Assembly: GCA_963801665.1 (NCBI GenBank) | Contig: CAWDFL010000004.1 | Coordinates: 366,590 to 430,589 of the forward strand | DNA length: 64,000 nt | DNA from: an uncultured delta proteobacterium | Lineage (GTDB): Bacteria; Desulfobacterota; Binatia; Binatales; Binataceae | Reading direction: 5' to 3' | Shown here: in pieces, positions 1 to 64,000 of the stretch | Position numbering within the stretch: the first letter of the stretch is position 1 | Layout: every line of letters starts with the position of its first letter | Made by a program: the position numbers and the translations under genes | Notes under the pieces: model-generated | Database searches by the model: none | What the model was told of the DNA's origin: nothing | The model's input: the letters and a program-made list of their open reading frames with translations, nothing else

Positions 1-436
1 CGCGCAGCAGATGGAACCGGCCCGCGCGGTCGCGCTCGATTCGCGCGTAATGTCCGGTGGCGACATATTCGGCGTCCAGGGCGCGCGCCCGCTCCCAGAG
101 CCGGTCAAACTTGATCTCGCGATTGCACATCACGCACGGATTCGGCGTGCGTCCGGCCAGGTATTCGCCGACAAAGTTATCGACCACGCGCGCGCCAAAC
201 TCGGCGCGCAGATCGATCACATAGAACGGAAAATCCATCCGCTCCGCCACCCGCCGCGCATCCTCGAAGTCCTCGTGGGAGCAGCAGGTCGCGCGCGTCC
301 GCGCCGGACGAACTTCCGGCTCGGGCGCAAGCCGCATCGCGACTCCGACCACGTCGTAGCCCTGCTCGTGCAAGAGCGCGGCGGCCACCGAGCTGTCGAC
401 TCCGCCGGACATCGCGACCAGAACCCGAACGCTCAT
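1..436 (-). CDS. mnmA: tRNA-specific 2-thiouridylase MnmA, 5' part (gene runs off the left edge)
   Basis: Minus-strand translation from the ATG at 436-434 reads MSVRVLVAMSGGVDSSVAAALL...RTPNPCVMCNREIKF (PP-loop SGGxDS and the MnmA Cys motif). ATGA overlap with the stop of the upstream desulfurase. Absent from the ORF track because there is no stop inside the window. Confidence 0.85.
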   Translation of the reverse strand, partial: MSVRVLVAMSGGVDSSVAAALLHEQGYDVVGVAMRLAPEPEVRPARTRATCCSHEDFEDARRVAERMDFPFYVIDLRAEFGARVVDNFVGEYLAGRTPNPCVMCNREIKFDRLWERARALDAEYVATGHYARIERDRAGRFHLLR

Positions 437-1605
437 CGCAGCGCCTCAATCGTGTCCGCAGCGATCGGCTCAGCCTGCGACACGCGGCGCCACACGCGCG
501 CGATAATCTCCGACGCCGCGGCGATCTCTTCGGCGGTCGTGCTCCATCCAAGACTGATGCGCAAAGAGCTGCGCGCCTCGGCTGCGCTGCGGCCCATCGC
601 GAGCAGCACGTGCGAGGGCTCGACCGCGCCGGCCGCGCACGCCGATCCCATCGAGACCTCGACCCCTTCGAGGTCGAGCGCGATCAACATGCTCTCGCCG
701 AGCACGCGCGGAAAAGTAAGATTGATCGTATTCGCAGCGCGCGTATCGCGCGGGCCATTCAGACGCAGTCCCGGAATCGCGTCAAACAGGCGCGAGAGCA
801 TCGACGCCGCGAGCGCCTCGATTCGCACGCGTTCAGATTCAATCGCGCCCTGACAGGCTTCTGCCGCGGCGCCAAACGCTACTGCGCCGATCAGGTTCGG
901 CGTTCCCGCGCGCATCGCGCCTTCCTGCGGTCCGCCGAGGATCGCAGGTGCGATCGCGCACCCGCGCCGAACATAAAGCGCACCCGCCCCTGCCGCGCCG
1001 CCAAGCTTGTGCGCGCTGAGCGTCATCAGATCGCATCCCAACTCGCGCGCATCCAGCGCGGTTCGGCCCGCAGCCTGCACCGCGTCGAGATGAAACATCG
1101 CACCGGCACGCGCGGCCGCGGCCGCAATCGGCCGAGCGTCGAGAATCGAACCCACTTCCGCATTAACGAACCCAAGCGTGACCAGCTTGGTCGAACCATC
1201 GAGCGCTTTGATAACCGCGTCAGGCAAAATCCGCCCGTCGCGATCCGGCGCGATTCGCACGACCTCGGCGCCGTAGCGTTCGAGCTCGGCGAGCGGCGCC
1301 AGAATCGACGAATGCTCAATCGCCGACGTGATCACGCGGCGGCGATCTCCCGCGAGCTTGATCGCGCCGGAAATCGCGAGGTTGTTCGATTCGGTTCCAC
1401 CGCTAGTGAAGACAATCTCGCGCGATTCAGCGCCGACGAGTCCGGCCACCTGCGCGCGAGCATCCTCGAGCGCGCGGCGCGCGCGCTGACCCGCGCGATG
1501 CACCGACGCGGGATTGCCGTCGGACCGCGCGAGCATCCGCAGCGCGGCCTGTCCAGCCTCGGGCCGAATCGGCGAGCCCGCGTTATGGTCCAGATAAATC
1601 GACAT
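433..1605 (-). CDS. cysteine desulfurase, class V aminotransferase (NifS/IscS type)
   Basis: 390 aa. Start MSIYLDHNAG, then FTSGGTESNN, SAHKLGG (PLP lysine) and GSACAAG (catalytic Cys loop). Translationally coupled to mnmA. Confidence 0.9.
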   Translation of the reverse strand: MSIYLDHNAGSPIRPEAGQAALRMLARSDGNPASVHRAGQRARRALEDARAQVAGLVGAESREIVFTSGGTESNNLAISGAIKLAGDRRRVITSAIEHSSILAPLAELERYGAEVVRIAPDRDGRILPDAVIKALDGSTKLVTLGFVNAEVGSILDARPIAAAAARAGAMFHLDAVQAAGRTALDARELGCDLMTLSAHKLGGAAGAGALYVRRGCAIAPAILGGPQEGAMRAGTPNLIGAVAFGAAAEACQGAIESERVRIEALAASMLSRLFDAIPGLRLNGPRDTRAANTINLTFPRVLGESMLIALDLEGVEVSMGSACAAGAVEPSHVLLAMGRSAAEARSSLRISLGWSTTAEEIAAASEIIARVWRRVSQAEPIAADTIEALR

Positions 1606-1658
1606 GATTAGTTTGATAGGGTCGCCGCGAAGTAATTAACTTTATATCACCGCGCGCG

Positions 1659-2888
1659 ATGGCAAAAGACGTTCGCGGTGGAGTCAGCCGGATGCCTCAA
1701 GCTGGAAGCGGACCTCATGTGATCGTGGTTGGAGCGGGCGTGGTCGGATGCAGCCTCGCGTTCCACCTTGCCCGGCTCGGCGCCGAGGTCACGGTCTTCG
1801 ACAAAGGCGCGGTCTGCGCGGGGATGTCCGCGCGATCGGGCGCGCTGGTGCGGATGCATTATACCTTCGCTCCCGAGGCGGACCTGGCGTGGAAGAGCCT
1901 CGCCTATTTCGAGAACTGGGCGGCGATGGTCGGCGGGCGATGCGGTTTCGTGCGCACCGGCTTTGCCGTAGTGGTCGCGCCCGAGAACGCGGACAAGCTG
2001 CGCGCGAACGTCGCGATGCTGAAATCACTCGGGGTCGAGACCGAACTCGTCGATCGCGATCAGTTGCGGAAGATCGAGCCTGCCGTCCGGGTCGACGACG
2101 TTGGTCTTGCTGCATACGAACCGCGCGGCGGCTACGCCGACCCCGTCGCGACGACCGAATCATTTGCGGCAGCGGCACAAAAACTCGGCGCGACGTTTCA
2201 GCTCAACACCGCGATTGCGGCGCTCTCGGTAAACGCAGGGCGCGTGGCCGGAGTGACTGACAGCAGCGGCAAGACTCACACCGCGGATTTCGTCTGCCTC
2301 GTCACCGGGCCGTGGACCGACACTTTGCTGGCTCCATTCGGGCTGAAGCTCGGGATTAAGCCCGAGCGTGCGCAGATCGCGTTCTTCCGCAAGCCGCCGA
2401 CTCTGCGCCACAGCGTGTTTATCGATACGATCGCCGGCAGCTATTTCCGCCCGCACGGCGACGACCTTACGATGGCGGGGCTGGGCGCGCTCTCTCCGGA
2501 CGCGCCGACCGATCCCGATTCTTTCAAAGAGGCCAATGACGCGGAATTTATCGAGGCCGTGCGCACGCGCCTAGCGGCCCGGATTCCGGCCCTGAAAGAT
2601 GCGCCATACGTGCGCGGCCACGCGGGAATCTACGACGTGAGTCCCGACGCGCGCGCCGCAATCGGATCGATCGCGGCGGTTCCGGGTCTCTACGTCGCGG
2701 CGGGATTCAGCGGCACCGGATTCAAAACGTCGCCCGCAGTGGGCGCCGCGCTCGCGGAGCTGATCATCGAGGGCAAGAGCAAGACCACCGACCTGGCTCC
2801 GTTTTCATTCGAGCGCCTCGCCTCGGGCAAGCTCATCCACGCGCCGAACGAGTACACTATGGGCGCGGGCTTCGGCCACACGCTGTAA
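1659..2888 (+). CDS. FAD-dependent oxidoreductase, DAO family (glycine/sarcosine oxidase-like)
   Basis: 409 aa with an N-terminal dinucleotide fold VIVVGAGVVGCSLAFHLARLG..VTVFDK. DAO-like along its length. The start may be a few codons downstream. Confidence 0.85.
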   Translation: MAKDVRGGVSRMPQAGSGPHVIVVGAGVVGCSLAFHLARLGAEVTVFDKGAVCAGMSARSGALVRMHYTFAPEADLAWKSLAYFENWAAMVGGRCGFVRTGFAVVVAPENADKLRANVAMLKSLGVETELVDRDQLRKIEPAVRVDDVGLAAYEPRGGYADPVATTESFAAAAQKLGATFQLNTAIAALSVNAGRVAGVTDSSGKTHTADFVCLVTGPWTDTLLAPFGLKLGIKPERAQIAFFRKPPTLRHSVFIDTIAGSYFRPHGDDLTMAGLGALSPDAPTDPDSFKEANDAEFIEAVRTRLAARIPALKDAPYVRGHAGIYDVSPDARAAIGSIAAVPGLYVAAGFSGTGFKTSPAVGAALAELIIEGKSKTTDLAPFSFERLASGKLIHAPNEYTMGAGFGHTL

Positions 2889-2898
2889 GCGGAAACGA

Positions 2899-3861
2899 TT
2901 ACGCAGCGGCGCGCAGGGATGGAGCCTCGGGACGCGAGGCCGCGCGCGTCAGTACCGACAGATAGCCCGGTTCGAGCTCCATCTTCGGACCGTAGCCCTT
3001 CGCGAGCATCAGCGCGTGCGCCTTCGGCAGGTTGTAGCACGGCACCGCCATCAGCAGGTGATGCTCGAGATGGTAATTCACGAAGTACGGCGCTATGAAG
3101 GCGCGCTCGATCCAGTTCGCGTGCGTGGTGCGCGTGTTGCGCATCGGATCGTCGTTGTCCGTCAGCATCGAATGCTCCGCGATACTGCGGACTCGCGTGA
3201 TGAATTGATTGAAGGTCATAAGCGGCACGACCCACAGCGTCAGGAAAAACCACGGATGACCCGCCATAGCGAGGATCGCGAAGAGAATCGCGTTGGTGAC
3301 GAAAAATCCGCCGAACCGCGTCAGTCCCTGCCCGAATTGCGATTTGATCGTCATCGCCGGATCGCTCTTGCGAAACGCGCGGCGCAGCGCGGCCGAGCGC
3401 TGCTTGTATGCGGTCTGCCCCGTCAGATCGCGAATCGTCTTGCGCCAGAAACTCGCGCGCGTGATCGGGAACGGCGCGCCGAGCGCGAGGTCCGGATCGT
3501 TCGGCTGCTGCGTGAACCGATGATGCAGCACATGATAGGTACGATACGCGAACATGTCGGACATCAGCGGATCACCGCAGAGCCACGCGCCCACCCAGTC
3601 GTTCAGGCGGTTGCTGGTGAACAGCAATCCGTGCGCCGCGTCATGCATCAGGATCGCGAGCCCCAACTGCCGCGCGCCAATGATCAACACCGCGGCGACG
3701 AAGGTGAGCGGGTTCGGCCATATCGCGAACATCGCCATCGCGGCGAAAATCACCGCCCACGCGTGGAACACGATCCATCCGCCGCGCAGATTGGATTTGC
3801 GCTTGAGCATCAGCAATTCGTCGGGAGAAAATACGCTGCTCGCTTTGAACATCATCGCCAT
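2899..3861 (-). CDS. membrane fatty-acid desaturase
   Basis: His boxes HDAAHG, HVLHHRF and EHHLLMAVP, plus several hydrophobic helices. I place the start at MAMMFKASS (ATG 3861). The 129 codons upstream in track ORF 2899..4248 are Arg/Pro-rich antisense of the neighbouring gene. Confidence 0.85.
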   Translation of the reverse strand: MAMMFKASSVFSPDELLMLKRKSNLRGGWIVFHAWAVIFAAMAMFAIWPNPLTFVAAVLIIGARQLGLAILMHDAAHGLLFTSNRLNDWVGAWLCGDPLMSDMFAYRTYHVLHHRFTQQPNDPDLALGAPFPITRASFWRKTIRDLTGQTAYKQRSAALRRAFRKSDPAMTIKSQFGQGLTRFGGFFVTNAILFAILAMAGHPWFFLTLWVVPLMTFNQFITRVRSIAEHSMLTDNDDPMRNTRTTHANWIERAFIAPYFVNYHLEHHLLMAVPCYNLPKAHALMLAKGYGPKMELEPGYLSVLTRAASRPEAPSLRAAA

Positions 3862-3882
3862 GAGAATAGAATGTAACAGAAT

Positions 3883-4713
3883 ATGGCGATGATTGCAAAT
3901 AGCGGTTACAAGCCCGAACGCGCTCTGACCGCGCGCGCGATCGTGCTCGATTTTCTTTCTAACCGCGCGCCCCGCGAGATTTCCGCACGGGCGGTTGTGG
4001 CGGCCGGCGCGGTTTTCGGGTTCTCGGCGCAAAATCTGCGGATGGCGCTGATGCGGCTGGTTGACCAGGGTGTCGCGGTCAACTCGGGCCGCGGCCGCTA
4101 CCGGCTGGGGACGCCGGGCGAGGCGATGCGCATCGAGGTCCGCAAGTGGAAACGCGTCGCCGATCTCGTCCGGCCGTGGCCTGGCGGATGGGTTGGCGTT
4201 TACGGCGCGGAGATCGCGCGCAGCGATCGCGCCGCGATTCGCCGGCACGAGCAGGCGCTGCGCCTGCGCGGGTTTCGCGAGTTCAGATCGGGTTTATGGA
4301 TTCGTCCGGCGAATCTGCGCGACTCGGTCGCCGAGCTGCGCGCGCATCTGGCCGCGCTCGGCCTTCATCGCGACGCGCTAGTAATTGGGTTGAGCGATCT
4401 TGACGAAGCTGCCGCGGCGCGCGCCTCCGGTTTGTGGGACACCGCCGCGCTCGAGCGCGCATACGGCGCATTGCGTAGCGCCCTCGACGCGAGCCAAGCG
4501 AGAGTCGCGCGACTGACGCTCGAAGCGGCAGCGGCGGAGACGCTCCTGCTCGGCCGCGAGGTTATCCGGCACATCAATCTTGATCCGCTGTTGCCCGAAG
4601 AGTTGATGCCGCAGCGGCCGCTGCATGAGTTGGTTCGCGCGATGATCGGTTACGACGAAATTGGCCGAGGGATCTGGCGGCGCTTCATGCGCGAAATCGA
4701 AAGCCGCGATTGA
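3883..4713 (+). CDS. PaaX-family transcriptional regulator
   Basis: 276 aa with an N-terminal winged-helix-like segment (LDFLSNRAPREISARAVV...LRMALMRLVDQG...GRGRYRLG) and a C-terminal PaaX-like region. Divergent from the desaturase gene. Confidence 0.65.
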   Translation: MAMIANSGYKPERALTARAIVLDFLSNRAPREISARAVVAAGAVFGFSAQNLRMALMRLVDQGVAVNSGRGRYRLGTPGEAMRIEVRKWKRVADLVRPWPGGWVGVYGAEIARSDRAAIRRHEQALRLRGFREFRSGLWIRPANLRDSVAELRAHLAALGLHRDALVIGLSDLDEAAAARASGLWDTAALERAYGALRSALDASQARVARLTLEAAAAETLLLGREVIRHINLDPLLPEELMPQRPLHELVRAMIGYDEIGRGIWRRFMREIESRD

Positions 4714-4719
4714 GATAGA

Positions 4720-5442
4720 TCAACGATCTTTGCCGCCGAGCGCGGCGCTGCGGTCGGGCGGATGATGCTCGCCGACCTTGTCCTCGAGGCAATCCTGCCG
4801 CTCCTCGACTTCCTCGATTCGCACGCCGATCCGGTTGAGCTTCTCGACCAGTCCGTTGATCGCGCGCGCGACCGGGTCGGGCAGCTTGCCGTGTTCGAGC
4901 TCGGCAACTTCGTGGCGCGCGCTGTCGCCTTCGATCACTTTGCCGGGGATTCCGACGATCGTCGAATACGGCGGCGCCGACGAGACCACTACCGCGCCCG
5001 CGCCGATCCGGCTGCCGCGCCCGATTCGCACCGGACCGATCACCGACGCGCCGGCGCTGATCATGACGTGATCCTCGATCGTCGGATGGCGCTTTTCCTT
5101 TTTCAGGCTGGTGCCGCCAAGCGTCACTCCCTGGTAGATCAGCACGTCTTCGCCAATCTCCGCGGTCTCTCCAACCACCACGCCCATCCCGTGATCGATA
5201 AACAGGCGCCGTCCTATTTTCGCGCCCGGATGAATTTCGATTCCCGTCATCCAGCGCGAGAACTCGCTCACCAGCCGCGCGAGCAACTTCAGGTGATGCT
5301 CCCACAGCCAGTGCGCGAGATGATGGAGCCAGATTGCATGGAGACCAGGGTAGGCAAGCACCACTTCGACCGTGGTGCGCGCCGCGGGGTCGCGCTCGAA
5401 CACGACCCGAATATCCTCGCGCATGCGGCCTATCATACCCAT
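4720..5442 (-). CDS. cysE: serine O-acetyltransferase
   Basis: 240 aa. Contains [30 protein letters not shown] and [41 protein letters not shown] (hexapeptide repeats). Confidence 0.9.
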
Positions 5443-5472
5443 CGCGATTCTCCCCGGGCGCGGCGGCGCGCC

Positions 5473-7137
5473 CTAAGAGGTCTTGTCAGCGCCGTCACCC
5501 GCGCGTGCGGGCCGCGGCATCGCGCCGTTCGACTTCGCGTGCGCGCGGCTGCGCGGCTTCGCGTTATCCTTGTGCAGCTTGTACTCGACCGAGTCAACCA
5601 GAGCCTGCCAGCTCGCTTCGACCACGTTGTCCGACAGTCCGACGGTTCCCCATCGGCGCTTGCCGTCGGTCGATTCAATCAGCACGCGCACACGCGCCGC
5701 GGTGCCGCGGCCGTTGTCGAGCACCCGCACCTTGTAGTCCGCCAGATGCATCGTCGCCAGGTTCGGATAGTGCGGCACCAGCGCGCTGCGCAGCGCGGAA
5801 TCGAGCGCGTTCACCGGACCGTTGCCGATCGCGGCGTTGCGTGTGCGCACGCCGTCGGGACCCTCGATCACGACCACCGCCTCGCTGAATGGCGCCTGAT
5901 CCTCGTGCCACTTGTCGTCGAATACGCGGAAGCTCACGAACTCGAAGTGATCCTTCGCTCGCCCGAGCTTGCGCAGCATCAGGAGCTCGAACGACGCATC
6001 AGCGCCGTCGAATACGTAGCCCGCGCCTTCGAGCCTTTTAAGCTCGTCGAGCAGAGGCTCGATCTTGTCGTTGGAGGGATCGAGCTCGATTCCGAATTCC
6101 CGCGCCTTGTAGATCAGGTTCGCGCGGCCCGAGAGCTCCGAGAGCAGCACGCGCCGATCGTTGCCGACGCTCTCGGGCTCGATATGCTCGTAGGTGTGCG
6201 TGTTGCGCTGTATTCCCGACGCATGCAGTCCCGCCTTATGCGCAAACGCGCTGCGGCCGACGTAGGGCTGGCGCGCGAACGGCGAGATATTCGCGAGCTC
6301 GTACACCAGCATCGAAAGCTCGCGCAGATGCTTCAGCTTCGCTTGCGGAACGCAGTTGTAGCCGAGCTTCAATTGCAGGTTGGCGATAATCGAAACCAGG
6401 TTCGCATTGCCGCATCGCTCGCCGACGCCGTTAACGGTGCCCTGCACCTGCGACGCGCCCGCCTCGACGCCGGCGAGAGTGTTCGCGACCGCGACCTCGG
6501 AATCGTTATGGCAATGAATCGCGATCGGGCAGCTCACCGCGGCGCGCGCGGCTTTGATCGCGGCGTCGATTTCATGCGGCAGGCGGCCGCCGTTGGTGTC
6601 GCACAGGCAGATGATATCGACCTTGGCTTCGTCGACAGCTTTAAGGCACGCGATCGCGAAATCAGGATTCGAGAAGTAGCCGTCGAAGAAATGCTCCGCG
6701 TCGAAGATCGCTTCGTCCACGTGCTTTTTCAGAAACGCGATCGAATCGTTCAGGATTTCGAGGTTCTGCGCTTCCGAGATCCTGAGCGCCTCGCGCACGT
6801 GGAAATCCCAGGTCTTGCCGACGATCGTCGCGACCGGAGTCTCGGCGCGCAGCAGCAGTTGCAGGTTGCGATCCTGCGCCGCGCGCACTCCCGCGCGCCG
6901 CGTCGATCCGAACGCCGCGATCTTCGCGTGCTTCAGCTTGGCCTTCTTGATCTCACCGAAGAACGCCGCGTCGCGATCGTTCGAGCCCGGCCATCCGCCC
7001 TCGATATAGTCGAACCCCATGTCGTCTAGCCGCTGCGCGATCTGGACCTTGTCCGCGATCGTGAGCGAGACGTCCTCGGACTGGCAGCCGTCGCGCAAAG
7101 TGGTGTCGTAAACCTGGATATGTTTTGCAACCGCCAT
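5473..7137 (-). CDS. cimA: citramalate synthase (LeuA/CimA family)
   Basis: 554 aa. Has VYDTTLRDGCQSEDVSLT, an HMGL-like barrel and a LeuA-dimer C-terminus. The length and N-terminus fit the CimA type better than LeuA. Confidence 0.85.
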   Translation of the reverse strand: MAVAKHIQVYDTTLRDGCQSEDVSLTIADKVQIAQRLDDMGFDYIEGGWPGSNDRDAAFFGEIKKAKLKHAKIAAFGSTRRAGVRAAQDRNLQLLLRAETPVATIVGKTWDFHVREALRISEAQNLEILNDSIAFLKKHVDEAIFDAEHFFDGYFSNPDFAIACLKAVDEAKVDIICLCDTNGGRLPHEIDAAIKAARAAVSCPIAIHCHNDSEVAVANTLAGVEAGASQVQGTVNGVGERCGNANLVSIIANLQLKLGYNCVPQAKLKHLRELSMLVYELANISPFARQPYVGRSAFAHKAGLHASGIQRNTHTYEHIEPESVGNDRRVLLSELSGRANLIYKAREFGIELDPSNDKIEPLLDELKRLEGAGYVFDGADASFELLMLRKLGRAKDHFEFVSFRVFDDKWHEDQAPFSEAVVVIEGPDGVRTRNAAIGNGPVNALDSALRSALVPHYPNLATMHLADYKVRVLDNGRGTAARVRVLIESTDGKRRWGTVGLSDNVVEASWQALVDSVEYKLHKDNAKPRSRAHAKSNGAMPRPARAGDGADKTS

Positions 7138-7140
7138 CGG

Positions 7141-8382
7141 CTAAAGGGACTCCGCCTTGGCCGCGCTCGGGGCGCCGCCTACGAACGCGTCGTGCAGCGC
7201 GCGCATCGCCAGCTCTCCATACTTCGCATTCACCACGACTGAGACTTTGATCTCCGAGGTCGCAATCATCTCGATATTAATTCGCTCGGTCGCCAGCACC
7301 TCAAACATCCGCGCCGCGACTCCCGCATGCGTGCGCATCCCGACGCCGACGATAGAGACTTTCGCGACCTGCTCCTCGTGCCGCACGCCCGCCGCGCCGA
7401 TTTCGCCAGCGATCTTTTTCACCAGCTCGATCGCCCGGCGCAGATCGTCGCGCCCGACGGTAAACGTCATGTCGGTGCGGCCGTCCTCGCTCGCGTTCTG
7501 GATAATCATATCAACCACGATTCCCGCCGCCGCGATCGGGCCGAAAATCTTCGCCGCGAGTCCGGGCCGGTCGGCCACACCCGCGATCGTTATCTTGCTC
7601 TGGTTCTGGTCGAGCGTGACGCCGGAAACAAGCACGTCTTCCATCGATCGATCCTCTTGTCCCACCCAAGTTCCCTCACCTTCCGCAAAACTTGATAGCA
7701 CCACGATCGGAACATTGTAGCGGCGCGCCAGCTCGACCGAGCGTCCCTGCAGAACCTTTGCGCCGAGAGCGGCCATCTCCAGCATCTCGTCGTAAGAGAT
7801 GCGCTTGAGCTTCTTCGCGTTCTTGCAGATATTCGGATCGGCGGTGTAGACGCCGTCAACGTCGGTGTAGATTTCGCACGCGTCCGCTTTCAGAGCCGCC
7901 GCGAGCGCGACCGCGGTCAGGTCCGACGCTCCGCGCCCGAGCGTCGTGATATCGCCATTGGAATCGACGCCCTGGTAGCCCGCGACCACGATCACGTTGC
8001 CGCAGGCCAGCTCTTTTTCGACCCGATTGCACTCGATCGATTTGATCCGCGCGCGGCCATGATTCGAATCGGTCGCGATCTTCAACTGGTCGCCGAGAAA
8101 CGAAATCGCCGGCAGCCCCATCGCGCGCAGCCGAATCGCCAGCAGCGCCGCCGAGACCTGCTCGCCGGTCGCGACCAGCGCATCGGTCTCGCGTGGATCG
8201 GGCGTGTCGCTCAATTCCGACGCGAGCTTGAACAGCCGATTAGTCTCTCCCGCCATCGCGGACACTACTACGACCATGCCGTCGCCGGCCCGCCGTCCCC
8301 GCGCCACGCGTTCGGCCACAGCCTTGATTCGATCGACCGACCCGACCGAAGTTCCGCCATATTTCTGAACGATAAGAGCCAA
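7141..8382 (-). CDS. lysC: aspartate kinase
   Basis: 413 aa. TTG start MALIVQKYGGTSVG, and two C-terminal ACT domains (AKVSIVGVGMRTHAGVAARMFEVLA). Confidence 0.95.
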   Translation of the reverse strand: MALIVQKYGGTSVGSVDRIKAVAERVARGRRAGDGMVVVVSAMAGETNRLFKLASELSDTPDPRETDALVATGEQVSAALLAIRLRAMGLPAISFLGDQLKIATDSNHGRARIKSIECNRVEKELACGNVIVVAGYQGVDSNGDITTLGRGASDLTAVALAAALKADACEIYTDVDGVYTADPNICKNAKKLKRISYDEMLEMAALGAKVLQGRSVELARRYNVPIVVLSSFAEGEGTWVGQEDRSMEDVLVSGVTLDQNQSKITIAGVADRPGLAAKIFGPIAAAGIVVDMIIQNASEDGRTDMTFTVGRDDLRRAIELVKKIAGEIGAAGVRHEEQVAKVSIVGVGMRTHAGVAARMFEVLATERINIEMIATSEIKVSVVVNAKYGELAMRALHDAFVGGAPSAAKAESL

Positions 8383-8508
8383 GCGAAATGCGCCTTTACC
8401 CCCCGCTTTTCGGGGTGATCTAGCATTATGTGCGGAAACCCGCCCGCAAACCAGCCCCCGCTAGCGCCAGATAGTGGGTCAGTTTGAGATTTGCACCGTT
8501 CGCGATTT

Positions 8509-8630
8509 GTCATTCCCGCGCGCGTGGCTGCCGCGCGCGAGGAATCCCGGGGCGTCGGTTCTCGGAGCCGTGTGTAGCAGTGCCTCCCTCCTCCGGGATT
8601 CCTCGCGCGGCAGCCACACGCGGGAATGAC
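8509..8630. repeat. inverted doublet of a GC-rich hairpin repeat (REPIN-like)
   Basis: Left arm 8509-8550 is GTCATTCCCGCGCGCGTGGCTGCCGCGCGCGAGGAATCCCGG. Right arm 8593-8630 is its near-perfect reverse complement, with a 42-nt spacer. Each arm is itself a hairpin (ATTCCCGCGCG / CGCGCGAGGAAT). The same unit recurs at 58714-58749 and 59066-59105. Confidence 0.8.
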
Positions 8631-8700
8631 ATCTCGGCTGACCCGCCATCCGTTCACAGGCTTGCGCGCTCGGATGTCTTCCTGTTTACATTGCCCTGCG

Positions 8701-9033
8701 ATGCTTCCCGCCCGCACCTCGACGCGTAACCTGCTACTGGCTCTGATGCTGTGCGCGATCGGAGGATGCAGCACGTGGACCGGCGTGCGAGAGGATCCGT
8801 TGGGCCGCGAGCGGATCGTTTCTGCGTCTGGCTACAGCCTCGACGGATGCCAATCCGCGATGGACGAGCTGGCTCACGCCAAGGTCCAGATGGTGCAACA
8901 TACGACTCAGCTCGGCATCAACGTCCTCAGCTTCGGTTACGAGCCTTCTTATCTCTGCACCGGCATCGCGCCGGTGACGGGATCGCCTTCAGCTGCGCCC
9001 GACTCCTCATCCGAGGTTCCACCTAATCCATGA
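8701..9033 (+). CDS. hypothetical lipoprotein
   Basis: MLPARTSTRNLLLALMLCAIGGCS is a signal peptide with a lipobox Cys. Lower GC than the flanks. The start is uncertain; the track ORF begins at 8626, inside the repeat. Confidence 0.5.
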   Translation: MLPARTSTRNLLLALMLCAIGGCSTWTGVREDPLGRERIVSASGYSLDGCQSAMDELAHAKVQMVQHTTQLGINVLSFGYEPSYLCTGIAPVTGSPSAAPDSSSEVPPNP

Positions 9034-9563
9034 AGAAGCATCGGCGCAATCCATTTTCTCGTCTAGGACATTTGGTTTTTGTCGTGTGTATCGTGAGCGG
9101 CTGCTCGGTTTATATGGAGGCGACTCGCCCGACGCCAATCGATCTGACTACCTTCACACCCGGTCAAAGCCGCGCTTCGGTTTTTGACGATATAGGAGCA
9201 CCGGTGACCACGACGAAGAATGCGGCAGGAGAGAGCTGCGATCTCCATTTGCTCTACATAACTGGCTACGCAACTCCCGCCAAAGTGCCGATTGCAGTGG
9301 CCGAAGCGGCGGCCGATGTCTTCACTGCGGGACTTGCCGAGGTCTTGCTTTCGCCGGCCGAGTCGCTCACACGCAACGAAGAGAAACGCGTATGGTTCTG
9401 CTTCAAAAATGACTCGCTATTGAGCGTGACCGTCGAGAGTTTGCGTACGACAAAGCCGCACGATTTATCCCCGAACGCGACGACCGTCGAGTCATCCGCG
9501 AGCGGTTGGCCGATAGCCTCGACGACCGCCACTCCGATCGCATCGCCCAGTCCGATGCCTTGA
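9030..9563 (+). CDS. hypothetical lipoprotein
   Basis: MKKHRRNPFSRLGHLVFVVCIVSGCS (lipobox). ATGA overlap with the preceding lipoprotein gene. No family recognised. Confidence 0.55.
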   Translation: MKKHRRNPFSRLGHLVFVVCIVSGCSVYMEATRPTPIDLTTFTPGQSRASVFDDIGAPVTTTKNAAGESCDLHLLYITGYATPAKVPIAVAEAAADVFTAGLAEVLLSPAESLTRNEEKRVWFCFKNDSLLSVTVESLRTTKPHDLSPNATTVESSASGWPIASTTATPIASPSPMP

Positions 9564-9855
9564 GTCGATTTTTGGCGATCGAGCCACGCGCTATCAAGCG
9601 GTCGATCGTGTCGTCGTCTTTTTCCATCAGTCGCTCTCGGAAAGCGCCGTTTCAAAGATCCGGCGTATCTTCGGCGAAAACGGTGTTTCGCGATTTGCAA
9701 ATTTTACCAAACGAACCCACCGCGATTTTGGCCGGAAAATGCAGTTATTTCCTCGGAAATTCGCTGTTTTTGGCGCGGTTTTTCGAATATTGGAAAAACG
9801 AAGCCAACGATATCGAAGCCACCGCGTCTCGAACCTCGTCAGACGCGGCCCTCGC

Positions 9856-10362
9856 TTACGCGAAGCGCGCTCGCAGACGCGCGAGGACTTCGCGATGGCG
9901 GTTGTCCGCCGCCTTGAACTCGATTCGGCGGACGCTCGCGCTGGCGTAGGTTATCCGCACCTCCAGATGCTCGAGCTCACTCGCCTCATTCAGCCGCTCG
10001 AACCATTCGACCGCCGCGACGCCCTCCGAAAAAAGATACTCGCGCAGGCCGAGGTCATCGACGCCCGCCGCGTCGAGCCGGTAGAGGTCAATGTGAAAGA
10101 GCGGCAGGCGCCCCTGATGCTCCTGGATCATCGTGAAGGTCGGGCTCAGGATTTCCTGCTCGTCCAGATGCAGCCCGCGTGCGAGCCCCTTGACGAAGCA
10201 GGTTTTGCCCGCGCCGAGCTCGCCGATAAGCCCGAGCAGCTCGCCGCCTTCGAGGACCGAGGCGAGCCGCCGCCCCCACGCTTTGGTCTCGTGCGCGGAG
10301 CGGCTCTCGACGATCAGCACGATCGCGCCGCTGTGAGCGGTATCGTGATTCGCTTCGGGCAT
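9856..10362 (-). CDS. tsaE: tRNA t6A37 biosynthesis ATPase TsaE
   Basis: 168 aa. Walker A LIGELGAGKTCFVKGLARGL, and a conserved SPTFT..LFHIDLYRL segment. Confidence 0.85.
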   Translation of the reverse strand: MPEANHDTAHSGAIVLIVESRSAHETKAWGRRLASVLEGGELLGLIGELGAGKTCFVKGLARGLHLDEQEILSPTFTMIQEHQGRLPLFHIDLYRLDAAGVDDLGLREYLFSEGVAAVEWFERLNEASELEHLEVRITYASASVRRIEFKAADNRHREVLARLRARFA

Positions 10363-10383
10363 GGGATGATTATATCGCGAGGC

Positions 10384-11211
10384 TCAGTGCCACTCGACAC
10401 CGCCGCAGATGTTGAGCGCCTGCCCGGTCATGTAGCCGCCGTCGGCCGAGGCGAGAAACGCGACCACGTCGGCGACGTCGTCTCCGGTCTCTATCCTGCC
10501 CATCGGCACTTGAGCGACGAAGGTCTTGAGCACCTGCTCGCGATTCATGTGGCGGGTCGAGCCGACCATGTTGATGAGGCCCTCGAAGAGCTGCGTCTCG
10601 ACGAATCCGGGACACACCGCGTTGACCGTGATTCCGAATTGCCCGAGCTCGAGCGCGAGGCTGCGCGTAAGCCCGATCACGCCGTGCTTGGCCGCGCAGT
10701 ACGCCGCCATCATAGGGCCGCCGCGCTTGCCCGCGATCGACGCGGTGTTGATTATTCTGCCGCCCTGCCCGCCGGCGACGATCTTCGGCGCGACGTGCTT
10801 GGCGCACAGGAAGGTGCCGGTCAGATTGATCGCGACGGTCTTGTTCCACGAATCGAGCGTCTGCTGAATCACCGGTCCGCCGCCGACGCCGCCGCCGGCG
10901 TTGTTGCACAGAATATCGACGCGGCCGAATTCCTTCATCGCCGCTTCGGCCATCGCCGACACCTCGGCCTCGTCGGTCACATCGACGCGCACCGCGAGCG
11001 CGCGCCGTCCGAGCTTGCGAATCTCGGCGGCGAGTCCTTCAAGCTCCTCCATCTGTCCGAACTTTGCGTCGGGATATTCGGGAATCGAGCGGCAGTAGTC
11101 GCCCGCGACGACGTGCGCGCCCTCGCGCGCCAGCCGCATCGCGATCGCGCGCCCGGTTCCGCGCTCGCGCGCGCATCCTGTAACTATCGCCACCTTGTCC
11201 TGTAGTCTCAT
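10384..11211 (-). CDS. SDR-family oxidoreductase
   Basis: Start MRLQDKVAIVTGCARERGTGRA (ATG 11211). Contains NNAG and the YCAAKHG catalytic motif. The rest of track ORF 10384..12267 is antisense to the glycosyltransferase gene. Confidence 0.9.
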   Translation of the reverse strand: MRLQDKVAIVTGCARERGTGRAIAMRLAREGAHVVAGDYCRSIPEYPDAKFGQMEELEGLAAEIRKLGRRALAVRVDVTDEAEVSAMAEAAMKEFGRVDILCNNAGGGVGGGPVIQQTLDSWNKTVAINLTGTFLCAKHVAPKIVAGGQGGRIINTASIAGKRGGPMMAAYCAAKHGVIGLTRSLALELGQFGITVNAVCPGFVETQLFEGLINMVGSTRHMNREQVLKTFVAQVPMGRIETGDDVADVVAFLASADGGYMTGQALNICGGVEWH

Positions 11212-11307
11212 AGTGATTCGCTCCCGTTGGCTGCCGGATGTTTTGCTCTCGCGGCGGAACCTCGCGCTGCGATGCCGCTGCCGGTATGTTAGTCGGACCC
11301 CGGCTGC

Positions 11308-13752
11308 TTGGAAATGAATCACAACGAAGAGAGAGCGCGCCCCGTCGTTCCCGAGATCATAGCGCGCAGCCCCCAATCCGATACGCCCGATACCTCGCCC
11401 GCGATGCGGTTTCTCGCCACGATCTCCGAGCCGCGCATCGCGATTCCGCTTCTGCTCGCGCTCGGCGTCCTGCTGTATCTCGTCAACCTCGGCGGCTATC
11501 CGCTCTATACGAAAGGCGAGCCGCGCGAGGCGGTGACGGTTTTCGATATCGTGCACGGCGGCGGAATTATCCTGCCGATGCGCGCGGGGGTTGAAATTCC
11601 GTCCAAGCCGCTGCTGATGCACTGGATCGCGGCAATCTTCTCGCTCGCTGCCGGAGCAGTCACCGCGTTCACGGTGCGGCTGCCGTCGGCGCTGTTCGCG
11701 ATCGCCGGGATACTCGCGTGCTACGGATACGTGCGGCGTCTCTACGACTCGACGATCGCGTTGCTTGCCGCGCTGATTCTTGGAACCACGGTGCAATATC
11801 TGCAGGCGGGGACGGGATCGCGCGTCGATATGACGCTGACGTTTTTTCTCACGCTCGCGTTTTTTGAATTTATCATGATCGCCGAAAGCCTGACCCGGCG
11901 CCGGATGACGCTGTATCTCGCGATCGCATTCGCGGTTCTTGCCAAAGGTCCGGTGGGGCTGGTGCTGCCGGGCCTCGTCGCGCTCATCTGGATCATCATC
12001 GAGCGGCGCTGGGATCTGTTGCGATCGCTCAAGCTCGTTCGCGGCGCGATCGTGGTCGCGATTATCGGCGGCGGATGGTACGCGGCCGCGATTTATATCG
12101 GCGGAATGAGCTTCGTGCGCAAGCAGCTTATCGGCGAGAATCTGGTCCGCTTCGTCGGCGGCGCGAGCTTCCACGAGGGCCACGCGCATCCGTTTATCTA
12201 CGTCGAGCTCGCCCTGATCATGGGTTTCCTGCCCTGGTCCATCCTGCTGGCAGTCGCCGCGATCCAATCGATCCGCCGCCCGCTCACGATGACGCCGCGC
12301 CTCGCCTACCTGATGACCTGGCTAATCGCGGTGCTGATCTTCTACAACCTCGCCACCAGCAAACGCGGCGTGTATCTGCTGGCGATATACCCGGCGCTCG
12401 CGACGATTCTCGCGATCTATTTGAAAGACGCGCTTCGCCACCCGAGGGACAGCCAGTCCTTCACCACCTTCGCCGGATGGACCGCCGGCGGCGCGCTGGT
12501 CTCCGCCGGAGCGCTCGCGATCGTGAGCCTTGCGGTCCTGGCGATTGCGCCGGCGGAGATGCGCTACTTCATGGCGTTCTGGGGAATCCTTGCGCCCGGT
12601 TTCGTTCCCGCGCTGCAGGCCGCCGTGCGCGAGCGATGGTTCTCCGCGATGACGATTCCGCTCGCAGTCGAGGTGCTTGGTTTCTATCTATGGCGAAACC
12701 CTGAATCGCTCGGCCGGCTCATCGGCGCAACCGCGGCCGCCACCGGATGCATCGCGCTCGCGGCGAACCTGGTCGTGGTCCCGGCGATCGCGAACACGCT
12801 GTCGCTGCGCGGCTTCACGATGCAGGTGATCAACACGGTCGGGCACGAACGCGTGGGCTACCTCGGCGCGCTCGACTACGACATCGCATTTTATAGCGGC
12901 ATGAATATTCCGATCGTGCGCGGAAGCGACCCCGACCTGCCGAACTATCTCATCTGCTGGAGCTCGATGTATCGCAGCATGCCCGAGCGGCTGCGCCAGA
13001 GCTACGTGATCGCGATCCAGAGCAATCCGACCACGCTCGACGGCTCCGACCCGATCGTCCTGCTGCGGCGCGCCACACTTGCGCCCGCGCCCGGATCAAA
13101 CGCCGTCGAGGTGCGATGGAATTCTTTTGATGATCATCAGATCAGCGACGCCCGCGCTGCCGGAAGCTCGGAGATCAGATCATCGGCGATATATCCAACC
13201 TCGCCGATCCGCTTCGCGACGCGATCGGCCGCGTGCCCGTGGAGGAACACGCCCAGCGCCAGCGCCTCGAACGGCTCGATCTTCGCCGCGATCAGCGCGC
13301 CAACGATTCCCGAGAGCGCATCGCCCATCCCCGGCGTCGCCATCCCGGGGTTGCCGCTCGAATTTACCGTCACCCTGCCGCTCGCGTCGGCGATCACCGA
13401 GCGCGCGCCCTTGAGCAGTACCGTAGCGCGAGTGAGTTCCGCGAGTTTTCGCGCCGCCCCGATTCGATTCGCGTTGACCTCCGCCGCAGTCGTGCCGAGT
13501 AGCCGCGCCATCTCGCCCGGATGCGGCGTCATCACGAGCGGACCGGCAGCGCCGGCCGCCTTCGCGGGTCCGAGTGCGGCCAGTGCGTTCAAGCCGTCCG
13601 CATCGATCAGCATCGGACGCTCCTGCGACGCTCCTTCGCGCAGCAGCGAGGTCAGGAGGTCCTTGGTATCCTCATTCAGACCAACGCCGGGACCGAAAAC
13701 GATCGCGCTCTTGCCCGCGAGCAGATGCGCCAGCGTCGCCGCCGCATCATGA
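11308..13752 (+). CDS. GT39/ArnT-like membrane glycosyltransferase; 3' end unresolved
   Basis: The first ~600 aa are multi-TM with the ArnT/PMT_2-like N-terminus (YPLYTKGEPREAVTVFDIV...IPSKPLLMHW). The frame has no stop until 13752, so the last ~200 codons (Ala/Ser/Pro-rich) lie antisense to nnr. A TGATGA tandem stop sits at 13128-13133 in another frame. Confidence 0.7.
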   Translation: MEMNHNEERARPVVPEIIARSPQSDTPDTSPAMRFLATISEPRIAIPLLLALGVLLYLVNLGGYPLYTKGEPREAVTVFDIVHGGGIILPMRAGVEIPSKPLLMHWIAAIFSLAAGAVTAFTVRLPSALFAIAGILACYGYVRRLYDSTIALLAALILGTTVQYLQAGTGSRVDMTLTFFLTLAFFEFIMIAESLTRRRMTLYLAIAFAVLAKGPVGLVLPGLVALIWIIIERRWDLLRSLKLVRGAIVVAIIGGGWYAAAIYIGGMSFVRKQLIGENLVRFVGGASFHEGHAHPFIYVELALIMGFLPWSILLAVAAIQSIRRPLTMTPRLAYLMTWLIAVLIFYNLATSKRGVYLLAIYPALATILAIYLKDALRHPRDSQSFTTFAGWTAGGALVSAGALAIVSLAVLAIAPAEMRYFMAFWGILAPGFVPALQAAVRERWFSAMTIPLAVEVLGFYLWRNPESLGRLIGATAAATGCIALAANLVVVPAIANTLSLRGFTMQVINTVGHERVGYLGALDYDIAFYSGMNIPIVRGSDPDLPNYLICWSSMYRSMPERLRQSYVIAIQSNPTTLDGSDPIVLLRRATLAPAPGSNAVEVRWNSFDDHQISDARAAGSSEIRSSAIYPTSPIRFATRSAACPWRNTPSASASNGSIFAAISAPTIPESASPIPGVAIPGLPLEFTVTLPLASAITERAPLSSTVARVSSASFRAAPIRFALTSAAVVPSSRAISPGCGVITSGPAAPAAFAGPSAASAFKPSASISIGRSCDAPSRSSEVRRSLVSSFRPTPGPKTIALLPASRCASVAAAS

Positions 13753-14690
13753 CCGGCGAAGTGTCCTTCACGTTCGGCGATAGCCTCGGTCATCAGCTCC
13801 GCCTGCGCGCCCGCGACAATCGCCTGAATCGATTCGGGAATTGCCGCCGTCACCAACCCGGCTCCAGAGCGCAGCGCCGCGCGCGAAGCGAGGATCGCGG
13901 CGCCGGATTTTCCGCGGCTGCCGGCGATAATGATCGGATGACCAAAATTTCCCTTGTTCGCATCAATCGCGCGCGGCTTCAGATAGGCGCGCGCGTCGGC
14001 GGTTTGATAAAACCGCCCGCGCGGCGCGATCTCGCGGATCGCCTCGGCCGCGAACCCGATCTCCGCGATCGCAAGCTCTCCGCAGTGTTCCGCACCGGGA
14101 TAGGAAACGTGCCCGAACTTCGCGTATCCGAAAGTTACCGTCAGCGCGGCGCGGACGGCAGCGCCCATGATCGCGCCGCTGTCGGAATCGACTCCCGACG
14201 CGATATCGACGGCGACGATCGGAGCATCGAGCGAGTTCATCCGCTCGATCGCGGCGCGCGCAACTCCGCGCACAGGAGCGTTAAGCCCGGTGCCAAAAAT
14301 TCCATCGACGATCGCGCCTGGCCGGGCGCCGTAGGCCGCTTCCAGATCGGACTCTTCCGGCGCCTGCACGATCACGCCGCCCGCACCGATCAATTCGTCA
14401 TGCGCGCGCAGCGCGTCGCCCTTCAAATCGCGGCCCCATCCGAGAAGCGCGACCCGAGTCTGAACTCCACGCTGGCCGAGCCGCCGCGCCGCAACCATCG
14501 CGTCGCCGCCGTTGTTGCCCTTACCGCATACGGCGAGAACTCCCGCGCGGATCACATCGGGAAAATGCTCGAGAAGCTGATCGGCAACCGCCTCGCCCGC
14601 GCGGGTCATGAGCGCGTACGAATCGACGCCGTACTTTTCCTGGCTAAGCCGATCGAGTTCGCGGCTTTCAGCGGCAGTGAGAAGAATCAT
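13137..14690 (-). CDS. nnr: bifunctional NAD(P)H-hydrate repair enzyme (epimerase + ADP-dependent dehydratase)
   Basis: N-terminal YjeF_N (MILLTAAESRELD...VLAVCGKGNNGGDA) and C-terminal carbohydrate-kinase-like domain (GHPIIIAGSRGKSGAAILA...GNPGMATPGMGDALSG). Start placed at ATG 14690. Confidence 0.9.
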   Translation of the reverse strand: MILLTAAESRELDRLSQEKYGVDSYALMTRAGEAVADQLLEHFPDVIRAGVLAVCGKGNNGGDAMVAARRLGQRGVQTRVALLGWGRDLKGDALRAHDELIGAGGVIVQAPEESDLEAAYGARPGAIVDGIFGTGLNAPVRGVARAAIERMNSLDAPIVAVDIASGVDSDSGAIMGAAVRAALTVTFGYAKFGHVSYPGAEHCGELAIAEIGFAAEAIREIAPRGRFYQTADARAYLKPRAIDANKGNFGHPIIIAGSRGKSGAAILASRAALRSGAGLVTAAIPESIQAIVAGAQAELMTEAIAEREGHFAGHDAAATLAHLLAGKSAIVFGPGVGLNEDTKDLLTSLLREGASQERPMLIDADGLNALAALGPAKAAGAAGPLVMTPHPGEMARLLGTTAAEVNANRIGAARKLAELTRATVLLKGARSVIADASGRVTVNSSGNPGMATPGMGDALSGIVGALIAAKIEPFEALALGVFLHGHAADRVAKRIGEVGYIADDLISELPAARASLI

Positions 14691-14780
14691 GGTGGCTCGC
14701 TCAAGAGCGATCCTAGCAAAGCCGCGCCTACGCCGCATCGCGCGATGAAACCCATTCGTCATTAAACCAACGCGCTAGGC

Positions 14781-14890
14781 GAGAAATCCGGGTATGGACA
14801 TAACACCGAGCCAACGCGACGTGCAGCGGCCCACCGTCCGGGATTTCTCCCGGAGCCTGCCCTGAGCAACGCCGAAGGGGTCGAAATGAC
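14781..14890. repeat. variant hairpin repeat (GTCATTTC...GAGAAATCC type) with a partial inverted partner
   Basis: The minus strand of 14838-14890 reads GTCATTTCGACCCCTTCGGCGTTGCTCAGGGCAGGCTCCGGGAGAAATCCCGG. GAGAAATCCGG at 14781-14791 is complementary to CCGGGATTTCTC at 14838-14849. The termini resemble the GTCATTCC...GGAATCC family. Confidence 0.5.
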
Positions 14891-15113
14891 GATTGGGTCT
14901 CAGTGCATGATTATCGCAGCCTCCGGACGGCCCTAACACGTTGTAACATGAGCAGAATCTTGATTCGTCATTTCGAGCGAGAGCGGCCGGTCGCGAAGAT
15001 TCGTGCGCCTCACGTCGAGCCGGCACACGCGGCGAGAAATCCCGAGGCGGCCGTGCTCCAAAACCGCGGACACGCAGTTGCCTCGCGGAGCCTATTCGAG
15101 TGAAGTTGCTCAG

Positions 15114-15881
15114 ATGGTCAAGCTGAGCGTCAACGTCAACAAGATCGCGGTGCTGCGCAACTCGCGCGGAGGCGATCGGCCGAGCGTGCTCGAGGCCGCG
15201 CGCGTCGCGATCGGCGCGGGATGCCACGGAATCACGGTCCATCCGCGTCCCGACGCCCGGCATATCACGACCCAGGACGTTCTCGAGCTCGCCGCGATGC
15301 TCGCGGCGGAATTCAAGCAGGTCGAATTCAATATCGAAGGCTATCCGGGACCCGAGTTCCTTGACCTGGTGACGCGCGTGCGGCCGACGCAGTGCACGAT
15401 GGTTCCCGATCCGCCGGGCGTCATCACCTCGAACGCCGGATGGAATCTCGTCTCGGGCGCCGAATGGCTGCGCGGCGTGATGGAGCGGCTGCGCGCGAGC
15501 GGAATTCGCACGAGCCTGTTTATCGAAGCTGACCCCGACGCCTCGGTCCGAGCGCGCGAGCTTGGCGCCGATCGCGTCGAGCTGTACACCGGCCCTTACA
15601 CGCACGCGTTCGGGACCGCCGCGGGCCGCAAGATTCTCGCGATGCATCGCGAGGCCGGGCGCGCCGCGCATCGCGCCGGTCTGGGCGTGAACGCCGGACA
15701 CGATTTGAACCTCGCGAATATCCCCGCCTACGTAAAAGCTCTCCCAAATCTCGACGAGACCTCGATCGGCCACGCGCTGATTTCCGACGCGATCTATATC
15801 GGATTGGATAAAGCGGTGAGAGCCTATCTGCGTGCGCTCGGTTCGCGGCCGCTGCGCGCCCCCGCGAAGCGCAAGCGGTAG
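15114..15881 (+). CDS. pdxJ: pyridoxine 5'-phosphate synthase
   Basis: Start MVKLSVNVNKIAVLRNSRGG. Contains GITVHPRPDARHI, EFNIEGYP and GHDLNLANI. Confidence 0.92.
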   Translation: MVKLSVNVNKIAVLRNSRGGDRPSVLEAARVAIGAGCHGITVHPRPDARHITTQDVLELAAMLAAEFKQVEFNIEGYPGPEFLDLVTRVRPTQCTMVPDPPGVITSNAGWNLVSGAEWLRGVMERLRASGIRTSLFIEADPDASVRARELGADRVELYTGPYTHAFGTAAGRKILAMHREAGRAAHRAGLGVNAGHDLNLANIPAYVKALPNLDETSIGHALISDAIYIGLDKAVRAYLRALGSRPLRAPAKRKR

Positions 15882-15886
15882 AAATC

Positions 15887-17257
15887 CTAAGCGGCGCCGA
15901 CTTGCCGGTGGATTGCGGCGCCGATCTCTTTGGCCAGCGCTTCGATCATCGCGGCGTCTTCGCCCTCGACCATCACTCGCGCCAGCATCTCGGTGCCGGA
16001 GTATCGTACCAGCAGACGCCCCGACGCGCCGAGCTTGCGCTCCGCCTCGGCGATCGCGCGGCGCACGGCGGGCATCTCGGCGATAGGCGTGCGTTTGCTC
16101 ACGCGGATATTTTCCATCGTCTGCGGCACGCGGCGCATCGCGCGCAGCTCGCTGAGCGGCTTTCCGCTCTCCGCCATGATCGTCAGCACCAGCAGCGCCG
16201 TGATCAGCCCGTCGCCCGTGGTCGAATAGTCCATGCAGATGACGTGGCCCGATTGCTCGCCGCCCAGGTTGTACGAATTGGCGCGCATCTCGCGCGCAAC
16301 CGAAGGATCGCCAACCTCCGTCCGCACCAGTTTGAGGCCCGCGCGCGCGAGCGCCTGCTCGAGGCCGAAGTTGCTCAGAACAGTAGCGACCACAGTATTT
16401 GCCGCAAGGCGTCCCTGCGCCGCCATCGTGATGCCGAGCAGCGCCATCGCGTCGTCGCCGTCGAAGACCTCGCCCTTCTCATCGATCAGCATAACGCGAT
16501 CGCCGTCGCCGTCGAGCGCGATTCCAACCTGCGCGCGCTCGCGCACGACCGCCGCGCGGATACCATCGAGATGCATTGCGCCGCATTCGTGATTGATATT
16601 GATCCCGTCGGGCTCGGCGCCGCGCGCAATCACGTCCACGCCGAGCTCCTCGAGCACGTCGGGTCCGACCTTGTAAGCTGCACCGTTGGCGCAATCGATC
16701 ACGATCTTGAGCTTGTCGAAGATGGCTGTCCGCGGCACGCAAGTTTTGAGGAACACCAGGTAACGGCCGAGCGCGTCATCGATACGCGCGGCTTTGCCGA
16801 TGTCTCCGTTGGTGGCGCGATGCTTCCCGAGGGCGGCGTCGTCAAAGACCAGCTCCTCGATGCGGCTTTCGGTCGCGTCGTCGAGCTTGAAACCCTCACG
16901 CGAGAAAAACTTGATGCCGTTGTCCTCGAACGGATTGTGCGAGGCCGAGATCACGACGCCGGCGTCGGCGCGCATGCTGCGGGTCAGGAACGCGATCCCC
17001 GGCGTCGGCAGCGGACCGACAAGCCACACGTCAACGCCCATCGAGCAGATTCCCGACGCCATCGCGGTCTCCAGCATGTAGCCCGAAAGGCGAGTGTCCT
17101 TGCCAATCAGTATCCGGCGATGCCGTCCGCTCGAATGACGGAACACGTGCGCGAGCGCGCGGCCGAGCTTGAGCGCGGTTTCCGAGGTTATCGGCTCGAC
17201 GTTGGCGACGCCGCGCACGCCGTCGGTGCCGAAGAGTTTACGATGCTTTGTCATCAA
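15887..17257 (-). CDS. glmM: phosphoglucosamine mutase
   Basis: 456 aa. Contains FGTDGVRG, the active-site loop ISASHNPFEDNGIKFF, and DGDGDR. Confidence 0.95.
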   Translation of the reverse strand: MMTKHRKLFGTDGVRGVANVEPITSETALKLGRALAHVFRHSSGRHRRILIGKDTRLSGYMLETAMASGICSMGVDVWLVGPLPTPGIAFLTRSMRADAGVVISASHNPFEDNGIKFFSREGFKLDDATESRIEELVFDDAALGKHRATNGDIGKAARIDDALGRYLVFLKTCVPRTAIFDKLKIVIDCANGAAYKVGPDVLEELGVDVIARGAEPDGININHECGAMHLDGIRAAVVRERAQVGIALDGDGDRVMLIDEKGEVFDGDDAMALLGITMAAQGRLAANTVVATVLSNFGLEQALARAGLKLVRTEVGDPSVAREMRANSYNLGGEQSGHVICMDYSTTGDGLITALLVLTIMAESGKPLSELRAMRRVPQTMENIRVSKRTPIAEMPAVRRAIAEAERKLGASGRLLVRYSGTEMLARVMVEGEDAAMIEALAKEIGAAIHRQVGAA

Positions 17258-18245
17258 CGATGTCCGTGCGCTTCTGGCGATAAATTCGTAGCTTTACCTT
17301 GGCCGGCTGCTGCTTCACGAGTTGCATGCCGTCGGGCAGATCAACTTCGAGCGGCAGCTCGACCAGTCCGGGCGCGTCGCCCTGCGCGTCCACATAGACT
17401 ATGCCCGCCGGGTCCAGAGTAGCGAGCTTCTGGATCGGCCCGCGCACAGTGATTGTGGCTTTGCCCGGCTCGACCCGCGACTTGAAATCGGTGTCGCGGA
17501 CCTCCACGTCAACATCGCGAAACTCGCGGCTGACGATTTCGTCTCCGATATCGACCTTCGCCAGCACGCGCACCACCGCCAGCCGAACTTCCGCGCCGGG
17601 ATCCTGGATACCGACCACGCGCTCGAGATCGGCGTCGGCGCCATGCACGTCGAACGGATCGGTCTCGGCCCGGACCAGCGGCGCGACGAATCGGCTCGGC
17701 CCGCTCACCGAGACGGTAGCCGGCTGCAGCTCGACGGAATTTATTTGATAGCCCTTTGCGACCGGGCCCGTCAGGTTCAGATGGACCGGCAGGTCGCGGC
17801 TTATAACCCTATCGATATCGATTTGCGCCTCATCGGGAGTCACGCGCGTGACTGTGGTCCGCGGCGGCACCGCGAACAAGTTCGGACCAATTTTGAAATC
17901 GGTATGGCCGATCGGCACTCCGGTCAGATCCAGGCGCAGCGTCAGGCGCTCGGGGTCGAGCAGCGACAGCAGGGTGCGCGACCCCGCTACTTCGATCTTA
18001 ACGAAATCGGGCGGATGGTTGATGATCACGTATCCGGCGGGCAGCGAACGGTAGCTGACCGGGACCGCCAGGGTCACGACCGCGTTGCGCTGGCCCGCGT
18101 TGACGAACATCCACAGCCCGATCGCGAGAAACAGCGCGATCACGCGCAGGCCGGCGTTGCGGCGCAGAAGCTTGCGCAGCTCGCTCCAGTTGATCAATTT
18201 GCGCAGTCGATCCATCGCTCGATGTCCCGCGCCACCCCGCCCCAC
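17238..18245 (-). CDS. cdaR: YbbR-domain protein, CdaA regulator
   Basis: N-terminal TM (VIALFLAIGLWMFV) followed by repeated YbbR-like beta modules. Sits between cdaA and glmM, as in the conserved cdaA-cdaR-glmM operon. The start could be Met at 18215. Confidence 0.8.
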   Translation of the reverse strand: MGRGGAGHRAMDRLRKLINWSELRKLLRRNAGLRVIALFLAIGLWMFVNAGQRNAVVTLAVPVSYRSLPAGYVIINHPPDFVKIEVAGSRTLLSLLDPERLTLRLDLTGVPIGHTDFKIGPNLFAVPPRTTVTRVTPDEAQIDIDRVISRDLPVHLNLTGPVAKGYQINSVELQPATVSVSGPSRFVAPLVRAETDPFDVHGADADLERVVGIQDPGAEVRLAVVRVLAKVDIGDEIVSREFRDVDVEVRDTDFKSRVEPGKATITVRGPIQKLATLDPAGIVYVDAQGDAPGLVELPLEVDLPDGMQLVKQQPAKVKLRIYRQKRTDIVDDKAS

Positions 18246-18254
18246 CGTCGGCGT

Positions 18255-19007
18255 TTACGCCGGCAGGCTCCTAAGCGTGTTCAAGACCGCCGCCGGATCG
18301 AGCCCGCGCTCGAGCCGCCCTTCGCGCGCGATCGAGATGGTGCCATCCTCTTCGGACACCACCAGCACGATCGCGTCACAATCTTCCGTCATCCCGATCG
18401 CGGCGCGATGCCGCGTGCCGAGCGCCAGGCTTACGTTCGGATTCGAGGACAGCGGCAGCACGCACGCCCCCGCGAGAATCTGGTCGCCCTTGATAATCAC
18501 CGCGCCGTCATGCAGCGGCGAGCCGCGCATGAAGATCGTCTCGATCAGCTCGGGCGATACCCGGCCATAGATGAGGCGGCCGCTCTCCATAAATTCGTTG
18601 AGGCCGTCTTCCTGCTCGATCACTATAAGCGCCCCGATCCGGCGCGCCGCGAGCCATGCCGCCGCGGTGGCCAGCTCCTCGGCCGCGCTCGAGGCGGGAG
18701 AGCGCGGTCCGAAAAACGACTGCGCGCCAACCCGGGTCAGCGCACGGCGGATATCAGCCTGAAAGATCACGACCAGGATCACGAACAATGATCCGAGAAA
18801 GTTGTTCAGCAGCCAGTTGAGCGTGAACAGTCCGAGTATCTGCGAGGCCACGAACGCGACCCCGACGATCACCAGCCCCAGCACCATCTGCATCGTGCGC
18901 GTGCCGCGGATCAGCAGCGCGATACGGTAAATCACGTAGGCGACGATCAGGACATCCAGGATGTCCTGCCATCGGGGCACCGGAATCGCCGGCAGGTAAT
19001 TCGGCAT
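18255..19007 (-). CDS. cdaA: diadenylate cyclase (c-di-AMP synthase), membrane-anchored
   Basis: Three N-terminal TM helices and a DAC domain with GALIVIE, PLHDGAVII and GTRHRAAIG. Confidence 0.9.
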   Translation of the reverse strand: MPNYLPAIPVPRWQDILDVLIVAYVIYRIALLIRGTRTMQMVLGLVIVGVAFVASQILGLFTLNWLLNNFLGSLFVILVVIFQADIRRALTRVGAQSFFGPRSPASSAAEELATAAAWLAARRIGALIVIEQEDGLNEFMESGRLIYGRVSPELIETIFMRGSPLHDGAVIIKGDQILAGACVLPLSSNPNVSLALGTRHRAAIGMTEDCDAIVLVVSEEDGTISIAREGRLERGLDPAAVLNTLRSLPA

Positions 19008-19017
19008 CGAGTTTTGC

Positions 19018-19950
19018 CTACCTTCGGCGACGCTCGCGAATCGCCGCCGCCATCCTCACCACCGCCCACGCCGCGCCCGGGTCATGCACCCTGACGATCG
19101 ACGTACCCGCCGCGACCGCAAGTGCGTCGGCGGCCGCAGTCCCAAATTCGACCTCGCGCTCCGAAGCGCCGGCAATCCGCCGGATGAAGCTCTTGCGCGA
19201 AGATCCTACCATTAGGGGATAGCCGACCGCGGCAAGGCGGGGCAAGGCGTCCAGCAGAGCCAGATTGTGCCGCGCGGTCTTGGAGAAGCCGATTCCAGGG
19301 TCGAGGATAATTCGCGAGCGCGCGACTCCGGCGCTAACCGCAGCCTCCGCGCGCGCAATAAGGTACGCGATCACCTCGCCGGTAACGTCGCGATAGCGCG
19401 CAAACTTAAGATGATCCTCGGCGCCGCCGCGCATATGCATCAGCACGACCGCCACGCCCGCCCGCGCCGCGACCGACGCCATAGCGGAGTCGTACTCGAA
19501 CGCGCTGATATCGTTGATTATCGTTGCGCCCGCCTCGATCGCACGCGCCGCGACGGCGGACTTGCGCGTGTCGATCGAGATCGGAATGCGGAGCTTAGCG
19601 GCGAGCGCCTCGACCACCGGCATCACGCGGCGCAGTTCCTCTTCGACGCCGACGGTGCGCGCTCCGCCGGGCCGCGTCGATTCTCCGCCGATATCGATAA
19701 TGGCCGCGCCGTGCGCCTCCATCGCGAGGCCATGCTCGATCGCCCGGGCGGGGTCGAAGTAGCGGCCGCCGTCGGAGAACGAGTCGGGCGTGACATTGAG
19801 CACGCCCATGACCGCGGGGAAAAGGATTACCCGCCCGTCGCGCAGGCGCATCCGCTTGGGCGGTAACGGGACGCGCGGCGGCGCGGATTTGACTACGCGC
19901 AATTTCGGACTGCGTGGATTGTTGCGGGAATTATCGGATACAAGCCGCAT
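19018..19950 (-). CDS. folP: dihydropteroate synthase
   Basis: Contains VMGVLNVTPDSFSDGG, IIDIGGESTRPG and INDISA. The start is uncertain: 19950 has a GGAAG upstream, 19851 is also possible, and the track ORF start at 20064 overlaps ftsH. Confidence 0.88.
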   Translation of the reverse strand: MRLVSDNSRNNPRSPKLRVVKSAPPRVPLPPKRMRLRDGRVILFPAVMGVLNVTPDSFSDGGRYFDPARAIEHGLAMEAHGAAIIDIGGESTRPGGARTVGVEEELRRVMPVVEALAAKLRIPISIDTRKSAVAARAIEAGATIINDISAFEYDSAMASVAARAGVAVVLMHMRGGAEDHLKFARYRDVTGEVIAYLIARAEAAVSAGVARSRIILDPGIGFSKTARHNLALLDALPRLAAVGYPLMVGSSRKSFIRRIAGASEREVEFGTAAADALAVAAGTSIVRVHDPGAAWAVVRMAAAIRERRRR

Positions 19951-20008
19951 TCGCGAGCTTCCATCTCGCCCGCCGCACGCAAAGCGGAGCTCGGGTTGTC
20001 CGCAGATT

Positions 20009-21949
20009 CTAGACCAGCACGGGCTTGGGCGGCAGCCCGGGGACGGCAGCCGGTTCCTCCGCATGCTTGTCTTTTCCCGCGCCGGCCTCTAGGTTCGGAC
20101 GCGGAGTCGAGCCTGCGGCGGGAGGGAACGACGCGGGCAACGGACGCCCTTCGCGATACGCGGTGACCAGCGCTTCGACCTCGGCGCCGTCGAGGACCTC
20201 TTTTTCCAGCAGGCGCTCGGCTACCGCATGCAGCAGGACGATATGATCGGAGAGCAGTTGGCGCGCCTTCTGGTAGGCGTCGTCGATGATCCGCCGAATC
20301 TCGCGATCGATCTCGATCGCGGTATGTTCGGAATAATCCTTCTGATGCCCGAGGTCGCGGCCCAGGAAGACCTGTTCGTCGTGCTTGCCGAAGGTCATCG
20401 GCCCGAGCTCTTTGCTCATGCCGAACTCGCAGACCATCTTGCGCGCAAGCTCGGTCGCCTTTTCGATATCGTCGCCGGCGCCCGTGGTCATATGGCCGAA
20501 GATCAATTCCTCGGCCGCGCGTCCGCCGAACATCATCGCGAGCCGCGTCTTCAGGTAGTCGCTCGAATAGGTGTAGCGATCGTCGAGCGGAAGCTGCTGC
20601 GTGACGCCGAGCGCCATCCCGCGCGGGATGATCGTGACTTTATGCACAGGGTCCGCGCCCGGCAGGAGCATCGCAACCAGCGCGTGGCCGCCCTCGTGAT
20701 AGGCGGTGTTCTTGCGCTCGTTCAGCGACATCACCATCGAGCGCCGCTCCGCGCCCATCATGACTTTGTCCTTGGCCAGCTCGAAATCGGACATCTCGAC
20801 CTTGTCCTTGTTGCGCCGCGCCGCGAGCAGCGCCGCCTCGTTGACAAGATTCTCAAGGTCCGCGCCGGCGAAGCCCGGAGTCGAGCGCGCCAGCTTGTCG
20901 ATATTGACGTCTTCGGAAAGCGGAACCTTGCGCGTATGCACCCGCAGGATTCCGTCGCGTCCCTTCACGTCGGGCCGCGGCACGACAACCCGGCGGTCGA
21001 AGCGACCGGGACGCAGCAGCGCGGGATCGAGCACGTCGGGCCGGTTGGTCGCGGCGACCAGGATCACGCCCTCGTTGGCCTCGAATCCGTCCATCTCGAC
21101 CAGCAACTGATTGAGGGTCTGCTCGCGCTCGTCATGGCCGCCGCCCAGGCCCGCGCCGCGATGGCGTCCGACGGCGTCGATCTCGTCGATAAATATAATG
21201 CACGGCGCGTGCTTCTTGCCCTGCACGAACAGGTCGCGCACGCGCGAGGCGCCGACTCCGACGAACATCTCGACGAAGTCCGAGCCTGAAATCGAAAAGA
21301 ACGGCACGCCCGCTTCGCCAGCGATCGCGCGTGCGAGCAGAGTCTTGCCGGTTCCCGGAGGACCGACCAGCAAAACGCCCTTGGGGATACGTCCGCCAAG
21401 GCGCGTGAAGCGCTTGGGGTCGCGCAGGAACTGGATTATCTCTTCGAGCTCGTCCTTGGCCTCGTCGATTCCGGCCACGTCGGCGAACGTGACCTTGTGG
21501 GTATTTTCCGTGAGCAGCTTGGCGCGGCTTTTCCCGAACGACATCGCCTTGCCGCCGCCGATCTGCATCTGGCGCATGAAGAAGATCCAGAGTCCCGCCA
21601 GGATCAGGATCGGGAACCACTGCACCAGCATCACCATCCACCAGGGATCACCCTCGGCGGGTTTGGCCGCTATCTTGACGCCCTTGTCGCGAAGGGTTTT
21701 TACCAGGTCTGGATCGGTCGGGGCGTAGCTCTTGAAGTGCTCGCCGGCGGTGGTATCGCCCTTGATCTGGTTGCCTTGAATTGTGACCGAGGCGACCTGC
21801 CCCTTTTCGACCTGGTTGAGGAAGTCGGAGAAAATAATCTCCGGCTCACGGGGCTGCTGCCTGCTGAAGATATTAAACAGCAGGAGAAACATCAGGCCCA
21901 AAACGAGCCAGAGAGCAATACTGCGGGAAAACTGGTTCATCCCCATCAA
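20009..21949 (-). CDS. ftsH: ATP-dependent zinc metalloprotease FtsH
   Basis: 646 aa with two TM helices. Walker A GPPGTGKT, Walker [12 protein letters not shown], and zinc motif HEGGHA. Confidence 0.97.
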
Positions 21950-21991
21950 AATCGTACCATGCTCGCTAAATCTGGCGCAACGACGATCCCA

Positions 21992-23437
21992 TCAATTTGA
22001 CGAGTATTCGCGCGCCGAAATTCGCACCGCCGTCTCGCTGGCCGGCGTAAGAAGCCCCCGCCTGGATCGCACTACGCCCGGAATCCATACAATCTCATCC
22101 GCGGCGACGACGATAGGAACTCGCGCGCGCCGCTCTCGCGCCACCTTCGAGTCTATCAGAACGTCCTTGACCTTGCGCGTGCCATTCATCCCGATCGGCC
22201 GCACGCGGTCGCCGGGGATAAAGTTGCGCACAGATAGCCCGGTTGTCGCAATCTCCGCGAGATCGAAAAGCGCAGTATTTTTGTCCTTGGGCATCTGTTC
22301 TTCCGATTTGGCTTCCGCCGCGGCGACAATCACCGCATCGAAAGAATAGCACGCCTCCTCGACAACGGTTGTCCCTTCGAGCGCGAGCGGGACCGAGAAC
22401 TCGCGCGCGATTCGCTCGGTCGCACGCGTCAGCCGAAGCAGCGCGTATTCGCGGACGGCGCGCCATCCGCCGGGCAGAGAGATTTCGCCGTTCGGCGGAC
22501 CCTCCAGGATGAGCGCGATCATCGCATCCAGATGCGCCCGTCCGATCCGGCGCAGGCTGCCGATTCGTCCGGCGATAAATGCGCGCAACAAGGGAGCGCG
22601 CAGCGCCGCGTCGAGTGAGGCAAAGCGCGCGAGGTCAAGCTCGCCGCGGGCCGTGCGCATCGCGTCGAGCGTACGTGCCGCCTCGCGCGTGACGTAGGCG
22701 TCGAGCACACGCATCTCGCCGGAGAGCTCGGCCAGCCGCGCACCGACTCCGGGAGCATAGCCCTCGAGGGTCGGGATCAACTCGTGGCGGACACGATTGC
22801 GCAGGAGAGCCGCCGAGCCGTTGCTGCTATCCTCGACAAATAACGCGCCGATAGCGTGCAAATAAGCGCGGATATCCTCGCGCGAGAGAGACAGCATCGG
22901 ACGCACGATGAGATTGGGTCCCGCCTCGTCCATCGCGCCCAGCCCCGCGATTCCCGCGCCGCGCAGCATCCGCAGCAGGACGGTCTCCGCCTGGTCATCG
23001 CGATGATGCCCCAACGCAACGTGCTCCGCACCCAGCCGCTCCGCCGTCCGGCGCAGGAAGTCGTGACGCGCTTCGCGCGCAGCCTCCTCGAGGTTCGCCA
23101 TAGCGGCGTCGAGACCCTCAGCGCGCTCGACGACCAGATCGATTGCAAGCCGCGCACAGAGCTCGCGCACGAACGTCTCATCGCGATCGGACTCTGCTCC
23201 ACGAATGCGATGATTCAGATGCGCCGCCGCGAGCCGATAGCCGAACGAATCGCGCAGATCGATCAACGCATGCAGCATCGCGACCGAATCCGCCCCACCC
23301 GAAAGCGCGACGAGAATCAACGAATCGCGGCTGACGCGCGCGCGCTCAAGCGATCGCGAAATCGCGCTCAGAACAGTATTTCGAGGGCTCGTCCGCATCG
23401 TGAGCCACAGGCTATTCCGGCGCACATCGCGCGGCAA
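21992..23437 (-). CDS. tilS: tRNA(Ile)-lysidine synthase
   Basis: PP-loop LVALSGGADSVAMLH, plus a TilS substrate-binding C-terminal domain. Confidence 0.9.
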   Translation of the reverse strand: MPRDVRRNSLWLTMRTSPRNTVLSAISRSLERARVSRDSLILVALSGGADSVAMLHALIDLRDSFGYRLAAAHLNHRIRGAESDRDETFVRELCARLAIDLVVERAEGLDAAMANLEEAAREARHDFLRRTAERLGAEHVALGHHRDDQAETVLLRMLRGAGIAGLGAMDEAGPNLIVRPMLSLSREDIRAYLHAIGALFVEDSSNGSAALLRNRVRHELIPTLEGYAPGVGARLAELSGEMRVLDAYVTREAARTLDAMRTARGELDLARFASLDAALRAPLLRAFIAGRIGSLRRIGRAHLDAMIALILEGPPNGEISLPGGWRAVREYALLRLTRATERIAREFSVPLALEGTTVVEEACYSFDAVIVAAAEAKSEEQMPKDKNTALFDLAEIATTGLSVRNFIPGDRVRPIGMNGTRKVKDVLIDSKVARERRARVPIVVAADEIVWIPGVVRSRRGLLTPASETAVRISAREYSSN

Positions 23438-23485
23438 TGTACAGAATCATGGAACGTCCGTTCGCCGTCTGGTAACTGAGAGTCG

Positions 23486-25414
23486 ATGACGCAGCCTCGA
23501 GCCGACATGCTCGCAGTCGCGGCCGCCGCCGACGCTCCCGCGACCGCCCTATCGAAGAAACCCCGGCGCGTCAGGATCCTTCCAGTCCTGCTGGTACTCG
23601 CCCTGGGATTGGAGTTTCCTCTCGATCCGTTTCTGGGAAAGATCGTGTTCCCGATACTTTCGCATGCCGGATGGTCGTGGCCCACGAAAGTCGCTGCGGA
23701 AACCATCATCGGTCAAACAATTTTCATTATCGCGATTCTGCTAATCGTGCATTTTTGGGAACGCTTGCCAATACGTTCGATCGGCATCGCCAAACCCGCC
23801 GTCTTTGATCTCGTTCTAGGGATCGCAGTCTTCCTGCTACTTCTTCTGGTTCAACGGGTTCTATCGCCTTTTCTCCTGCATATTCTGGCCTCCGGAAAGG
23901 CCTCGAGTGGCGACGGGGCCGCCGCCATCGCTCCGAGCCAGGTGGCGCTGATCGCGCAATGGTCATGGCCGACGATACTGGCGGTGGCCGCGAGCGGGAG
24001 CATCTTCGAAGAGATCTGGGCGCGAGGGTACGGGATCGAACGCGTTGAAGCGCTGACGCACAGCACCTTGGCGAGCGCCGCTATCATGCTTGTGCTCGAC
24101 CTCGCTGCACACGTGCCGTTCTGGGGAATCCGTTACGCAGTTCTCATTGCGCCCTACCAGATCCTGTTTCTCGGATTGTACCTATGGCAGCGGCGGCTAA
24201 TGCCGTGCGTTGTTGCCCACATGCTCTGGGATTCCATCCACGCGATGGCGTTGGCGATGGTATGGCTCGTATCAATCATCCATCCGATGCACGCGGCGCA
24301 AGGGTGGCAGGCCTTAAACAAGGGCAACTACGATAACTCGATCGCAGAATTCAGTATCGTTTTGCGCCATGATCCGAATGACGTTCGCGCCCTGGAGGGG
24401 CGCAGCAATGCATATTGGTACAAGGGCAAATACGATCTGTCGATCGGCGATCTGAACCGAGTCATCACGCTTGAACCCGGCAACGAACACGCATACTGGA
24501 ATCGCGCAAACACATACTTCTCCAAGCACGATTACTCGCGCGCAACGGCTGACGCGAACCAAGCGATCAAGCTCGCACCGAATGATCCAGATACTTACTC
24601 GATGCGCGCAGATATCGATGCCGCGATGGGCGACGACAAGGGCGCCATCAAGGACCTCGGCCGGGCAATAAAACTCACTCCGAGCGATTATGCGCTGATC
24701 GAGCGCAGAGAAGGCCTATACGAAGCGGCTGGTGACTACGATGGCGCGATTGCCGACCTCAGCCGCCTGCTCGCGCTCGATCCCGGGAATAGCTACCTTT
24801 TGGCCGAGCGCTCGACGCTATATCGAATAAGCGGGCAGCCCGCACTGGCGGCGCGCGATGAATCCGTCTTCATCGCAACTCACAAAAAAGATTCGAGCGG
24901 ATACCTTATCGCAGCGAACATGTCGTACGGACAACATCAATATGGCGCCGCTATCGACGATCTGAACCGGGCAATTGCCCTGTCGCCGAATTTCACGATG
25001 CTCTACCAGTGGCGCGCAGTCGCATACGCAAGATCCGGTAAGTCCCAGCTCGCAATAGCGGATTGGCGGCGTGTCCTCAGCAAGCAGCCGAAGGCCACTT
25101 ACGAGTACAGCAATCATGCTTGGATACTGGCCACTTGTCCGCTCGCGGAGGTTAGGAATGGGAAGCAGGCAGTCGAGTTCGCAACTCAGAGTTGTAAGTT
25201 GAGTGGATGGAAGGACGCCGAGAATTTGGACACTCTCGCGGCCGCATACGCCGAGCTGGGCGATTTCGCCGACGCGGTGATGTCGGAGAAGAAAGCGCTT
25301 GCAACGCTCGCACTGTCCGAGAAAAGGCTCGCGCCTGAGATGCGTGATCGGCTTGTACTATATCAGAGGGGTCATCCGTATCATGCTACGTATCCAACCC
25401 TTCTTTGGCATTGA
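23486..25414 (+). CDS. CPBP-family intramembrane glutamic protease fused to a long TPR domain
   Basis: N-terminal ~260 aa are multi-TM with the CPBP motifs EEIWARGY, AAHVPFW and VAHMLWDS. The C-terminal ~370 aa are tandem TPR-like repeats (..NYDNSIAEFSIVLRHDPNDV.., ..AIKLAPNDP..). The TPR part has visibly lower GC. Confidence 0.8.
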   Translation: MTQPRADMLAVAAAADAPATALSKKPRRVRILPVLLVLALGLEFPLDPFLGKIVFPILSHAGWSWPTKVAAETIIGQTIFIIAILLIVHFWERLPIRSIGIAKPAVFDLVLGIAVFLLLLLVQRVLSPFLLHILASGKASSGDGAAAIAPSQVALIAQWSWPTILAVAASGSIFEEIWARGYGIERVEALTHSTLASAAIMLVLDLAAHVPFWGIRYAVLIAPYQILFLGLYLWQRRLMPCVVAHMLWDSIHAMALAMVWLVSIIHPMHAAQGWQALNKGNYDNSIAEFSIVLRHDPNDVRALEGRSNAYWYKGKYDLSIGDLNRVITLEPGNEHAYWNRANTYFSKHDYSRATADANQAIKLAPNDPDTYSMRADIDAAMGDDKGAIKDLGRAIKLTPSDYALIERREGLYEAAGDYDGAIADLSRLLALDPGNSYLLAERSTLYRISGQPALAARDESVFIATHKKDSSGYLIAANMSYGQHQYGAAIDDLNRAIALSPNFTMLYQWRAVAYARSGKSQLAIADWRRVLSKQPKATYEYSNHAWILATCPLAEVRNGKQAVEFATQSCKLSGWKDAENLDTLAAAYAELGDFADAVMSEKKALATLALSEKRLAPEMRDRLVLYQRGHPYHATYPTLLWH

Positions 25415-25423
25415 CCCGAGTAG

Positions 25424-26491
25424 CTATCCTGGAGTGTCCCAGCGGTCTTCGAGGCGGCGGTATTTCCAGATCGAGACCGATAGCGCCCATCCCACGACGA
25501 ACATCGCGACGATCGCGTAGCCGAGAGTCTCGAAGTCCAGCGCCGCGAGCGTGCTGAAGAAGCGGCCGTGCCAATTGAGCGCGCCGCCGAGTACCTGCAG
25601 CAGCTCGATCGTGCCGATCAGCAGCGCAACCGCCACCGACAAACTTGTAGTCGTTATGTTGTAATAAATTTTGCGCAGCGGACTGGAGAACGCCCAACTG
25701 TAAGCTCTCACCATGAACACACCGTCGGCGGTGTCCATCAGGGACATGCCCGAGGCGAACAGGATCGCGAGTGAGGTGACGGCGAGCGTCGGCACCGCCT
25801 GCGACGCGGCGCCGGCCGCGAGCGCGAGCAGTCCAATCTCGGAGGCGGTGTCGAAGCCGAGACCAAAGAGCATCCCGACCGGATACATCTGCCAGCTATG
25901 GCTGATCAGATTCTGCAAGCGGCCGCCAAGGATGCGCCGCAGGAGGCCGCGCTGCGCCAGCAAATCCTCGAGATGCTCCTGATGATAGGTGCCGCGCTTC
26001 ATCTGGCGCCAGATATTCAGGATATCCAGCAGTACCAGCAGATTTAGAACTCCGATCAGCCACAGGAACACACCGGAGACCGTCGCGCCGACTACGTTTC
26101 CATAGCTCTGCAACTCGGGCATCGCGGCGCGGACCGTCTTGGTCGCGACCACCAGCGCCACGGTCATCAGCAGGACGATCGTCGAATGGCCGAGCGAGAA
26201 AAAGAATCCCACAGCCAAAGGCCGTTCGCCTTTTTGCAAAAGGTAGCGCGTGGTGTCGTCGATCGCCGAAATATGATCGGCGTCGAATGCGTGTCGGAGT
26301 CCCAATCCGTACGCGAGCGCGCCGAGCCCCGCCATCGCGGGGAATCGGGGAGAATAAAGAAAAAACATTCCCCATCCGATGACGTGAAACAGTCCGATGA
26401 TCCCGAACAGAGCGCCGGTGCGCACCCAGGTTCCATCACTGTTTGCGCCGGATAACGATTGATCGCGTGGAGTCACGGATTTCTTTGGCAC
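25424..26491 (-). CDS. NiCoT-family nickel/cobalt transporter (HoxN/HupN/NixA)
   Basis: Eight TM helices. Signature GLRHAFDADHISAIDDTTR and LGFDTASEI. Confidence 0.9.
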   Translation of the reverse strand: MPKKSVTPRDQSLSGANSDGTWVRTGALFGIIGLFHVIGWGMFFLYSPRFPAMAGLGALAYGLGLRHAFDADHISAIDDTTRYLLQKGERPLAVGFFFSLGHSTIVLLMTVALVVATKTVRAAMPELQSYGNVVGATVSGVFLWLIGVLNLLVLLDILNIWRQMKRGTYHQEHLEDLLAQRGLLRRILGGRLQNLISHSWQMYPVGMLFGLGFDTASEIGLLALAAGAASQAVPTLAVTSLAILFASGMSLMDTADGVFMVRAYSWAFSSPLRKIYYNITTTSLSVAVALLIGTIELLQVLGGALNWHGRFFSTLAALDFETLGYAIVAMFVVGWALSVSIWKYRRLEDRWDTPG

Positions 26492-26524
26492 AAATGATCC
26501 ATTGAAACCGCCGCACTGGCTGCG

Positions 26525-26830
26525 TCAACCGCTGAGCTGATCGAGCAGATGCAGGATCACGCCGATACCGGGGATATTCACCTCGAGCTCTTCGGAGAGG
26601 GTGCGGATCACTCGCACGCGTTCGAGCGCCGCGCGGTCGTAAAGACGCTCGACTGTGTGGCCGGTGCGCGTCACCTGCGCGGGCGCTACGAATTCCTCGT
26701 GCTCCCAGACCGCGAGCTGGCGGTCGCTTACTCCCGTCATCACGCAGAACACCTCGCGTGTCACCAAAACCGGCGCGCCGCGCCTGGGACGCCTGATCGA
26801 ACTACTCTGCCGCCGCGCCATCGCCGTCAA
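26525..26830 (-). CDS. MerR-like chaperone-modulator protein (CbpM/HspR-like)
   Basis: 101 aa, with [23 protein letters not shown]...[38 protein letters not shown]. 4-nt overlap with the upstream J-protein gene. Confidence 0.65.
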
Positions 26831-27933
26831 CTCCGCTTGATCATCTCGGCGCGAGGATCGGCGACGCCGCGATCGCGCCGGCGTTCGGCTAGCTGCTGCA
26901 TCAGCGTCCGCTCTTCGGCGGTAAGATCGGCGGGCGCGAGGATCTTTAGCTCGTAGAGCAGGTCGCCCGCCGGCTCCTTGGCGCGCGCGGGAATTCCGCG
27001 GCCCTTCAGGCGCAGCACGCGGCCGCCTTGTGAGCCGGCCGGAATCTTGAGCGAGACTTTGCCGCCGCCCGGAGTTGGCGCGGTGACCTCCGCGCCGAGC
27101 GCGGCTTCATAGTCCCACACCGGCAGCTCGCAGCGCAGGTCGCGTCCGGCGACGGTGAACACGGGATGCGGCTGGATCCGGACGGTCAAAAACAGATCGC
27201 CATTGAACTCGGGACGCGGGCCGCGTCCGCCCTGCCCCTTAAGGCGCAGATTGGTGCCGTCGGCAACGCCGGCCGGAATCGTGACTTCGAGCGTGCGCGG
27301 CTGCGCGATAACGCCAGTGCCGCCGCATACCGGACACGGCGCCGCCGATCGGATGACGCGATTTTTGCCCTGGCGCTGTTCGCTCGCGACCATCCCGGAG
27401 CCTCCACACGCGGCGCACTCGTCCTGCGCGACCAGCTCGAGGCGCTGCTTGGCGCCGTTGATCGCCTCGGCCAGCGGGATATGAACGTCGGCGCGCAAAT
27501 CGGGAGCTCGGGTAGGCTCGGAGTCGAAATTGAATCCGCGGCGGCCGCCGCGCACGCCGCCCTGGCCGCCGAAGAATTGCTCGAAGAAATCGCTGAAGCC
27601 GCCGGCTCCTGATTCCGGACCGCCCGAGTACCGCGCACCTGCTCCTGCGCGTTCGCGCGCTGCCGCCTCCTGCGCGTAACGGCGCATCATCTCTTCCTGC
27701 GAGATGCCGTGTTCCCAGTCGGCGCCGAGCTCGTCGTACTTCTTGCGTTTGCTGGCGTCGGAGAGGACCTGGTAGGCCTCGTTGATTTCCTTGAAGCGCT
27801 TCTCGGCGTCCTTGTTGTTGGGATTGACGTCGGGATGGAACTTGCGCGCGAGTTTGCGGTACGCGGTCTTGATTTCAGGTTCGGTGGCGCCGCGTTCAAC
27901 GCCCAGGATCTTGTAGTAGTCGCGAAATTCCAT
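26827..27933 (-). CDS. DnaJ-family co-chaperone (J domain, G/F region, reduced zinc finger, CTDs)
   Basis: J domain DYYKILGV...KFHPDVNP. Gly/Phe-rich linker. Only two CxxCxGxG motifs ([16 protein letters not shown]), followed by DnaJ C-terminal domains. Confidence 0.9.
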
Positions 27934-28060
27934 TGCGCAGAGTGTGGTTCAGACGATCCAGCTATTCAAGATGCGCACGAAACCGCGCCAGCGCAAGGAA
28001 GAATATCGGAAATCCGGATAATACACCGCAGACGAGGCGCGAGCGCGCGCTCGATCCGCA

Positions 28061-28098
28061 TAGACAAAAGGAGGGCGACGCCAAAAGCATCGCCCTCC
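28061..28098 (-). terminator. putative intrinsic terminator after the secreted-protein gene
   Basis: Perfect 9-bp stem GGAGGGCGA / TCGCCCTCC at 28070-28098 with an 11-nt loop. On the minus strand it is followed by TTTTG (28069-28065). Located 45 nt downstream of the stop at 28143. Confidence 0.5.
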
Positions 28099-28142
28099 GA
28101 ACCGGTCAAGAAAAAAAACGTCGCCGAGCGGCCGCCTCCGCT

Positions 28143-28646
28143 TCAGGGTGCCGTGGCTGAAGTTCTGGTGTTGCTCGGCGAGTCGGCCGACACCGCCGGA
28201 ATCGGTTGTTTGGCGGGGCTGCACTTCGCGACCGCGATGGTGAACGGGTTGCAGGTGGACAATACACAATCATTGCCGGTTCCCGTCAGACTCGATCTGC
28301 TAAATGTTCCGGAGAGCGTTTCCGCACCGTCGAAATACCCATCGACAAAGTTCATCAACACCGTGGTTCCGTCCGAACTGGTGCATAGAGTTCCGACCGC
28401 CAGATAGCCTGGAAAAAGGCCGGTACTAATAAGCCCGCCAGTCTTACAGGCGCCTTTTCCGGGAATCGACATGCCTATGCCTACGAACGCGTTTGAGTTT
28501 AACGCCATACAAACGTTCGCAGCCGACGCGGTTCCGGCGAGGACTAGAAGCAATCCCGCGATGGCAGCCATTCGACCCAGGATCGTCCGCGGATCCGCCC
28601 CTCGTAACCCAACTTTCCGGTCTGTTCTCATGACATTCCTCCCCAA
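28143..28646 (-). CDS. hypothetical secreted Cys-rich protein
   Basis: Signal-peptide-like MAAIAGLLLVLAGTASAANV, several Cys residues, lower GC, no family recognised. The start is ambiguous (Met at 28646, 28631 or 28571). Confidence 0.5.
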   Translation of the reverse strand: MGRNVMRTDRKVGLRGADPRTILGRMAAIAGLLLVLAGTASAANVCMALNSNAFVGIGMSIPGKGACKTGGLISTGLFPGYLAVGTLCTSSDGTTVLMNFVDGYFDGAETLSGTFSRSSLTGTGNDCVLSTCNPFTIAVAKCSPAKQPIPAVSADSPSNTRTSATAP

Positions 28647-28836
28647 AATGAAGCAAGATTTTAGCCCGTGAAAGAAACGTTTAGACCACCCAAGCGCGAC
28701 AAAGGTAGATTCAATGTAAAAGTTATGTCAAATCCGCGATATCGGAAGAACGGGAGAATCCGAAGCATAGGCAGACTTATCAGAATCGAGGATCAGCCTG
28801 GTTGGAGGCGGGAATTCAGACGCACGGAACGTCATC

Positions 28837-29082
28837 TTAGCCAGAGTAGAATTCACCCCGGATTTCAGATTCGGCAACGTAGCGCAACGCCTGCCGGTAG
28901 ATCGCGGCGAGCGTGCCGCGCTCGAGCTAGTGATGGTCGGGGATAGTAAGCGTCTGCCGGGAGCCGTCTTCCAGCACGCGGCGCAGTTTCACGTGACTGC
29001 CGCGCCTCGATTCAATCGCGAAACCCTGCCGCTGCAGAATCCGGATCATGTCGGCGCCAGAGAGACGCCTCAGTTTAGGCAT
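28837..29082 (-). pseudogene. hicA: HicA-family toxin interrupted by an in-frame TAG
   Basis: MPKLRRLSGADMIRILQRQGFAIESRRGSHVKLRR...TLTIPDHH, then TAG (28929-28927). The same frame continues LERGTLAAIYRQALRYVAESEIRGEFYSG to TAA (28839-28837). The GTL..I.RQA segment belongs to the normal HicA C-terminus. Confidence 0.6.
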
Positions 29083-29302
29083 GCGGCTGAAGTTCGAGCT
29101 CGAAGATCGCCAGGATCGAGGGATCCGGAGCAATCCCGAACTCCGCAGGATCTTCACCCTCGAGTTGCAACGAGATTGCTTCCCTCAAGTTGAAAGCGAG
29201 CTCGTCCAGCGTCGCCGCCTGGGTCACTACCGGAAGATCGAGACACTCCGCGACATAGAAATTTTCGCCGCGTGAAATGCGGACCTGAATCGTTTTCTTC
29301 AT
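29075..29302 (-). CDS. hicB: HicB-like antitoxin (UPF0150 fold)
   Basis: MKKTIQVRISRGENFYVAECLDLPVVTQAATLDELAFNLREAISLQLEGE. Overlaps the hicA start by 8 nt. Confidence 0.7.
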   Translation of the reverse strand: MKKTIQVRISRGENFYVAECLDLPVVTQAATLDELAFNLREAISLQLEGEDPAEFGIAPDPSILAIFELELQPHA

Positions 29303-29368
29303 CGTCGCCGCTCCAGTCGAATCATACTCGCCGTCAGCGCCGCGATACATAGCTCGCACGCGGCTCGC

Positions 29369-29569
29369 TCAGGTCTCCGATACATTCGGAGATGGTTCCG
29401 GCGATGATTCCGAGGGCGGCGCGGTGAGCGCGGCGAGTTTCGATTCGAGTGCGCGAAGTTCGCGTTCGAGGCGGGATTGGCGATTCCAGATGAATACTAC
29501 GTAAAGGAATATCGCGGCGAAGATCGCGCTGTAGGCGGCGAACAGGAAGCCGAAGTGATCCATTATCAT
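29369..29569 (-). CDS. ccmD: heme exporter protein CcmD
   Basis: 66 aa with a single TM (FLFAAYSAIFAAIFLYVVFIW) followed by a charged tail. Lies directly downstream of ccmC. Confidence 0.65.
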   Translation of the reverse strand: MIMDHFGFLFAAYSAIFAAIFLYVVFIWNRQSRLERELRALESKLAALTAPPSESSPEPSPNVSET

Positions 29570-29572
29570 TAC

Positions 29573-30280
29573 CTATGCGCCCTTGGCCCGAAACTCCGCT
29601 ATCGCGATCGCGCGTGTGACCTCGCCGATTCTGGTGCGCATGCGCAGGACCGTGAGCCGCAGCATCAGCAGCCACGCGAACATCAGGGTGAACGCGGCAA
29701 CCGATACCAGCAGCGTGACGACCATTCTCGGATCTTCGAGCCCATGTCCGCCCTGCCGCGTCACCAGCACCGCGGGATGGATCGTACGCCACAGGCGCAC
29801 CGACACAATCACGACCGGCACGTCAAGCGCCGCGACGATTCCGACCACCGCCGCGAAGCGCGCGACCTGTTCGGACTCTTCGAGCATCGCGCGCATGATC
29901 AGGTATCCGCCGTAGAGCAGCCACAACACGAACGAGGTCGTAAGCCGCGAGTCCCAGGTCCACCAGGTTCCCCAAATCGGTTTGGCCCATAGCGATCCGG
30001 AGAGCAGCATCAGGGTGCAGAAAAGCATCCCGATCTCGGCCGCCGAGTAGCCCAGATCGTCCCAGATCTGTCCTCCCAGCCACAGGTAGAAAATTCCCGC
30101 GACCGCGACGATCGCGAACGCGGCGAATGCGACCCAAGCGCAAGGCACGTGGAAATAGAATATCCGCTGGACGATCCCCTGCTCCGCTTCGGTCGGCACC
30201 CCGGCGAAGATCATCCACAGCGACAGGACCATCAGTGCGAGCGTCGCGGCGCCGAGAAGATTATTTAAGGTTTTGCTCAC
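29573..30280 (-). CDS. ccmC: heme exporter protein CcmC
   Basis: 235 aa, six TM helices, WWD motif WGTWWTWDSRLT. Confidence 0.92.
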   Translation of the reverse strand: MSKTLNNLLGAATLALMVLSLWMIFAGVPTEAEQGIVQRIFYFHVPCAWVAFAAFAIVAVAGIFYLWLGGQIWDDLGYSAAEIGMLFCTLMLLSGSLWAKPIWGTWWTWDSRLTTSFVLWLLYGGYLIMRAMLEESEQVARFAAVVGIVAALDVPVVIVSVRLWRTIHPAVLVTRQGGHGLEDPRMVVTLLVSVAAFTLMFAWLLMLRLTVLRMRTRIGEVTRAIAIAEFRAKGA

Positions 30281-30286
30281 CGGCTC

Positions 30287-30958
30287 CTATTCCTCTCCGA
30301 TCACGTGCTCGAACAGCAGGTAACCCGCGGTCACGAACAGCACGTCGAACGCGACGAGGATACCGATCCAGTCGCGCGCTGTCGCCATCGGAGCTCCGGA
30401 AAGCGCGACGATACTGGCGCGGACGCCGGCGATCAGCGCGGGCACGAACATCGGGACGATCAGCAGCGGCAGCAGAAGCTCGCCGCCGCGCGCGCGCCCC
30501 GAGATAGCCACGAGAAGCGTCGCCAGCGCGGCGAAGCCGATGACTCCAAGGATCAGAATTGGCGCGAGCCGCAGCAGCGCGCCGGAGAAGTCGAGATTGA
30601 AGAACAGCACGGCCAGAATCGCGCCCGCCGCGACCGCAACGATCATAAAGATCGCGGACGCTGCGAGCTTGGCGGCGTAGAGCGTCGCGCGATCGACGGG
30701 ACTCATCAGAAGAGCGCGGATACATCCGTTTTCGTTCTCGGACAAAAGCGCGCGCGAAGCCCCGAGCATCCCGGCAAACACCAACGCGATCCACAGCGCG
30801 CCCGCCGCCGCCTCGGGGCCGCGCGCCACCCCCGGTCCGAGCGCGAACACCAGCACGACCAGCACCAGCATCGCCAGCGCGACCATCGCGATCGTGCTCA
30901 TCCCGCTGCGCAGCTCGAGGCGCAGGTCTTTAGACAGCACTGCGGCAAACGCGCTCAT
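30287..30958 (-). CDS. ccmB: heme exporter permease CcmB
   Basis: Starts MSAFAAVLSKDLRLELRSG (ATG 30958) and is six-TM CcmB-like. It is the C-terminal third of track ORF 30287..32194. Confidence 0.88.
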   Translation of the reverse strand: MSAFAAVLSKDLRLELRSGMSTIAMVALAMLVLVVLVFALGPGVARGPEAAAGALWIALVFAGMLGASRALLSENENGCIRALLMSPVDRATLYAAKLAASAIFMIVAVAAGAILAVLFFNLDFSGALLRLAPILILGVIGFAALATLLVAISGRARGGELLLPLLIVPMFVPALIAGVRASIVALSGAPMATARDWIGILVAFDVLFVTAGYLLFEHVIGEE

Positions 30959-31666
30959 TGGTTTTGCCGTCCGAGCAGCGAGCGCAACCGGCTCGCACGC
31001 GAGATTTCGGTCTTGTCGGTCAGCGGATTCAGCCTGGCCGCGCATGATTTCGTATTGGTCGAGCTCGACGCCTTCGATCGCCGCCTGTCCGTGAGCGCTT
31101 ATAACGACGGCGCATCCGCGCGCCAGCTCGGCGCGGATCAGATCGGCCATGATTACGACGCCGTCGGAATCGAGCGCGGCGAACGGCTCGTCGAGCAGCA
31201 ACAGCATCGGAGCGGCGATCATCGCGCGCGCGGCGGCCAGCCGCTGCTCCATCCCGCGCGAATACATCCGCACCCGCTCGTGGGCAAAGTTCGCAAGCCC
31301 GACGCGGCGAAGCCAGCTGTGCGCGGCAATATGCGGATCTTTGACTCCATAGAGCGCGGCGTAGAACTCGAGATTCTCGCTCGCGGTGAGATTCGGGTAG
31401 AGAAAGCTGCGATGCGACAGCATCCCGATCTGGCGGCGTCCCTCAGGATCGAGCCGACGCGTGTCCTGTCCGAACACGAGCGCGTACCCGCTACTCGGCG
31501 GGGACAGTCCCGCCAGGATCGCGAGCAGAGTTGATTTGCCCGCTCCGTTGCCGCCGATAATAACCGCGGCGTGTCCGGCGGCCACGCTCAAGTCAACTTC
31601 GAGCAGGACGGGAACCATGCCGAAGCTCTTGCCAAGCGCGCGAGTTTCGACGACCGCCGCCGCCAT
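30955..31666 (-). CDS. ccmA: heme exporter ATPase CcmA (apparent 1-nt frame disruption near 31037)
   Basis: Starts MAAAVVETRALGKSFG. Walker A GGNGAGKST, signature YSRGMEQR, Walker B LLLLDEPF, H-loop ISAHG. After ..YEIMRG the high-GC3 frame shifts to RLNPLTDKTEISRASRLRSLLGRQNQ and ends in an ATGA overlap with ccmB. Confidence 0.85.
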
Positions 31667-32194
31667 CAGTCGTTCCAGCCGGTGGCGCGTCCGGCGGGTC
31701 TGAGCGCGAGGCCGCATTCCGAGCAATAGCGGGCGTCCGCGATCGTGCGAGTCCCGCACTGCGGGCAGAATCGCACGCCGCGCATGGTCGCGCTCGTGCG
31801 CGCGGGGCTGAAGGAGGGAAATTGCGGGGCGCGCGCAGGCTCGATCCGCCGGGGCGGTTCGATGCGCAAAGCCTGGCCGCGGCGCGGGAGCAATCGATGC
31901 GGTTTCGATTTTGCTGTTTAGCTGTTCGATCGATTGCATCGCGGCGAGCGCGCGATTTTCGAGCGTCGCGCGCAGCGCCTCATAGTCGGCATCGGAAAGC
32001 TTGCCCATCTCGCGATCGAATTCGAGGTCGCGCAGCGCCTGCACCGCGAGACCGCGCTCATGCTCGAGTCTTCGGCCGTCAAGCTCATTCTGATCGGTCG
32101 GCGTGCGGCGCGAGGGCAAGAGTCCGCCCGCGAGCGGAGCGGCGACAAACAGCGCGACTCCGGCAACGATCATCGCGGCCGCCAGGTAGATCAT
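31666..32194 (-). CDS. Ccm-cluster accessory protein: TM helix, coiled coil, C-terminal zinc ribbon (two frames)
   Basis: Frame 1 from 32194 reads MIYLAAAMIVAGVALFVAAPLAG...DREMGKLSDADYEALRATLENRALAAMQSIEQLNSK. From about 31893 the high-GC3 frame is ORF 31666..31893 (..RFCPQCGTRTIADARYCSECG..), whose TGA overlaps the ccmA ATG (TGATG). Confidence 0.45.
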
Positions 32195-32197
32195 CGC

Positions 32198-32704
32198 TCA
32201 GCCACCGCTCCTCAGATCTTCGGCCAGCTTGCGTCGCAGCTCGGGATCGAATGTGGGCGCGTCGGGCGGCGACCGCACCGGCTCGGGCGAAGAGGAATCG
32301 GGAGCGCGGCGCCACCTTTGCGCCGTGAAGATTATCAACCCTGCGCCGATCAGCAGCGCTCCGAAGGGCGTGATCCAAGCGAGCAGATTGAAGCCTTCGG
32401 TCGTTGGTGCGGAAAGAACTTTCTCGCCGAATTTATGCCGGTAGAAAGAGATAATCTCGGCCTGCGACTGGCCCTGGTCGATCATCTCCTGGATATGCGC
32501 GCGCGTCGGAACCGAGAAGCTGCACGTGGGCATGTTGCAGTTGGCGACAGTCAGGCCGCATCCGCATTGGCAGGTGAGACCTTGCGCAACCTGTTCCGCA
32601 TTGGGGCGGGTCGCTGCGCGCAAATTGCGGGCGCAGGCCGCTCCGAACACGAGCGCGAAGAGCGCCGCGGTGAGCACGAGGATCCGTCGTGCGCGCATGT
32701 TCAT
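32198..32704 (-). CDS. ccmH: CcmH/NrfF-family cytochrome c maturation protein
   Basis: Start MNMRARRILVLTAALFALVF (ATGA overlap with the ccmF stop). Cys-rich motif LTCQCGCGLTVANC, then the CcmH-like segment IQEMIDQGQSQAEIISFYRHKFGEKVLSAP and a C-terminal TM helix. Confidence 0.75.
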   Translation of the reverse strand: MNMRARRILVLTAALFALVFGAACARNLRAATRPNAEQVAQGLTCQCGCGLTVANCNMPTCSFSVPTRAHIQEMIDQGQSQAEIISFYRHKFGEKVLSAPTTEGFNLLAWITPFGALLIGAGLIIFTAQRWRRAPDSSSPEPVRSPPDAPTFDPELRRKLAEDLRSGG

Positions 32705-34713
32705 TCTCCGCCGGGTGCGGGATCGCCCGCGATCGAAACCGGGGCCGCGCGTCTCACTGCGACGGCGATCGCCGCGCGTTCGCGCACGTTCGGCCACATC
32801 ACGACCACCGTGCCGATCGCCATCAGCAAACCTCCCGCCCACAGCCAGAACACCAGCGGAGTCAGGAAGACCTCGAAGGTGGCTTGGCCGTTCTGGTCGA
32901 GACCGGCGAGCACGATGTAGAGATCGGCAAAGGGGGTCGAGCGGATTGCGACCTTGGTCGCGGGCTGCTGCTCGCGCTTGTAGAAAAGTTTCGCGGGCGC
33001 CATCTCGGTGACGACGCTGCCGCCCCGCGAGACCTCGATCCGCGCGGTCGCGGTTTCCATGTGCGCGTTCTCGAACGCAGAGAGGCCGAGATAACGCAGG
33101 TCGTAGGCGCCGATCGAAAAACTCTGACCCTCGCGCACGCTCTTTTTCACTTCGGTCTTGAAGAACGACGATCCGACGATCCCGACGAACGCGACGATCA
33201 CACCGATATGGATGATGTACCCGCCGTAGCGCCGGTTGTTCTTCGCCACCAGGTTGACCAGGGCCTTCGGCCCGGTCTCGGCCAGCATATGCTGCCGCGC
33301 GCCGACGCCGCGCCTGAACTCGACCACGATCGTGCCGAGCACGAACGCGGCGAGCGAGATCGCGGTCAGCACGTACCACTCGCGGAGCCCGGCGGCGAGC
33401 GCGATCACGCCCGTCGTGACTCCGGCAATCGCGGGAGCGGCGAAGCTCTTCACCAGGTTGCTCGCGGTGGTGCGCCGCCATGCGATAAGCGGACCCACCC
33501 CCATCAGGAAGATCAGCCCAAGCGCGAGCGGCCCGGCAACGCGATTAAAGAACGGCGGGCCGACGGTGATCTTCACTCCGCGCACGGCCTCGGAGAGCAC
33601 TGGAAAGATCGTGCCCCAGAAAACCGCGAACGCGATTCCGATCAGCATCAGGTTGTTGAACAGGAACGCGGCCTCGCGCGAGAGATAGGACTCGAACTCG
33701 GCAGGACTGCGCAGCTCTTTGGAGCGAAAGATCAGCAGGGCCGTGTAGCCCGACGCGACGATGATCAGGAACGCGAGAAAGTATGGACCGAGACCCGACT
33801 GCGTGAACGAATGCACCGACGAGATCACGCCGCTGCGCGTGATGAACGTGCCGAAGATCGTGAGCGAGAACGCAAGCCCGATAAGCGCGAGGTTCCAGAC
33901 CTTCAGCATGTCCTTGCGCTCCTGGATCATCACAGAATGCAGGTACGCGGTCATCACGAGCCACGGCATGAAGGCGGCGTTCTCGACCGGATCCCATGCC
34001 CAGTAACCGCCCCATCCAAGGACCTCGTAGGCCCACCTTGCGCCGAACAGGTTCCCGAGCGTCAGGAAGAACCAGGAGAAGATCGCCCAGCGCCGCGTCG
34101 TGCGAATCCAGGTATCGTCGAGCTTGCCGGTTATCAGCGCGGCGGCGCCAAACGCGAACGGAACCGTTGCGCTGACGTAGCCGGTATAGAGCGACGGCGG
34201 ATGGATCGCCATCCAGTAATTCTGAAGTAAAGGATTAAGATCTGTTCCCTGCGCCGGGATGACAGCCATCAGGTCGAACGGACGCGTGACGAAGTTCAGC
34301 ATCCCCAGAAAAAAGATCGCGACCCCCGCCAGCACCGCCATCGCATATGGCGCGATCTCCGGGTTTCGGCGACGATTCAGGAACGCCGCGACCGAAGTGA
34401 AGATCGACAAGAGCCAAGTCCAGAACAGCAGCGAGCCCTGCTGTCCGCCCCATAAGGCGGTGAACTTGTACGCGGTCGGAAGCGTGGTGCTCGAGTACGA
34501 GGCCACGTATTCGAGAGAAAAGTCCGAGGTCAACAAACCGGTCCACAGCGCGACCACCGCGATCGTCACCATCGCGCACATCGCCCACAGCGCGTGGCGC
34601 GCGCTCGCGATAAACTCCGGATGCGACCGGCGGACGCCGTATATGTTCGCGCCGATCGAATAGATCGCGAGCAACAGAGCGATCGCGAGCGCAAGTCGTC
34701 CTAAAACGGGCAT
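32701..34713 (-). CDS. ccmF: cytochrome c heme lyase subunit CcmF
   Basis: 670 aa, many TM helices, WWD motif WGGYWAWDPVENA. Confidence 0.95.
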   Translation of the reverse strand: MPVLGRLALAIALLLAIYSIGANIYGVRRSHPEFIASARHALWAMCAMVTIAVVALWTGLLTSDFSLEYVASYSSTTLPTAYKFTALWGGQQGSLLFWTWLLSIFTSVAAFLNRRRNPEIAPYAMAVLAGVAIFFLGMLNFVTRPFDLMAVIPAQGTDLNPLLQNYWMAIHPPSLYTGYVSATVPFAFGAAALITGKLDDTWIRTTRRWAIFSWFFLTLGNLFGARWAYEVLGWGGYWAWDPVENAAFMPWLVMTAYLHSVMIQERKDMLKVWNLALIGLAFSLTIFGTFITRSGVISSVHSFTQSGLGPYFLAFLIIVASGYTALLIFRSKELRSPAEFESYLSREAAFLFNNLMLIGIAFAVFWGTIFPVLSEAVRGVKITVGPPFFNRVAGPLALGLIFLMGVGPLIAWRRTTASNLVKSFAAPAIAGVTTGVIALAAGLREWYVLTAISLAAFVLGTIVVEFRRGVGARQHMLAETGPKALVNLVAKNNRRYGGYIIHIGVIVAFVGIVGSSFFKTEVKKSVREGQSFSIGAYDLRYLGLSAFENAHMETATARIEVSRGGSVVTEMAPAKLFYKREQQPATKVAIRSTPFADLYIVLAGLDQNGQATFEVFLTPLVFWLWAGGLLMAIGTVVVMWPNVRERAAIAVAVRRAAPVSIAGDPAPGGE

Positions 34714-34720
34714 GGTTCCT

Positions 34721-35167
34721 CTACTTAGCTTGCGCGGGCTTGTACTTGGAAGGGCAACTCGTGAGCACTTGCGTAGCGGTGATATGCCCAGCCGAGTCGA
34801 GCTTGCCCTCGACGATCACGTCGCGATTGTCGGCGAACATGTCGGGTTTGGGCTCGCCCGCGCAGGTGACGGTGTATGAAGTAGGCTCGGCAATCGAGAC
34901 CGGTTTCACCGCGGGATCCGCGTTCGGATCGGGAATCGCGACAATTCCAAACTTGAGGGTCAGCGTCGCGGGATCCCACGCGATCGTGCCCGGCTTGACG
35001 CGCCCGGCAACGCGCAGACGTTGCCCGACGAGCTCGGCCTGCCGCGCCGCAACTTCATTGACGGTCAGGTAATATTCGGAAGTGCTTCGGATCGCGGTGG
35101 TGATCAGATAGACGATCGCGCCCACGACCAGCGCCGTGCCAATAACAAATCGCAGCCGAAAACGCAT
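34721..35167 (-). CDS. ccmE: heme chaperone CcmE, Cys variant (CxxxY)
   Basis: 148 aa with an N-terminal anchor and an OB fold. The C-terminal ..TQVLTSCPSKYKP aligns with the canonical ..EVLAKHDENYTP, so the heme-binding His is replaced by Cys. Confidence 0.9.
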   Translation of the reverse strand: MRFRLRFVIGTALVVGAIVYLITTAIRSTSEYYLTVNEVAARQAELVGQRLRVAGRVKPGTIAWDPATLTLKFGIVAIPDPNADPAVKPVSIAEPTSYTVTCAGEPKPDMFADNRDVIVEGKLDSAGHITATQVLTSCPSKYKPAQAK

Positions 35168-35286
35168 CGCCCAATATTATCCGCGCCGGAGCACCAAGCG
35201 ATCAACCCACGCGCGCCTTGATGGTGATTAGCTGACGATCTTAGGTATCTTTCCGGTTCCGTTGTTGCCGGACGTACGCTGGCGCC

Positions 35287-36117
35287 CTACTCTTCTTCCG
35301 AAGATGCGCTGCGCGAGGCGCGAGGGCCGAAGGCTACGCCGCGTTTGCTCGCGCGGATGAAATCGATCATCTCGGCTACTTCGGGCGCGACCGGACCCGC
35401 GGCGAGCAGGCGGTCGATTGCAAGGGACAGGTTCTGACGCGCGCCAAATAACGCCGAGAATGCCCGGCGGAGCGCGGAAATCGCGGTGGCGCTGAAACCC
35501 GCGCGCTTGAGCCCGATCACGTTTATAGCGCGCAGCGTATGCACTCCGTCCACGATACAGAACGGCGGGATGTCGCGGCTCATGCGCGAGCCTCCGCGCG
35601 TCAGCGCGAGCCGTCCGATCCTTGTGTACTGATGCACCACGCAGTTGCCGGATACCAGCGCGCGATCACCGACCTGAACCCATCCTGCCAGCAGCGCGCC
35701 GCCCGCGATAATCGTGTGGTCACCGACTACGCAGTCGTGCCCGATATGCGCATTGTGCATCACGAAGTTGTCGCTGCCGATCGTCGTGACGCGGCCCTTC
35801 TCGCATCCGCGATGCACCGTCGCGCCTTCGCGGAAAATATTCCGATCGCCGATTCTTACTTGCCGTGGTGCTCCGCTATAGGAGAGATCCTGCGGCTCGT
35901 CGCCGATCACGACAGTCGGATGTACAACGTTGTCGGCGCCCACTTCCGTGTCGCCGAAAATCGCGACGTGGCTGATTAGCCGCGTGCGCGCGCCCAGCTT
36001 GACCCGCCCCTCGAGCATGCAGAACGGGCCAATCTCGACACCGGGACCAAGCTCGGCAGCAGGATCGACGACCGCCGACGGATGAATCTTCGGCGCGGCA
36101 GATTTTTTTGGCGGCAT
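35287..36117 (-). CDS. lpxA: acyl-ACP--UDP-N-acetylglucosamine O-acyltransferase
   Basis: 276 aa. IHPSAVVDPAAELGPGVEIGPFCMLEG.. hexapeptide repeats and an LpxA C-terminal helical domain. Confidence 0.92.
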   Translation of the reverse strand: MPPKKSAAPKIHPSAVVDPAAELGPGVEIGPFCMLEGRVKLGARTRLISHVAIFGDTEVGADNVVHPTVVIGDEPQDLSYSGAPRQVRIGDRNIFREGATVHRGCEKGRVTTIGSDNFVMHNAHIGHDCVVGDHTIIAGGALLAGWVQVGDRALVSGNCVVHQYTRIGRLALTRGGSRMSRDIPPFCIVDGVHTLRAINVIGLKRAGFSATAISALRRAFSALFGARQNLSLAIDRLLAAGPVAPEVAEMIDFIRASKRGVAFGPRASRSASSEEE

Positions 36118-36123
36118 CGCGGG

Positions 36124-36330
36124 TCAGTTGAGTTCAGGCTTCTTCGCAGACGGGTCTTTGCGGCGATCGTCGGGATGCTCGGAATCGTCCTCGGCCTTGC
36201 CGCCGGCGACGCGATACTCCTCGGCCGCCCAGGTGCCGAGATCGACCATCCTGCATCGCTCGGAGCAGAACGGACGGAACTGGTTGCGCGGCGTAGCGTC
36301 AACCGGCTTCTTGCAAGTCGGGCATCGCAT
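36124..36330 (-). CDS. yacG: DNA gyrase inhibitor YacG (zinc finger)
   Basis: MRCPTCKKPVDATPRNQFRPFCSERCRMVDLGTWAAEEYRV, with the start at ATG 36330. Confidence 0.8.
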   Translation of the reverse strand: MRCPTCKKPVDATPRNQFRPFCSERCRMVDLGTWAAEEYRVAGGKAEDDSEHPDDRRKDPSAKKPELN

Positions 36331-36447
36331 GAGAGGCTCGCTCAATTCGAGAATTGCCAGATCGAGCGCGGATGCGCAATCGCTCCGCACTGTGCACGCA
36401 CGCAGCCGGCATGCGGGCGGAACGCCGCTCCAAAGACGGCACAGCCT

Positions 36448-36921
36448 CTATACTTCTGGACATCGTTTCGTTGCCAGGCTCCGTCTCTTTATTCTCGTGT
36501 CGAGCTCCCATAGCGCGTTCTTGTTGCTATCCCATTCCAATAGGCGATGAGCTGCGGCGTACTGTACCCACCGGCATTCACTGTGCTCGGCTGAAAGAGT
36601 GAATCTTGGAGAGTCCAATTTGCACGGCAAAGCTGTGCTCGGGGACGACTAATACATTCGGTCCCCATTTGAAACCGCAAACATTTGCGACTGGAATCGT
36701 TGATAGCGAATCGAGCGCGAAGTAAATATTGGTATGTGGTATTCCGCCTTCTTCGAATGCTTCGCGGCGGCTGACTCCAACGGCGATTCGTTGGACTCGC
36801 CTCCACCAGCGAGGCCCTGCCATGCGCCGCAATCGGCTCGACGAGATATAGCGTAGGAGGTATTTCCGCCTTTCAATGTTCGGAATGGTAATACCAGAAT
36901 CTGATAGGGGGCTCGTTTCAT
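36448..36921 (-). pseudogene. NUDIX pyrophosphatase gene spread over two frames (two frame shifts)
   Basis: Three pieces together cover a ~150-aa NUDIX protein. (1) MKRAPYQILVLPFR..YAISRRADCGAWQGLAGGGESNESPLESA (ORF 36649..36921). (2) RREAFEEGGIP..SIPV..GFKWGPNVLVVPEHSFAVQ in the frame of ORF 36578..36931. (3) LSAEHSECRWVQYAAAHRLLEWDSNKNALWELDTRI, back in the first frame (ORF 36448..36630). Confidence 0.6.
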
Positions 36922-36961
36922 GTTGGTTCACTCACCCTCGCCGGAATTTCCCGCAACCACG

Positions 36962-37030
36962 CCGGCTTCTTACAAGTCGGCCACCGAATGAGCACGGTGA
37001 GCCATCGCCTGGCGCGGCAAATTGCGCACC
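36962..37030. repeat. degenerate second copy of the yacG 5' end
   Basis: 36962-36992 matches 36303-36333 (yacG codons 1-9 plus the first base upstream of the ATG) at 27 of 31 positions, with the ATG changed to ATT. Similarity continues more weakly to about 37030. Confidence 0.6.
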
Positions 37031-37035
37031 AGTCT

Positions 37036-37386
37036 TCAACTCTCACTTGCCTGCAAACCGGTAATCTCCCAAGTTCCCGATTCGGGCTGAGCTAATTTGG
37101 CTCCATGGCGCCGGCCGATTGCGGTGTATTTCGCAGACAAAGGACTTGGGGCATTCAGAAAGAGAACCCGCAGTTTATGAGGCGGCTGGATGGCACGCGC
37201 ATCGTCGATGAACCCGATGATTTCATCTATGAATGACGGCGTTACTATTTCCACGCCTGCGAAATCCAGCGCGATCTCTCCGCGTTTTTCGATCGCGGCG
37301 GTAATACTATCGCGGAGAACACCAGCGGACTCGCGAGTCACCAGCGCGCGACGGTGGAGAAGATCATAAATCGATAGTGTTTCCAA
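37036..37386 (-). CDS. STAS-like DUF4325-type protein
   Basis: 116 aa. ..GEIALDFAGVEIVTPSFIDEIIGFI.. resembles the DUF4325/STAS-like family. Stand-alone, with no adjacent ATPase partner. Lower GC. Confidence 0.55.
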   Translation of the reverse strand: METLSIYDLLHRRALVTRESAGVLRDSITAAIEKRGEIALDFAGVEIVTPSFIDEIIGFIDDARAIQPPHKLRVLFLNAPSPLSAKYTAIGRRHGAKLAQPESGTWEITGLQASES

Positions 37387-37602
37387 CTGTTTGCCGAGGC
37401 TTCGCTCCCTTCAGGCGGGTATCGAAGCAAAAATCAAGGTGCCAGGAAAGGTCACCTGAGTCCGCGTCGCGGTTATCGGTGGGTTGGTCCCGCCAGTCTG
37501 CTGAGCGGTTGGGGACCTTGATTTCCATTGATCGAAGTTTTGGAAGTGGCCGCGCATGCCCTTCGCCATTGATATTCCAATCTTAGCATTTTCTTAGTGG
37601 AG

Positions 37603-37699
37603 AATCGCCAATCGACGGCTCGCTGCGCGGCTTTTCGTAACCTTCAAGCATAGTCGCGCTGGAAAGCCGAAAACCGCCAGATCGAGCGGATGCGCAATC
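37603..37699. repeat. second copy of the yacG leader segment
   Basis: GCCAGATCGAGCGGATGCGCAATC at 37676-37699 equals 36356-36381 apart from a 2-nt CG indel. GGCTCGCT at 37617-37624 matches 36335-36342. Confidence 0.6.
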
Positions 37700-37744
37700 C
37701 ACGGCCGATGGGTATGCTGAGCGGAGGATTTTGAAGGAATCGAG

Positions 37745-38812
37745 ATGACAACCTCACTGGTTCCGATTGTCGATCTGCGCGGGACTCCGAAAGAACGCGG
37801 GCGCGCGCACGGCGAAGCGTTACGCGCGCAGATCGCGACGGTGCGCGCACAATGGCGCGAGAGTATCGCCGCGCGGTTTGGCGTGAATCCCGATTCCTTC
37901 ATCGAGACCTTTCTCGCCGAAACACACTTTATCGATGCGATGAAGCGATGGACGCCTGCGCTGATCGACGAGATCGAAGGAATCGCGGAGGGAAGCGGAC
38001 GGCCGCTGAACGAGACTATCGCGTTCCAGTGGATGGACGAGGAGTGGTGGTTCGGTGCGGCGCGCTTCGGTCCGAAGGCGGGCGCGGCTATCGGATGCAG
38101 CGTTATCGCGAGTGCAGGGCACGGCGGACATTCGCCGATCCTCGCGCAGAACATGGACCTGCACGGCTATCTCGACGGCGGCCAGGCCGTCATCCGGATT
38201 AGCGGCGGCGACGACGAGCCCGACGCCACCATCCTTACGATCCGCGGGATGATCGCGCTGTGCGGTGCGAATGATCTGGGCGTCGGCGTCGCGGTGAACA
38301 CGCTATGGCAACTGCCGAGCGCCGCCGACGGCCTTCCAGTCGCATGCGTGGTGCGAGCGCTCCTCGCTCAGCACAGTCTCGACGACGCGGCGCGATGGAT
38401 CGAGCGCGCGCATCACGCGAGCGGCCAGCATTACATGATCGGCGATCCATCTGGCTTCGCGAGCTTCGAAGCGTCGGGTAGTTCGATCAGGCGGCTGCCG
38501 GCCGCATCATCGACCTACGTACACACCAACCATCCGCTGGCCGGCGACTCACCGCCGAATCCTGCCGAGGAAAACTCCCGCGGCCGCTACCAGACACTAT
38601 GCCATCTGGTCGCCGACAAGAGTCTAAGCGTCACGGAGGTCGAGGCGGCGCTGGCCGACCGCAGCGGACCGCATCCGATTTCCGTGCGCCGAGACCCGAA
38701 CAAGCGCGGCCGTGCGATGACGTTCGCGTCGATCGTGATGGAGCTTGGCCGTCCGCCGAAAATCCGGATCGCGGGCGGACCGCCGTGCTCGAACGGGTAT
38801 CACGCGCTATAG
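37745..38812 (+). CDS. C45-family peptidase / acyl-CoA:6-aminopenicillanic-acid acyltransferase-like Ntn hydrolase
   Basis: 355 aa. RGTPKERGRAHGEALR.., a putative nucleophile Cys in AAIGCSVIA, then AQNMDL. Confidence 0.75.
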   Translation: MTTSLVPIVDLRGTPKERGRAHGEALRAQIATVRAQWRESIAARFGVNPDSFIETFLAETHFIDAMKRWTPALIDEIEGIAEGSGRPLNETIAFQWMDEEWWFGAARFGPKAGAAIGCSVIASAGHGGHSPILAQNMDLHGYLDGGQAVIRISGGDDEPDATILTIRGMIALCGANDLGVGVAVNTLWQLPSAADGLPVACVVRALLAQHSLDDAARWIERAHHASGQHYMIGDPSGFASFEASGSSIRRLPAASSTYVHTNHPLAGDSPPNPAEENSRGRYQTLCHLVADKSLSVTEVEAALADRSGPHPISVRRDPNKRGRAMTFASIVMELGRPPKIRIAGGPPCSNGYHAL

Positions 38813-38832
38813 ATTGCCTTCACAGATTATCT

Positions 38833-39108
38833 TCACAGATTGTCTTGGGGAAATGCCTGGAGCAGAACGCCGCTCTTGGTGATCTTGAGGCACTCCACTT
38901 CGTCGCGCGAGAAATCAGGATCGCATAGCGGGCGGTCGACGCCGGGGCATCGGTAGAGGCTCGGCTCCAGCACCTCGCACTTCGACAAATCGAAATTCGC
39001 GGAGGCGTACTTCTGCGCAGGAGTTTCGGTCGACGGCGTCACAGAGGAGCATCCGGCGACTGTCAGCATCACAAGGGCCGCCAATCCTATGCATGCGAGT
39101 GCTCTCAC
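38833..39108 (-). CDS. small lipoprotein, last gene of the FHA/MotA-like/kinase operon
   Basis: MRALACIGLAALVMLTVAGCSS (lipobox), with five further Cys residues. Its start lies 6 nt after the kinase stop. Confidence 0.55.
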   Translation of the reverse strand: MRALACIGLAALVMLTVAGCSSVTPSTETPAQKYASANFDLSKCEVLEPSLYRCPGVDRPLCDPDFSRDEVECLKITKSGVLLQAFPQDNL

Positions 39109-39114
39109 CTGACC

Positions 39115-40899
39115 TCACCCACCACCGGCGCCGGAATCGCTGGCGGGATTTGCGTTGATCGCAAAAGGATTCTCGTCGCTGAAGACCGAGGTTAGCACCC
39201 ACGCGAATCCCTGGGGAAACGTTCCGCTCCAGTTGGTCAGCGTTGCAGTCTTGATAGTCGGGCCGCGCATCCCCTTGAGTTGCGCCTTCACGATCGCCTG
39301 GCTGAGCGGAAGAAATTTGCTCGGAAGCGGATGCTGCCAGGAGCCCCAACTGACGTAGCCGATCGAATAAAAATCGCCGTCGGTTTGCCCCGCACTATTG
39401 AGCGCGTTGGGCGTCAGCATCATCGCCTTCTGCATCGAGGGCGAATAGTAGGTCAACTGGATGATCAGCGGGCCCGCGCTGGTCTGAACATACATCGGCG
39501 CCCACATGGGATGATCCTGGATATCGAGCTTGAGCTCGATCAGCTCGGCGTCGGGCGACCATTTCTGCGCGCGGGCAAGCCCCTTCTGCACGATACTTTC
39601 GAGATCGTTCGGCGGCCACGAATCTTTGAGCGGCGCAATTTCTCCGGCATGCGAGATCTGGAATTTCGGCGGCGCGTATCCCGGCACATAGCCAGGGACA
39701 TTCACGGGCGCCCCGGATGACGAAACTCCCGAAGCAGGAACTGAGTTCGAGGTGCTCGCGACGACGGGTTTAGCGGCTCCGCGCATGTGCCGCACGACGA
39801 TAAAAATCACGACGAGCGCGATCACGCCACCGGCCGCGATCGCGGCTTTCGGCCACCACGGCGGAATTACGAACGCCGGACGCTTGACGGTGCTCGGCGC
39901 GAATTGCTGGCGCGTGGGTGCGCCGGGCAAGCCTATCGCCGCCTGAAAATCCTGGATCGTCGGGTAACGCTGCGCGGCGCGAACCGCCAACGCCGTCATC
40001 AGCGCGTCTTCCGCGGCCGGCGGGATATCGGCGCCGTGCGCACTCGGAAGCTGGATCGTGTCCTGCGCGAGGCGGTCGATCGCCTGCGGCGGCAACACTC
40101 CGGTGATCAGATGATACATCGTCGCGCCGACCGCATAGACGTCGGTCCACGGACCCTGATTGCCGGTGCTGCGATATTGCTCCTCGGGCGCGTAGCCTTC
40201 TTTGAGAATTACCGAAAGATGCTGGCTGCGATCCTGCAGCGCCTGGCGCGCGGCCCCGAAATCGAGCAGTTTCACCTGTCCGTTGTTGGTGATGTAGATA
40301 TTGTCCGGGCTGACATCGCGATGCAGCACGTTGTGGCGATGCAGCTCGCGCAGCGCGTCCATCACCGGGGTCAGAATCGCGAGCGCCTCGTTGAACGGCA
40401 GCCGTCCGCCCTTCTCCGCAAGATGCTCCTTCAGCGTGCGCCCTTCGAGATACTCCATCACCAGGTAAGCGGTTCCGTTCGCAGGGAAAAAGTTGATGAC
40501 GGAGATGATTCCCGGATGCTCCTCGAACTGGGCGACGGTGCGGCCCTCGTCGAGAAAGCGTTCGAGTCCGTAGCTGAAATCCTGCTGAGACTGTCCGGTG
40601 TGCGGCACCACCTGGCTGGTTTCGCCGCTACGGCTGGCAAGTCCGCTCGGCATGTATTCCTTGATCGCGACGCGGCGCGCGAGCCGCGTGTCCCATGCCA
40701 GGTATGTAATCGCGAAGCCGCCGGCGCCGAGCGCGCGGCCGATCAGATACTGGTCGTTGAGCATCGTGCGAACGGGTAGCGAGAACGGGATCTGCGGCGG
40801 CTTGCTTTCGTCGAAGCCGCACTCGGGACAAATCGCCTGATCGCCGCGAATCCCCATGCATCCCATGCATCGCCGCGCCATCTGCTGCTCCATCGTCAC
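39115..40899 (-). CDS. Ser/Thr protein kinase with N-terminal zinc ribbon, TM helix and extracytoplasmic C-terminal domain
   Basis: CMGCMG...CPECG, then the kinase core (AIKEY, HRDVSPDNIYI, LLDFGAAR, GYAPEEQ), a TM helix AAIAAGGVIALVVIFIVV, and an unassigned C-terminal ~200 aa. Confidence 0.9.
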   Translation of the reverse strand: MTMEQQMARRCMGCMGIRGDQAICPECGFDESKPPQIPFSLPVRTMLNDQYLIGRALGAGGFAITYLAWDTRLARRVAIKEYMPSGLASRSGETSQVVPHTGQSQQDFSYGLERFLDEGRTVAQFEEHPGIISVINFFPANGTAYLVMEYLEGRTLKEHLAEKGGRLPFNEALAILTPVMDALRELHRHNVLHRDVSPDNIYITNNGQVKLLDFGAARQALQDRSQHLSVILKEGYAPEEQYRSTGNQGPWTDVYAVGATMYHLITGVLPPQAIDRLAQDTIQLPSAHGADIPPAAEDALMTALAVRAAQRYPTIQDFQAAIGLPGAPTRQQFAPSTVKRPAFVIPPWWPKAAIAAGGVIALVVIFIVVRHMRGAAKPVVASTSNSVPASGVSSSGAPVNVPGYVPGYAPPKFQISHAGEIAPLKDSWPPNDLESIVQKGLARAQKWSPDAELIELKLDIQDHPMWAPMYVQTSAGPLIIQLTYYSPSMQKAMMLTPNALNSAGQTDGDFYSIGYVSWGSWQHPLPSKFLPLSQAIVKAQLKGMRGPTIKTATLTNWSGTFPQGFAWVLTSVFSDENPFAINANPASDSGAGGG

Positions 40900-40906
40900 T
40901 TGCTCC

Positions 40907-41707
40907 TTAGATGCGGCGCATCACCTTCACGCACAGCACGGTCACGTTGTCCTGATGCGGCAGATCGCGCGCGAGCGCGGCCTCGATCATCGCGTCGCAG
41001 GCGCTCTGCGCGTCGGGGGTGGAGTTGGCCGTCACGCAAATCTCATCCGGCTCGAGCGCGCGGTAGAGGCCGTCACTGCACAGGACGATCGCGTCGCCGG
41101 CGTCGATCGCGACCGGAGCCGCGCTGCGATCGATCTCGCGCAGTCCGCCGATACCGACGTAGCTGGTCAGCGCGTCGCGCGCCGACGCATCGCGCGCGGC
41201 CTCCGGCGCGAGCGAGCCCTGCTCGACCAACTGGTCGAGCCGTGCGCCCAGCGTATGAGGCCGCGCGAGCGAACTGACTGCCCCGCCCTGGCATAGATAG
41301 AGCGCGCTGTCCCCGACCGAAATCCATTCAAGGCCGCGCACAGAGAGCACCGCCGCGACCAGAGTCGTCCCGACTTCGTGTTCGAGCTTGAGAGAGGCGG
41401 CGAATTCAAACACCGCGCGATCGGCGGCCTCGACCGCGAGCGCGAGTGCGTGAGAAATTTCCTCGTCGCAGGTTTTCGCCGTGTAGGTGTCGAGGAAGCT
41501 GCGCACCGCGATCCGGCTTGCCTCGGCGCCGTGCTCAAGTCCGCCCATCCCATCGGCGACTACAGCCAGCAATCCTCCATGCGCCAGGAAGGCGGCATCC
41601 GTGGGGTCCGAGAAGCCGAAGGAATCCTGCTGGTCGCTGCGCTTGCCCTGCGCCTGCGCGTTGCCGGGCGCGAAGGACAGGCCGTCACTCCCAGCGGAAT
41701 TTTTCAT
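40907..41707 (-). CDS. PP2C-family Ser/Thr phosphatase
   Basis: 266 aa. Contains RSDQQDSFGF, VADGMGGLEHGAEAS, VGDSALYL, LCSDGLY and DNVTVLCVKV. Confidence 0.9.
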   Translation of the reverse strand: MKNSAGSDGLSFAPGNAQAQGKRSDQQDSFGFSDPTDAAFLAHGGLLAVVADGMGGLEHGAEASRIAVRSFLDTYTAKTCDEEISHALALAVEAADRAVFEFAASLKLEHEVGTTLVAAVLSVRGLEWISVGDSALYLCQGGAVSSLARPHTLGARLDQLVEQGSLAPEAARDASARDALTSYVGIGGLREIDRSAAPVAIDAGDAIVLCSDGLYRALEPDEICVTANSTPDAQSACDAMIEAALARDLPHQDNVTVLCVKVMRRI

Positions 41708-42239
41708 CGCACAGCGGCCAGAACATCAGCTTGGTTTTTCCGAGTTCGAGCACGTCGCGGGCCTTGAGCGCGCTCGGCGTATTGACGAGCTGATCATTCA
41801 GGTAGAGAAGTCCCGAGGCCTCGCCCGGCAGGAGCCAGAATTGCGCCTTTTTCGGATCGAAGGCGACCGCGGCGTGCTTTTCGCGCGAGACCGACTCGTC
41901 GCCGGCAATCGCGATATCCATCGCGGGGCTGCGGCCGATGAAATTCTTCTCCGCGTGAATCCTGTAGTCGCGGCCGCGGTCCGGTCCCGCCACGCACACC
42001 AGCCACCCGACTACAGGATTGACTCCTGTCACCGCCTCGCGATAAACCGCGCGGGTCGCGCCCGGCTCTGCGCTGGGAGCCGAGACTGCGGGCCGCACGG
42101 CGGCGGGAGGCGGAGTCTGCGGCACGCGGCGCGTCTTGCCTTCGAGCGGGTCGATGTTTACGCCGCAATATGGACACGAGCTGTTTTTGGTCGCGTCGTA
42201 GAAGTGGCCGTGGCTGCATCGGGTCATCACGTCCGTCAT
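41685..42239 (-). CDS. zinc-ribbon + FHA domain protein
   Basis: N-terminus CSHGHFYDATKNSSCPYCG, a Pro/Ala linker, then an FHA core (NFIGRSPAMDIAIAGDESVSREKHAAVAF...LLYLNDQLV). Overlaps the PP2C gene by 23 nt. Confidence 0.85.
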   Translation of the reverse strand: MTDVMTRCSHGHFYDATKNSSCPYCGVNIDPLEGKTRRVPQTPPPAAVRPAVSAPSAEPGATRAVYREAVTGVNPVVGWLVCVAGPDRGRDYRIHAEKNFIGRSPAMDIAIAGDESVSREKHAAVAFDPKKAQFWLLPGEASGLLYLNDQLVNTPSALKARDVLELGKTKLMFWPLCDEKFRWE

Positions 42240-42257
42240 AGTACACCTACCTCTCGT

Positions 42258-42827
42258 TCACCCGTTGTCAAACAAACTGTTCGCGAAATCCGCCTGCCCT
42301 ATATTCATCTGGAAAGTGACCGAAGGGGCGCCATTGAGCAGCAAGGTTTGGTTCGCTCCGGCGGCGCTGTCAACCGTCCAACCGAGCGAGCATTTAGGCC
42401 GGACCCGCCCGACGCCGACCGTTACCGTGTATGCGCCGGGCTTGAACGCGAGCAGCAGAAGGTCGACCACACGCCCACTCGGATCGGTCTGCCCCGGATA
42501 GGAGCTGATGCCTGACGGACCGAGAGGGCTGGCGACTTTCAATATGTGCATGTCGGCACAGGAATTTCCCTGATCGTCACCGTTCGATATGTCGATCAGC
42601 GCGAACGGCGGGAGTTGGCCGCCGGTTGCCTTGTGCGCCTCAATTTTCGCCCGCAACGATGCATTCTCGGATTCGAGTTGCGATGAATCTCCCGTCGTCG
42701 CCCCAGACGCTTTGTAGTAGTAGGGAAACAGCGCAAGCGTCAGGAAGCAAAATGCCCCCAGCGCGCCGGTCAGCAGATCGAGCACCGACATGTTGAAGAT
42801 ACTCACCTCGCGGTTGCGCGGTTTCAT
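42258..42827 (-). CDS. ExbD/TolR-like single-pass protein, paralogue B, unrecognised C-terminal domain
   Basis: MKPRNREVSIFNMSVLDLLTGALGAFCFLTLALFPYYYKA (basic N-terminus, N-x-S-x-L-D-L-L and a TM helix as in ExbD/TolR). Then a short coiled coil and a ~110-aa Cys-containing domain. Confidence 0.55.
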   Translation of the reverse strand: MKPRNREVSIFNMSVLDLLTGALGAFCFLTLALFPYYYKASGATTGDSSQLESENASLRAKIEAHKATGGQLPPFALIDISNGDDQGNSCADMHILKVASPLGPSGISSYPGQTDPSGRVVDLLLLAFKPGAYTVTVGVGRVRPKCSLGWTVDSAAGANQTLLLNGAPSVTFQMNIGQADFANSLFDNG

Positions 42828-42881
42828 CGATCGTTACCCGCGTTACCGCCGAATTGAGTAGTCATATCGAACCGCCTCACG

Positions 42882-43478
42882 TCATCCCGCGATCGGGCTG
42901 CCCACGACGATCTGATCCGGGTTCACCGTATAGTTCCACGGTGGCAGGGTTTGCGTGCCGCTGGAAAGATCGGCGCTCTGCTGCGGCGATGCGTTTTTTC
43001 CCATCGGCGATATGTATAGCTTGCATCCCGGCTGCGCGCCTGAAACTTCGAAGGTCAGTTGATACGCGCCCGGCTCGAACATGAAAAGCATCGCCGCCGA
43101 ATAGTAACCACGCTGCACCTGCGAGGTTGGGAGCACCTTGATCGAGGTAAGCGCCCCTGGTGCCTGGTTTTTCTTCACCCTGATCTGCGCACAGGAGCCT
43201 CCCGCTCCAGAAGAGGTGAAGACCGAGACCAGCGTGAATGGCGCGAGCCCGGTTCCGCTTTTGATATTCGCCAGCTCGGCTTCGAGTTGTTTATGTTCGG
43301 CCGTGAGCTGCTGTTGTTTGTCCTTGCCCGGATTGGCCGGCGCCGCGGCAGCGTGCTGAGCCTTGAAGTAGTACGGAAACAGCGCCAGCGTCAGAAAGCA
43401 GAATGCCCCGAGCGCGCCCGTCAGCAGGTCGAGCACGGACATGTTGAAGATGTTGACCTCGCGGTTGCGCGGCTTCAC
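42882..43478 (-). CDS. ExbD/TolR-like single-pass protein, paralogue A, unrecognised C-terminal domain
   Basis: GTG start overlapping the stop of the MotA-like gene by 3 nt (43476-43477 plus the shared C). The first 40 residues are almost identical to paralogue B (MKPRNREVNIFNMSVLDLLTGALGAFCFLTLALFPYYFKA). Shared landmarks: SCA.., F.PGAY.. and a late Cys. Confidence 0.55.
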   Translation of the reverse strand: MKPRNREVNIFNMSVLDLLTGALGAFCFLTLALFPYYFKAQHAAAAPANPGKDKQQQLTAEHKQLEAELANIKSGTGLAPFTLVSVFTSSGAGGSCAQIRVKKNQAPGALTSIKVLPTSQVQRGYYSAAMLFMFEPGAYQLTFEVSGAQPGCKLYISPMGKNASPQQSADLSSGTQTLPPWNYTVNPDQIVVGSPIAG

Positions 43479-44353
43479 TTGGCTCCTGCGTAGAGCCGGT
43501 TGATGAGATTGCGCAGCGTGTAGGAGCCGGCGAGGTTGAGCGCGGTCTCTTCGCGCTGCTGCTCGAGATAGAGCACGAATACCACGATCGCGCTTTCCAT
43601 CAGCGCGACCATCGTGCAGTTAAACCCGAGCGACAGCGAATGCGCGATCGCGTAGATCGACAGATCGCCGCTCTTCGGAACCAGCGCGAGCGACCCGCCA
43701 AGCGCGACCACCGTGCCGATAAACCCGACGGTCGGAATCAGCCACGCGATATAACGGATCAATCCGTAGCGCAGATCGACGCGATGCTCGATCAGCTCGA
43801 GGCTGCTGTTCATCACCGAGACGACCTGATCGATCGAGCGGCCCGATTGGAACTGCAGGATCGACAAATCGATCAGCGAAGGCAGAAACCCGTTTTCCTG
43901 ATCGAACAGGTGCGCGACGCGACGCCGGATCGGCGCGAGGTCCGCGGGCTGGAGAACCGTTTCCTGATCCTCGGGCAACAGATGCATCCGCGCGAAGCGA
44001 ATCTCCCGATACGAAACCCGCCACCGCACGAACAACTCGCCCAGCGCGATGAAGAACAGCACATGTTCCACATTCTGGATCGTGAACGGATAAGGGAAAT
44101 GCGAGAATTGGCTGTGGTCGATCAGAATTTCAGCGCCGTAACTATTCTTCGGAAAAATTATGGTGAGAAAAAGAATAAATACGAAGCTCGCGCCGATCGA
44201 TAGAAACATCACGGTGCGGCGGTCGGGAAGCTCCCAGAGCTGGGCGGTGAAACTCCGCTGCGTGGGCGATCCTCCCGCCGTGCCCGCCGGATGCGGCGCC
44301 TGTATTGGCGGCTGGTTTGGTCTGGGCTGCTCGGCCTGCTGAATCTGACTCAT
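43475..44353 (-). CDS. MotA/TolQ/ExbB-like proton-channel family protein
   Basis: 292 aa with four predicted TM helices and a large loop between TM2 and TM3. C-terminal signature region IAWLIPTVGFIGTVVALGGSL...LSLGFNCTMVALMESAIVVFVLYL. The N-terminal ~45 aa are Pro/Thr/Ser-rich. Confidence 0.7.
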   Translation of the reverse strand: MSQIQQAEQPRPNQPPIQAPHPAGTAGGSPTQRSFTAQLWELPDRRTVMFLSIGASFVFILFLTIIFPKNSYGAEILIDHSQFSHFPYPFTIQNVEHVLFFIALGELFVRWRVSYREIRFARMHLLPEDQETVLQPADLAPIRRRVAHLFDQENGFLPSLIDLSILQFQSGRSIDQVVSVMNSSLELIEHRVDLRYGLIRYIAWLIPTVGFIGTVVALGGSLALVPKSGDLSIYAIAHSLSLGFNCTMVALMESAIVVFVLYLEQQREETALNLAGSYTLRNLINRLYAGAK

Positions 44354-44390
44354 GTTGGATAGCCCCTCGCGGTCGGTTCGCGGCGATTTT

Positions 44391-44795
44391 TCATTCGCCG
44401 CACGCGGGGCATCGCGCTCCGCGCGTCTTGATTGCGCCGCAATCGCATCGGATAAGCGCTGCCGCGGACGGCTGCGGTGCTGCTGCGGAGGAGGACGCTC
44501 CCTGGGCGGCCGGAGCGGATGTGTCCTTCAACAGATCGATCAAGTCGCGCGCGGCAATTGTGACCTCGCCGAATTTCAGCAGATCAGTCAGGAATGCGGT
44601 CTGCTCGTCTTTGACCGGAAACTCGCGCCCCTGCCGAACCAGAACCGTGCCGTTCTGGCTCCCGAGGTCCTTCACGCGAAGCCTGTCCCCCTCAAGGAGC
44701 TGTACTTCCGCGTGAGTGCGGCTTACCGAGTCATCGGCGATCGGAACGTCAGCGTCGGTTGCACGCCCGACCGTGAATCGTCGTCCTGCTGTCAT
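44391..44795 (-). CDS. FHA domain protein with C-terminal zinc ribbon
   Basis: FTVGRATDADVPIADDSVSRTHAEVQLLEGDRLRVKDLGSQNGTVL (FHA core), then a Ser/Ala linker and CDCGAIKTRGARCPACGE. Confidence 0.85.
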   Translation of the reverse strand: MTAGRRFTVGRATDADVPIADDSVSRTHAEVQLLEGDRLRVKDLGSQNGTVLVRQGREFPVKDEQTAFLTDLLKFGEVTIAARDLIDLLKDTSAPAAQGASSSAAAPQPSAAALIRCDCGAIKTRGARCPACGE

Positions 44796-44868
44796 CGCTC
44801 CGTCCCTTTTGGCGACGCTACGAGAGCATCGCCGATCGTTGAGCGCAGTCTTGTCTCGGGGCGAAGTA

Positions 44869-44897
44869 ATTATTCAAAACAGCAATTAGTTGGTCAA
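44869..44897 (-). promoter_or_regulatory. candidate sigma-70 promoter for the FHA/MotA-like operon
   Basis: The minus strand reads TTGACC (44897-44892), a 17-nt spacer, then AATAAT (44874-44869). It lies in the only AT-richer spacer of the cluster, about 75 nt upstream of the FHA start codon. Confidence 0.3.
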
Positions 44898-44963
44898 GAG
44901 ATGATCGTGCTTGACACTACAAGTTTTTGCCTCAAGAACCTTAGACGATTACCGGGGAGCAGT

Positions 44964-45617
44964 CTAAAACACCGGGTTGCCCTCGCAGCGGTCGGAGCCG
45001 CCTCCGGCGCGGAAGGTCGCACTGTGTTGATCGTAAAAGATGCGCTCGAAGTAGCAAAATTGGTTGGCCTGCGCGGGCCCTTTGTAGAGAATCCGAACAT
45101 GCACCTGCATTTTCGATTTTCCCGACACCACGGCCTGGTACAGGTCCGGCGTCAGGTCATTGTAGAAATAGTGCTCGAGGCCGGGCAGCAGGACCCCGGT
45201 GTCCATCGTGGTCATGTCGCCGTCGGTGCTCTTGACCAGTTTGCCATCGATCACGCTGTGCACGCTGACGAAGCCGTCGAGCGCCGGAATTCTGCCGAAA
45301 TTTTTGAACACAACCGCAACCCGCGGAATCGGTGATGCCGGTTGCTCGAAATTTACCGACTGGACTCCCATGAATGGTCGATCCGATACCGCGAAAACCA
45401 TCCGCGTCACTTGCGCCGTGCGCCAGGTCGCATATGCGCTGAACCCGGTCGCGAGCACCATCAGGACCGCCATGAAATCAGCCAGCCTGATCGCCCGCTT
45501 GGTACCGATCAGTTGCGATCGTTCACTGCGCTCGAGTTGGCGTTCGCGTTCGAGTTCCCGCTCCAGCTCGGCGCGCTTATCCAGCTCAGTTCCTGAACCT
45601 GTCTCATGCTCCCCCAT
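44964..45617 (-). CDS. hypothetical single-pass membrane protein (charged coiled-coil N-terminus)
   Basis: ELERELERERQLERSERS, a TM helix FMAVLMVLATGFSAYATW, then an unassigned ~150-aa C-terminal domain. Located upstream of the FHA operon on the same strand. Confidence 0.5.
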   Translation of the reverse strand: MGEHETGSGTELDKRAELERELERERQLERSERSQLIGTKRAIRLADFMAVLMVLATGFSAYATWRTAQVTRMVFAVSDRPFMGVQSVNFEQPASPIPRVAVVFKNFGRIPALDGFVSVHSVIDGKLVKSTDGDMTTMDTGVLLPGLEHYFYNDLTPDLYQAVVSGKSKMQVHVRILYKGPAQANQFCYFERIFYDQHSATFRAGGGSDRCEGNPVF

Positions 45618-45653
45618 CGCGCCCTCCCCGCTTCACTCCGGCAAAGTTTTACC

Positions 45654-47867
45654 CTAAGGCGCGGCAAACCACAGCACCGACAGCGGAGGCAGCTCGATCG
45701 AGATCGAAAATGGGAACTGATGCCACGGATGCGCCTGCGCCTCGATGCCACCGAGATTGCCGACGTTGCCGCCGCCATAGATCGCGGCGTCGGTGTTGAG
45801 GATCTCGCGATACCATCCTGGCGCCATCACGCCCACGCGAAAGCGCGAGCGATGCACCGGCGAGAAATTGCATACGCACACGACTTTCGCGCCGGTCTTC
45901 GGCGCGATGCGGATGAAGGAGATCACGTTGTCGGCCGCATCGTCGGCGTCGATCCAGTGAAAACCCGCCGGCTCGCAATCGGCCTCCCACAGCGCGGGAT
46001 ATTCGCGATAAGTGCGGTTAAGATCGCGCACCAGCGTGCGGAGTCCGCGATGCGGCGCGTACTCGAGCAGATGCCATTCCAGGCTCGAATCGTGATCCCA
46101 TTCCGACCACTGCCCGAACTCGTTGCCCATGAACAGATGCTTCTTGCCGGGCCGCGCCCACATGTAGCCATAGAGCGCGCGCAGATTCGCAAAGCGCTCG
46201 GGCGCGCCGCCCGGCATCTTGTCGAGCATCGAGCGCTTGCCGTGCACCACCTCGTCGTGCGAAAGCGGCAGCACGAAGTTCTCGCTCCACGCGTAGAGCA
46301 TTCCGAAACTCAAATTGCGATGGTGCCATTTGCGGTAGATCGGATCGAGCGAGAAGTACGCAAGCGTGTCGTGCATCCATCCCATGTCCCACTTGAATCC
46401 GAATCCAAGTCCGCCCACGAAGACCGGCCGGCTGACTCCGCCCCATGCGGTCGATTCCTCCGCGATCATCATGATTCCAGGATTGAGCGCGTAAGTCTGT
46501 TCGTTGAGCGCGCGCAGAAACGCGATTGCGTCCAGGTTCTCGCGCCCGCCATGCACGTTCGGAATCCAGTCGCCCTCGCGCCGCCCATAGTCGAGATAGA
46601 TCATCGACGCGACGGCGTCGACGCGCAATCCGTCGGCGTGAAACTCGCCCAGCCAATAGAGCGCGCTCGAAATCAGAAAGCTCTTCACCTCGTTGCGGCC
46701 GTAGTTGAAAATGTAGGTTCCCCAATCCGGATGATTTCCCAAGCGGGGATCCTGATGCTCATACAGCGCGGTGCCGTCGAAGCGCCCGAGGCTGAACTCG
46801 TCCTTCGGAAAATGGGCCGGCACCCAATCGAGGATCACGCCGATTCCGCGCCGATGCATCTCATCGATCAGGTAGCGCAGGTCGTCGGGAGAGCCGAAAC
46901 GCGCGGTGGGCGCGAAATATCCACTGACCTGGTAGCCCCACGATCCGGTGAACGGATGCTCCATCACCGGCATCAGCTCGACATGCGTGAAGCCCATCTC
47001 CTGAACGTAGTCGCCTAGCTGCTGCGCCATCTCGCGGTAAGTGAGCCATCGATTGCCCTCTTCCGGAACCCGGCGCCACGAACCCAGATGCACCTCGTAG
47101 ACGGACACCGGAGATTTGCTCGCCTCGCCTCGCGCGCGCGATTCGAGCCACTCGGCATCGCGAAATTTGTAGTTCGATTTATAGACGATCGACGCGGTCT
47201 CCGGCGGCATCTCCATCCGCAGCGCATAAGGATCGCTCTTCAACAGCAGCGAACCGTCGCGGGTGCGGATTTCATATTTATAGATCGCACCGGGCTCGAG
47301 TCCGGGGATGAACAGCTCCCAGATTCCCGAGCTGCCGAGCACGCGCATCATGTGCAGGCGTCCGTCCCAGCGGTTGAAGCTGCCGACCACGCTCACGCTC
47401 CGCGCCGTCGGCGCCCATACCGCGAAACTCACTCCCGCGATTCCGCTCCATTCGATCGCATGCGCACCCAGCTTCTCCCACGCGCGATGATGCTTCTGCT
47501 CGCCCCACAAATACATGTCGAGCTCGCCGAGCGTCGGCAGAAACGAGTACGGATCGCGCCCGGTTAGGATGCTGCCGTCGGGATAGTGAACCTCGAGCCG
47601 ATAGGGAAAGACCTCGGTCCGGTCCTTCACGATCGCCTCGAACATTCCACTGCCTTCGCGCTCGAGCATTTCGTACCGCGCCGAGCCGTCCGTCAGCAGA
47701 AACATCTTCGATGCGCCCGGACGAAACGCGCGCACGATCACATGGTCGCCTGCCGGATGCGCGCCGAGAATCGAATGAGGATCGGGATGCTCCAGCGCCA
47801 GCAGCCGCTCCAGGTCGGTCCGCGGCGCAGCCGCCTTGGGTTTGATTTCGAGTTTCGTGATGCTCAT
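45654..47867 (-). CDS. glgB: 1,4-alpha-glucan branching enzyme
   Basis: 737 aa, GH13 catalytic core (GLRVDAVASMIY, EESTAW, SHDEVVHGK) with a CBM48 N-terminal domain. Confidence 0.97.
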   Translation of the reverse strand: MSITKLEIKPKAAAPRTDLERLLALEHPDPHSILGAHPAGDHVIVRAFRPGASKMFLLTDGSARYEMLEREGSGMFEAIVKDRTEVFPYRLEVHYPDGSILTGRDPYSFLPTLGELDMYLWGEQKHHRAWEKLGAHAIEWSGIAGVSFAVWAPTARSVSVVGSFNRWDGRLHMMRVLGSSGIWELFIPGLEPGAIYKYEIRTRDGSLLLKSDPYALRMEMPPETASIVYKSNYKFRDAEWLESRARGEASKSPVSVYEVHLGSWRRVPEEGNRWLTYREMAQQLGDYVQEMGFTHVELMPVMEHPFTGSWGYQVSGYFAPTARFGSPDDLRYLIDEMHRRGIGVILDWVPAHFPKDEFSLGRFDGTALYEHQDPRLGNHPDWGTYIFNYGRNEVKSFLISSALYWLGEFHADGLRVDAVASMIYLDYGRREGDWIPNVHGGRENLDAIAFLRALNEQTYALNPGIMMIAEESTAWGGVSRPVFVGGLGFGFKWDMGWMHDTLAYFSLDPIYRKWHHRNLSFGMLYAWSENFVLPLSHDEVVHGKRSMLDKMPGGAPERFANLRALYGYMWARPGKKHLFMGNEFGQWSEWDHDSSLEWHLLEYAPHRGLRTLVRDLNRTYREYPALWEADCEPAGFHWIDADDAADNVISFIRIAPKTGAKVVCVCNFSPVHRSRFRVGVMAPGWYREILNTDAAIYGGGNVGNLGGIEAQAHPWHQFPFSISIELPPLSVLWFAAP

Positions 47868-47990
47868 ATCTCAGGAAGTCCAGCATAGATTCTAGATGAT
47901 GCAGCGCGCCTTTGCTTCCCCTTTTCCATTACCCTCCATCGGGGCCCGCAAGCTATTTTGATCGAACCAATCTCCAGGAGAATCGCGTCT

Positions 47991-49256
47991 ATGCCGTCAT
48001 CGCCAAACGAACCCACCCCGCCGCAACGCGAAGCCGTCAATCGGCTCGATCCGCTGATGGGCCAGCTCGAGGTCCTCGAACCCGGCCTGGCGATGTTCCA
48101 CGGCTTCGCCAACGTCGCCTTCGCATACGGACGCGGCGAGATGCTCGCGGCCGACACCAGCTCGCGCGGGATGGGCGCGCTCGCGATCGGAGCGATCCGC
48201 AAAGTCACCGACGAACCGGTCACGGTGATCGTCTATACCCACGGCCACGGCGACCACGCCTTCGGCACCGAGGCGTTCATTACCGACGCTTTAAATCGCG
48301 GCTATCAGCGGCCTAAAATCTGGGCGCATGAGGATTTGCGCAGCCGCTTCAAGCGCTACGTGCGCACCGCCGGATGGCAGGGGCACATCAACCGATTGCA
48401 ATTCGGCGTGACCTCGCAAGCGGTCGCGGGAATCTTCAACGAGAAATCCTATCACTACCCGGACCTGACGTTTCGCGGGATGCAGCTGCTCGAGCTCGCC
48501 GGAGAGGCCGTCGAGCTGCATCACGCGCTCGGCGAGACCGACGACGCGACGTGGGTCTGGCTGCCGCTGCGGCACGCCGCCCTGGTCGGCGATCTGATCG
48601 TGTCGTCGCTGCCGAACACCGGCAATCCCAACAAGGTCCAACGCTACACTCTCGAATGGGCCGAGGCGCTCGAGAAAATCGCGGCTCGCAAACCGCGATA
48701 CGTGCTGCCCGGCCACGGGCCGGCCTATCGCGGCGAAGACGTGTGCGAGGAGCTTCTGCTCGAAACCGCGCGCGCCTTGCGCTTCATCCATGACGACGTG
48801 GTCGCGCGGCTCAACGCCGGCCAGTGGCCGATCGACATAATCGAAGCCGGCATCGAGCTGCCGCCCGATCTCGCCGCGAAGCGGTTCCTTGCGCCCGTCT
48901 ACGGATGCACTGCATTCGTCGTGCGCGATGTAATCCGCCGCTACGCAGGATGGTGGTCCGGCGAGCCCTCGCAGATGTTCCCCGCGACGCGAAAGGACCG
49001 CGCCGACGACATCCTCGCGCTATGCGGCCGCGACGCGATCCTCGGTCGCGCCCGCACGCTGCGCACCGAGGGCCACCTCCAGCGCGCTCTCGCACTGGCC
49101 GAACAAGTCGTCAACGCAAAGCCCGATGACAAAGAGGCGATCGCGCTCAACGCCGAAATCCTTGAAGCTCTGGCCGCCGCGGAGCGCTCGTTCATAGCCC
49201 GCAACTTCTACGCTGGCGCCGCCCGCGCTCTGCGCGAACGCCTGGCCGATACCTGA
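47991..49256 (+). CDS. MBL-fold hydrolase, alkyl/aryl-sulfatase-like (no SCP2 tail)
   Basis: Start chosen at ATG 47991, which is preceded by AGGAGA. Motif VYTHGHGDHAFG, an alkyl-sulfatase dimerisation-like segment (RYAGWWSGEPSQMFP), and a helical C-terminus. Confidence 0.75.
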   Translation: MPSSPNEPTPPQREAVNRLDPLMGQLEVLEPGLAMFHGFANVAFAYGRGEMLAADTSSRGMGALAIGAIRKVTDEPVTVIVYTHGHGDHAFGTEAFITDALNRGYQRPKIWAHEDLRSRFKRYVRTAGWQGHINRLQFGVTSQAVAGIFNEKSYHYPDLTFRGMQLLELAGEAVELHHALGETDDATWVWLPLRHAALVGDLIVSSLPNTGNPNKVQRYTLEWAEALEKIAARKPRYVLPGHGPAYRGEDVCEELLLETARALRFIHDDVVARLNAGQWPIDIIEAGIELPPDLAAKRFLAPVYGCTAFVVRDVIRRYAGWWSGEPSQMFPATRKDRADDILALCGRDAILGRARTLRTEGHLQRALALAEQVVNAKPDDKEAIALNAEILEALAAAERSFIARNFYAGAARALRERLADT

Positions 49257-49456
49257 GCCCCTGTAAGAGGCCGCCGAGACGGCGGCCCTACTGGCATTGG
49301 GCCTTTTTGAGTGGGACCGGCGTCTCGCCGGTCATTACAGATCGCGCAGTGGTGATTTTCGACGACCTCAATCTGACGGAGGATAGGCAAGACGCGCGAC
49401 ATCATGCGCGCCCTGATGATATAGATATAATGATTGCGGGAACGCCGGGATCGCAT

Positions 49457-49801
49457 ATGCAGGACCACGTCGAATCGGAATTGCTGGATCGAGACTCGAC
49501 CCTGGCGGAAATCGTGCATCGGCTTGCCGATGCGTACCATCCGCGATCGATCTACCTCTTCGGCTCAAAGGCACGCGGCGACGGCGGACCGGACAGCGAT
49601 TATGACTTGTTGGTAATCGTACCCGATAACGCGCCTCCGAGACTGCTTCGGAGCCGGCTCGCGTACGAAGCGCTCAGAGGCACTGCGACCGCGGCAGACG
49701 TGGTGGTTTGCACCCAATCCCACTTCGAGGCGCGCAGGCATCTTCGCGCCTCGCTGCCAGGAATAGTTTTGCGCGAAGGAAAACTTCTCCATGCCGCATG
49801 A
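49457..49801 (+). CDS. minimal nucleotidyltransferase (MNT) antitoxin-type protein
   Basis: IYLFGSKARGDGGPDSDYDLLVIVPD (GS..D.D nucleotidyltransferase motif). Overlaps the HEPN start by 11 nt. Confidence 0.8.
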   Translation: MQDHVESELLDRDSTLAEIVHRLADAYHPRSIYLFGSKARGDGGPDSDYDLLVIVPDNAPPRLLRSRLAYEALRGTATAADVVVCTQSHFEARRHLRASLPGIVLREGKLLHAA

Positions 49802-50200
49802 TCCCGCCCGGATCGCGGACACGAAGAGCTGGCTTGCGAGAGCGGTCGGCGACATTGCGGCTGCCGAAAGACTTCTCAAACCGCCGGCTCTATTCGGTAC
49901 AGCAGTTTTTCACTGCCAGCAGGCCGCGGAAAAACGTTCAAGGGATTTCTCGCGTGGCATGATATCCCTTTTCGCAAGACCCATAATCTCGAGCAGATCG
50001 GTGAGGCCTGTATCGCGATCGATGCGAATCTGCGAGCGACAGTCGATCGAGCAGTCCCATTAACTGAATATGCCTGGAAATTCCGCTACCCTGGTCCGGT
50101 CGAGGAGCCTACCCGTGAAGAGGCACAGGACGCTCTAGCCTCAGCGCGCGACGTTTACACGGCGATCATTGCGCTGCTACCTGCCGAAGCTAAACCTTAA
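49791..50200 (+). pseudogene. HEPN-domain toxin-type gene with a 1-nt frame disruption in an A5 run
   Basis: MPHDPARIADTKSWLARAVGDIAAAERLL..FHCQQAAEK, then the frame is lost at GAAAAA (49929-49934). The shifted frame reads FKGFLAWHDIPFRKTHNLEQIGEACIAID...YAWKFRYPGPVEEP..., ending at TAA 50198-50200. Confidence 0.65.
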
Positions 50201-50288
50201 CTCTCCGTTACTGCCGAGAGTCGCCCACGCGCGAGCTTGCGCGAGGCGATGGCTTCCTGATTGTTTACTGACGCGCGCGGTGTGACTC

Positions 50289-51677
50289 ATGGGCCGGATT
50301 CTTCTTCTCGACGACGAGCCTGACATGCTCGAAAATTGCCGGCGGATTCTTGCCCGCGCCGGCCACGAATGTTTTGTCTCGAGCGATCCGGCCGAAGCGG
50401 TAGCCCTTCTGGAAAGCGCGCTGCCCGATCTGGTGATCACCGACCTGCGGATGCCGTCGATCGACGGCCTGGAAATCATGCGCCGCGCACAGGCGCTCGA
50501 TCCCGCCCGCCCCGTAATCATGCTCACCGCGTTTGCAACTATCGAGTCGGCCGTCGCCGCGGTCAAAGCAGGCGCGTTCGACTACTTGGCTAAGCCGTTC
50601 ACGATGGATCAGTTGCGGCTCGCCGCTGAACGCGCGCTGGCGCAGCGCAACCTGATGATCGAGAACCGCAATCTGCGCGCGCAGCTAAGCGGCGTCTTCG
50701 GCTTCGAAAATATCATCGGCTCCAGCCTCGCGATTCAGCGCGTGATCGATTTCGTGCGCAAGGCCGCGCGCAGCGAGGCCAATATCCTTGTGCTCGGCGA
50801 ATCGGGAACCGGCAAAGAGCTGGTCGCGCGCGCGATTCACGCCAACAGTCCTCGCGCCGCTGGCGCCTTCGTCCCGGTCGATTGCGCCGCGCTGCCCGAA
50901 AACCTGCTCGAATCGGAGTTGTTCGGCCACGAACGCGGCGCGTTTACCGGCGCGGTCTCCTCCAAGCCGGGCCTGCTCGAGACCGCCGGCGGAGGCACGG
51001 TCTTCCTCGACGAGATTGGCGAGCTGCCGATTGGATTGCAGGCCAAGCTCCTGCGCGCGATCCAGGAGCGCGAGATTCGGCGCGTCGGCGGCACCCACCA
51101 GGTCCGAATCGACGTACGGATTCTGTCCGCGACCAATCGCGATCTGCGTGCGCTGGTGGTCGCGGGCCAATTCCGCGACGATCTGTTCTACCGAATCGAC
51201 GTGATCGATATCATGCTGCCGCCGCTGCGCGAACGTAAATCCGATATCGCCCTGCTCGCTCAGCGCTTTCTGGAAAGATTTCGCGGTAGCGGCGAGACCG
51301 CTCCGCGGGGGCTCGAGCCCGACGCGATCGCCGCGCTCGAGGCCTACCAATGGCCGGGCAACGTGCGCGAACTGCAGAACGTCATCGAGCGCGCCTGCGC
51401 GCTGACCGAGGGTCCGTCGATTTCCCTGCGTGACCTTCCAGAGAAGATCCGCTCGCCACAATCGGCAACGCAATCGGAGCAAGCTGACGTTGCTGGCACG
51501 AACGGCGCCGAGCTCAGTTTCAAACAGGCCAAAGCGAAATGGGTCGAGGAGCTCGAGGCCAGGTATATACGCGAAATCCTGAACCGCTTTCATGGCAACG
51601 TCTCGCAGGCGGCCCGCGCCGCGCAGATGGACCGGACGACTTTTCATCGGCTGCTGAACAAGCATCGCATCCGATGA
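50289..51677 (+). CDS. sigma-54-dependent response regulator (NtrC family: REC, AAA+, Fis-type HTH)
   Basis: REC domain (ILLLDDEPD..DLVITDLRMP). AAA+ domain with Walker A GESGTGKE, GAFTGA, FLDEIGEL and RELQNVIER. C-terminal HTH GNVSQAARAAQMDRTTFHRLL. Confidence 0.93.
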   Translation: MGRILLLDDEPDMLENCRRILARAGHECFVSSDPAEAVALLESALPDLVITDLRMPSIDGLEIMRRAQALDPARPVIMLTAFATIESAVAAVKAGAFDYLAKPFTMDQLRLAAERALAQRNLMIENRNLRAQLSGVFGFENIIGSSLAIQRVIDFVRKAARSEANILVLGESGTGKELVARAIHANSPRAAGAFVPVDCAALPENLLESELFGHERGAFTGAVSSKPGLLETAGGGTVFLDEIGELPIGLQAKLLRAIQEREIRRVGGTHQVRIDVRILSATNRDLRALVVAGQFRDDLFYRIDVIDIMLPPLRERKSDIALLAQRFLERFRGSGETAPRGLEPDAIAALEAYQWPGNVRELQNVIERACALTEGPSISLRDLPEKIRSPQSATQSEQADVAGTNGAELSFKQAKAKWVEELEARYIREILNRFHGNVSQAARAAQMDRTTFHRLLNKHRIR

Positions 51678-51712
51678 TGCCGATTCCTGTCGCGGGTGCG
51701 GAGCGCCGATTA

Positions 51713-52078
51713 TTAGTGCGCCAGCAGAGCGCTGCGAACCAGAGCGTTGAGCTCGGCTAGCCCGACGGGCTTCTGCACGCATACGCTCGCGCCAGCTCTT
51801 TGCGCGGCGTCGGTCACGCCTTCGGTGCGGTGACCCGTAATCGCTATTATGGGAGTCCGCGGCGAGGTCTCATGCGCGTGGCGGATAACCTCGATTCCGC
51901 TGGCCGCCGGCAGGTTCAGGTCGGTCAGGATCAGGTCCGGATGCTCCCGGTCGAACAGTGCCATCGCTTGCTCGCCGTCGAACGCCGGCAGGCAGCAGTA
52001 TCCCGACCGCGCAAGCATCCGCGTGTACGAATCGACCAAATCGCGCTCGTCATCGACGATCAGAATCGTGGACGCCAT
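51713..52078 (-). CDS. single-domain response regulator (REC)
   Basis: MASTILIVDDERDLV..DLILTDLNLP..IIAITGH..KP. Confidence 0.85.
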   Translation of the reverse strand: MASTILIVDDERDLVDSYTRMLARSGYCCLPAFDGEQAMALFDREHPDLILTDLNLPAASGIEVIRHAHETSPRTPIIAITGHRTEGVTDAAQRAGASVCVQKPVGLAELNALVRSALLAH

Positions 52079-52230
52079 CTTCAGTCCCCCCGAATCATGA
52101 AGATCGCAGCAAGTAGTGTTCCGATTCTTGGACCCCAGAATTTATATGGCGATTATTCTCTGCGCGCAAAAAAGCAGCGGCGCTGACGCAACAGTTATGA
52201 CGCGCGGAGCACACACTGTTGTCTCTTTAT

Positions 52231-53577
52231 CTATCCCGCTGCCGATGCCGCCGTGACGCCTTCGACATCGTCATCTATGCCGGGTAGCCGGATAAGGAAG
52301 CTCGTTCCCTTTCCGACCTCCGAATGCGCCTCGATCGTGCCGCCGTGGTCGGCTATAACGCGATGACTCAGCCACAGGCCAAGGCCTGTGCCCTGCGCCT
52401 TGGTGGTGTAGAACGGCTCGAAGACCCGCGCGATCACGTCTGGCGGCGCACCCGAGCCGTTGTCGCTGACGATGATACGAACCCATCCGGGCTTCGAAAG
52501 ATCGGGGCCAGTCTCGATTTTTATCCGATCCGCGGCGGCGTCGCGCGCGTTCATCAGCAGGTTGACTATCACCTGCTCGAGCCCTGTCTGCTCGCCCATC
52601 ACCCGCGCGATCGAGCGGTCGAGCGCCAACTCGACCCGCGCGGCGCCGATCCGCGAATCGCCGAAGACCAGCGTAACGATCTCCTCGATCGATCCGTTGA
52701 TATCCACCGGAATGCGGGCGGGCGGACGCTGGCGCGCGAGCGCAAGCAGACTGCGCGAGACGCGGCCCGCGTGCTCGACGTTGCGCTGCAAGACGCACAG
52801 ATCGGCGCGGGTTGAAGACGGAAGATCCTGCGCCTCGGAGAGCATCAGCTCGATTCGCGACGAGATTATCGCCAGCGGATTGTTCAGCTCATGGGCGATC
52901 GCGCCCGCCACCGCCCCGAGCGCGTTCAGGGTTTCATTGCGCCGCGCCTCGCGCTCCATCACGCGGCGCGCCGTGATATCGGAGACGAAGGCGACTACGC
53001 GATCGATGTTTTCGAACACGATATGGCTGAGACTGACTTCCGCGGCGAATTCGGTTCCGTCCTTGCGCGCGCCAATAATCTCCATCCCCGCGCCCATTCG
53101 GCGCGAGCGCGGCGCGGCGAAAAACCCGGCCCGATGACCCTCGTGGCGATCGCGCAGCCGTGCGGGCACCAGCACCTCGACTGGCTGGCCGACGACTTCT
53201 GCCTCCGTGTAGCCGAACATCTTGAGCGCGCGCGGGTTCATCTGGCGGATCGATCCGTCGCGGTCCAGTTGGACGATCCCCTCGATCGCCGACTCGAAGA
53301 ACGCGCGCGCCCGCGACGCTGCTTCCCGCTCGGCCCGCACCGACTCGTGCAGCCGGCGCGCATATCGGCTCGCGACCAAGTACAGCGCAAGCCCCGTGAC
53401 ACAGGTAAAGACGAAGCGGTTGACTTCGACCGAATGAGGCGGCACCAGCCCGAGAATCAGGTTCGCAAAGCCGAGCCACAGGATCCCGACCGCGAAATAG
53501 ATCACGGCGATCTTGAGCGGAGAGCCTAAAAGCCCCTTCGGCGCCGGATTGTTCGGCGGATTTGGATCGTTCAGCAC
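52231..53577 (-). CDS. PAS-domain sensor histidine kinase
   Basis: Two N-terminal TM helices, a PAS domain (IVQLDRDGSIRQMNPRALKMFGY), the HisKA H-box AIAHELNNPL, and HATPase_c (NLLMNARDA, DNGSG, GTGLGL). Confidence 0.9.
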   Translation of the reverse strand: MLNDPNPPNNPAPKGLLGSPLKIAVIYFAVGILWLGFANLILGLVPPHSVEVNRFVFTCVTGLALYLVASRYARRLHESVRAEREAASRARAFFESAIEGIVQLDRDGSIRQMNPRALKMFGYTEAEVVGQPVEVLVPARLRDRHEGHRAGFFAAPRSRRMGAGMEIIGARKDGTEFAAEVSLSHIVFENIDRVVAFVSDITARRVMEREARRNETLNALGAVAGAIAHELNNPLAIISSRIELMLSEAQDLPSSTRADLCVLQRNVEHAGRVSRSLLALARQRPPARIPVDINGSIEEIVTLVFGDSRIGAARVELALDRSIARVMGEQTGLEQVIVNLLMNARDAAADRIKIETGPDLSKPGWVRIIVSDNGSGAPPDVIARVFEPFYTTKAQGTGLGLWLSHRVIADHGGTIEAHSEVGKGTSFLIRLPGIDDDVEGVTAASAAG

Positions 53578-54025
53578 GTGTCTGGTCAGCGGTTTTGGAT
53601 TCGCCTGAATCTCGCCGAACGAGCCAAGATCCCGGACCGTCGAGTTTAGCCGTCGTCCACGCCAGTGGGTAGTGCGGGCGATGGTGCGGATAAATCGCAG
53701 AGCCGGACCCGCATCCGGCGTCTGATCCCTCTCCCTTTCAGTCAGGGCGAGGGATCAGAAAAGGCCGCCGTCACCCGCGCGTCACGATGCTCGCGAAAAA
53801 GAACCGCAAGCATCGCGCCGCATCGCCCTCTCCCGGACGGAGAGGGTATCCAAGCAGAGGCGTGCGAAGACGGGTCTGTCGCGACGCGCCCTTACGAATT
53901 GAGTCTGCCTTCGTAGCGGAGATCGCGACACATCACGCAACAAACGAGGCACGGTATCAAGTCGCACCGGCTTAAGCCGGTGCGGGGTTACAGGCTGACG
54001 CCTGTGCCACAAATCCAATTCAGGG

Positions 54026-54838
54026 TCACTGTCCTCGCGCGGAGATGGGCTCCCTTCCGCCCGGACGTTCTGAGGCTGAGGGCGCATGCGCCCCAGCCGT
54101 ATCGCCAGCGTTGCGCGCGACGACCGCAACTCCAGTCACCTCGAACCCTTCCGCGCGAATCGCCGCCATCGACAGCGCCAGCGTGATTCGTCCGCCGTCG
54201 CGCCGCATCCGGACCGCCTCAAACGGCGCAACTTTCTCGCCGCGCATCACGCGCGCATACAGGCGCCGGGTCTCCGTGCGGAGGCTGGCAGGCAGCAGCT
54301 TGTCCGAATCCTCGCCGACGATCTCCTCGGAGCTGTAGCCATAAATCCGTTCCGCCCCGGTGTTCCACGCGATGATTTTGCCCCCGCCGTCGATTCCGTA
54401 AATTCCCTCGTCGATCGCGCTGACCACAGACGCGATCAGCTCGTAATGATCCTCGCGTCGCTTGGTTTCCAGCGCGGTTCGAATCACTGCCACCAGATTC
54501 TCGAATCCGTCCGGCTTCAGCATGTAGTAGAACAGGCCGTACTTGAACGCCTCGGCAACTACTTCCTCGCCGCCGTTTCCAGTCAGGAAGATAACCTTGC
54601 ACCGCGGCCATCGCTTACGCACTCGTTGCAGCACCGAGAGCCCATCGCCCCATCCGAGCCAATAGTCGGTGATCACGACGTCTATATTCTCGCGCCGCAG
54701 CGCGTCGTTGAATTCAAATGCCTCGCCCGCGATCAGAATCTGCTCGCCGGGAAAGGCGTGCTGAATCCTCCGCTGCATCACCATCCGATCGGTAACACTG
54801 TCTTCCACCAGCAATAGATCCATCGGTTCCTCTCGCAT
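54026..54838 (-). CDS. response regulator with C-terminal PAS domain (no recognised output domain)
   Basis: Start MREEPMDLLLVEDSVTD (ATG 54838, or 54823). REC domain (VVITDYWL..KVIFLTG) then PAS (GIYGIDGGGKIIAWNTGAERIYGYSSEEIVG). The upstream part of the track ORF is Arg-rich non-coding. Confidence 0.8.
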   Translation of the reverse strand: MREEPMDLLLVEDSVTDRMVMQRRIQHAFPGEQILIAGEAFEFNDALRRENIDVVITDYWLGWGDGLSVLQRVRKRWPRCKVIFLTGNGGEEVVAEAFKYGLFYYMLKPDGFENLVAVIRTALETKRREDHYELIASVVSAIDEGIYGIDGGGKIIAWNTGAERIYGYSSEEIVGEDSDKLLPASLRTETRRLYARVMRGEKVAPFEAVRMRRDGGRITLALSMAAIRAEGFEVTGVAVVARNAGDTAGAHAPSASERPGGREPISARGQ

Positions 54839-55343
54839 TGGGTTCGCGGGCGCGTCTGCATCATGCGAAGCGATACGCCACTGTTTTGGGACCCAAGTGA
54901 GCAAACGATGTGCCCGTGACCGCGAGAGCATCGCGTCTGGAGCATCGGCCCGCCTCGGAACGCGTGCGGATGTCCTGGCGCACGATAGACTACGCCGCAG
55001 ACAGCTTGCGGAGGTGCGCCGGTGACACATCGGCGCAAAGGTGTCGCAGATCGCTACGCTTTTTTCTCAAAACTGGACATTCTCACATGTCCCACATTTT
55101 CGATTTTTGGCGTCGGCTATCCCGTCCCAGTCGCCGCTTGGGCCTCCCGCAGCAATTATGGAACTGACGGCAGGATACTGGGCATCTGATGCGTAAACTT
55201 GCGGCGCTATCTTGTCGAATGCACCCATATACACGGTGCCACGCAGTCTGGCGGCGATGAATTGTGGCGCATCGAAGCCACAGGGTGTGGAGTTTCTCCC
55301 CGCATTCTCTACCGAAAATGGCTTATACGCTCAAATATTAGCT

Positions 55344-55358
55344 TGGCACAGAGCGTGC
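55344..55358 (+). promoter_or_regulatory. candidate sigma-54 (-24/-12) promoter
   Basis: TGGCAC-AGAGC-GTGC, compared with the consensus TGGCAC-N5-TTGC. About 118 nt upstream of the ATG at 55476. A sigma-54 activator gene lies 4 kb away. Confidence 0.35.
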
Positions 55359-55475
55359 TGGTCCGAAATAGCTTCGCAGTGACGAATCTCCGCGCTTGCG
55401 GCTTAAACGCCGCCTGCGTAAGCGCGGCTTTTGACTGGCCACTTAGGGCTTTCAGACTGGGGAGGATGACAGCCA

Positions 55476-55973
55476 ATGGACGTTCAGATCGAGAAACAGG
55501 AGCAGCTTCCCGTACAGTCTCGTGACCCGCTGCGTGCGGAGTGCGACCGGCCCGATCCGTGGTTGAATGTCGGCTTCGCGCCCGATTTTCTGGTCCCATC
55601 CCAATTCTATGATTTGACCCGCAGGCGCAGCGGCCTCGACGGTGAGACTCGCCTGGTCTATGCGGTGCTCGAAGATGCCGTGCGATGCTACGTCAAACAT
55701 GCCGGCGCTACCCATGGGATGCGGCGCGCATTGTTCGACGAAGTCGAGGGATGGTTCCACGCGCAAACGATGGCGGGACCGTTCTCCTTCGCCTATGTAT
55801 GCGACGTGCTCGGCGTCGACCCCGATTTCCTGCGCTCTCAGCTCGCTTCTCTTGGACCCGAGGATCTGCCAACCAAGCAGATGCGTTCTGTGGGACGCCG
55901 TCATGTCGTCCGCTCAGGGCGGAGAAGCTCAGGCCGTAACCGCGCGAGCACTCGTCAGGCAGCCGCCGACTAG
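55476..55973 (+). CDS. hypothetical protein
   Basis: 165 aa with reasonable codon pattern in the central part (..LVYAVLEDAVRCYVKHAG..FDEVEGWF..) and a basic Arg/Ser tail. No family recognised. Confidence 0.4.
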   Translation: MDVQIEKQEQLPVQSRDPLRAECDRPDPWLNVGFAPDFLVPSQFYDLTRRRSGLDGETRLVYAVLEDAVRCYVKHAGATHGMRRALFDEVEGWFHAQTMAGPFSFAYVCDVLGVDPDFLRSQLASLGPEDLPTKQMRSVGRRHVVRSGRRSSGRNRASTRQAAAD

Positions 55974-56131
55974 CGGCGAGCTCGCTTTTCGCGCGAGCGA
56001 TCGTATGCACTATTGCGCGTATGCGCGATGTCGCGTTTGTGCGCCGGAATCGCTGAAAAAATTATCGGACCCCGCTTTCGTTTTGGCCTATGCTTATCAT
56101 AGGCGAAGATTGCCAAAGGAGTTCGATAATC

Positions 56132-56332
56132 ATGCGAAAGCTTTCCGGCGCGGTTCCAATTCTGCTTATCCTGGGCGCGCTAACATTGGTGCCGGCCTGC
56201 GCTTCACAGCAGGCTGAAAACACCACCAACGCGGTCACTAACACAACCGCCGATACCACCAGCTCGCTGTTCAGCGGAATCGAATCGGTCATCCTGTATC
56301 CTTTTCGGCTCATCGGAGATCTGTTTTCTTAA
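56132..56332 (+). CDS. small hypothetical lipoprotein
   Basis: MRKLSGAVPILLILGALTLVPACAS (lipobox) followed by a Thr/Asn-rich stretch. Confidence 0.4.
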   Translation: MRKLSGAVPILLILGALTLVPACASQQAENTTNAVTNTTADTTSSLFSGIESVILYPFRLIGDLFS

Positions 56333-56490
56333 GATTGCGCTCCACTCTCTTGTGGGTCGTCGCGATCATTCCGCGCCGGCCGATTTCGTTTGAGCGCACC
56401 GCATCGATATTGCTAAATCAAACCTGACTGGACCGGGCGACGCCCTCCGTTCTGCGCGCCCGCGCTGCCGGCCGGGACGGGAGAAATAAC

Positions 56491-57275
56491 GTGGTCGAAA
56501 CGACCGAGACCCAGCACGCCGTGGCGGGTACGACGCTCACAATGATCCGCGGCGGCTCCGGCAAGCCGCTTCTGGTTTTTCACGACGAGCTTGGCTACCC
56601 CGGCTGGACCGCGTGGAACGAAAGCCTGGCGCACGAACGAACCCTGCTGATTCCGCTTCAACCCGGCTACGGCAAAACGCCACGCCTGGACTGGATTCGC
56701 AGTTATCGCGATCTGGGCGGTTTCTACGCGCAGGTGCTGCGCGAGATGCGGCTGGACCCGATCGATGTGATTGGATTTCGGCGGGCGGGTTTATCGCGGC
56801 CGAGATGGCGGCGGCGGACCCGAAAATTTTCTCGCGGATGATCCTGGTCGCGCCGATGGGCATCAAGCCGGCCGCGGGCGAGATCCTGGACTTCTTCGCG
56901 ATGACTATCCGCCGCCATCTGCGCGCGACCGTCGCCGATCCGGCAGGCACGCCTGAGTTCACGAAAATATACGGCGGTGAAATGACACCCGAACAGTTCG
57001 AGCTGTTCGAGGACGCCCGTTCCGAAAGCGCGCGGATCGGATGGGAGCCGTACATGCACGACCCCAGCCTGCCCCATCTGCTGCACGGCGTGAAAATCCC
57101 GACACTGCTTATCCGCGGGACGCGCGACAACGTCGTGCCGTCGGGATGTATCGACGGCTACCGCGCGGCGATCGCCGGCGCGCAGGTCGCGCAGATCGAA
57201 GGCGCGGGGCATCGGCCGGAGATAGAAAACTCAGTCGAGTTCGAGCGTATAGTCACTCGATTCCTGGCCGCATAG
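56491..57275 (+). CDS. alpha/beta-fold hydrolase, frame broken at the nucleophile-elbow codon
   Basis: ORF 56491..56841 ends its meaningful part at ..LDPIDVIGF. ORF 56613..57275 continues SAGGFIAAEMAAADPKIFSRMILVAP... Joined, they give the G-x-S-x-G elbow VIGFSAGG. The shift is at the TTT run, 56776-56779. Confidence 0.7.
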
Positions 57276-57299
57276 CCATTGGCAAGTGGAGCCGCGGAA

Positions 57300-58625
57300 A
57301 TGAAGATAGGATATTTCACCGAACGTCCGGCCAGGTGGGTTCCCGAGGACGCGATCCTCAAGAACGAGGCGTATTTCGCGGTCTCGAACAGGTATTTCGA
57401 CCGCGAGCAGGCGGCCACCGACTATAATTATTATCTCGACGAGAACTGCTACGCTGAGGAGCTCGGCTACGATATCGTCGCGCTGAACGAGCATCACGGC
57501 AACCCGTTCTGCATGGGCAGCGTGATGAACGTCGAGGCGGCGATCCTCGCTCGCATCACCAAGCGGGCGAAGATTTGCCTGATCGGCAATCCGCTCCCGG
57601 TGATCAAGCATCCGCTCCGGATGGCCGAAGAGCTGGCCGAGATCGATCTGATCTCGCGCGGACGGATGATCACCGGATGGGTTCGCGGCGCGGGCTCGGA
57701 GCAGTTCTTCAACAACGCCAATCCCGCCTACAACCGCGAGCTGTTCAACGAGGCGCACGATTTTATCGTGCAGGCGTGGACGCGGCCCGGTCCGTGGCGC
57801 TACGAGGGCAAGCATTTTCATTATCGCCACGTAAATCCGTGGGCGTTGCCGTACCAGAAACCGCATCCTCCGTTCTGGATTCCCGGAGTGATCAGCCCCG
57901 AAACCGCGAAATGGTGCGCCGAGCATCGCTATCCGTATATCGGACTCGGCACCGCGCTCGGACCAACCGCCGACCTGTGGGATTTTTATGCCGACGAGGC
58001 GCGCAAGCAGGGCTATCAGGCGGGCCCGGAAAATTTCGGCTACGTGATTCCGACCTTCGTCGCCGAGACAGACGAGCGCGCGCAGGACCTAGGCCGCGGC
58101 TTCGTCTACGGCGGTGGGCAAAATGCATTCTCGCGCACCGAGCACACGCTCCCGCCCGGCTACAATTCGAAGGAGGCGACCCGACGCCTCGCCAAGCAGC
58201 CGCAGGGAAGCTGGCTCGGAGTAAGCGGCGACAAGCTGCGCGGCCATACCGAGGAATCCCAGCAGGTCGATTACGACGAAGTCCGCCGCAAGTTAGCCGC
58301 CGGCCTTCAGAAAGCGCAAAAATCGCTGACGATAGTAATCGGCAGCCCCAAGACGGTAATTCCAAAGTTCAAAACGATCCTGAACGTGCTCCGCCCAGGC
58401 GCTCTGATTATTTTCAGCGTGCAAGGACAGGTGAGCAATCAGGATCGCCAGACCAGCATGCGCCTGATCGCGCAAGAGGTAGTCCCGGCGCTCCGCGAAT
58501 ACGCCCGCGAGATCGATCTCCCCGACGCCTTCGAACGAGTCCCCGGCTCAGTAAAGCTCCAATCCGGCACCAGCCGAATCCCGGTAGCCGATCGCGCCCC
58601 GTTGAAGGAGTTGGGAATTTTGTAA
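57300..58625 (+). CDS. LLM-class (luciferase-like) flavin-dependent oxidoreductase
   Basis: MKIGYFTERPARW...YDIVALNEHHGNPF...LAEIDLISRGRMITGW. About 440 aa. Confidence 0.88.
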   Translation: MKIGYFTERPARWVPEDAILKNEAYFAVSNRYFDREQAATDYNYYLDENCYAEELGYDIVALNEHHGNPFCMGSVMNVEAAILARITKRAKICLIGNPLPVIKHPLRMAEELAEIDLISRGRMITGWVRGAGSEQFFNNANPAYNRELFNEAHDFIVQAWTRPGPWRYEGKHFHYRHVNPWALPYQKPHPPFWIPGVISPETAKWCAEHRYPYIGLGTALGPTADLWDFYADEARKQGYQAGPENFGYVIPTFVAETDERAQDLGRGFVYGGGQNAFSRTEHTLPPGYNSKEATRRLAKQPQGSWLGVSGDKLRGHTEESQQVDYDEVRRKLAAGLQKAQKSLTIVIGSPKTVIPKFKTILNVLRPGALIIFSVQGQVSNQDRQTSMRLIAQEVVPALREYAREIDLPDAFERVPGSVKLQSGTSRIPVADRAPLKELGIL

Positions 58626-58713
58626 CGAAAGCGCCGACACTGACGATCTGATCGCTGTTTATCTTTGTCAATCTGACGGTCGTCGATCTGAGTGCGTCCT
58701 CAGATCTTTGTGT

Positions 58714-59105
58714 GTCATTCCCGCGCGTGGCTGCCGCGCGAGGAATCCCTGATTCGCTTCAACTGTTACCCTCCGATGCATCCACGAACTTACTACGTCT
58801 ACCTCATGAGCAGCCTCTCGCGGACTCTCTATGCCGGCGTAACCAATGATCTCGAACGCCGCGTGCAGGAGCACAAGGACGGCTCTTCCCGTTCTTTCAC
58901 TGCCCGATACAAGATGAACCGCCTCGTGTACTTCGAGGAGTTCGCCGATATCCGAGAGGCAATATCTCGCGAGAACCAACTCAAACAAATGGCGCGTAAA
59001 AGCAAGATCAAGCTGATCGAGTCGATGAATCCGATTGGCGCGATCTGAGCGATGAATGAAAACTCGGGATTCCTCGCGCGCGGCAGCCACGCGCGCGGGA
59101 ATGAC
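58714..59105 (+). mobile_element. GIY-YIG nuclease gene bracketed by inverted copies of the GTCATTCC...GGAATCC hairpin repeat
   Basis: Left arm 58714-58749 is GTCATTCCCGCGCGTGGCTGCCGCGCGAGGAATCCC. Right arm 59066-59105 is GGGATTCCTCGCGCGCGGCAGCCACGCGCGCGGGAATGAC (reverse complement). These are the same repeats as the empty doublet at 8509-8630. Confidence 0.6.
58776..59048 (+). CDS. GIY-YIG nuclease family protein (about 90 aa)
   Basis: MHPRTYYVYLMSSLSRTLYAGVTNDLERRVQEHKDG....FTARYKMNRLVYFEEF..IREAISRENQLKQMARKSK. The track ORF start at 58692 reads through the left repeat and is probably not the real start. Confidence 0.85.
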   Translation: MHPRTYYVYLMSSLSRTLYAGVTNDLERRVQEHKDGSSRSFTARYKMNRLVYFEEFADIREAISRENQLKQMARKSKIKLIESMNPIGAI

Positions 59106-59217
59106 AGAAAGGGCCTTCCCCCCATTTGAACTATCCGGAACCAAAAAACACGCCTGAACAGTTCAGCCCGGCAAACCTTGAATCTCGCCGCCGGACCTAA
59201 TAGGCGTTAGTGTTGCT

Positions 59218-60400
59218 ATGAGCGACATAGAATCATTCCGAAAAGAGACTCGCGCGTGGCTCGAATCCAACTGCCCGCCCGAGATGCGCAAGCCCGCGCA
59301 ATCCGAAGACGACACCTGCTGGGGCGGCCGCCGATGGAAATTCCAATCCGAAGCGCAGCGCCTGTGGCTCGAGCGGATGGCCTCCAAAGGATGGACCGTC
59401 CCCGAATGGCCGCGCGAGTACGGCGGCGGCGGCCTCTCCCGCGACGAGGCCAAAGTCCTGCGCCAGGAGATGCGCGCGCTCGGATGCCGCTCGCCGCTCG
59501 ACAGCTTCGGCATCTGGATGCTCGGGCCGGCGCTGCTCAAGTACGGCTCCGAAGAACAGAAGCGCGAGCATCTGCCGAAAATCGCGCGCGGCGAAATCCG
59601 ATGGTGCCAGGGCTATTCCGAGCCCGGCTCCGGCTCCGACCTCGCCTCGCTCCAGACGCGCGCCGAGGACAAGGGCGATCACTACATCATCAACGGCTCG
59701 AAAATCTGGACCTCGTACGCCGACAAGGCCGACTGGATCTTCTGCCTCGTCCGCACCGATCCCGCCGCGCCCAAACACGAAGGAATCAGCTTCATCCTCT
59801 TCGATATGGAGAGCGCCTGGCGTCTCGACCAAGCCGATCACGCTGATCTCCGGCGCGTCGCCGTTCTGCCAGACCTTCTTCGACGACGTCCTGGTGCCGA
59901 AGGCGAACCTCGTCGGCAAGCTCAACAAGGGATGGGAGATCGCGAAGTACCTGCTGACCCATGAGCGCGACATGATCGGCGGGATGGGCCAGACCTCGGA
60001 AAACCGCTCGCTCGGACAAGCCGCGACCGAGACCGTCGGCGTGGAAAACGGGATCCTCGCCGATCCGGTTTTGCGCAGCCAGATCGCCGCGTTCGAAATC
60101 GACGCGTGGGCCTTTCGCCTCACGATGGAGCGTGTCGGCGACCTAGCGAAAGCCGGCCAAGCGCATCCTGCCGTATCGTCGCTGCTCAAATACTACGGCA
60201 CCGAGCTCAACAAGCGGCGCAACGAGCTGGTGATGTCGGCGGGCGGCGTGAACGCTCTCGAATGGGAAGGCGAGCGCTCGCACAACGGCGCCACCGCGCG
60301 CGCATGGCTGCGCTCGAAAGCAAATTCGATCGAAGGCGGCACCAGCGAAGTCCAGCTAAACATAATCGCCAAGCGCATCCTCGGTTTGCCCGACGCGTAA
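59218..60400 (+). CDS. acyl-CoA dehydrogenase family protein with a 1-nt frame disruption near 59815
   Basis: ORF 59218..59964 is ACAD-like up to ..GISFILFDMES. The frame of ORF 59894..60400, extended upstream, reads PGVSTKPITLISGASPFCQTFFDDVLVPKANLVGKLNKGWEIAKYLL... to the normal C-terminus. Confidence 0.8.
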
Positions 60401-60412
60401 TGACTCTCTTGT

Positions 60413-60488
60413 GTCATTCCGAGCGCGAGCGGGCGATGCATGTCGCGTCGTGCGCGCCACGTCGAACGGCAAGCGTCGCGAGGAATCT
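60413..60488. repeat. longer variant of the GTCATTCC...GGAATC repeat
   Basis: GTCATTCCGAGCGCGAGCGGGCGATGCATGTCGCGTCGTGCGCGCCACGTCGAACGGCAAGCGTCGCGAGGAATCT, in the spacer between the two ACAD genes. Same termini as the 36-42 nt units. Confidence 0.5.
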
Positions 60489-60582
60489 CGCCCTGCGTAC
60501 TTGCAGACGCTCCCCGCTGGATTACGCAGTAACACACGAGTCCTAATCGCAAAAAACACCTATCGCACCCGGATTTTCTGAA

Positions 60583-61722
60583 ATGCCACTAGTCCTGAAC
60601 GACGAACAGACCATGCTCCGCGACAATACGCGCGGCTTCCTCTCCAAGAACGCGCCCGTCGCGCATCTGCGCCAGCTCCGCGACTCTCGCGACAAGACCG
60701 GATTCTCGCGCGAGCTTTGGAAAGAGATGGTCGCGATGGGCCTGTCGGGAATCCTGGTGCCCGCCGATTACGGCGGACTCGGACTCGGTAATGTTGAAGC
60801 CGGAATCGTGATTGAAGAACTCGGGCGCAATCTCACTCCGTCGCCGTTTCTTTCGGCCGCCGTCATCGCCGCGACCGCGCTTACGCACGCTGGCAGTGAA
60901 AAGCAAAAACGCGAATACCTGCCGCGCATCGTCAGCGGCGATCTGATCGCGACGCTCGCCGTCGATGAGACCGCGAAGCATCGTCCGGAAAAAATCGCGC
61001 TGAGCGCCACCCGCTCCGGAAACAACTTCATCCTCGACGGCGAAAAGATCTTCGTCCTCGACGGCCATGTCGCCGATCTACTGATCGTCGCGGCGCGCAC
61101 CTCGGGCGCATCGGGCGATCGCAAGGGAATCACTCTCTTCCTCGTCGACGCGAAAGCAAAAGGCGTATCCGCCGAGCGCATCGAGACGGTCGATAGCCAT
61201 AACGCCGCGCGCATCCGCTTCAGCAAAGTGAGCGTCGGCGCCGATGCGGTGCTCGGCGAGATCGACGCCGGATGGAAACCGCTCGAAGGCGCGCTAAACG
61301 CGGGCCGTGCCGCAGTCGCCGCCGAGCTGACCGGACTCGCCGACGAAGCGTTCGCCCGCACCGTCAGCTATCTGAAAGAGCGCAAACAGTTCGGCAAGGT
61401 GATCGGACAATTCCAGGCACTGCAGCATCGCGCCGCCGTGCTCTACTGCGACCTCGAACTCACGCACGCGGCGGTCTTGAAGGCGCTGCAAACCCTCGAC
61501 GAGTCATTCGACACCGCCGGCGCGATCGTCTCGGTCGCCAAGGCTAAGGCCGGCGCCACCGCGGCGCTCGCGGTGCAGGAAGGCGTGCAGATGCACGGCG
61601 GAATCGGGATGACCGATGAATTCGACATCGGATTGTTCATGAAGCGGGCGCGCGTCGGGCAGGAGCTTTTCGGCGACACGAATTTTCACGCCGACCGGCT
61701 CGCCCGCATGAACCGCTACTGA
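60583..61722 (+). CDS. acyl-CoA dehydrogenase family protein
   Basis: 379 aa with ACAD N-terminal, middle and C-terminal domains (..QFGKVIGQFQALQHRAA.., ..QMHGGIGMTDEFD..). Confidence 0.92.
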   Translation: MPLVLNDEQTMLRDNTRGFLSKNAPVAHLRQLRDSRDKTGFSRELWKEMVAMGLSGILVPADYGGLGLGNVEAGIVIEELGRNLTPSPFLSAAVIAATALTHAGSEKQKREYLPRIVSGDLIATLAVDETAKHRPEKIALSATRSGNNFILDGEKIFVLDGHVADLLIVAARTSGASGDRKGITLFLVDAKAKGVSAERIETVDSHNAARIRFSKVSVGADAVLGEIDAGWKPLEGALNAGRAAVAAELTGLADEAFARTVSYLKERKQFGKVIGQFQALQHRAAVLYCDLELTHAAVLKALQTLDESFDTAGAIVSVAKAKAGATAALAVQEGVQMHGGIGMTDEFDIGLFMKRARVGQELFGDTNFHADRLARMNRY

Positions 61723-62447
61723 TGAGCGCGGGCTTTCAGTCCCGCGGCTTCCTGGACAGCGCCGAGCTCTACGACGCGATCTACCATTTCAAAAACTACG
61801 CGCGCGAATGCGAGCATCTGCGCGGCGTGATCGATGCGGCCGTTCCCGGCGCGCGCACTCTCCTCGACGTCGCGTGCGGCACGGGCGCGCACTCGCAATT
61901 TCTGAAAAATTATTACGCGGTTGACGGGATCGATCGGAACGAAGATTACCTGCGCGCCGCGCGGACGAAAAATCCTGCCGGCAGTTACTCGCGCGCCGAC
62001 ATGACCGGTTTCGATCTCGGCCGCACCTACGACGCCGTCACCTGCCTGTTCAGCGCGATCGGATACGTCGGCACGCTCGAGCGCCTGAATCGCGCGGTCT
62101 CCGCGATGGCGCGGCACGTGCGCCCGGGCGGTGTCCTGATCATCGAGCCGTGGCTGACTCACGACGCGTGGAAACCCGGAGGGCAGTTCATACATTCCGG
62201 ACAACTTCCCGACGGACTCGTGTGCAGGATGAGCCACAGCGGCCAGGAAGGGAATCTATCGGTGCTGCAACTGCACTATCTGCGCGGCACCGTCCGCGGT
62301 ATCGAGCATTTCAACGAACGGATGGAACTCGCGCTCTTCACCCGCGATGAAATGACCGCCGCCTTCGATGCAGCCGCGATGGCAGTCACATACGAGCCCG
62401 AGGGCCTGATGGGGCGCGGACTGTACATCGCGCGCCATCGTACGTGA
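61722..62447 (+). CDS. class I SAM-dependent methyltransferase
   Basis: Motif I LLDVACGTGAHSQFL, and post-I/II segments DGIDRNEDYL and YDAVTCLFSAIGYV. Its start overlaps the upstream stop by 1 nt. Confidence 0.85.
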   Translation: MSAGFQSRGFLDSAELYDAIYHFKNYARECEHLRGVIDAAVPGARTLLDVACGTGAHSQFLKNYYAVDGIDRNEDYLRAARTKNPAGSYSRADMTGFDLGRTYDAVTCLFSAIGYVGTLERLNRAVSAMARHVRPGGVLIIEPWLTHDAWKPGGQFIHSGQLPDGLVCRMSHSGQEGNLSVLQLHYLRGTVRGIEHFNERMELALFTRDEMTAAFDAAAMAVTYEPEGLMGRGLYIARHRT

Positions 62448-62452
62448 TCTGG

Positions 62453-63718
62453 CTATATGGCGACCGATTGCGCGGGCGGTGCGAATTGTTCCTGCTCGCG
62501 CTCGAGGGGCCGCACCCAAAGCATCGCGAGCGCGCAGATGATGAGCATCACGATGAAAGCCGTGATCGCGAGCGCGTAGCTGCCGGTCACGTCGAAAATT
62601 CTTCCGGTCGCGATCGGGCTCGCGAATGCGCCGAAGGTGTAGAATACTCCGGTGATTCCTAGCACCGAGCCGAGCCGCTTGACCCCGAGCGACTCGATCA
62701 TCACCAGCGGCATCTGCACCGCGAACGCACCCGCCGCGAATCCTCCCGCGACGATATTCAGTCCGAGCGCCAGCACGTGCGAAGCACCCAGCATCCCGAA
62801 CATCCCGGCCGTCGCGCCCGCGAACGTGATCACCATAGCGGCGCGAGCGCCGGCGCGGTCGGCGAGCGGACCGCCGAGCAGCGTGCCCGCGGTCGTTCCG
62901 ATCAGGTAAAGGCTCACCGCGGTCGCGGCGAGTGTGGGCGTATAACCGATTCCCGTCAGGTAGGCGATAAAATGCGCGCCCATCCCGGTCGTCAGACCAG
63001 CGAGCGCCTGCACCAGGCAGATGAGCCAGAACGAGCGCGTGCGGCGCGCCTGCGCGAGCTCGAGTCCGGGCAGCACGAGCGGCGCGGCGGCGCGAGCGCG
63101 CGAATCCGCATCGCCGCGGCCGCGCGCGATGTTGCGCGCATCGGCGGATTTGGTGGTCTGCACGAAAATCAGGATCGACGGAACCACGACCAGCAGGATC
63201 GGAAGCGCGAGCACGATATATCCGAAGCGCCAATCTCTCGCTTGAATCGAGTAACTGGCGATCATCGTCATCGCGGCGCCGCCAAGCGTCGCGCCGGAAA
63301 ATGCGATCCCCATCGCAAGTCCGCGCCGCGCCTGAAACCATCCCGCAATAATCAGGGTGGTAGGAATCGTGGTCGAAGCGCCAACGCAGATCCCGAACAG
63401 CCCGTTGATCACGAGAAACTCGGAAAAGGTCGTGGCCTGGCTAAGCCCGAGCCACAACAGACCCACGATCGCGGCGCCGACGATCATCATTTTCTTGGGA
63501 TTCACGCGGTCCGCGATCATCCCGATGAGAGGTCCCGCCGCGCCGCCGGTAATCCATCCGATCGAAACCGCGACCGAGAGCTTCGCGCGGGTCCATCCAA
63601 AGGTCTTGAGCACGGGGACGAAGAACACCGCGCCGCAATTGATTCCGCCCCAGATGAAAAACATCGTGACGAAAATCGCGCCAACGATGATCCATCCCTG
63701 CCGTTCCCGAATCGTCAT
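62453..63718 (-). CDS. MFS transporter
   Basis: 421 aa, 12 predicted TM helices, MFS loop motif GMIADRVNPKKMM. Confidence 0.88.
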   Translation of the reverse strand: MTIRERQGWIIVGAIFVTMFFIWGGINCGAVFFVPVLKTFGWTRAKLSVAVSIGWITGGAAGPLIGMIADRVNPKKMMIVGAAIVGLLWLGLSQATTFSEFLVINGLFGICVGASTTIPTTLIIAGWFQARRGLAMGIAFSGATLGGAAMTMIASYSIQARDWRFGYIVLALPILLVVVPSILIFVQTTKSADARNIARGRGDADSRARAAAPLVLPGLELAQARRTRSFWLICLVQALAGLTTGMGAHFIAYLTGIGYTPTLAATAVSLYLIGTTAGTLLGGPLADRAGARAAMVITFAGATAGMFGMLGASHVLALGLNIVAGGFAAGAFAVQMPLVMIESLGVKRLGSVLGITGVFYTFGAFASPIATGRIFDVTGSYALAITAFIVMLIICALAMLWVRPLEREQEQFAPPAQSVAI

Positions 63719-63811
63719 GCGGCTCCCCGCGCAAGCCTTCGCCCACGCGGACCGGATAGTAGCACGGGTCCCGCAAAGCGCCAGCCAGCGGAATCAAGCG
63801 CGGCACTCTGA

Positions 63812-64000
63812 TCAGAGCATCGCTTCGATCAGGCTGGGGCCCGGCTCCTTGAGCGCGCGTTCCAGATGCTTCACGAGGTCATCGGCGGTCTCGACGCGAA
63901 CGCCCGGCACTCCGAGGCCGCGCGCGAGATCGGTCCATCGGATTTCTGGCGGATGCAACTCGGTCAGGCTGCGCGCTTGCCGTCCCGGCTCGGTGTTGCC
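63812..64000 (-). CDS. thiamine-diphosphate-dependent enzyme, C-terminal 62 aa (gene starts beyond the right edge)
   Basis: Minus-strand translation reads ..WTDLARGLGVPGVRVETADDLVKHLERALKEPGPSLIEAML, stop at 63814-63812. This is a typical C-terminus of the acetolactate-synthase / benzoylformate-decarboxylase family. Confidence 0.6.
   Translation of the reverse strand, partial: GNTEPGRQARSLTELHPPEIRWTDLARGLGVPGVRVETADDLVKHLERALKEPGPSLIEAML

Follow-up and report, generated by a model that had tools for sequence, protein, structure and literature searches.

A Binataceae GIY-YIG nuclease gene with inverted hairpins on either side, a probable further member of the Ssn family

The 64,000-nucleotide stretch of a Binataceae genome analysed here (the window) contains a small GIY-YIG nuclease gene set between two inverted hairpins, and this locus is very probably an Ssn-family gene accompanied by its cognate hairpins. 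The sequence-only reading of the same DNA had recognised the bracketing of the gene by inverted hairpins, which was confirmed, and had likened it to the REP/RAYT arrangement in terms that implied a novel architecture. However, the Ssn/SRM system of single-domain GIY-YIG nucleases of ~94 aa, together with the analogy to REP/RAYT and IS200, had been published in March 2025 (Chenal et al. 2025, Nat Commun; PMC11893778), and the locus is a further member of that family, not a new architecture. In the published system SsnA (NMV_0044), a 94-aa cd10448 GIY-YIG protein of Neisseria meningitidis, binds the NTS hairpin CGTCATTCCCGCGMAVGCGGGAATCYRG as single-stranded DNA only and cuts just 5' of the hairpin; ssn genes are typically flanked by the hairpin that is recognised, and an SRM was found near 71% of the Ssn homologues and on both sides of 42% (PMC11893778). 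The Binataceae sequences add to this system a deletion at codon 87, outward-facing GTCAT ends, exact unit boundaries, a MAG with three units, and a clade-restricted site at which one relative has precisely lost the gene.

The locus comprises the following features:

58685-58706, + strand: terminator-like stem-loop belonging to the monooxygenase gene that lies upstream (context, outside the unit)
58713-58749, predicted cleavable orientation on the + strand: left SRM/NTS-like hairpin TGTCATTCCCGCGCGTGGCTGCCGCGCGAGGAATCCC, its outer end being the left boundary of the unit
58750-58775, + strand: leader of 26 nt from hairpin to start codon, related to other type-A leaders (GGAyyTCTGCT...CCGCTCC-ATG)
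58776 (ATG) to 59048 (TGA), + strand: ssn-type GIY-YIG gene, 90 aa as found, ending ...NPIGAI*
59034-59059, + strand: site of a 1-nt deletion at codon 87 of the ssn-type gene, located by alignment with homologues
59066-59106, predicted cleavable orientation on the - strand: right SRM hairpin, its outer end being the right boundary of the unit

No other GIY-YIG gene is present in the window. The 90-aa open reading frame matched PF01541 (GIY-YIG) in Pfam with E = 1.3e-14 over residues 6-77 of 90. This was its sole domain, and its length lies close to that of its homologues, which are mostly 94 aa, and within the ~90-100 aa of a single-domain Ssn protein. As a Neisseria reference we used the orthologue of SsnA (L081 601-885) from a gonococcal chromosome listed among the plasmids of PLSDB; this gene has canonical NTS on its flanks. 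The window protein was 42% identical to it (pairwise E = 4e-23, 71.6 bits), and in a tblastn search of a 7.3-Gb database the match had an E value of 9e-14, which lies below the threshold of E < 1e-10 set for homology in the Ssn paper, the N. gonorrhoeae orthologue having been used rather than NMV_0044. Residues Y6, Y19 and E66 align to the catalytic Y6, Y17 and E64 of SsnA, and these positions were invariant across 16 relatives. For the predicted GIY-YIG fold the evidence of the protein sequence is decisive. The only relatives with solved structures were UPF0213 proteins (PDB 1zg2 and 1ywl; E = 3.5e-8 and 8e-7, ~37 bits), and no structure of SsnA was found in the PDB. The conserved-domain family cd10448 is GIY-YIG_unchar_3, and UPF0213 is the neighbouring family cd10456. 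Searches of NCBIfam, PADLOC and PHROGs gave no match for the window protein.

The left hairpin reads 5'-TGTCATTCC...GGAATCCC-3' on the + strand, and the right hairpin is its reverse complement with two additional CG dinucleotides; between them they share three exact inverted-repeat arms of 19, 15 and 15 nt. The spacings previously given for the 90-aa frame, 26 nt upstream and 17 nt downstream, are correct, and the description of each unit as a GC-rich hairpin agrees with single-stranded DNA folding (left, -11.6 kcal/mol, z = -3.35; right, -16.0 kcal/mol, z = -3.84). The pattern ATTCCCGCGCG-N(3-15)-CGCGCGAGGAAT occurred three times in the window against an expectation of 0.00 from 100 dinucleotide shuffles. 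In its 5' arm, GTCATTCCCGCG, the hairpin agrees fully with the published NTS, and the C that follows the palindrome is also present, so that an NTS-like hairpin lies on both sides of the gene. These hairpins are the presumptive recognition sites of the nuclease, and most likely are recognised by it. The published SRM search pattern, HGTCWYN(0-2)YYVSBRHN(0-5)WNVSBRGN(0-2)RNCYNB, had no match in the 64-kb window because the stem-loop, at 36-40 nt, exceeds by 5 nt or more the length that the pattern allows; the limit lies in the pattern and not in the biology, but the test nonetheless failed. A hairpin finder that demanded a 6-mer stem missed all of the true copies because of their bulged A. A reading of the hairpins as RNA motifs was not supported by covariance-model searches, as no Rfam family reached the gathering threshold anywhere in the window, and a search of 58600-59250 at E values up to 10 returned only noise.

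To place the locus among its relatives we used a sample of 80 metagenome loci carrying homologues, with hairpins counted on 68. The sequence-only reading had proposed that other GIY-YIG copies should be flanked by hairpins and that the hairpin families should co-vary with the nuclease clade, and both expectations held. A hairpin lay within 150 nt of the gene at 53 of the 68 loci (background 1.3%) and on both sides of it at 29 (background 0%); the density of TGTCAT was 7.6 per kb near the genes compared to 0.21 per kb in the background; and hairpin class and orientation followed the protein tree to a degree matched by none of 2000 permutations. The closest relatives have a + hairpin 17-31 nt upstream and a - hairpin 12-33 nt downstream of the gene. 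These results establish the relationship to the Ssn family and show that the closest relatives keep the hairpin-gene-hairpin layout. In the clade of the window gene the GTCAT ends point outward, whereas in Neisseria and in the type-B clade they face inward. A phage origin was rejected, as just six relatives were present in 2.9 million viral contigs. The hairpins also disturb gene calling: as had been pointed out, a frame opened at GTG 58692 acquires a false N-terminus from the repeat (...VCHSRAWLPREES...), and hairpin-derived extensions were found at both ends of database homologues (P0046 with CCHSRAWPARGIPD; P0002, P0005 and P0075 with ESGIPRAAATRGND), so that ssn genes in public databases carry false N- and C-terminal extensions. 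By exact-sequence look-up, neither the 118-aa frame nor the second acyl-CoA dehydrogenase was on record.

This association bears directly on the idea that generic REP-like hairpins, serving as terminators or mRNA stabilisers, happen to lie beside an unrelated nuclease, be it a housekeeping enzyme of the UPF0213/YhbQ type or a free-standing homing endonuclease. Such a coincidence would fit the UPF0213 identity of the closest solved structures and the terminator-like stem next to the left hairpin, which the T-rich tail of that stem (58685-58706) abuts. It is nevertheless highly improbable, given an association ~60-fold above background over 68 independent loci and a hairpin type that follows the protein clade; moreover, the window hairpins have no T-tract, the protein of 90-94 aa lacks the kind of DNA-binding domain that homing endonucleases have, and its match to SsnA (71.6 bits) far exceeds that to UPF0213 (~37 bits).

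Hairpins were also found away from the gene, as had been noted for the copies at 8508-8631 and the variants at 14841-14890 and 60413-60488; two further copies, at 14758-14793 and 14967-15043, had been missed. In all, the 64-kb window holds eight copies or variants, every one of them intergenic. Those outside the ssn locus are:

8508-8631, + copy at 8508-8547 and - copy at 8593-8631: gene-less tail-to-tail hairpin doublet with a spacer of ~45 nt
14758-15043, both strands: cluster of three hairpins that belong to a related family, GTCATTTC...GAGAAATCC
14758-14793, + strand: decayed copy, followed by a 47-nt spacer
14841-14890, - strand: variant copy with a 24-nt loop insertion
14967-15043, + strand: long-loop variant copy
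60413-60488, + strand: long-loop variant, GTCATTCCGAGCG...CGCGAGGAATCTC, between two acyl-CoA dehydrogenase genes

The doublet at 8508-8631, upstream of an aspartokinase gene, consists of the same hairpin as that at the ssn gene; its right copy (8593-8631) is conserved in L163-L166, and its left copy and spacer were present only in the window. At the position of the 14758-15043 cluster, L164-L166 each have one short hairpin. A direct repeat, TCGTCATT, at the edges of this cluster was considered as a target duplication and set aside, as it would be accounted for just as well if the DNA between two direct hairpins had been deleted. The variant at 60413-60488 was shared with L002 and L005 and, in the form of a head-to-head pair, with L001; L003, L004 and L006 lacked it. 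Neither of the two long-loop variants folded as a closed hairpin (z about 0 to +1). Pairs with spacers of 44-48 nt recur (8508-8631, 14758-14890 and in L004) with only marginal similarity between the spacers (z about 2), and the flanks and spacers, searched for as repeats, were unique in all the sequence searched.

Comparison of paralogous units gave a sharp definition of the unit at the gene. Homology started and stopped exactly at TGTCAT...ATGACA, with 63-82% identity inside and 19-52% in the flanks. One MAG (ERZ25039587) carried three paralogous units in unrelated contexts, which were 81-85% identical to one another and less similar (66-71%) to the window copy; in two of these units the ends matched within a unit and differed between units, and in the third, L178, the left end was decayed. 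The hairpin-gene-hairpin unit is therefore a discrete block that occurs at differing loci in related genomes. No near-identical copies of the unit were seen, and none of 16 units was flanked by direct repeats of the kind left by target-site duplication.

None of 80 syntenic loci had a GIY-YIG gene at the site of the ssn unit, and the existence of syntenic relatives lacking the unit bears out the earlier suggestion that the state in the window is derived by insertion. Hairpins at the site were confined to a single clade (88% bootstrap) made up of the window, L001 and L002. In L001 the two hairpins abut and the 316-nt gene cassette is missing, and in L002 the gene has been deleted at this locus, a diverged remnant of the leader still being present. 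The unit at this locus is restricted to a small clade, in which it is decaying by precise loss, deletion and frameshift of the gene, and the hairpins outlast the gene, occurring elsewhere as pairs and singletons. A clean empty site was not found among the unit-less relatives, which differ across the whole intergenic region; insertion boundaries could not be derived from L003 and L005 because in these the whole intergenic region is unrelated.

If the window protein behaves as SsnA does in vitro, it would bind the hairpin only when single-stranded, on the strand 5'-TGTCATTCC...GGAATCC-3', and, once bound, would hydrolyse the backbone on the 5' side of GTCAT, a few nucleotides away. Because the two hairpins face outward, both predicted nicks would lie a little beyond the unit, the top-strand one near 58709/58710 and the bottom-strand one near 59109/59110. 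Binding, cleavage and cut position are thus predictions for this protein by analogy, and the nuclease may in addition help the hairpins or the unit to spread. We judge the odds to be about even that the unit has, by whatever route, been moved as a cassette; it is doubtful that Ssn itself catalyses such movement.

One reading of these observations is that the unit is a new autonomous mobile element, mobilised by the 94-aa GIY-YIG nickase and ending in the hairpin inverted repeats of ~45 nt, with the gene-less pairs and single hairpins as its non-autonomous derivatives in the manner of REPIN/RAYT. The exact limits of the unit, the three mutually closer paralogues in one MAG, the matching of ends within but not between units, the derived presence at the window site, the gain or loss of hairpins at two further sites and the placing of the predicted nicks beyond both ends would all be consistent with this, as would the finding that the same intergenic site carries a different hairpin pair in L004 and, in L006, a cassette with a DUF559 nuclease and its own inverted hairpins (CCTCTCCC...GGGAGAGG). 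We nevertheless regard it as rather unlikely. There are neither target-site duplications nor a clean pair of filled and empty sites, the paralogues are 15-20% diverged with no sign of recent movement, the pair spacers are not significantly related, and the inward GTCAT in Neisseria and type-B relatives does not fit hairpins that act as termini, while presence and absence at 14758-15043 equally fit deletion between direct hairpins. Furthermore, GIY-YIG nucleases are DNA hydrolases, for which we know of no strand-transfer or joining activity.

Alternatively, the system may serve the host by restricting single-stranded DNA or modulating recombination, a role that has been demonstrated in Neisseria: dispersed hairpins would mark the DNA, the nuclease would trim incoming single strands that bear them, and the hairpins flanking the gene would be regulatory or incidental rather than the ends of an element. 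In N. meningitidis, SsnA lowers transformation by NTS-bearing DNA ~5-fold (PMC11893778). The exclusively intergenic position of the window hairpins resembles that in Neisseria, and a homologue on a Planktothrix plasmid lies between the gene for an MmeI-type restriction enzyme and DISARM drmA. A host function is, however, an unlikely explanation here as well, since two gene losses in close relatives and a frameshift in the window run contrary to purifying selection, a single MAG has several paralogues that have diverged and are each paired with a different hairpin variant, and PADLOC found no defence match. To our knowledge nothing has been reported on competence in Binataceae, which we also count against this explanation.

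The frameshift itself raises the question of whether the window copy still encodes an active enzyme. Read from 59036 in the +1-shifted frame, the sequence gives WRDLSDE*, which matches the conserved C-terminus of the 94-aa family, in which W88, D90 and L92 are nearly invariant among 15 homologues; the stop in this frame is at 59057-59059, leaving 6 nt to the right hairpin, and the indel can be read as one G missing from CCGGAT. This ssn copy may be inactive because of the frameshift. That it is a dead relic, with an inactive nuclease and hairpins left behind as inert repeats, is a serious possibility, to which we give somewhat less than even weight. The deletion would remove the nearly invariant W-x-D-L C-terminus, the sister lineages L001 and L002 have no gene, and the adjacent acyl-CoA dehydrogenase gene is also frameshifted, at 59818. 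On the other hand, two single-base indels less than 800 nt apart in a MAG contig of long-read style may be assembly errors, and the other 86 codons are intact and conserved.

Taken at its boldest, the outward-GTCAT block of Binataceae could be an autonomous mobile element that is nicked by a 94-aa hydrolase and completed by host repair or replication, the gene-less pairs and single hairpins being its non-autonomous progeny. We put this forward tentatively, as it is improbable on present evidence; if true, it would add a new mechanistic class to prokaryotic mobile DNA. The Binataceae data make the question of mobility testable, through exact boundaries and a genome with three units, and they also provide a series of loci (gain, precise gene loss, decay) and an orientation class in which cuts would fall outward. 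The DUF559 cassette of L006 hints that a small nuclease with cognate hairpins is perhaps a wider design. The Ssn proteins are the first known site-specific nucleases that cut single-stranded DNA only, which gives them interest as molecular tools, and every new pair of protein and hairpin is a candidate new specificity, in this case for a longer stem-loop with a bulged A.

Several known systems share parts of this design. With REP/REPIN-RAYT it shares inverted hairpin repeats that flank the gene of the enzyme presumed to act on them, intergenic hairpins as singletons and inverted pairs and, going by SsnA, recognition of the hairpins in single-stranded form. In contrast, RAYT is a HUH/Y1 transposase that works through a covalent intermediate, whereas here the enzyme is a GIY-YIG hydrolase of one domain, the pair spacers are not demonstrably conserved, and several paralogues are possible in a genome. 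IS200/IS605 elements likewise have subterminal hairpin ends that are recognised as single-stranded DNA and make no target duplication, but their ends are not inverted repeats, both cuts are on one strand, and their TnpA is a tyrosine HUH enzyme, of which there is no counterpart here. An insertion sequence or MITE with terminal inverted repeats was considered and rejected, as both target duplication and a clean empty site were lacking. GIY-YIG homing endonucleases of the I-TevI type resemble the window gene in catalytic fold and in a patchiness and decay like those of selfish genes; however, they bind DNA through a separate domain, cleave it in double-stranded form and are located in introns, inteins or phage genomes, and this assignment was rejected for a bare catalytic domain of 90-94 aa that is chromosomal, intergenic and rare in viral contigs. 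UPF0213/YhbQ proteins (PDB 1zg2, 1ywl) are alike in size and fold, but the similarity is weaker than to SsnA, and we know of no report of a hairpin association for them.

The closest match is to Ssn and its NTS/SRM hairpins, which have in common with the window locus a single GIY-YIG domain of ~94 aa in which the catalytic residues are the same, a hairpin that starts GTCATTCCCGCG and ends GGAATC, the presence of hairpins to either side of the gene as well as dispersed between genes, and cognate variation of protein and hairpin. The window locus differs in its longer stem-loop (36-40 nt compared to ~28 nt) with a bulged A, in a T rather than the C of NTS before GTCAT, in GTCAT ends that point outward rather than inward as around the gonococcal gene, and in its host, which is an uncultured soil bacterium of the Binataceae and neither a symbiont nor a pathogen.

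The sequence-only reading, a GIY-YIG gene bracketed by inverted hairpins in a REP/RAYT-like architecture, describes a real arrangement and interprets it correctly. The sequence is as claimed, with the hairpins lying 26 nt upstream and 17 nt downstream of the gene:

57279-58625, luciferase-like monooxygenase gene, flanking the unit
58713-58749, + strand, left hairpin, TGTCATTCCCGCGCGTGGCTGCCGCGCGAGGAATCCC
58776-59048, + strand, GIY-YIG gene (ATG to TGA, 90 aa; Pfam GIY-YIG, E = 1.3e-14)
59066-59106, - strand, right hairpin, reverse complement of TGTCATTCCCGCGCGTGGCTGCCGCGCGAGGAATCCC with two extra CG dinucleotides

The other neighbours of the unit are two acyl-CoA dehydrogenase genes. The hairpin-core pattern occurred three times in the window and not once in 100 shuffles, and when folded as single-stranded DNA the two flanking hairpins gave -11.6 and -16.0 kcal/mol (z = -3.4 and -3.8). 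A Pfam search of the 90-aa protein found no second domain, and tblastn revealed only this one GIY-YIG gene in the 64 kb.

The gene itself appears damaged. Nearly all homologues are 94 aa long and end in NPxWRDLSxE; the window gene lacks one base in codon 87, and the shifted frame from 59036 reads WRDLSDE*, so that this copy is either a pseudogene or an assembly error. A single T inserted at 59818 likewise splits the first acyl-CoA dehydrogenase gene (59218-60400) into two ORFs (GAGCGCCTGGCG in the window versus GAGCGCC-GGCG in the orthologues of the syntenic loci L001, L003 and L005, with intact read-through ORFs in L003 and L005), through either a true frameshift or an assembly error. It had also been noted that starting at GTG 58692 gives a false N-terminus, which is correct. 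In public gene calls of the family, N- or C-terminal extensions are often translated flanking hairpins (database proteins P0002, P0005, P0034, P0046, P0061 and P0075), and P0061 has in addition a frameshift close to where the window copy has its own, near the C-terminus.

The system is a member of the Ssn family, published in 2025: single-domain GIY-YIG nucleases of ~94 aa (CDD cd10448; Chenal et al., Nat Commun 2025, PMC11893778). For SsnA of Neisseria meningitidis to bind its hairpin repeat, NTS (CGTCATTCCCGCGMAVGCGGGAATCYRG), the DNA must be single-stranded; it binds one strand only and cuts a few nt upstream of the repeat (PMC11893778). The window hairpin has the NTS 5' arm GTCATTCCCGCG and the 3' GGAATC. 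The frame-corrected protein is 42% identical (E = 4e-23 pairwise, 9e-14 by tblastn) to the gonococcal SsnA orthologue (L081, 601-885; 94 aa, canonical NTS on its flanks, from a chromosome filed in PLSDB), and Y6, Y17 and E64 of SsnA align with its Y6, Y19 and E66. The match to this orthologue is stronger than that to the UPF0213 proteins 1zg2 and 1ywl (~37 bits), the only relatives with solved structures. The published degenerate pattern for the Ssn recognition hairpin (SRM) does not match the window hairpin because the stem-loop of the latter is too long, and NCBIfam, PADLOC, PHROGs and Rfam gave no matches. Family membership and architecture are shown here.

Whether GIY-YIG copies are generally flanked by hairpins was assessed in 80 metagenome loci encoding relatives, 68 of them with complete 150-nt flanks. 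A GTCAT hairpin lay within 150 nt of the gene in 53/68 and on both sides in 29/68, against 1.3% and 0% when positions were drawn at random from 815 kb of Binataceae sequence. TGTCAT was 36 times denser beside these genes than in the background, and the complementary 5-mer lay within 70 nt of 62% of gene-adjacent TGTCAT sites versus 12% of background sites; at least five different stem 5-mers occur, each paired with its own complement. In type A, comprising the closest relatives of the window protein, a + hairpin lies 17-31 nt upstream and a - hairpin 12-33 nt downstream with the GTCAT ends outward, as in the window unit; in type B, the layout of the gonococcal gene and of a second clade (GTCATCCTGAGCG...), these ends point inward. 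The proposed co-variation of hairpin families with the GIY-YIG clade was borne out, since class and orientation follow protein clustering (mean identity 71% for same-class pairs versus 60% for different-class pairs, matched in 0/2000 permutations); co-inheritance alone would also produce this result. Among homologues carried on plasmids, the closest (56% identity; L082, Planktothrix agardhii plasmid NZ_LR882964.1, 18847-19131) has hairpin pairs on each side and sits in a defence-island context, with an MmeI-type restriction-modification gene to one side and DISARM drmA to the other. In L035, a MAG with a Binataceae-like monooxygenase, one hairpin (CGTCATTCCCGCGCAAGCGGGAATCCAG, 5609-5632) fits the canonical NTS consensus of Neisseria and is paired with a second, inverted hairpin.

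The unit is discrete, and its distribution is patchy and decaying. Five type-A units aligned with their flanks were 63-82% identical between TGTCAT and ATGACA and 19-52% identical outside. Three units occur in the MAG ERZ25039587, on three large contigs and each time beside unrelated genes; the encoded proteins share 81-85% identity with one another and 66-71% with the window copy, which suggests that the unit was amplified in that lineage. In two of the three, the ends are alike within the unit and unlike between units (loop TGGCTGC in L173 versus TCTGCTTTGCCTGG in L174), and in the third (L178) the left end has decayed. No target-site duplication was found at any unit examined; the 5' flank is mostly T- or pyrimidine-rich.

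The syntenic loci identify the source of the window as Candidatus Binataceae, known from soil and groundwater MAGs. Among 80 of them none had a GIY-YIG gene within 5 kb, and the six closest (L001-L006) were compared in detail. In L001 the same two hairpins abut directly (...GAGGAATCC|GGGATTCCTC...) between homologous outer flanks, without the 316-nt gene cassette, and L002 retains the left hairpin and a diverged leader remnant. The intergenic DNA of L003 and L005 is short, unrelated and without hairpins. When 3.6 kb of flanking genes were used for a neighbour-joining tree, the window grouped with L001 (98% bootstrap) and then with L002 (88%), leaving L003 and L005 outside. The simplest history is that the full unit was gained once in the ancestor of the window-L001-L002 clade and then decayed, the gene being lost in L001 (by CCGG microhomology or paired-arm slippage), removed by deletion in L002 and, in the window, frameshifted. 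The proposed comparison did turn up syntenic loci without the unit, but L003 and L005 differ from the window across all of the intergenic DNA, so that the gain of the unit is not demonstrable as a clean 392-nt insertion. A host-serving role in single-strand restriction, as in Neisseria, fits less well, being harder to reconcile with repeated gene loss at this locus.

The monooxygenase-dehydrogenase intergenic site appears to be a hot spot for elements of this kind. In L004 it holds an inverted pair from another hairpin family (GTCATTTCGAGCC...GAGAAATCCCG, 6440-6550, 44-nt spacer), and also a solo CCCCTTCCC...GGGAAGGGG hairpin at 6652. L006 has a 1.07-kb insert (6336-7401, corresponding to window 58626-59217) with a 119-aa DUF559 (Vsr-like PD-(D/E)XK) gene at 6489-6848, with a 45-nt inverted repeat at either end (6403-6447 and 6844-6888); each repeat contains the hairpin CCTCTCCCTGACAGGGAGAGG followed by AGGTGAGGGTCATT. 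The window lacks this hairpin family, which other Binataceae loci commonly carry and which adjoins DUF559 homologues in L011 (two genes) and L096. A literature search found no paper tying DUF559 to hairpin repeats; the two may form a second system of a small nuclease plus cognate hairpins. The metagenome contig L096 (1047-2380) carries a DUF559 gene together with an ssn homologue (2001-2291), and all its hairpins are of the CCTCTCCC...GGGAGAGG type, none of them with GTCAT; some loci may therefore mix hairpin families and nuclease genes.

Dispersed hairpins had also been reported elsewhere in the window, and were seen at 8508-8631, 14758-15043 and 60413-60488, every copy being intergenic:

8508-8547 (+ strand) and 8593-8631 (- strand), gene-less tail-to-tail pair of the same hairpin, spacer ~45 nt
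14758-15043, cluster of a related hairpin family, GTCATTTC...GAGAAATCC, between an NAD(P)H-hydrate repair gene and pdxJ
14758-14793, + strand, decayed copy in the cluster, followed by a 47-nt spacer
14841-14890, - strand, copy in the cluster with a 24-nt loop insertion
14967-15043, + strand, long-loop copy in the cluster
60413-60488, long-loop variant between two acyl-CoA dehydrogenase genes

Single-stranded DNA folding of the two long-loop forms gave no closed hairpin. Loops vary by indels of 24-50 nt, and pair spacers of 44-48 nt recur with marginal similarity to one another. Upstream of aspartokinase, the right hairpin is common to four relatives and the left hairpin with its spacer occurs in the window only. 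Exactly in place of that left hairpin and spacer of the 8508-8631 pair, beside the conserved right hairpin, L164-L166 carry a 2.6-kb insert (7272-9894) encoding DUF5925/AAA and UDG-like proteins. The 14758-15043 site has three hairpins in the window and L163 versus one in L164-L166; as its boundaries have TCGTCATT in common, the difference could equally be an insertion or a deletion between direct hairpins. The 60413 variant occurs in four of seven genomes, and in L001 (7865-8032) it forms a head-to-head pair with GTCAT ends 18 nt apart, the reverse of the tail-to-tail arrangement.

Judging from SsnA biochemistry, the protein would bind the hairpin on the strand 5'-TGTCATTCC...GGAATCC-3' when single-stranded and nick ~3-4 nt 5' of it, which places the predicted nicks immediately beyond the two ends of the unit, at ~58709/58710 (top strand) and ~59109/59110 (bottom strand). 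GIY-YIG enzymes hydrolyse DNA and are not known to form covalent intermediates, so that spread, if any, would have to rely on repair, recombination or replication restart by the host. On the outer side of several hairpins, close to where the cut is expected, the GTCAT end is partially duplicated in short tandem copies (L084, ~1800-1850 and 2175-2200; L082, 935-1010; L144; L159), such as CTGTCATTCT...CTGTCATTCT or, in Planktothrix, CTGTCATTCTGAGTTCTCCTGTG in triplicate; these duplications may be repair scars.

In the published survey an SRM was nearby in 71% of Ssn homologues and on both sides in 42%, and its authors had already drawn the analogy with IS200/IS605 and REP/BIME elements (PMC11893778). 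To that system the present analysis adds an outward-ended Binataceae clade, exact unit boundaries, a three-copy MAG and a gain-and-decay series, which together make the question of mobility testable.
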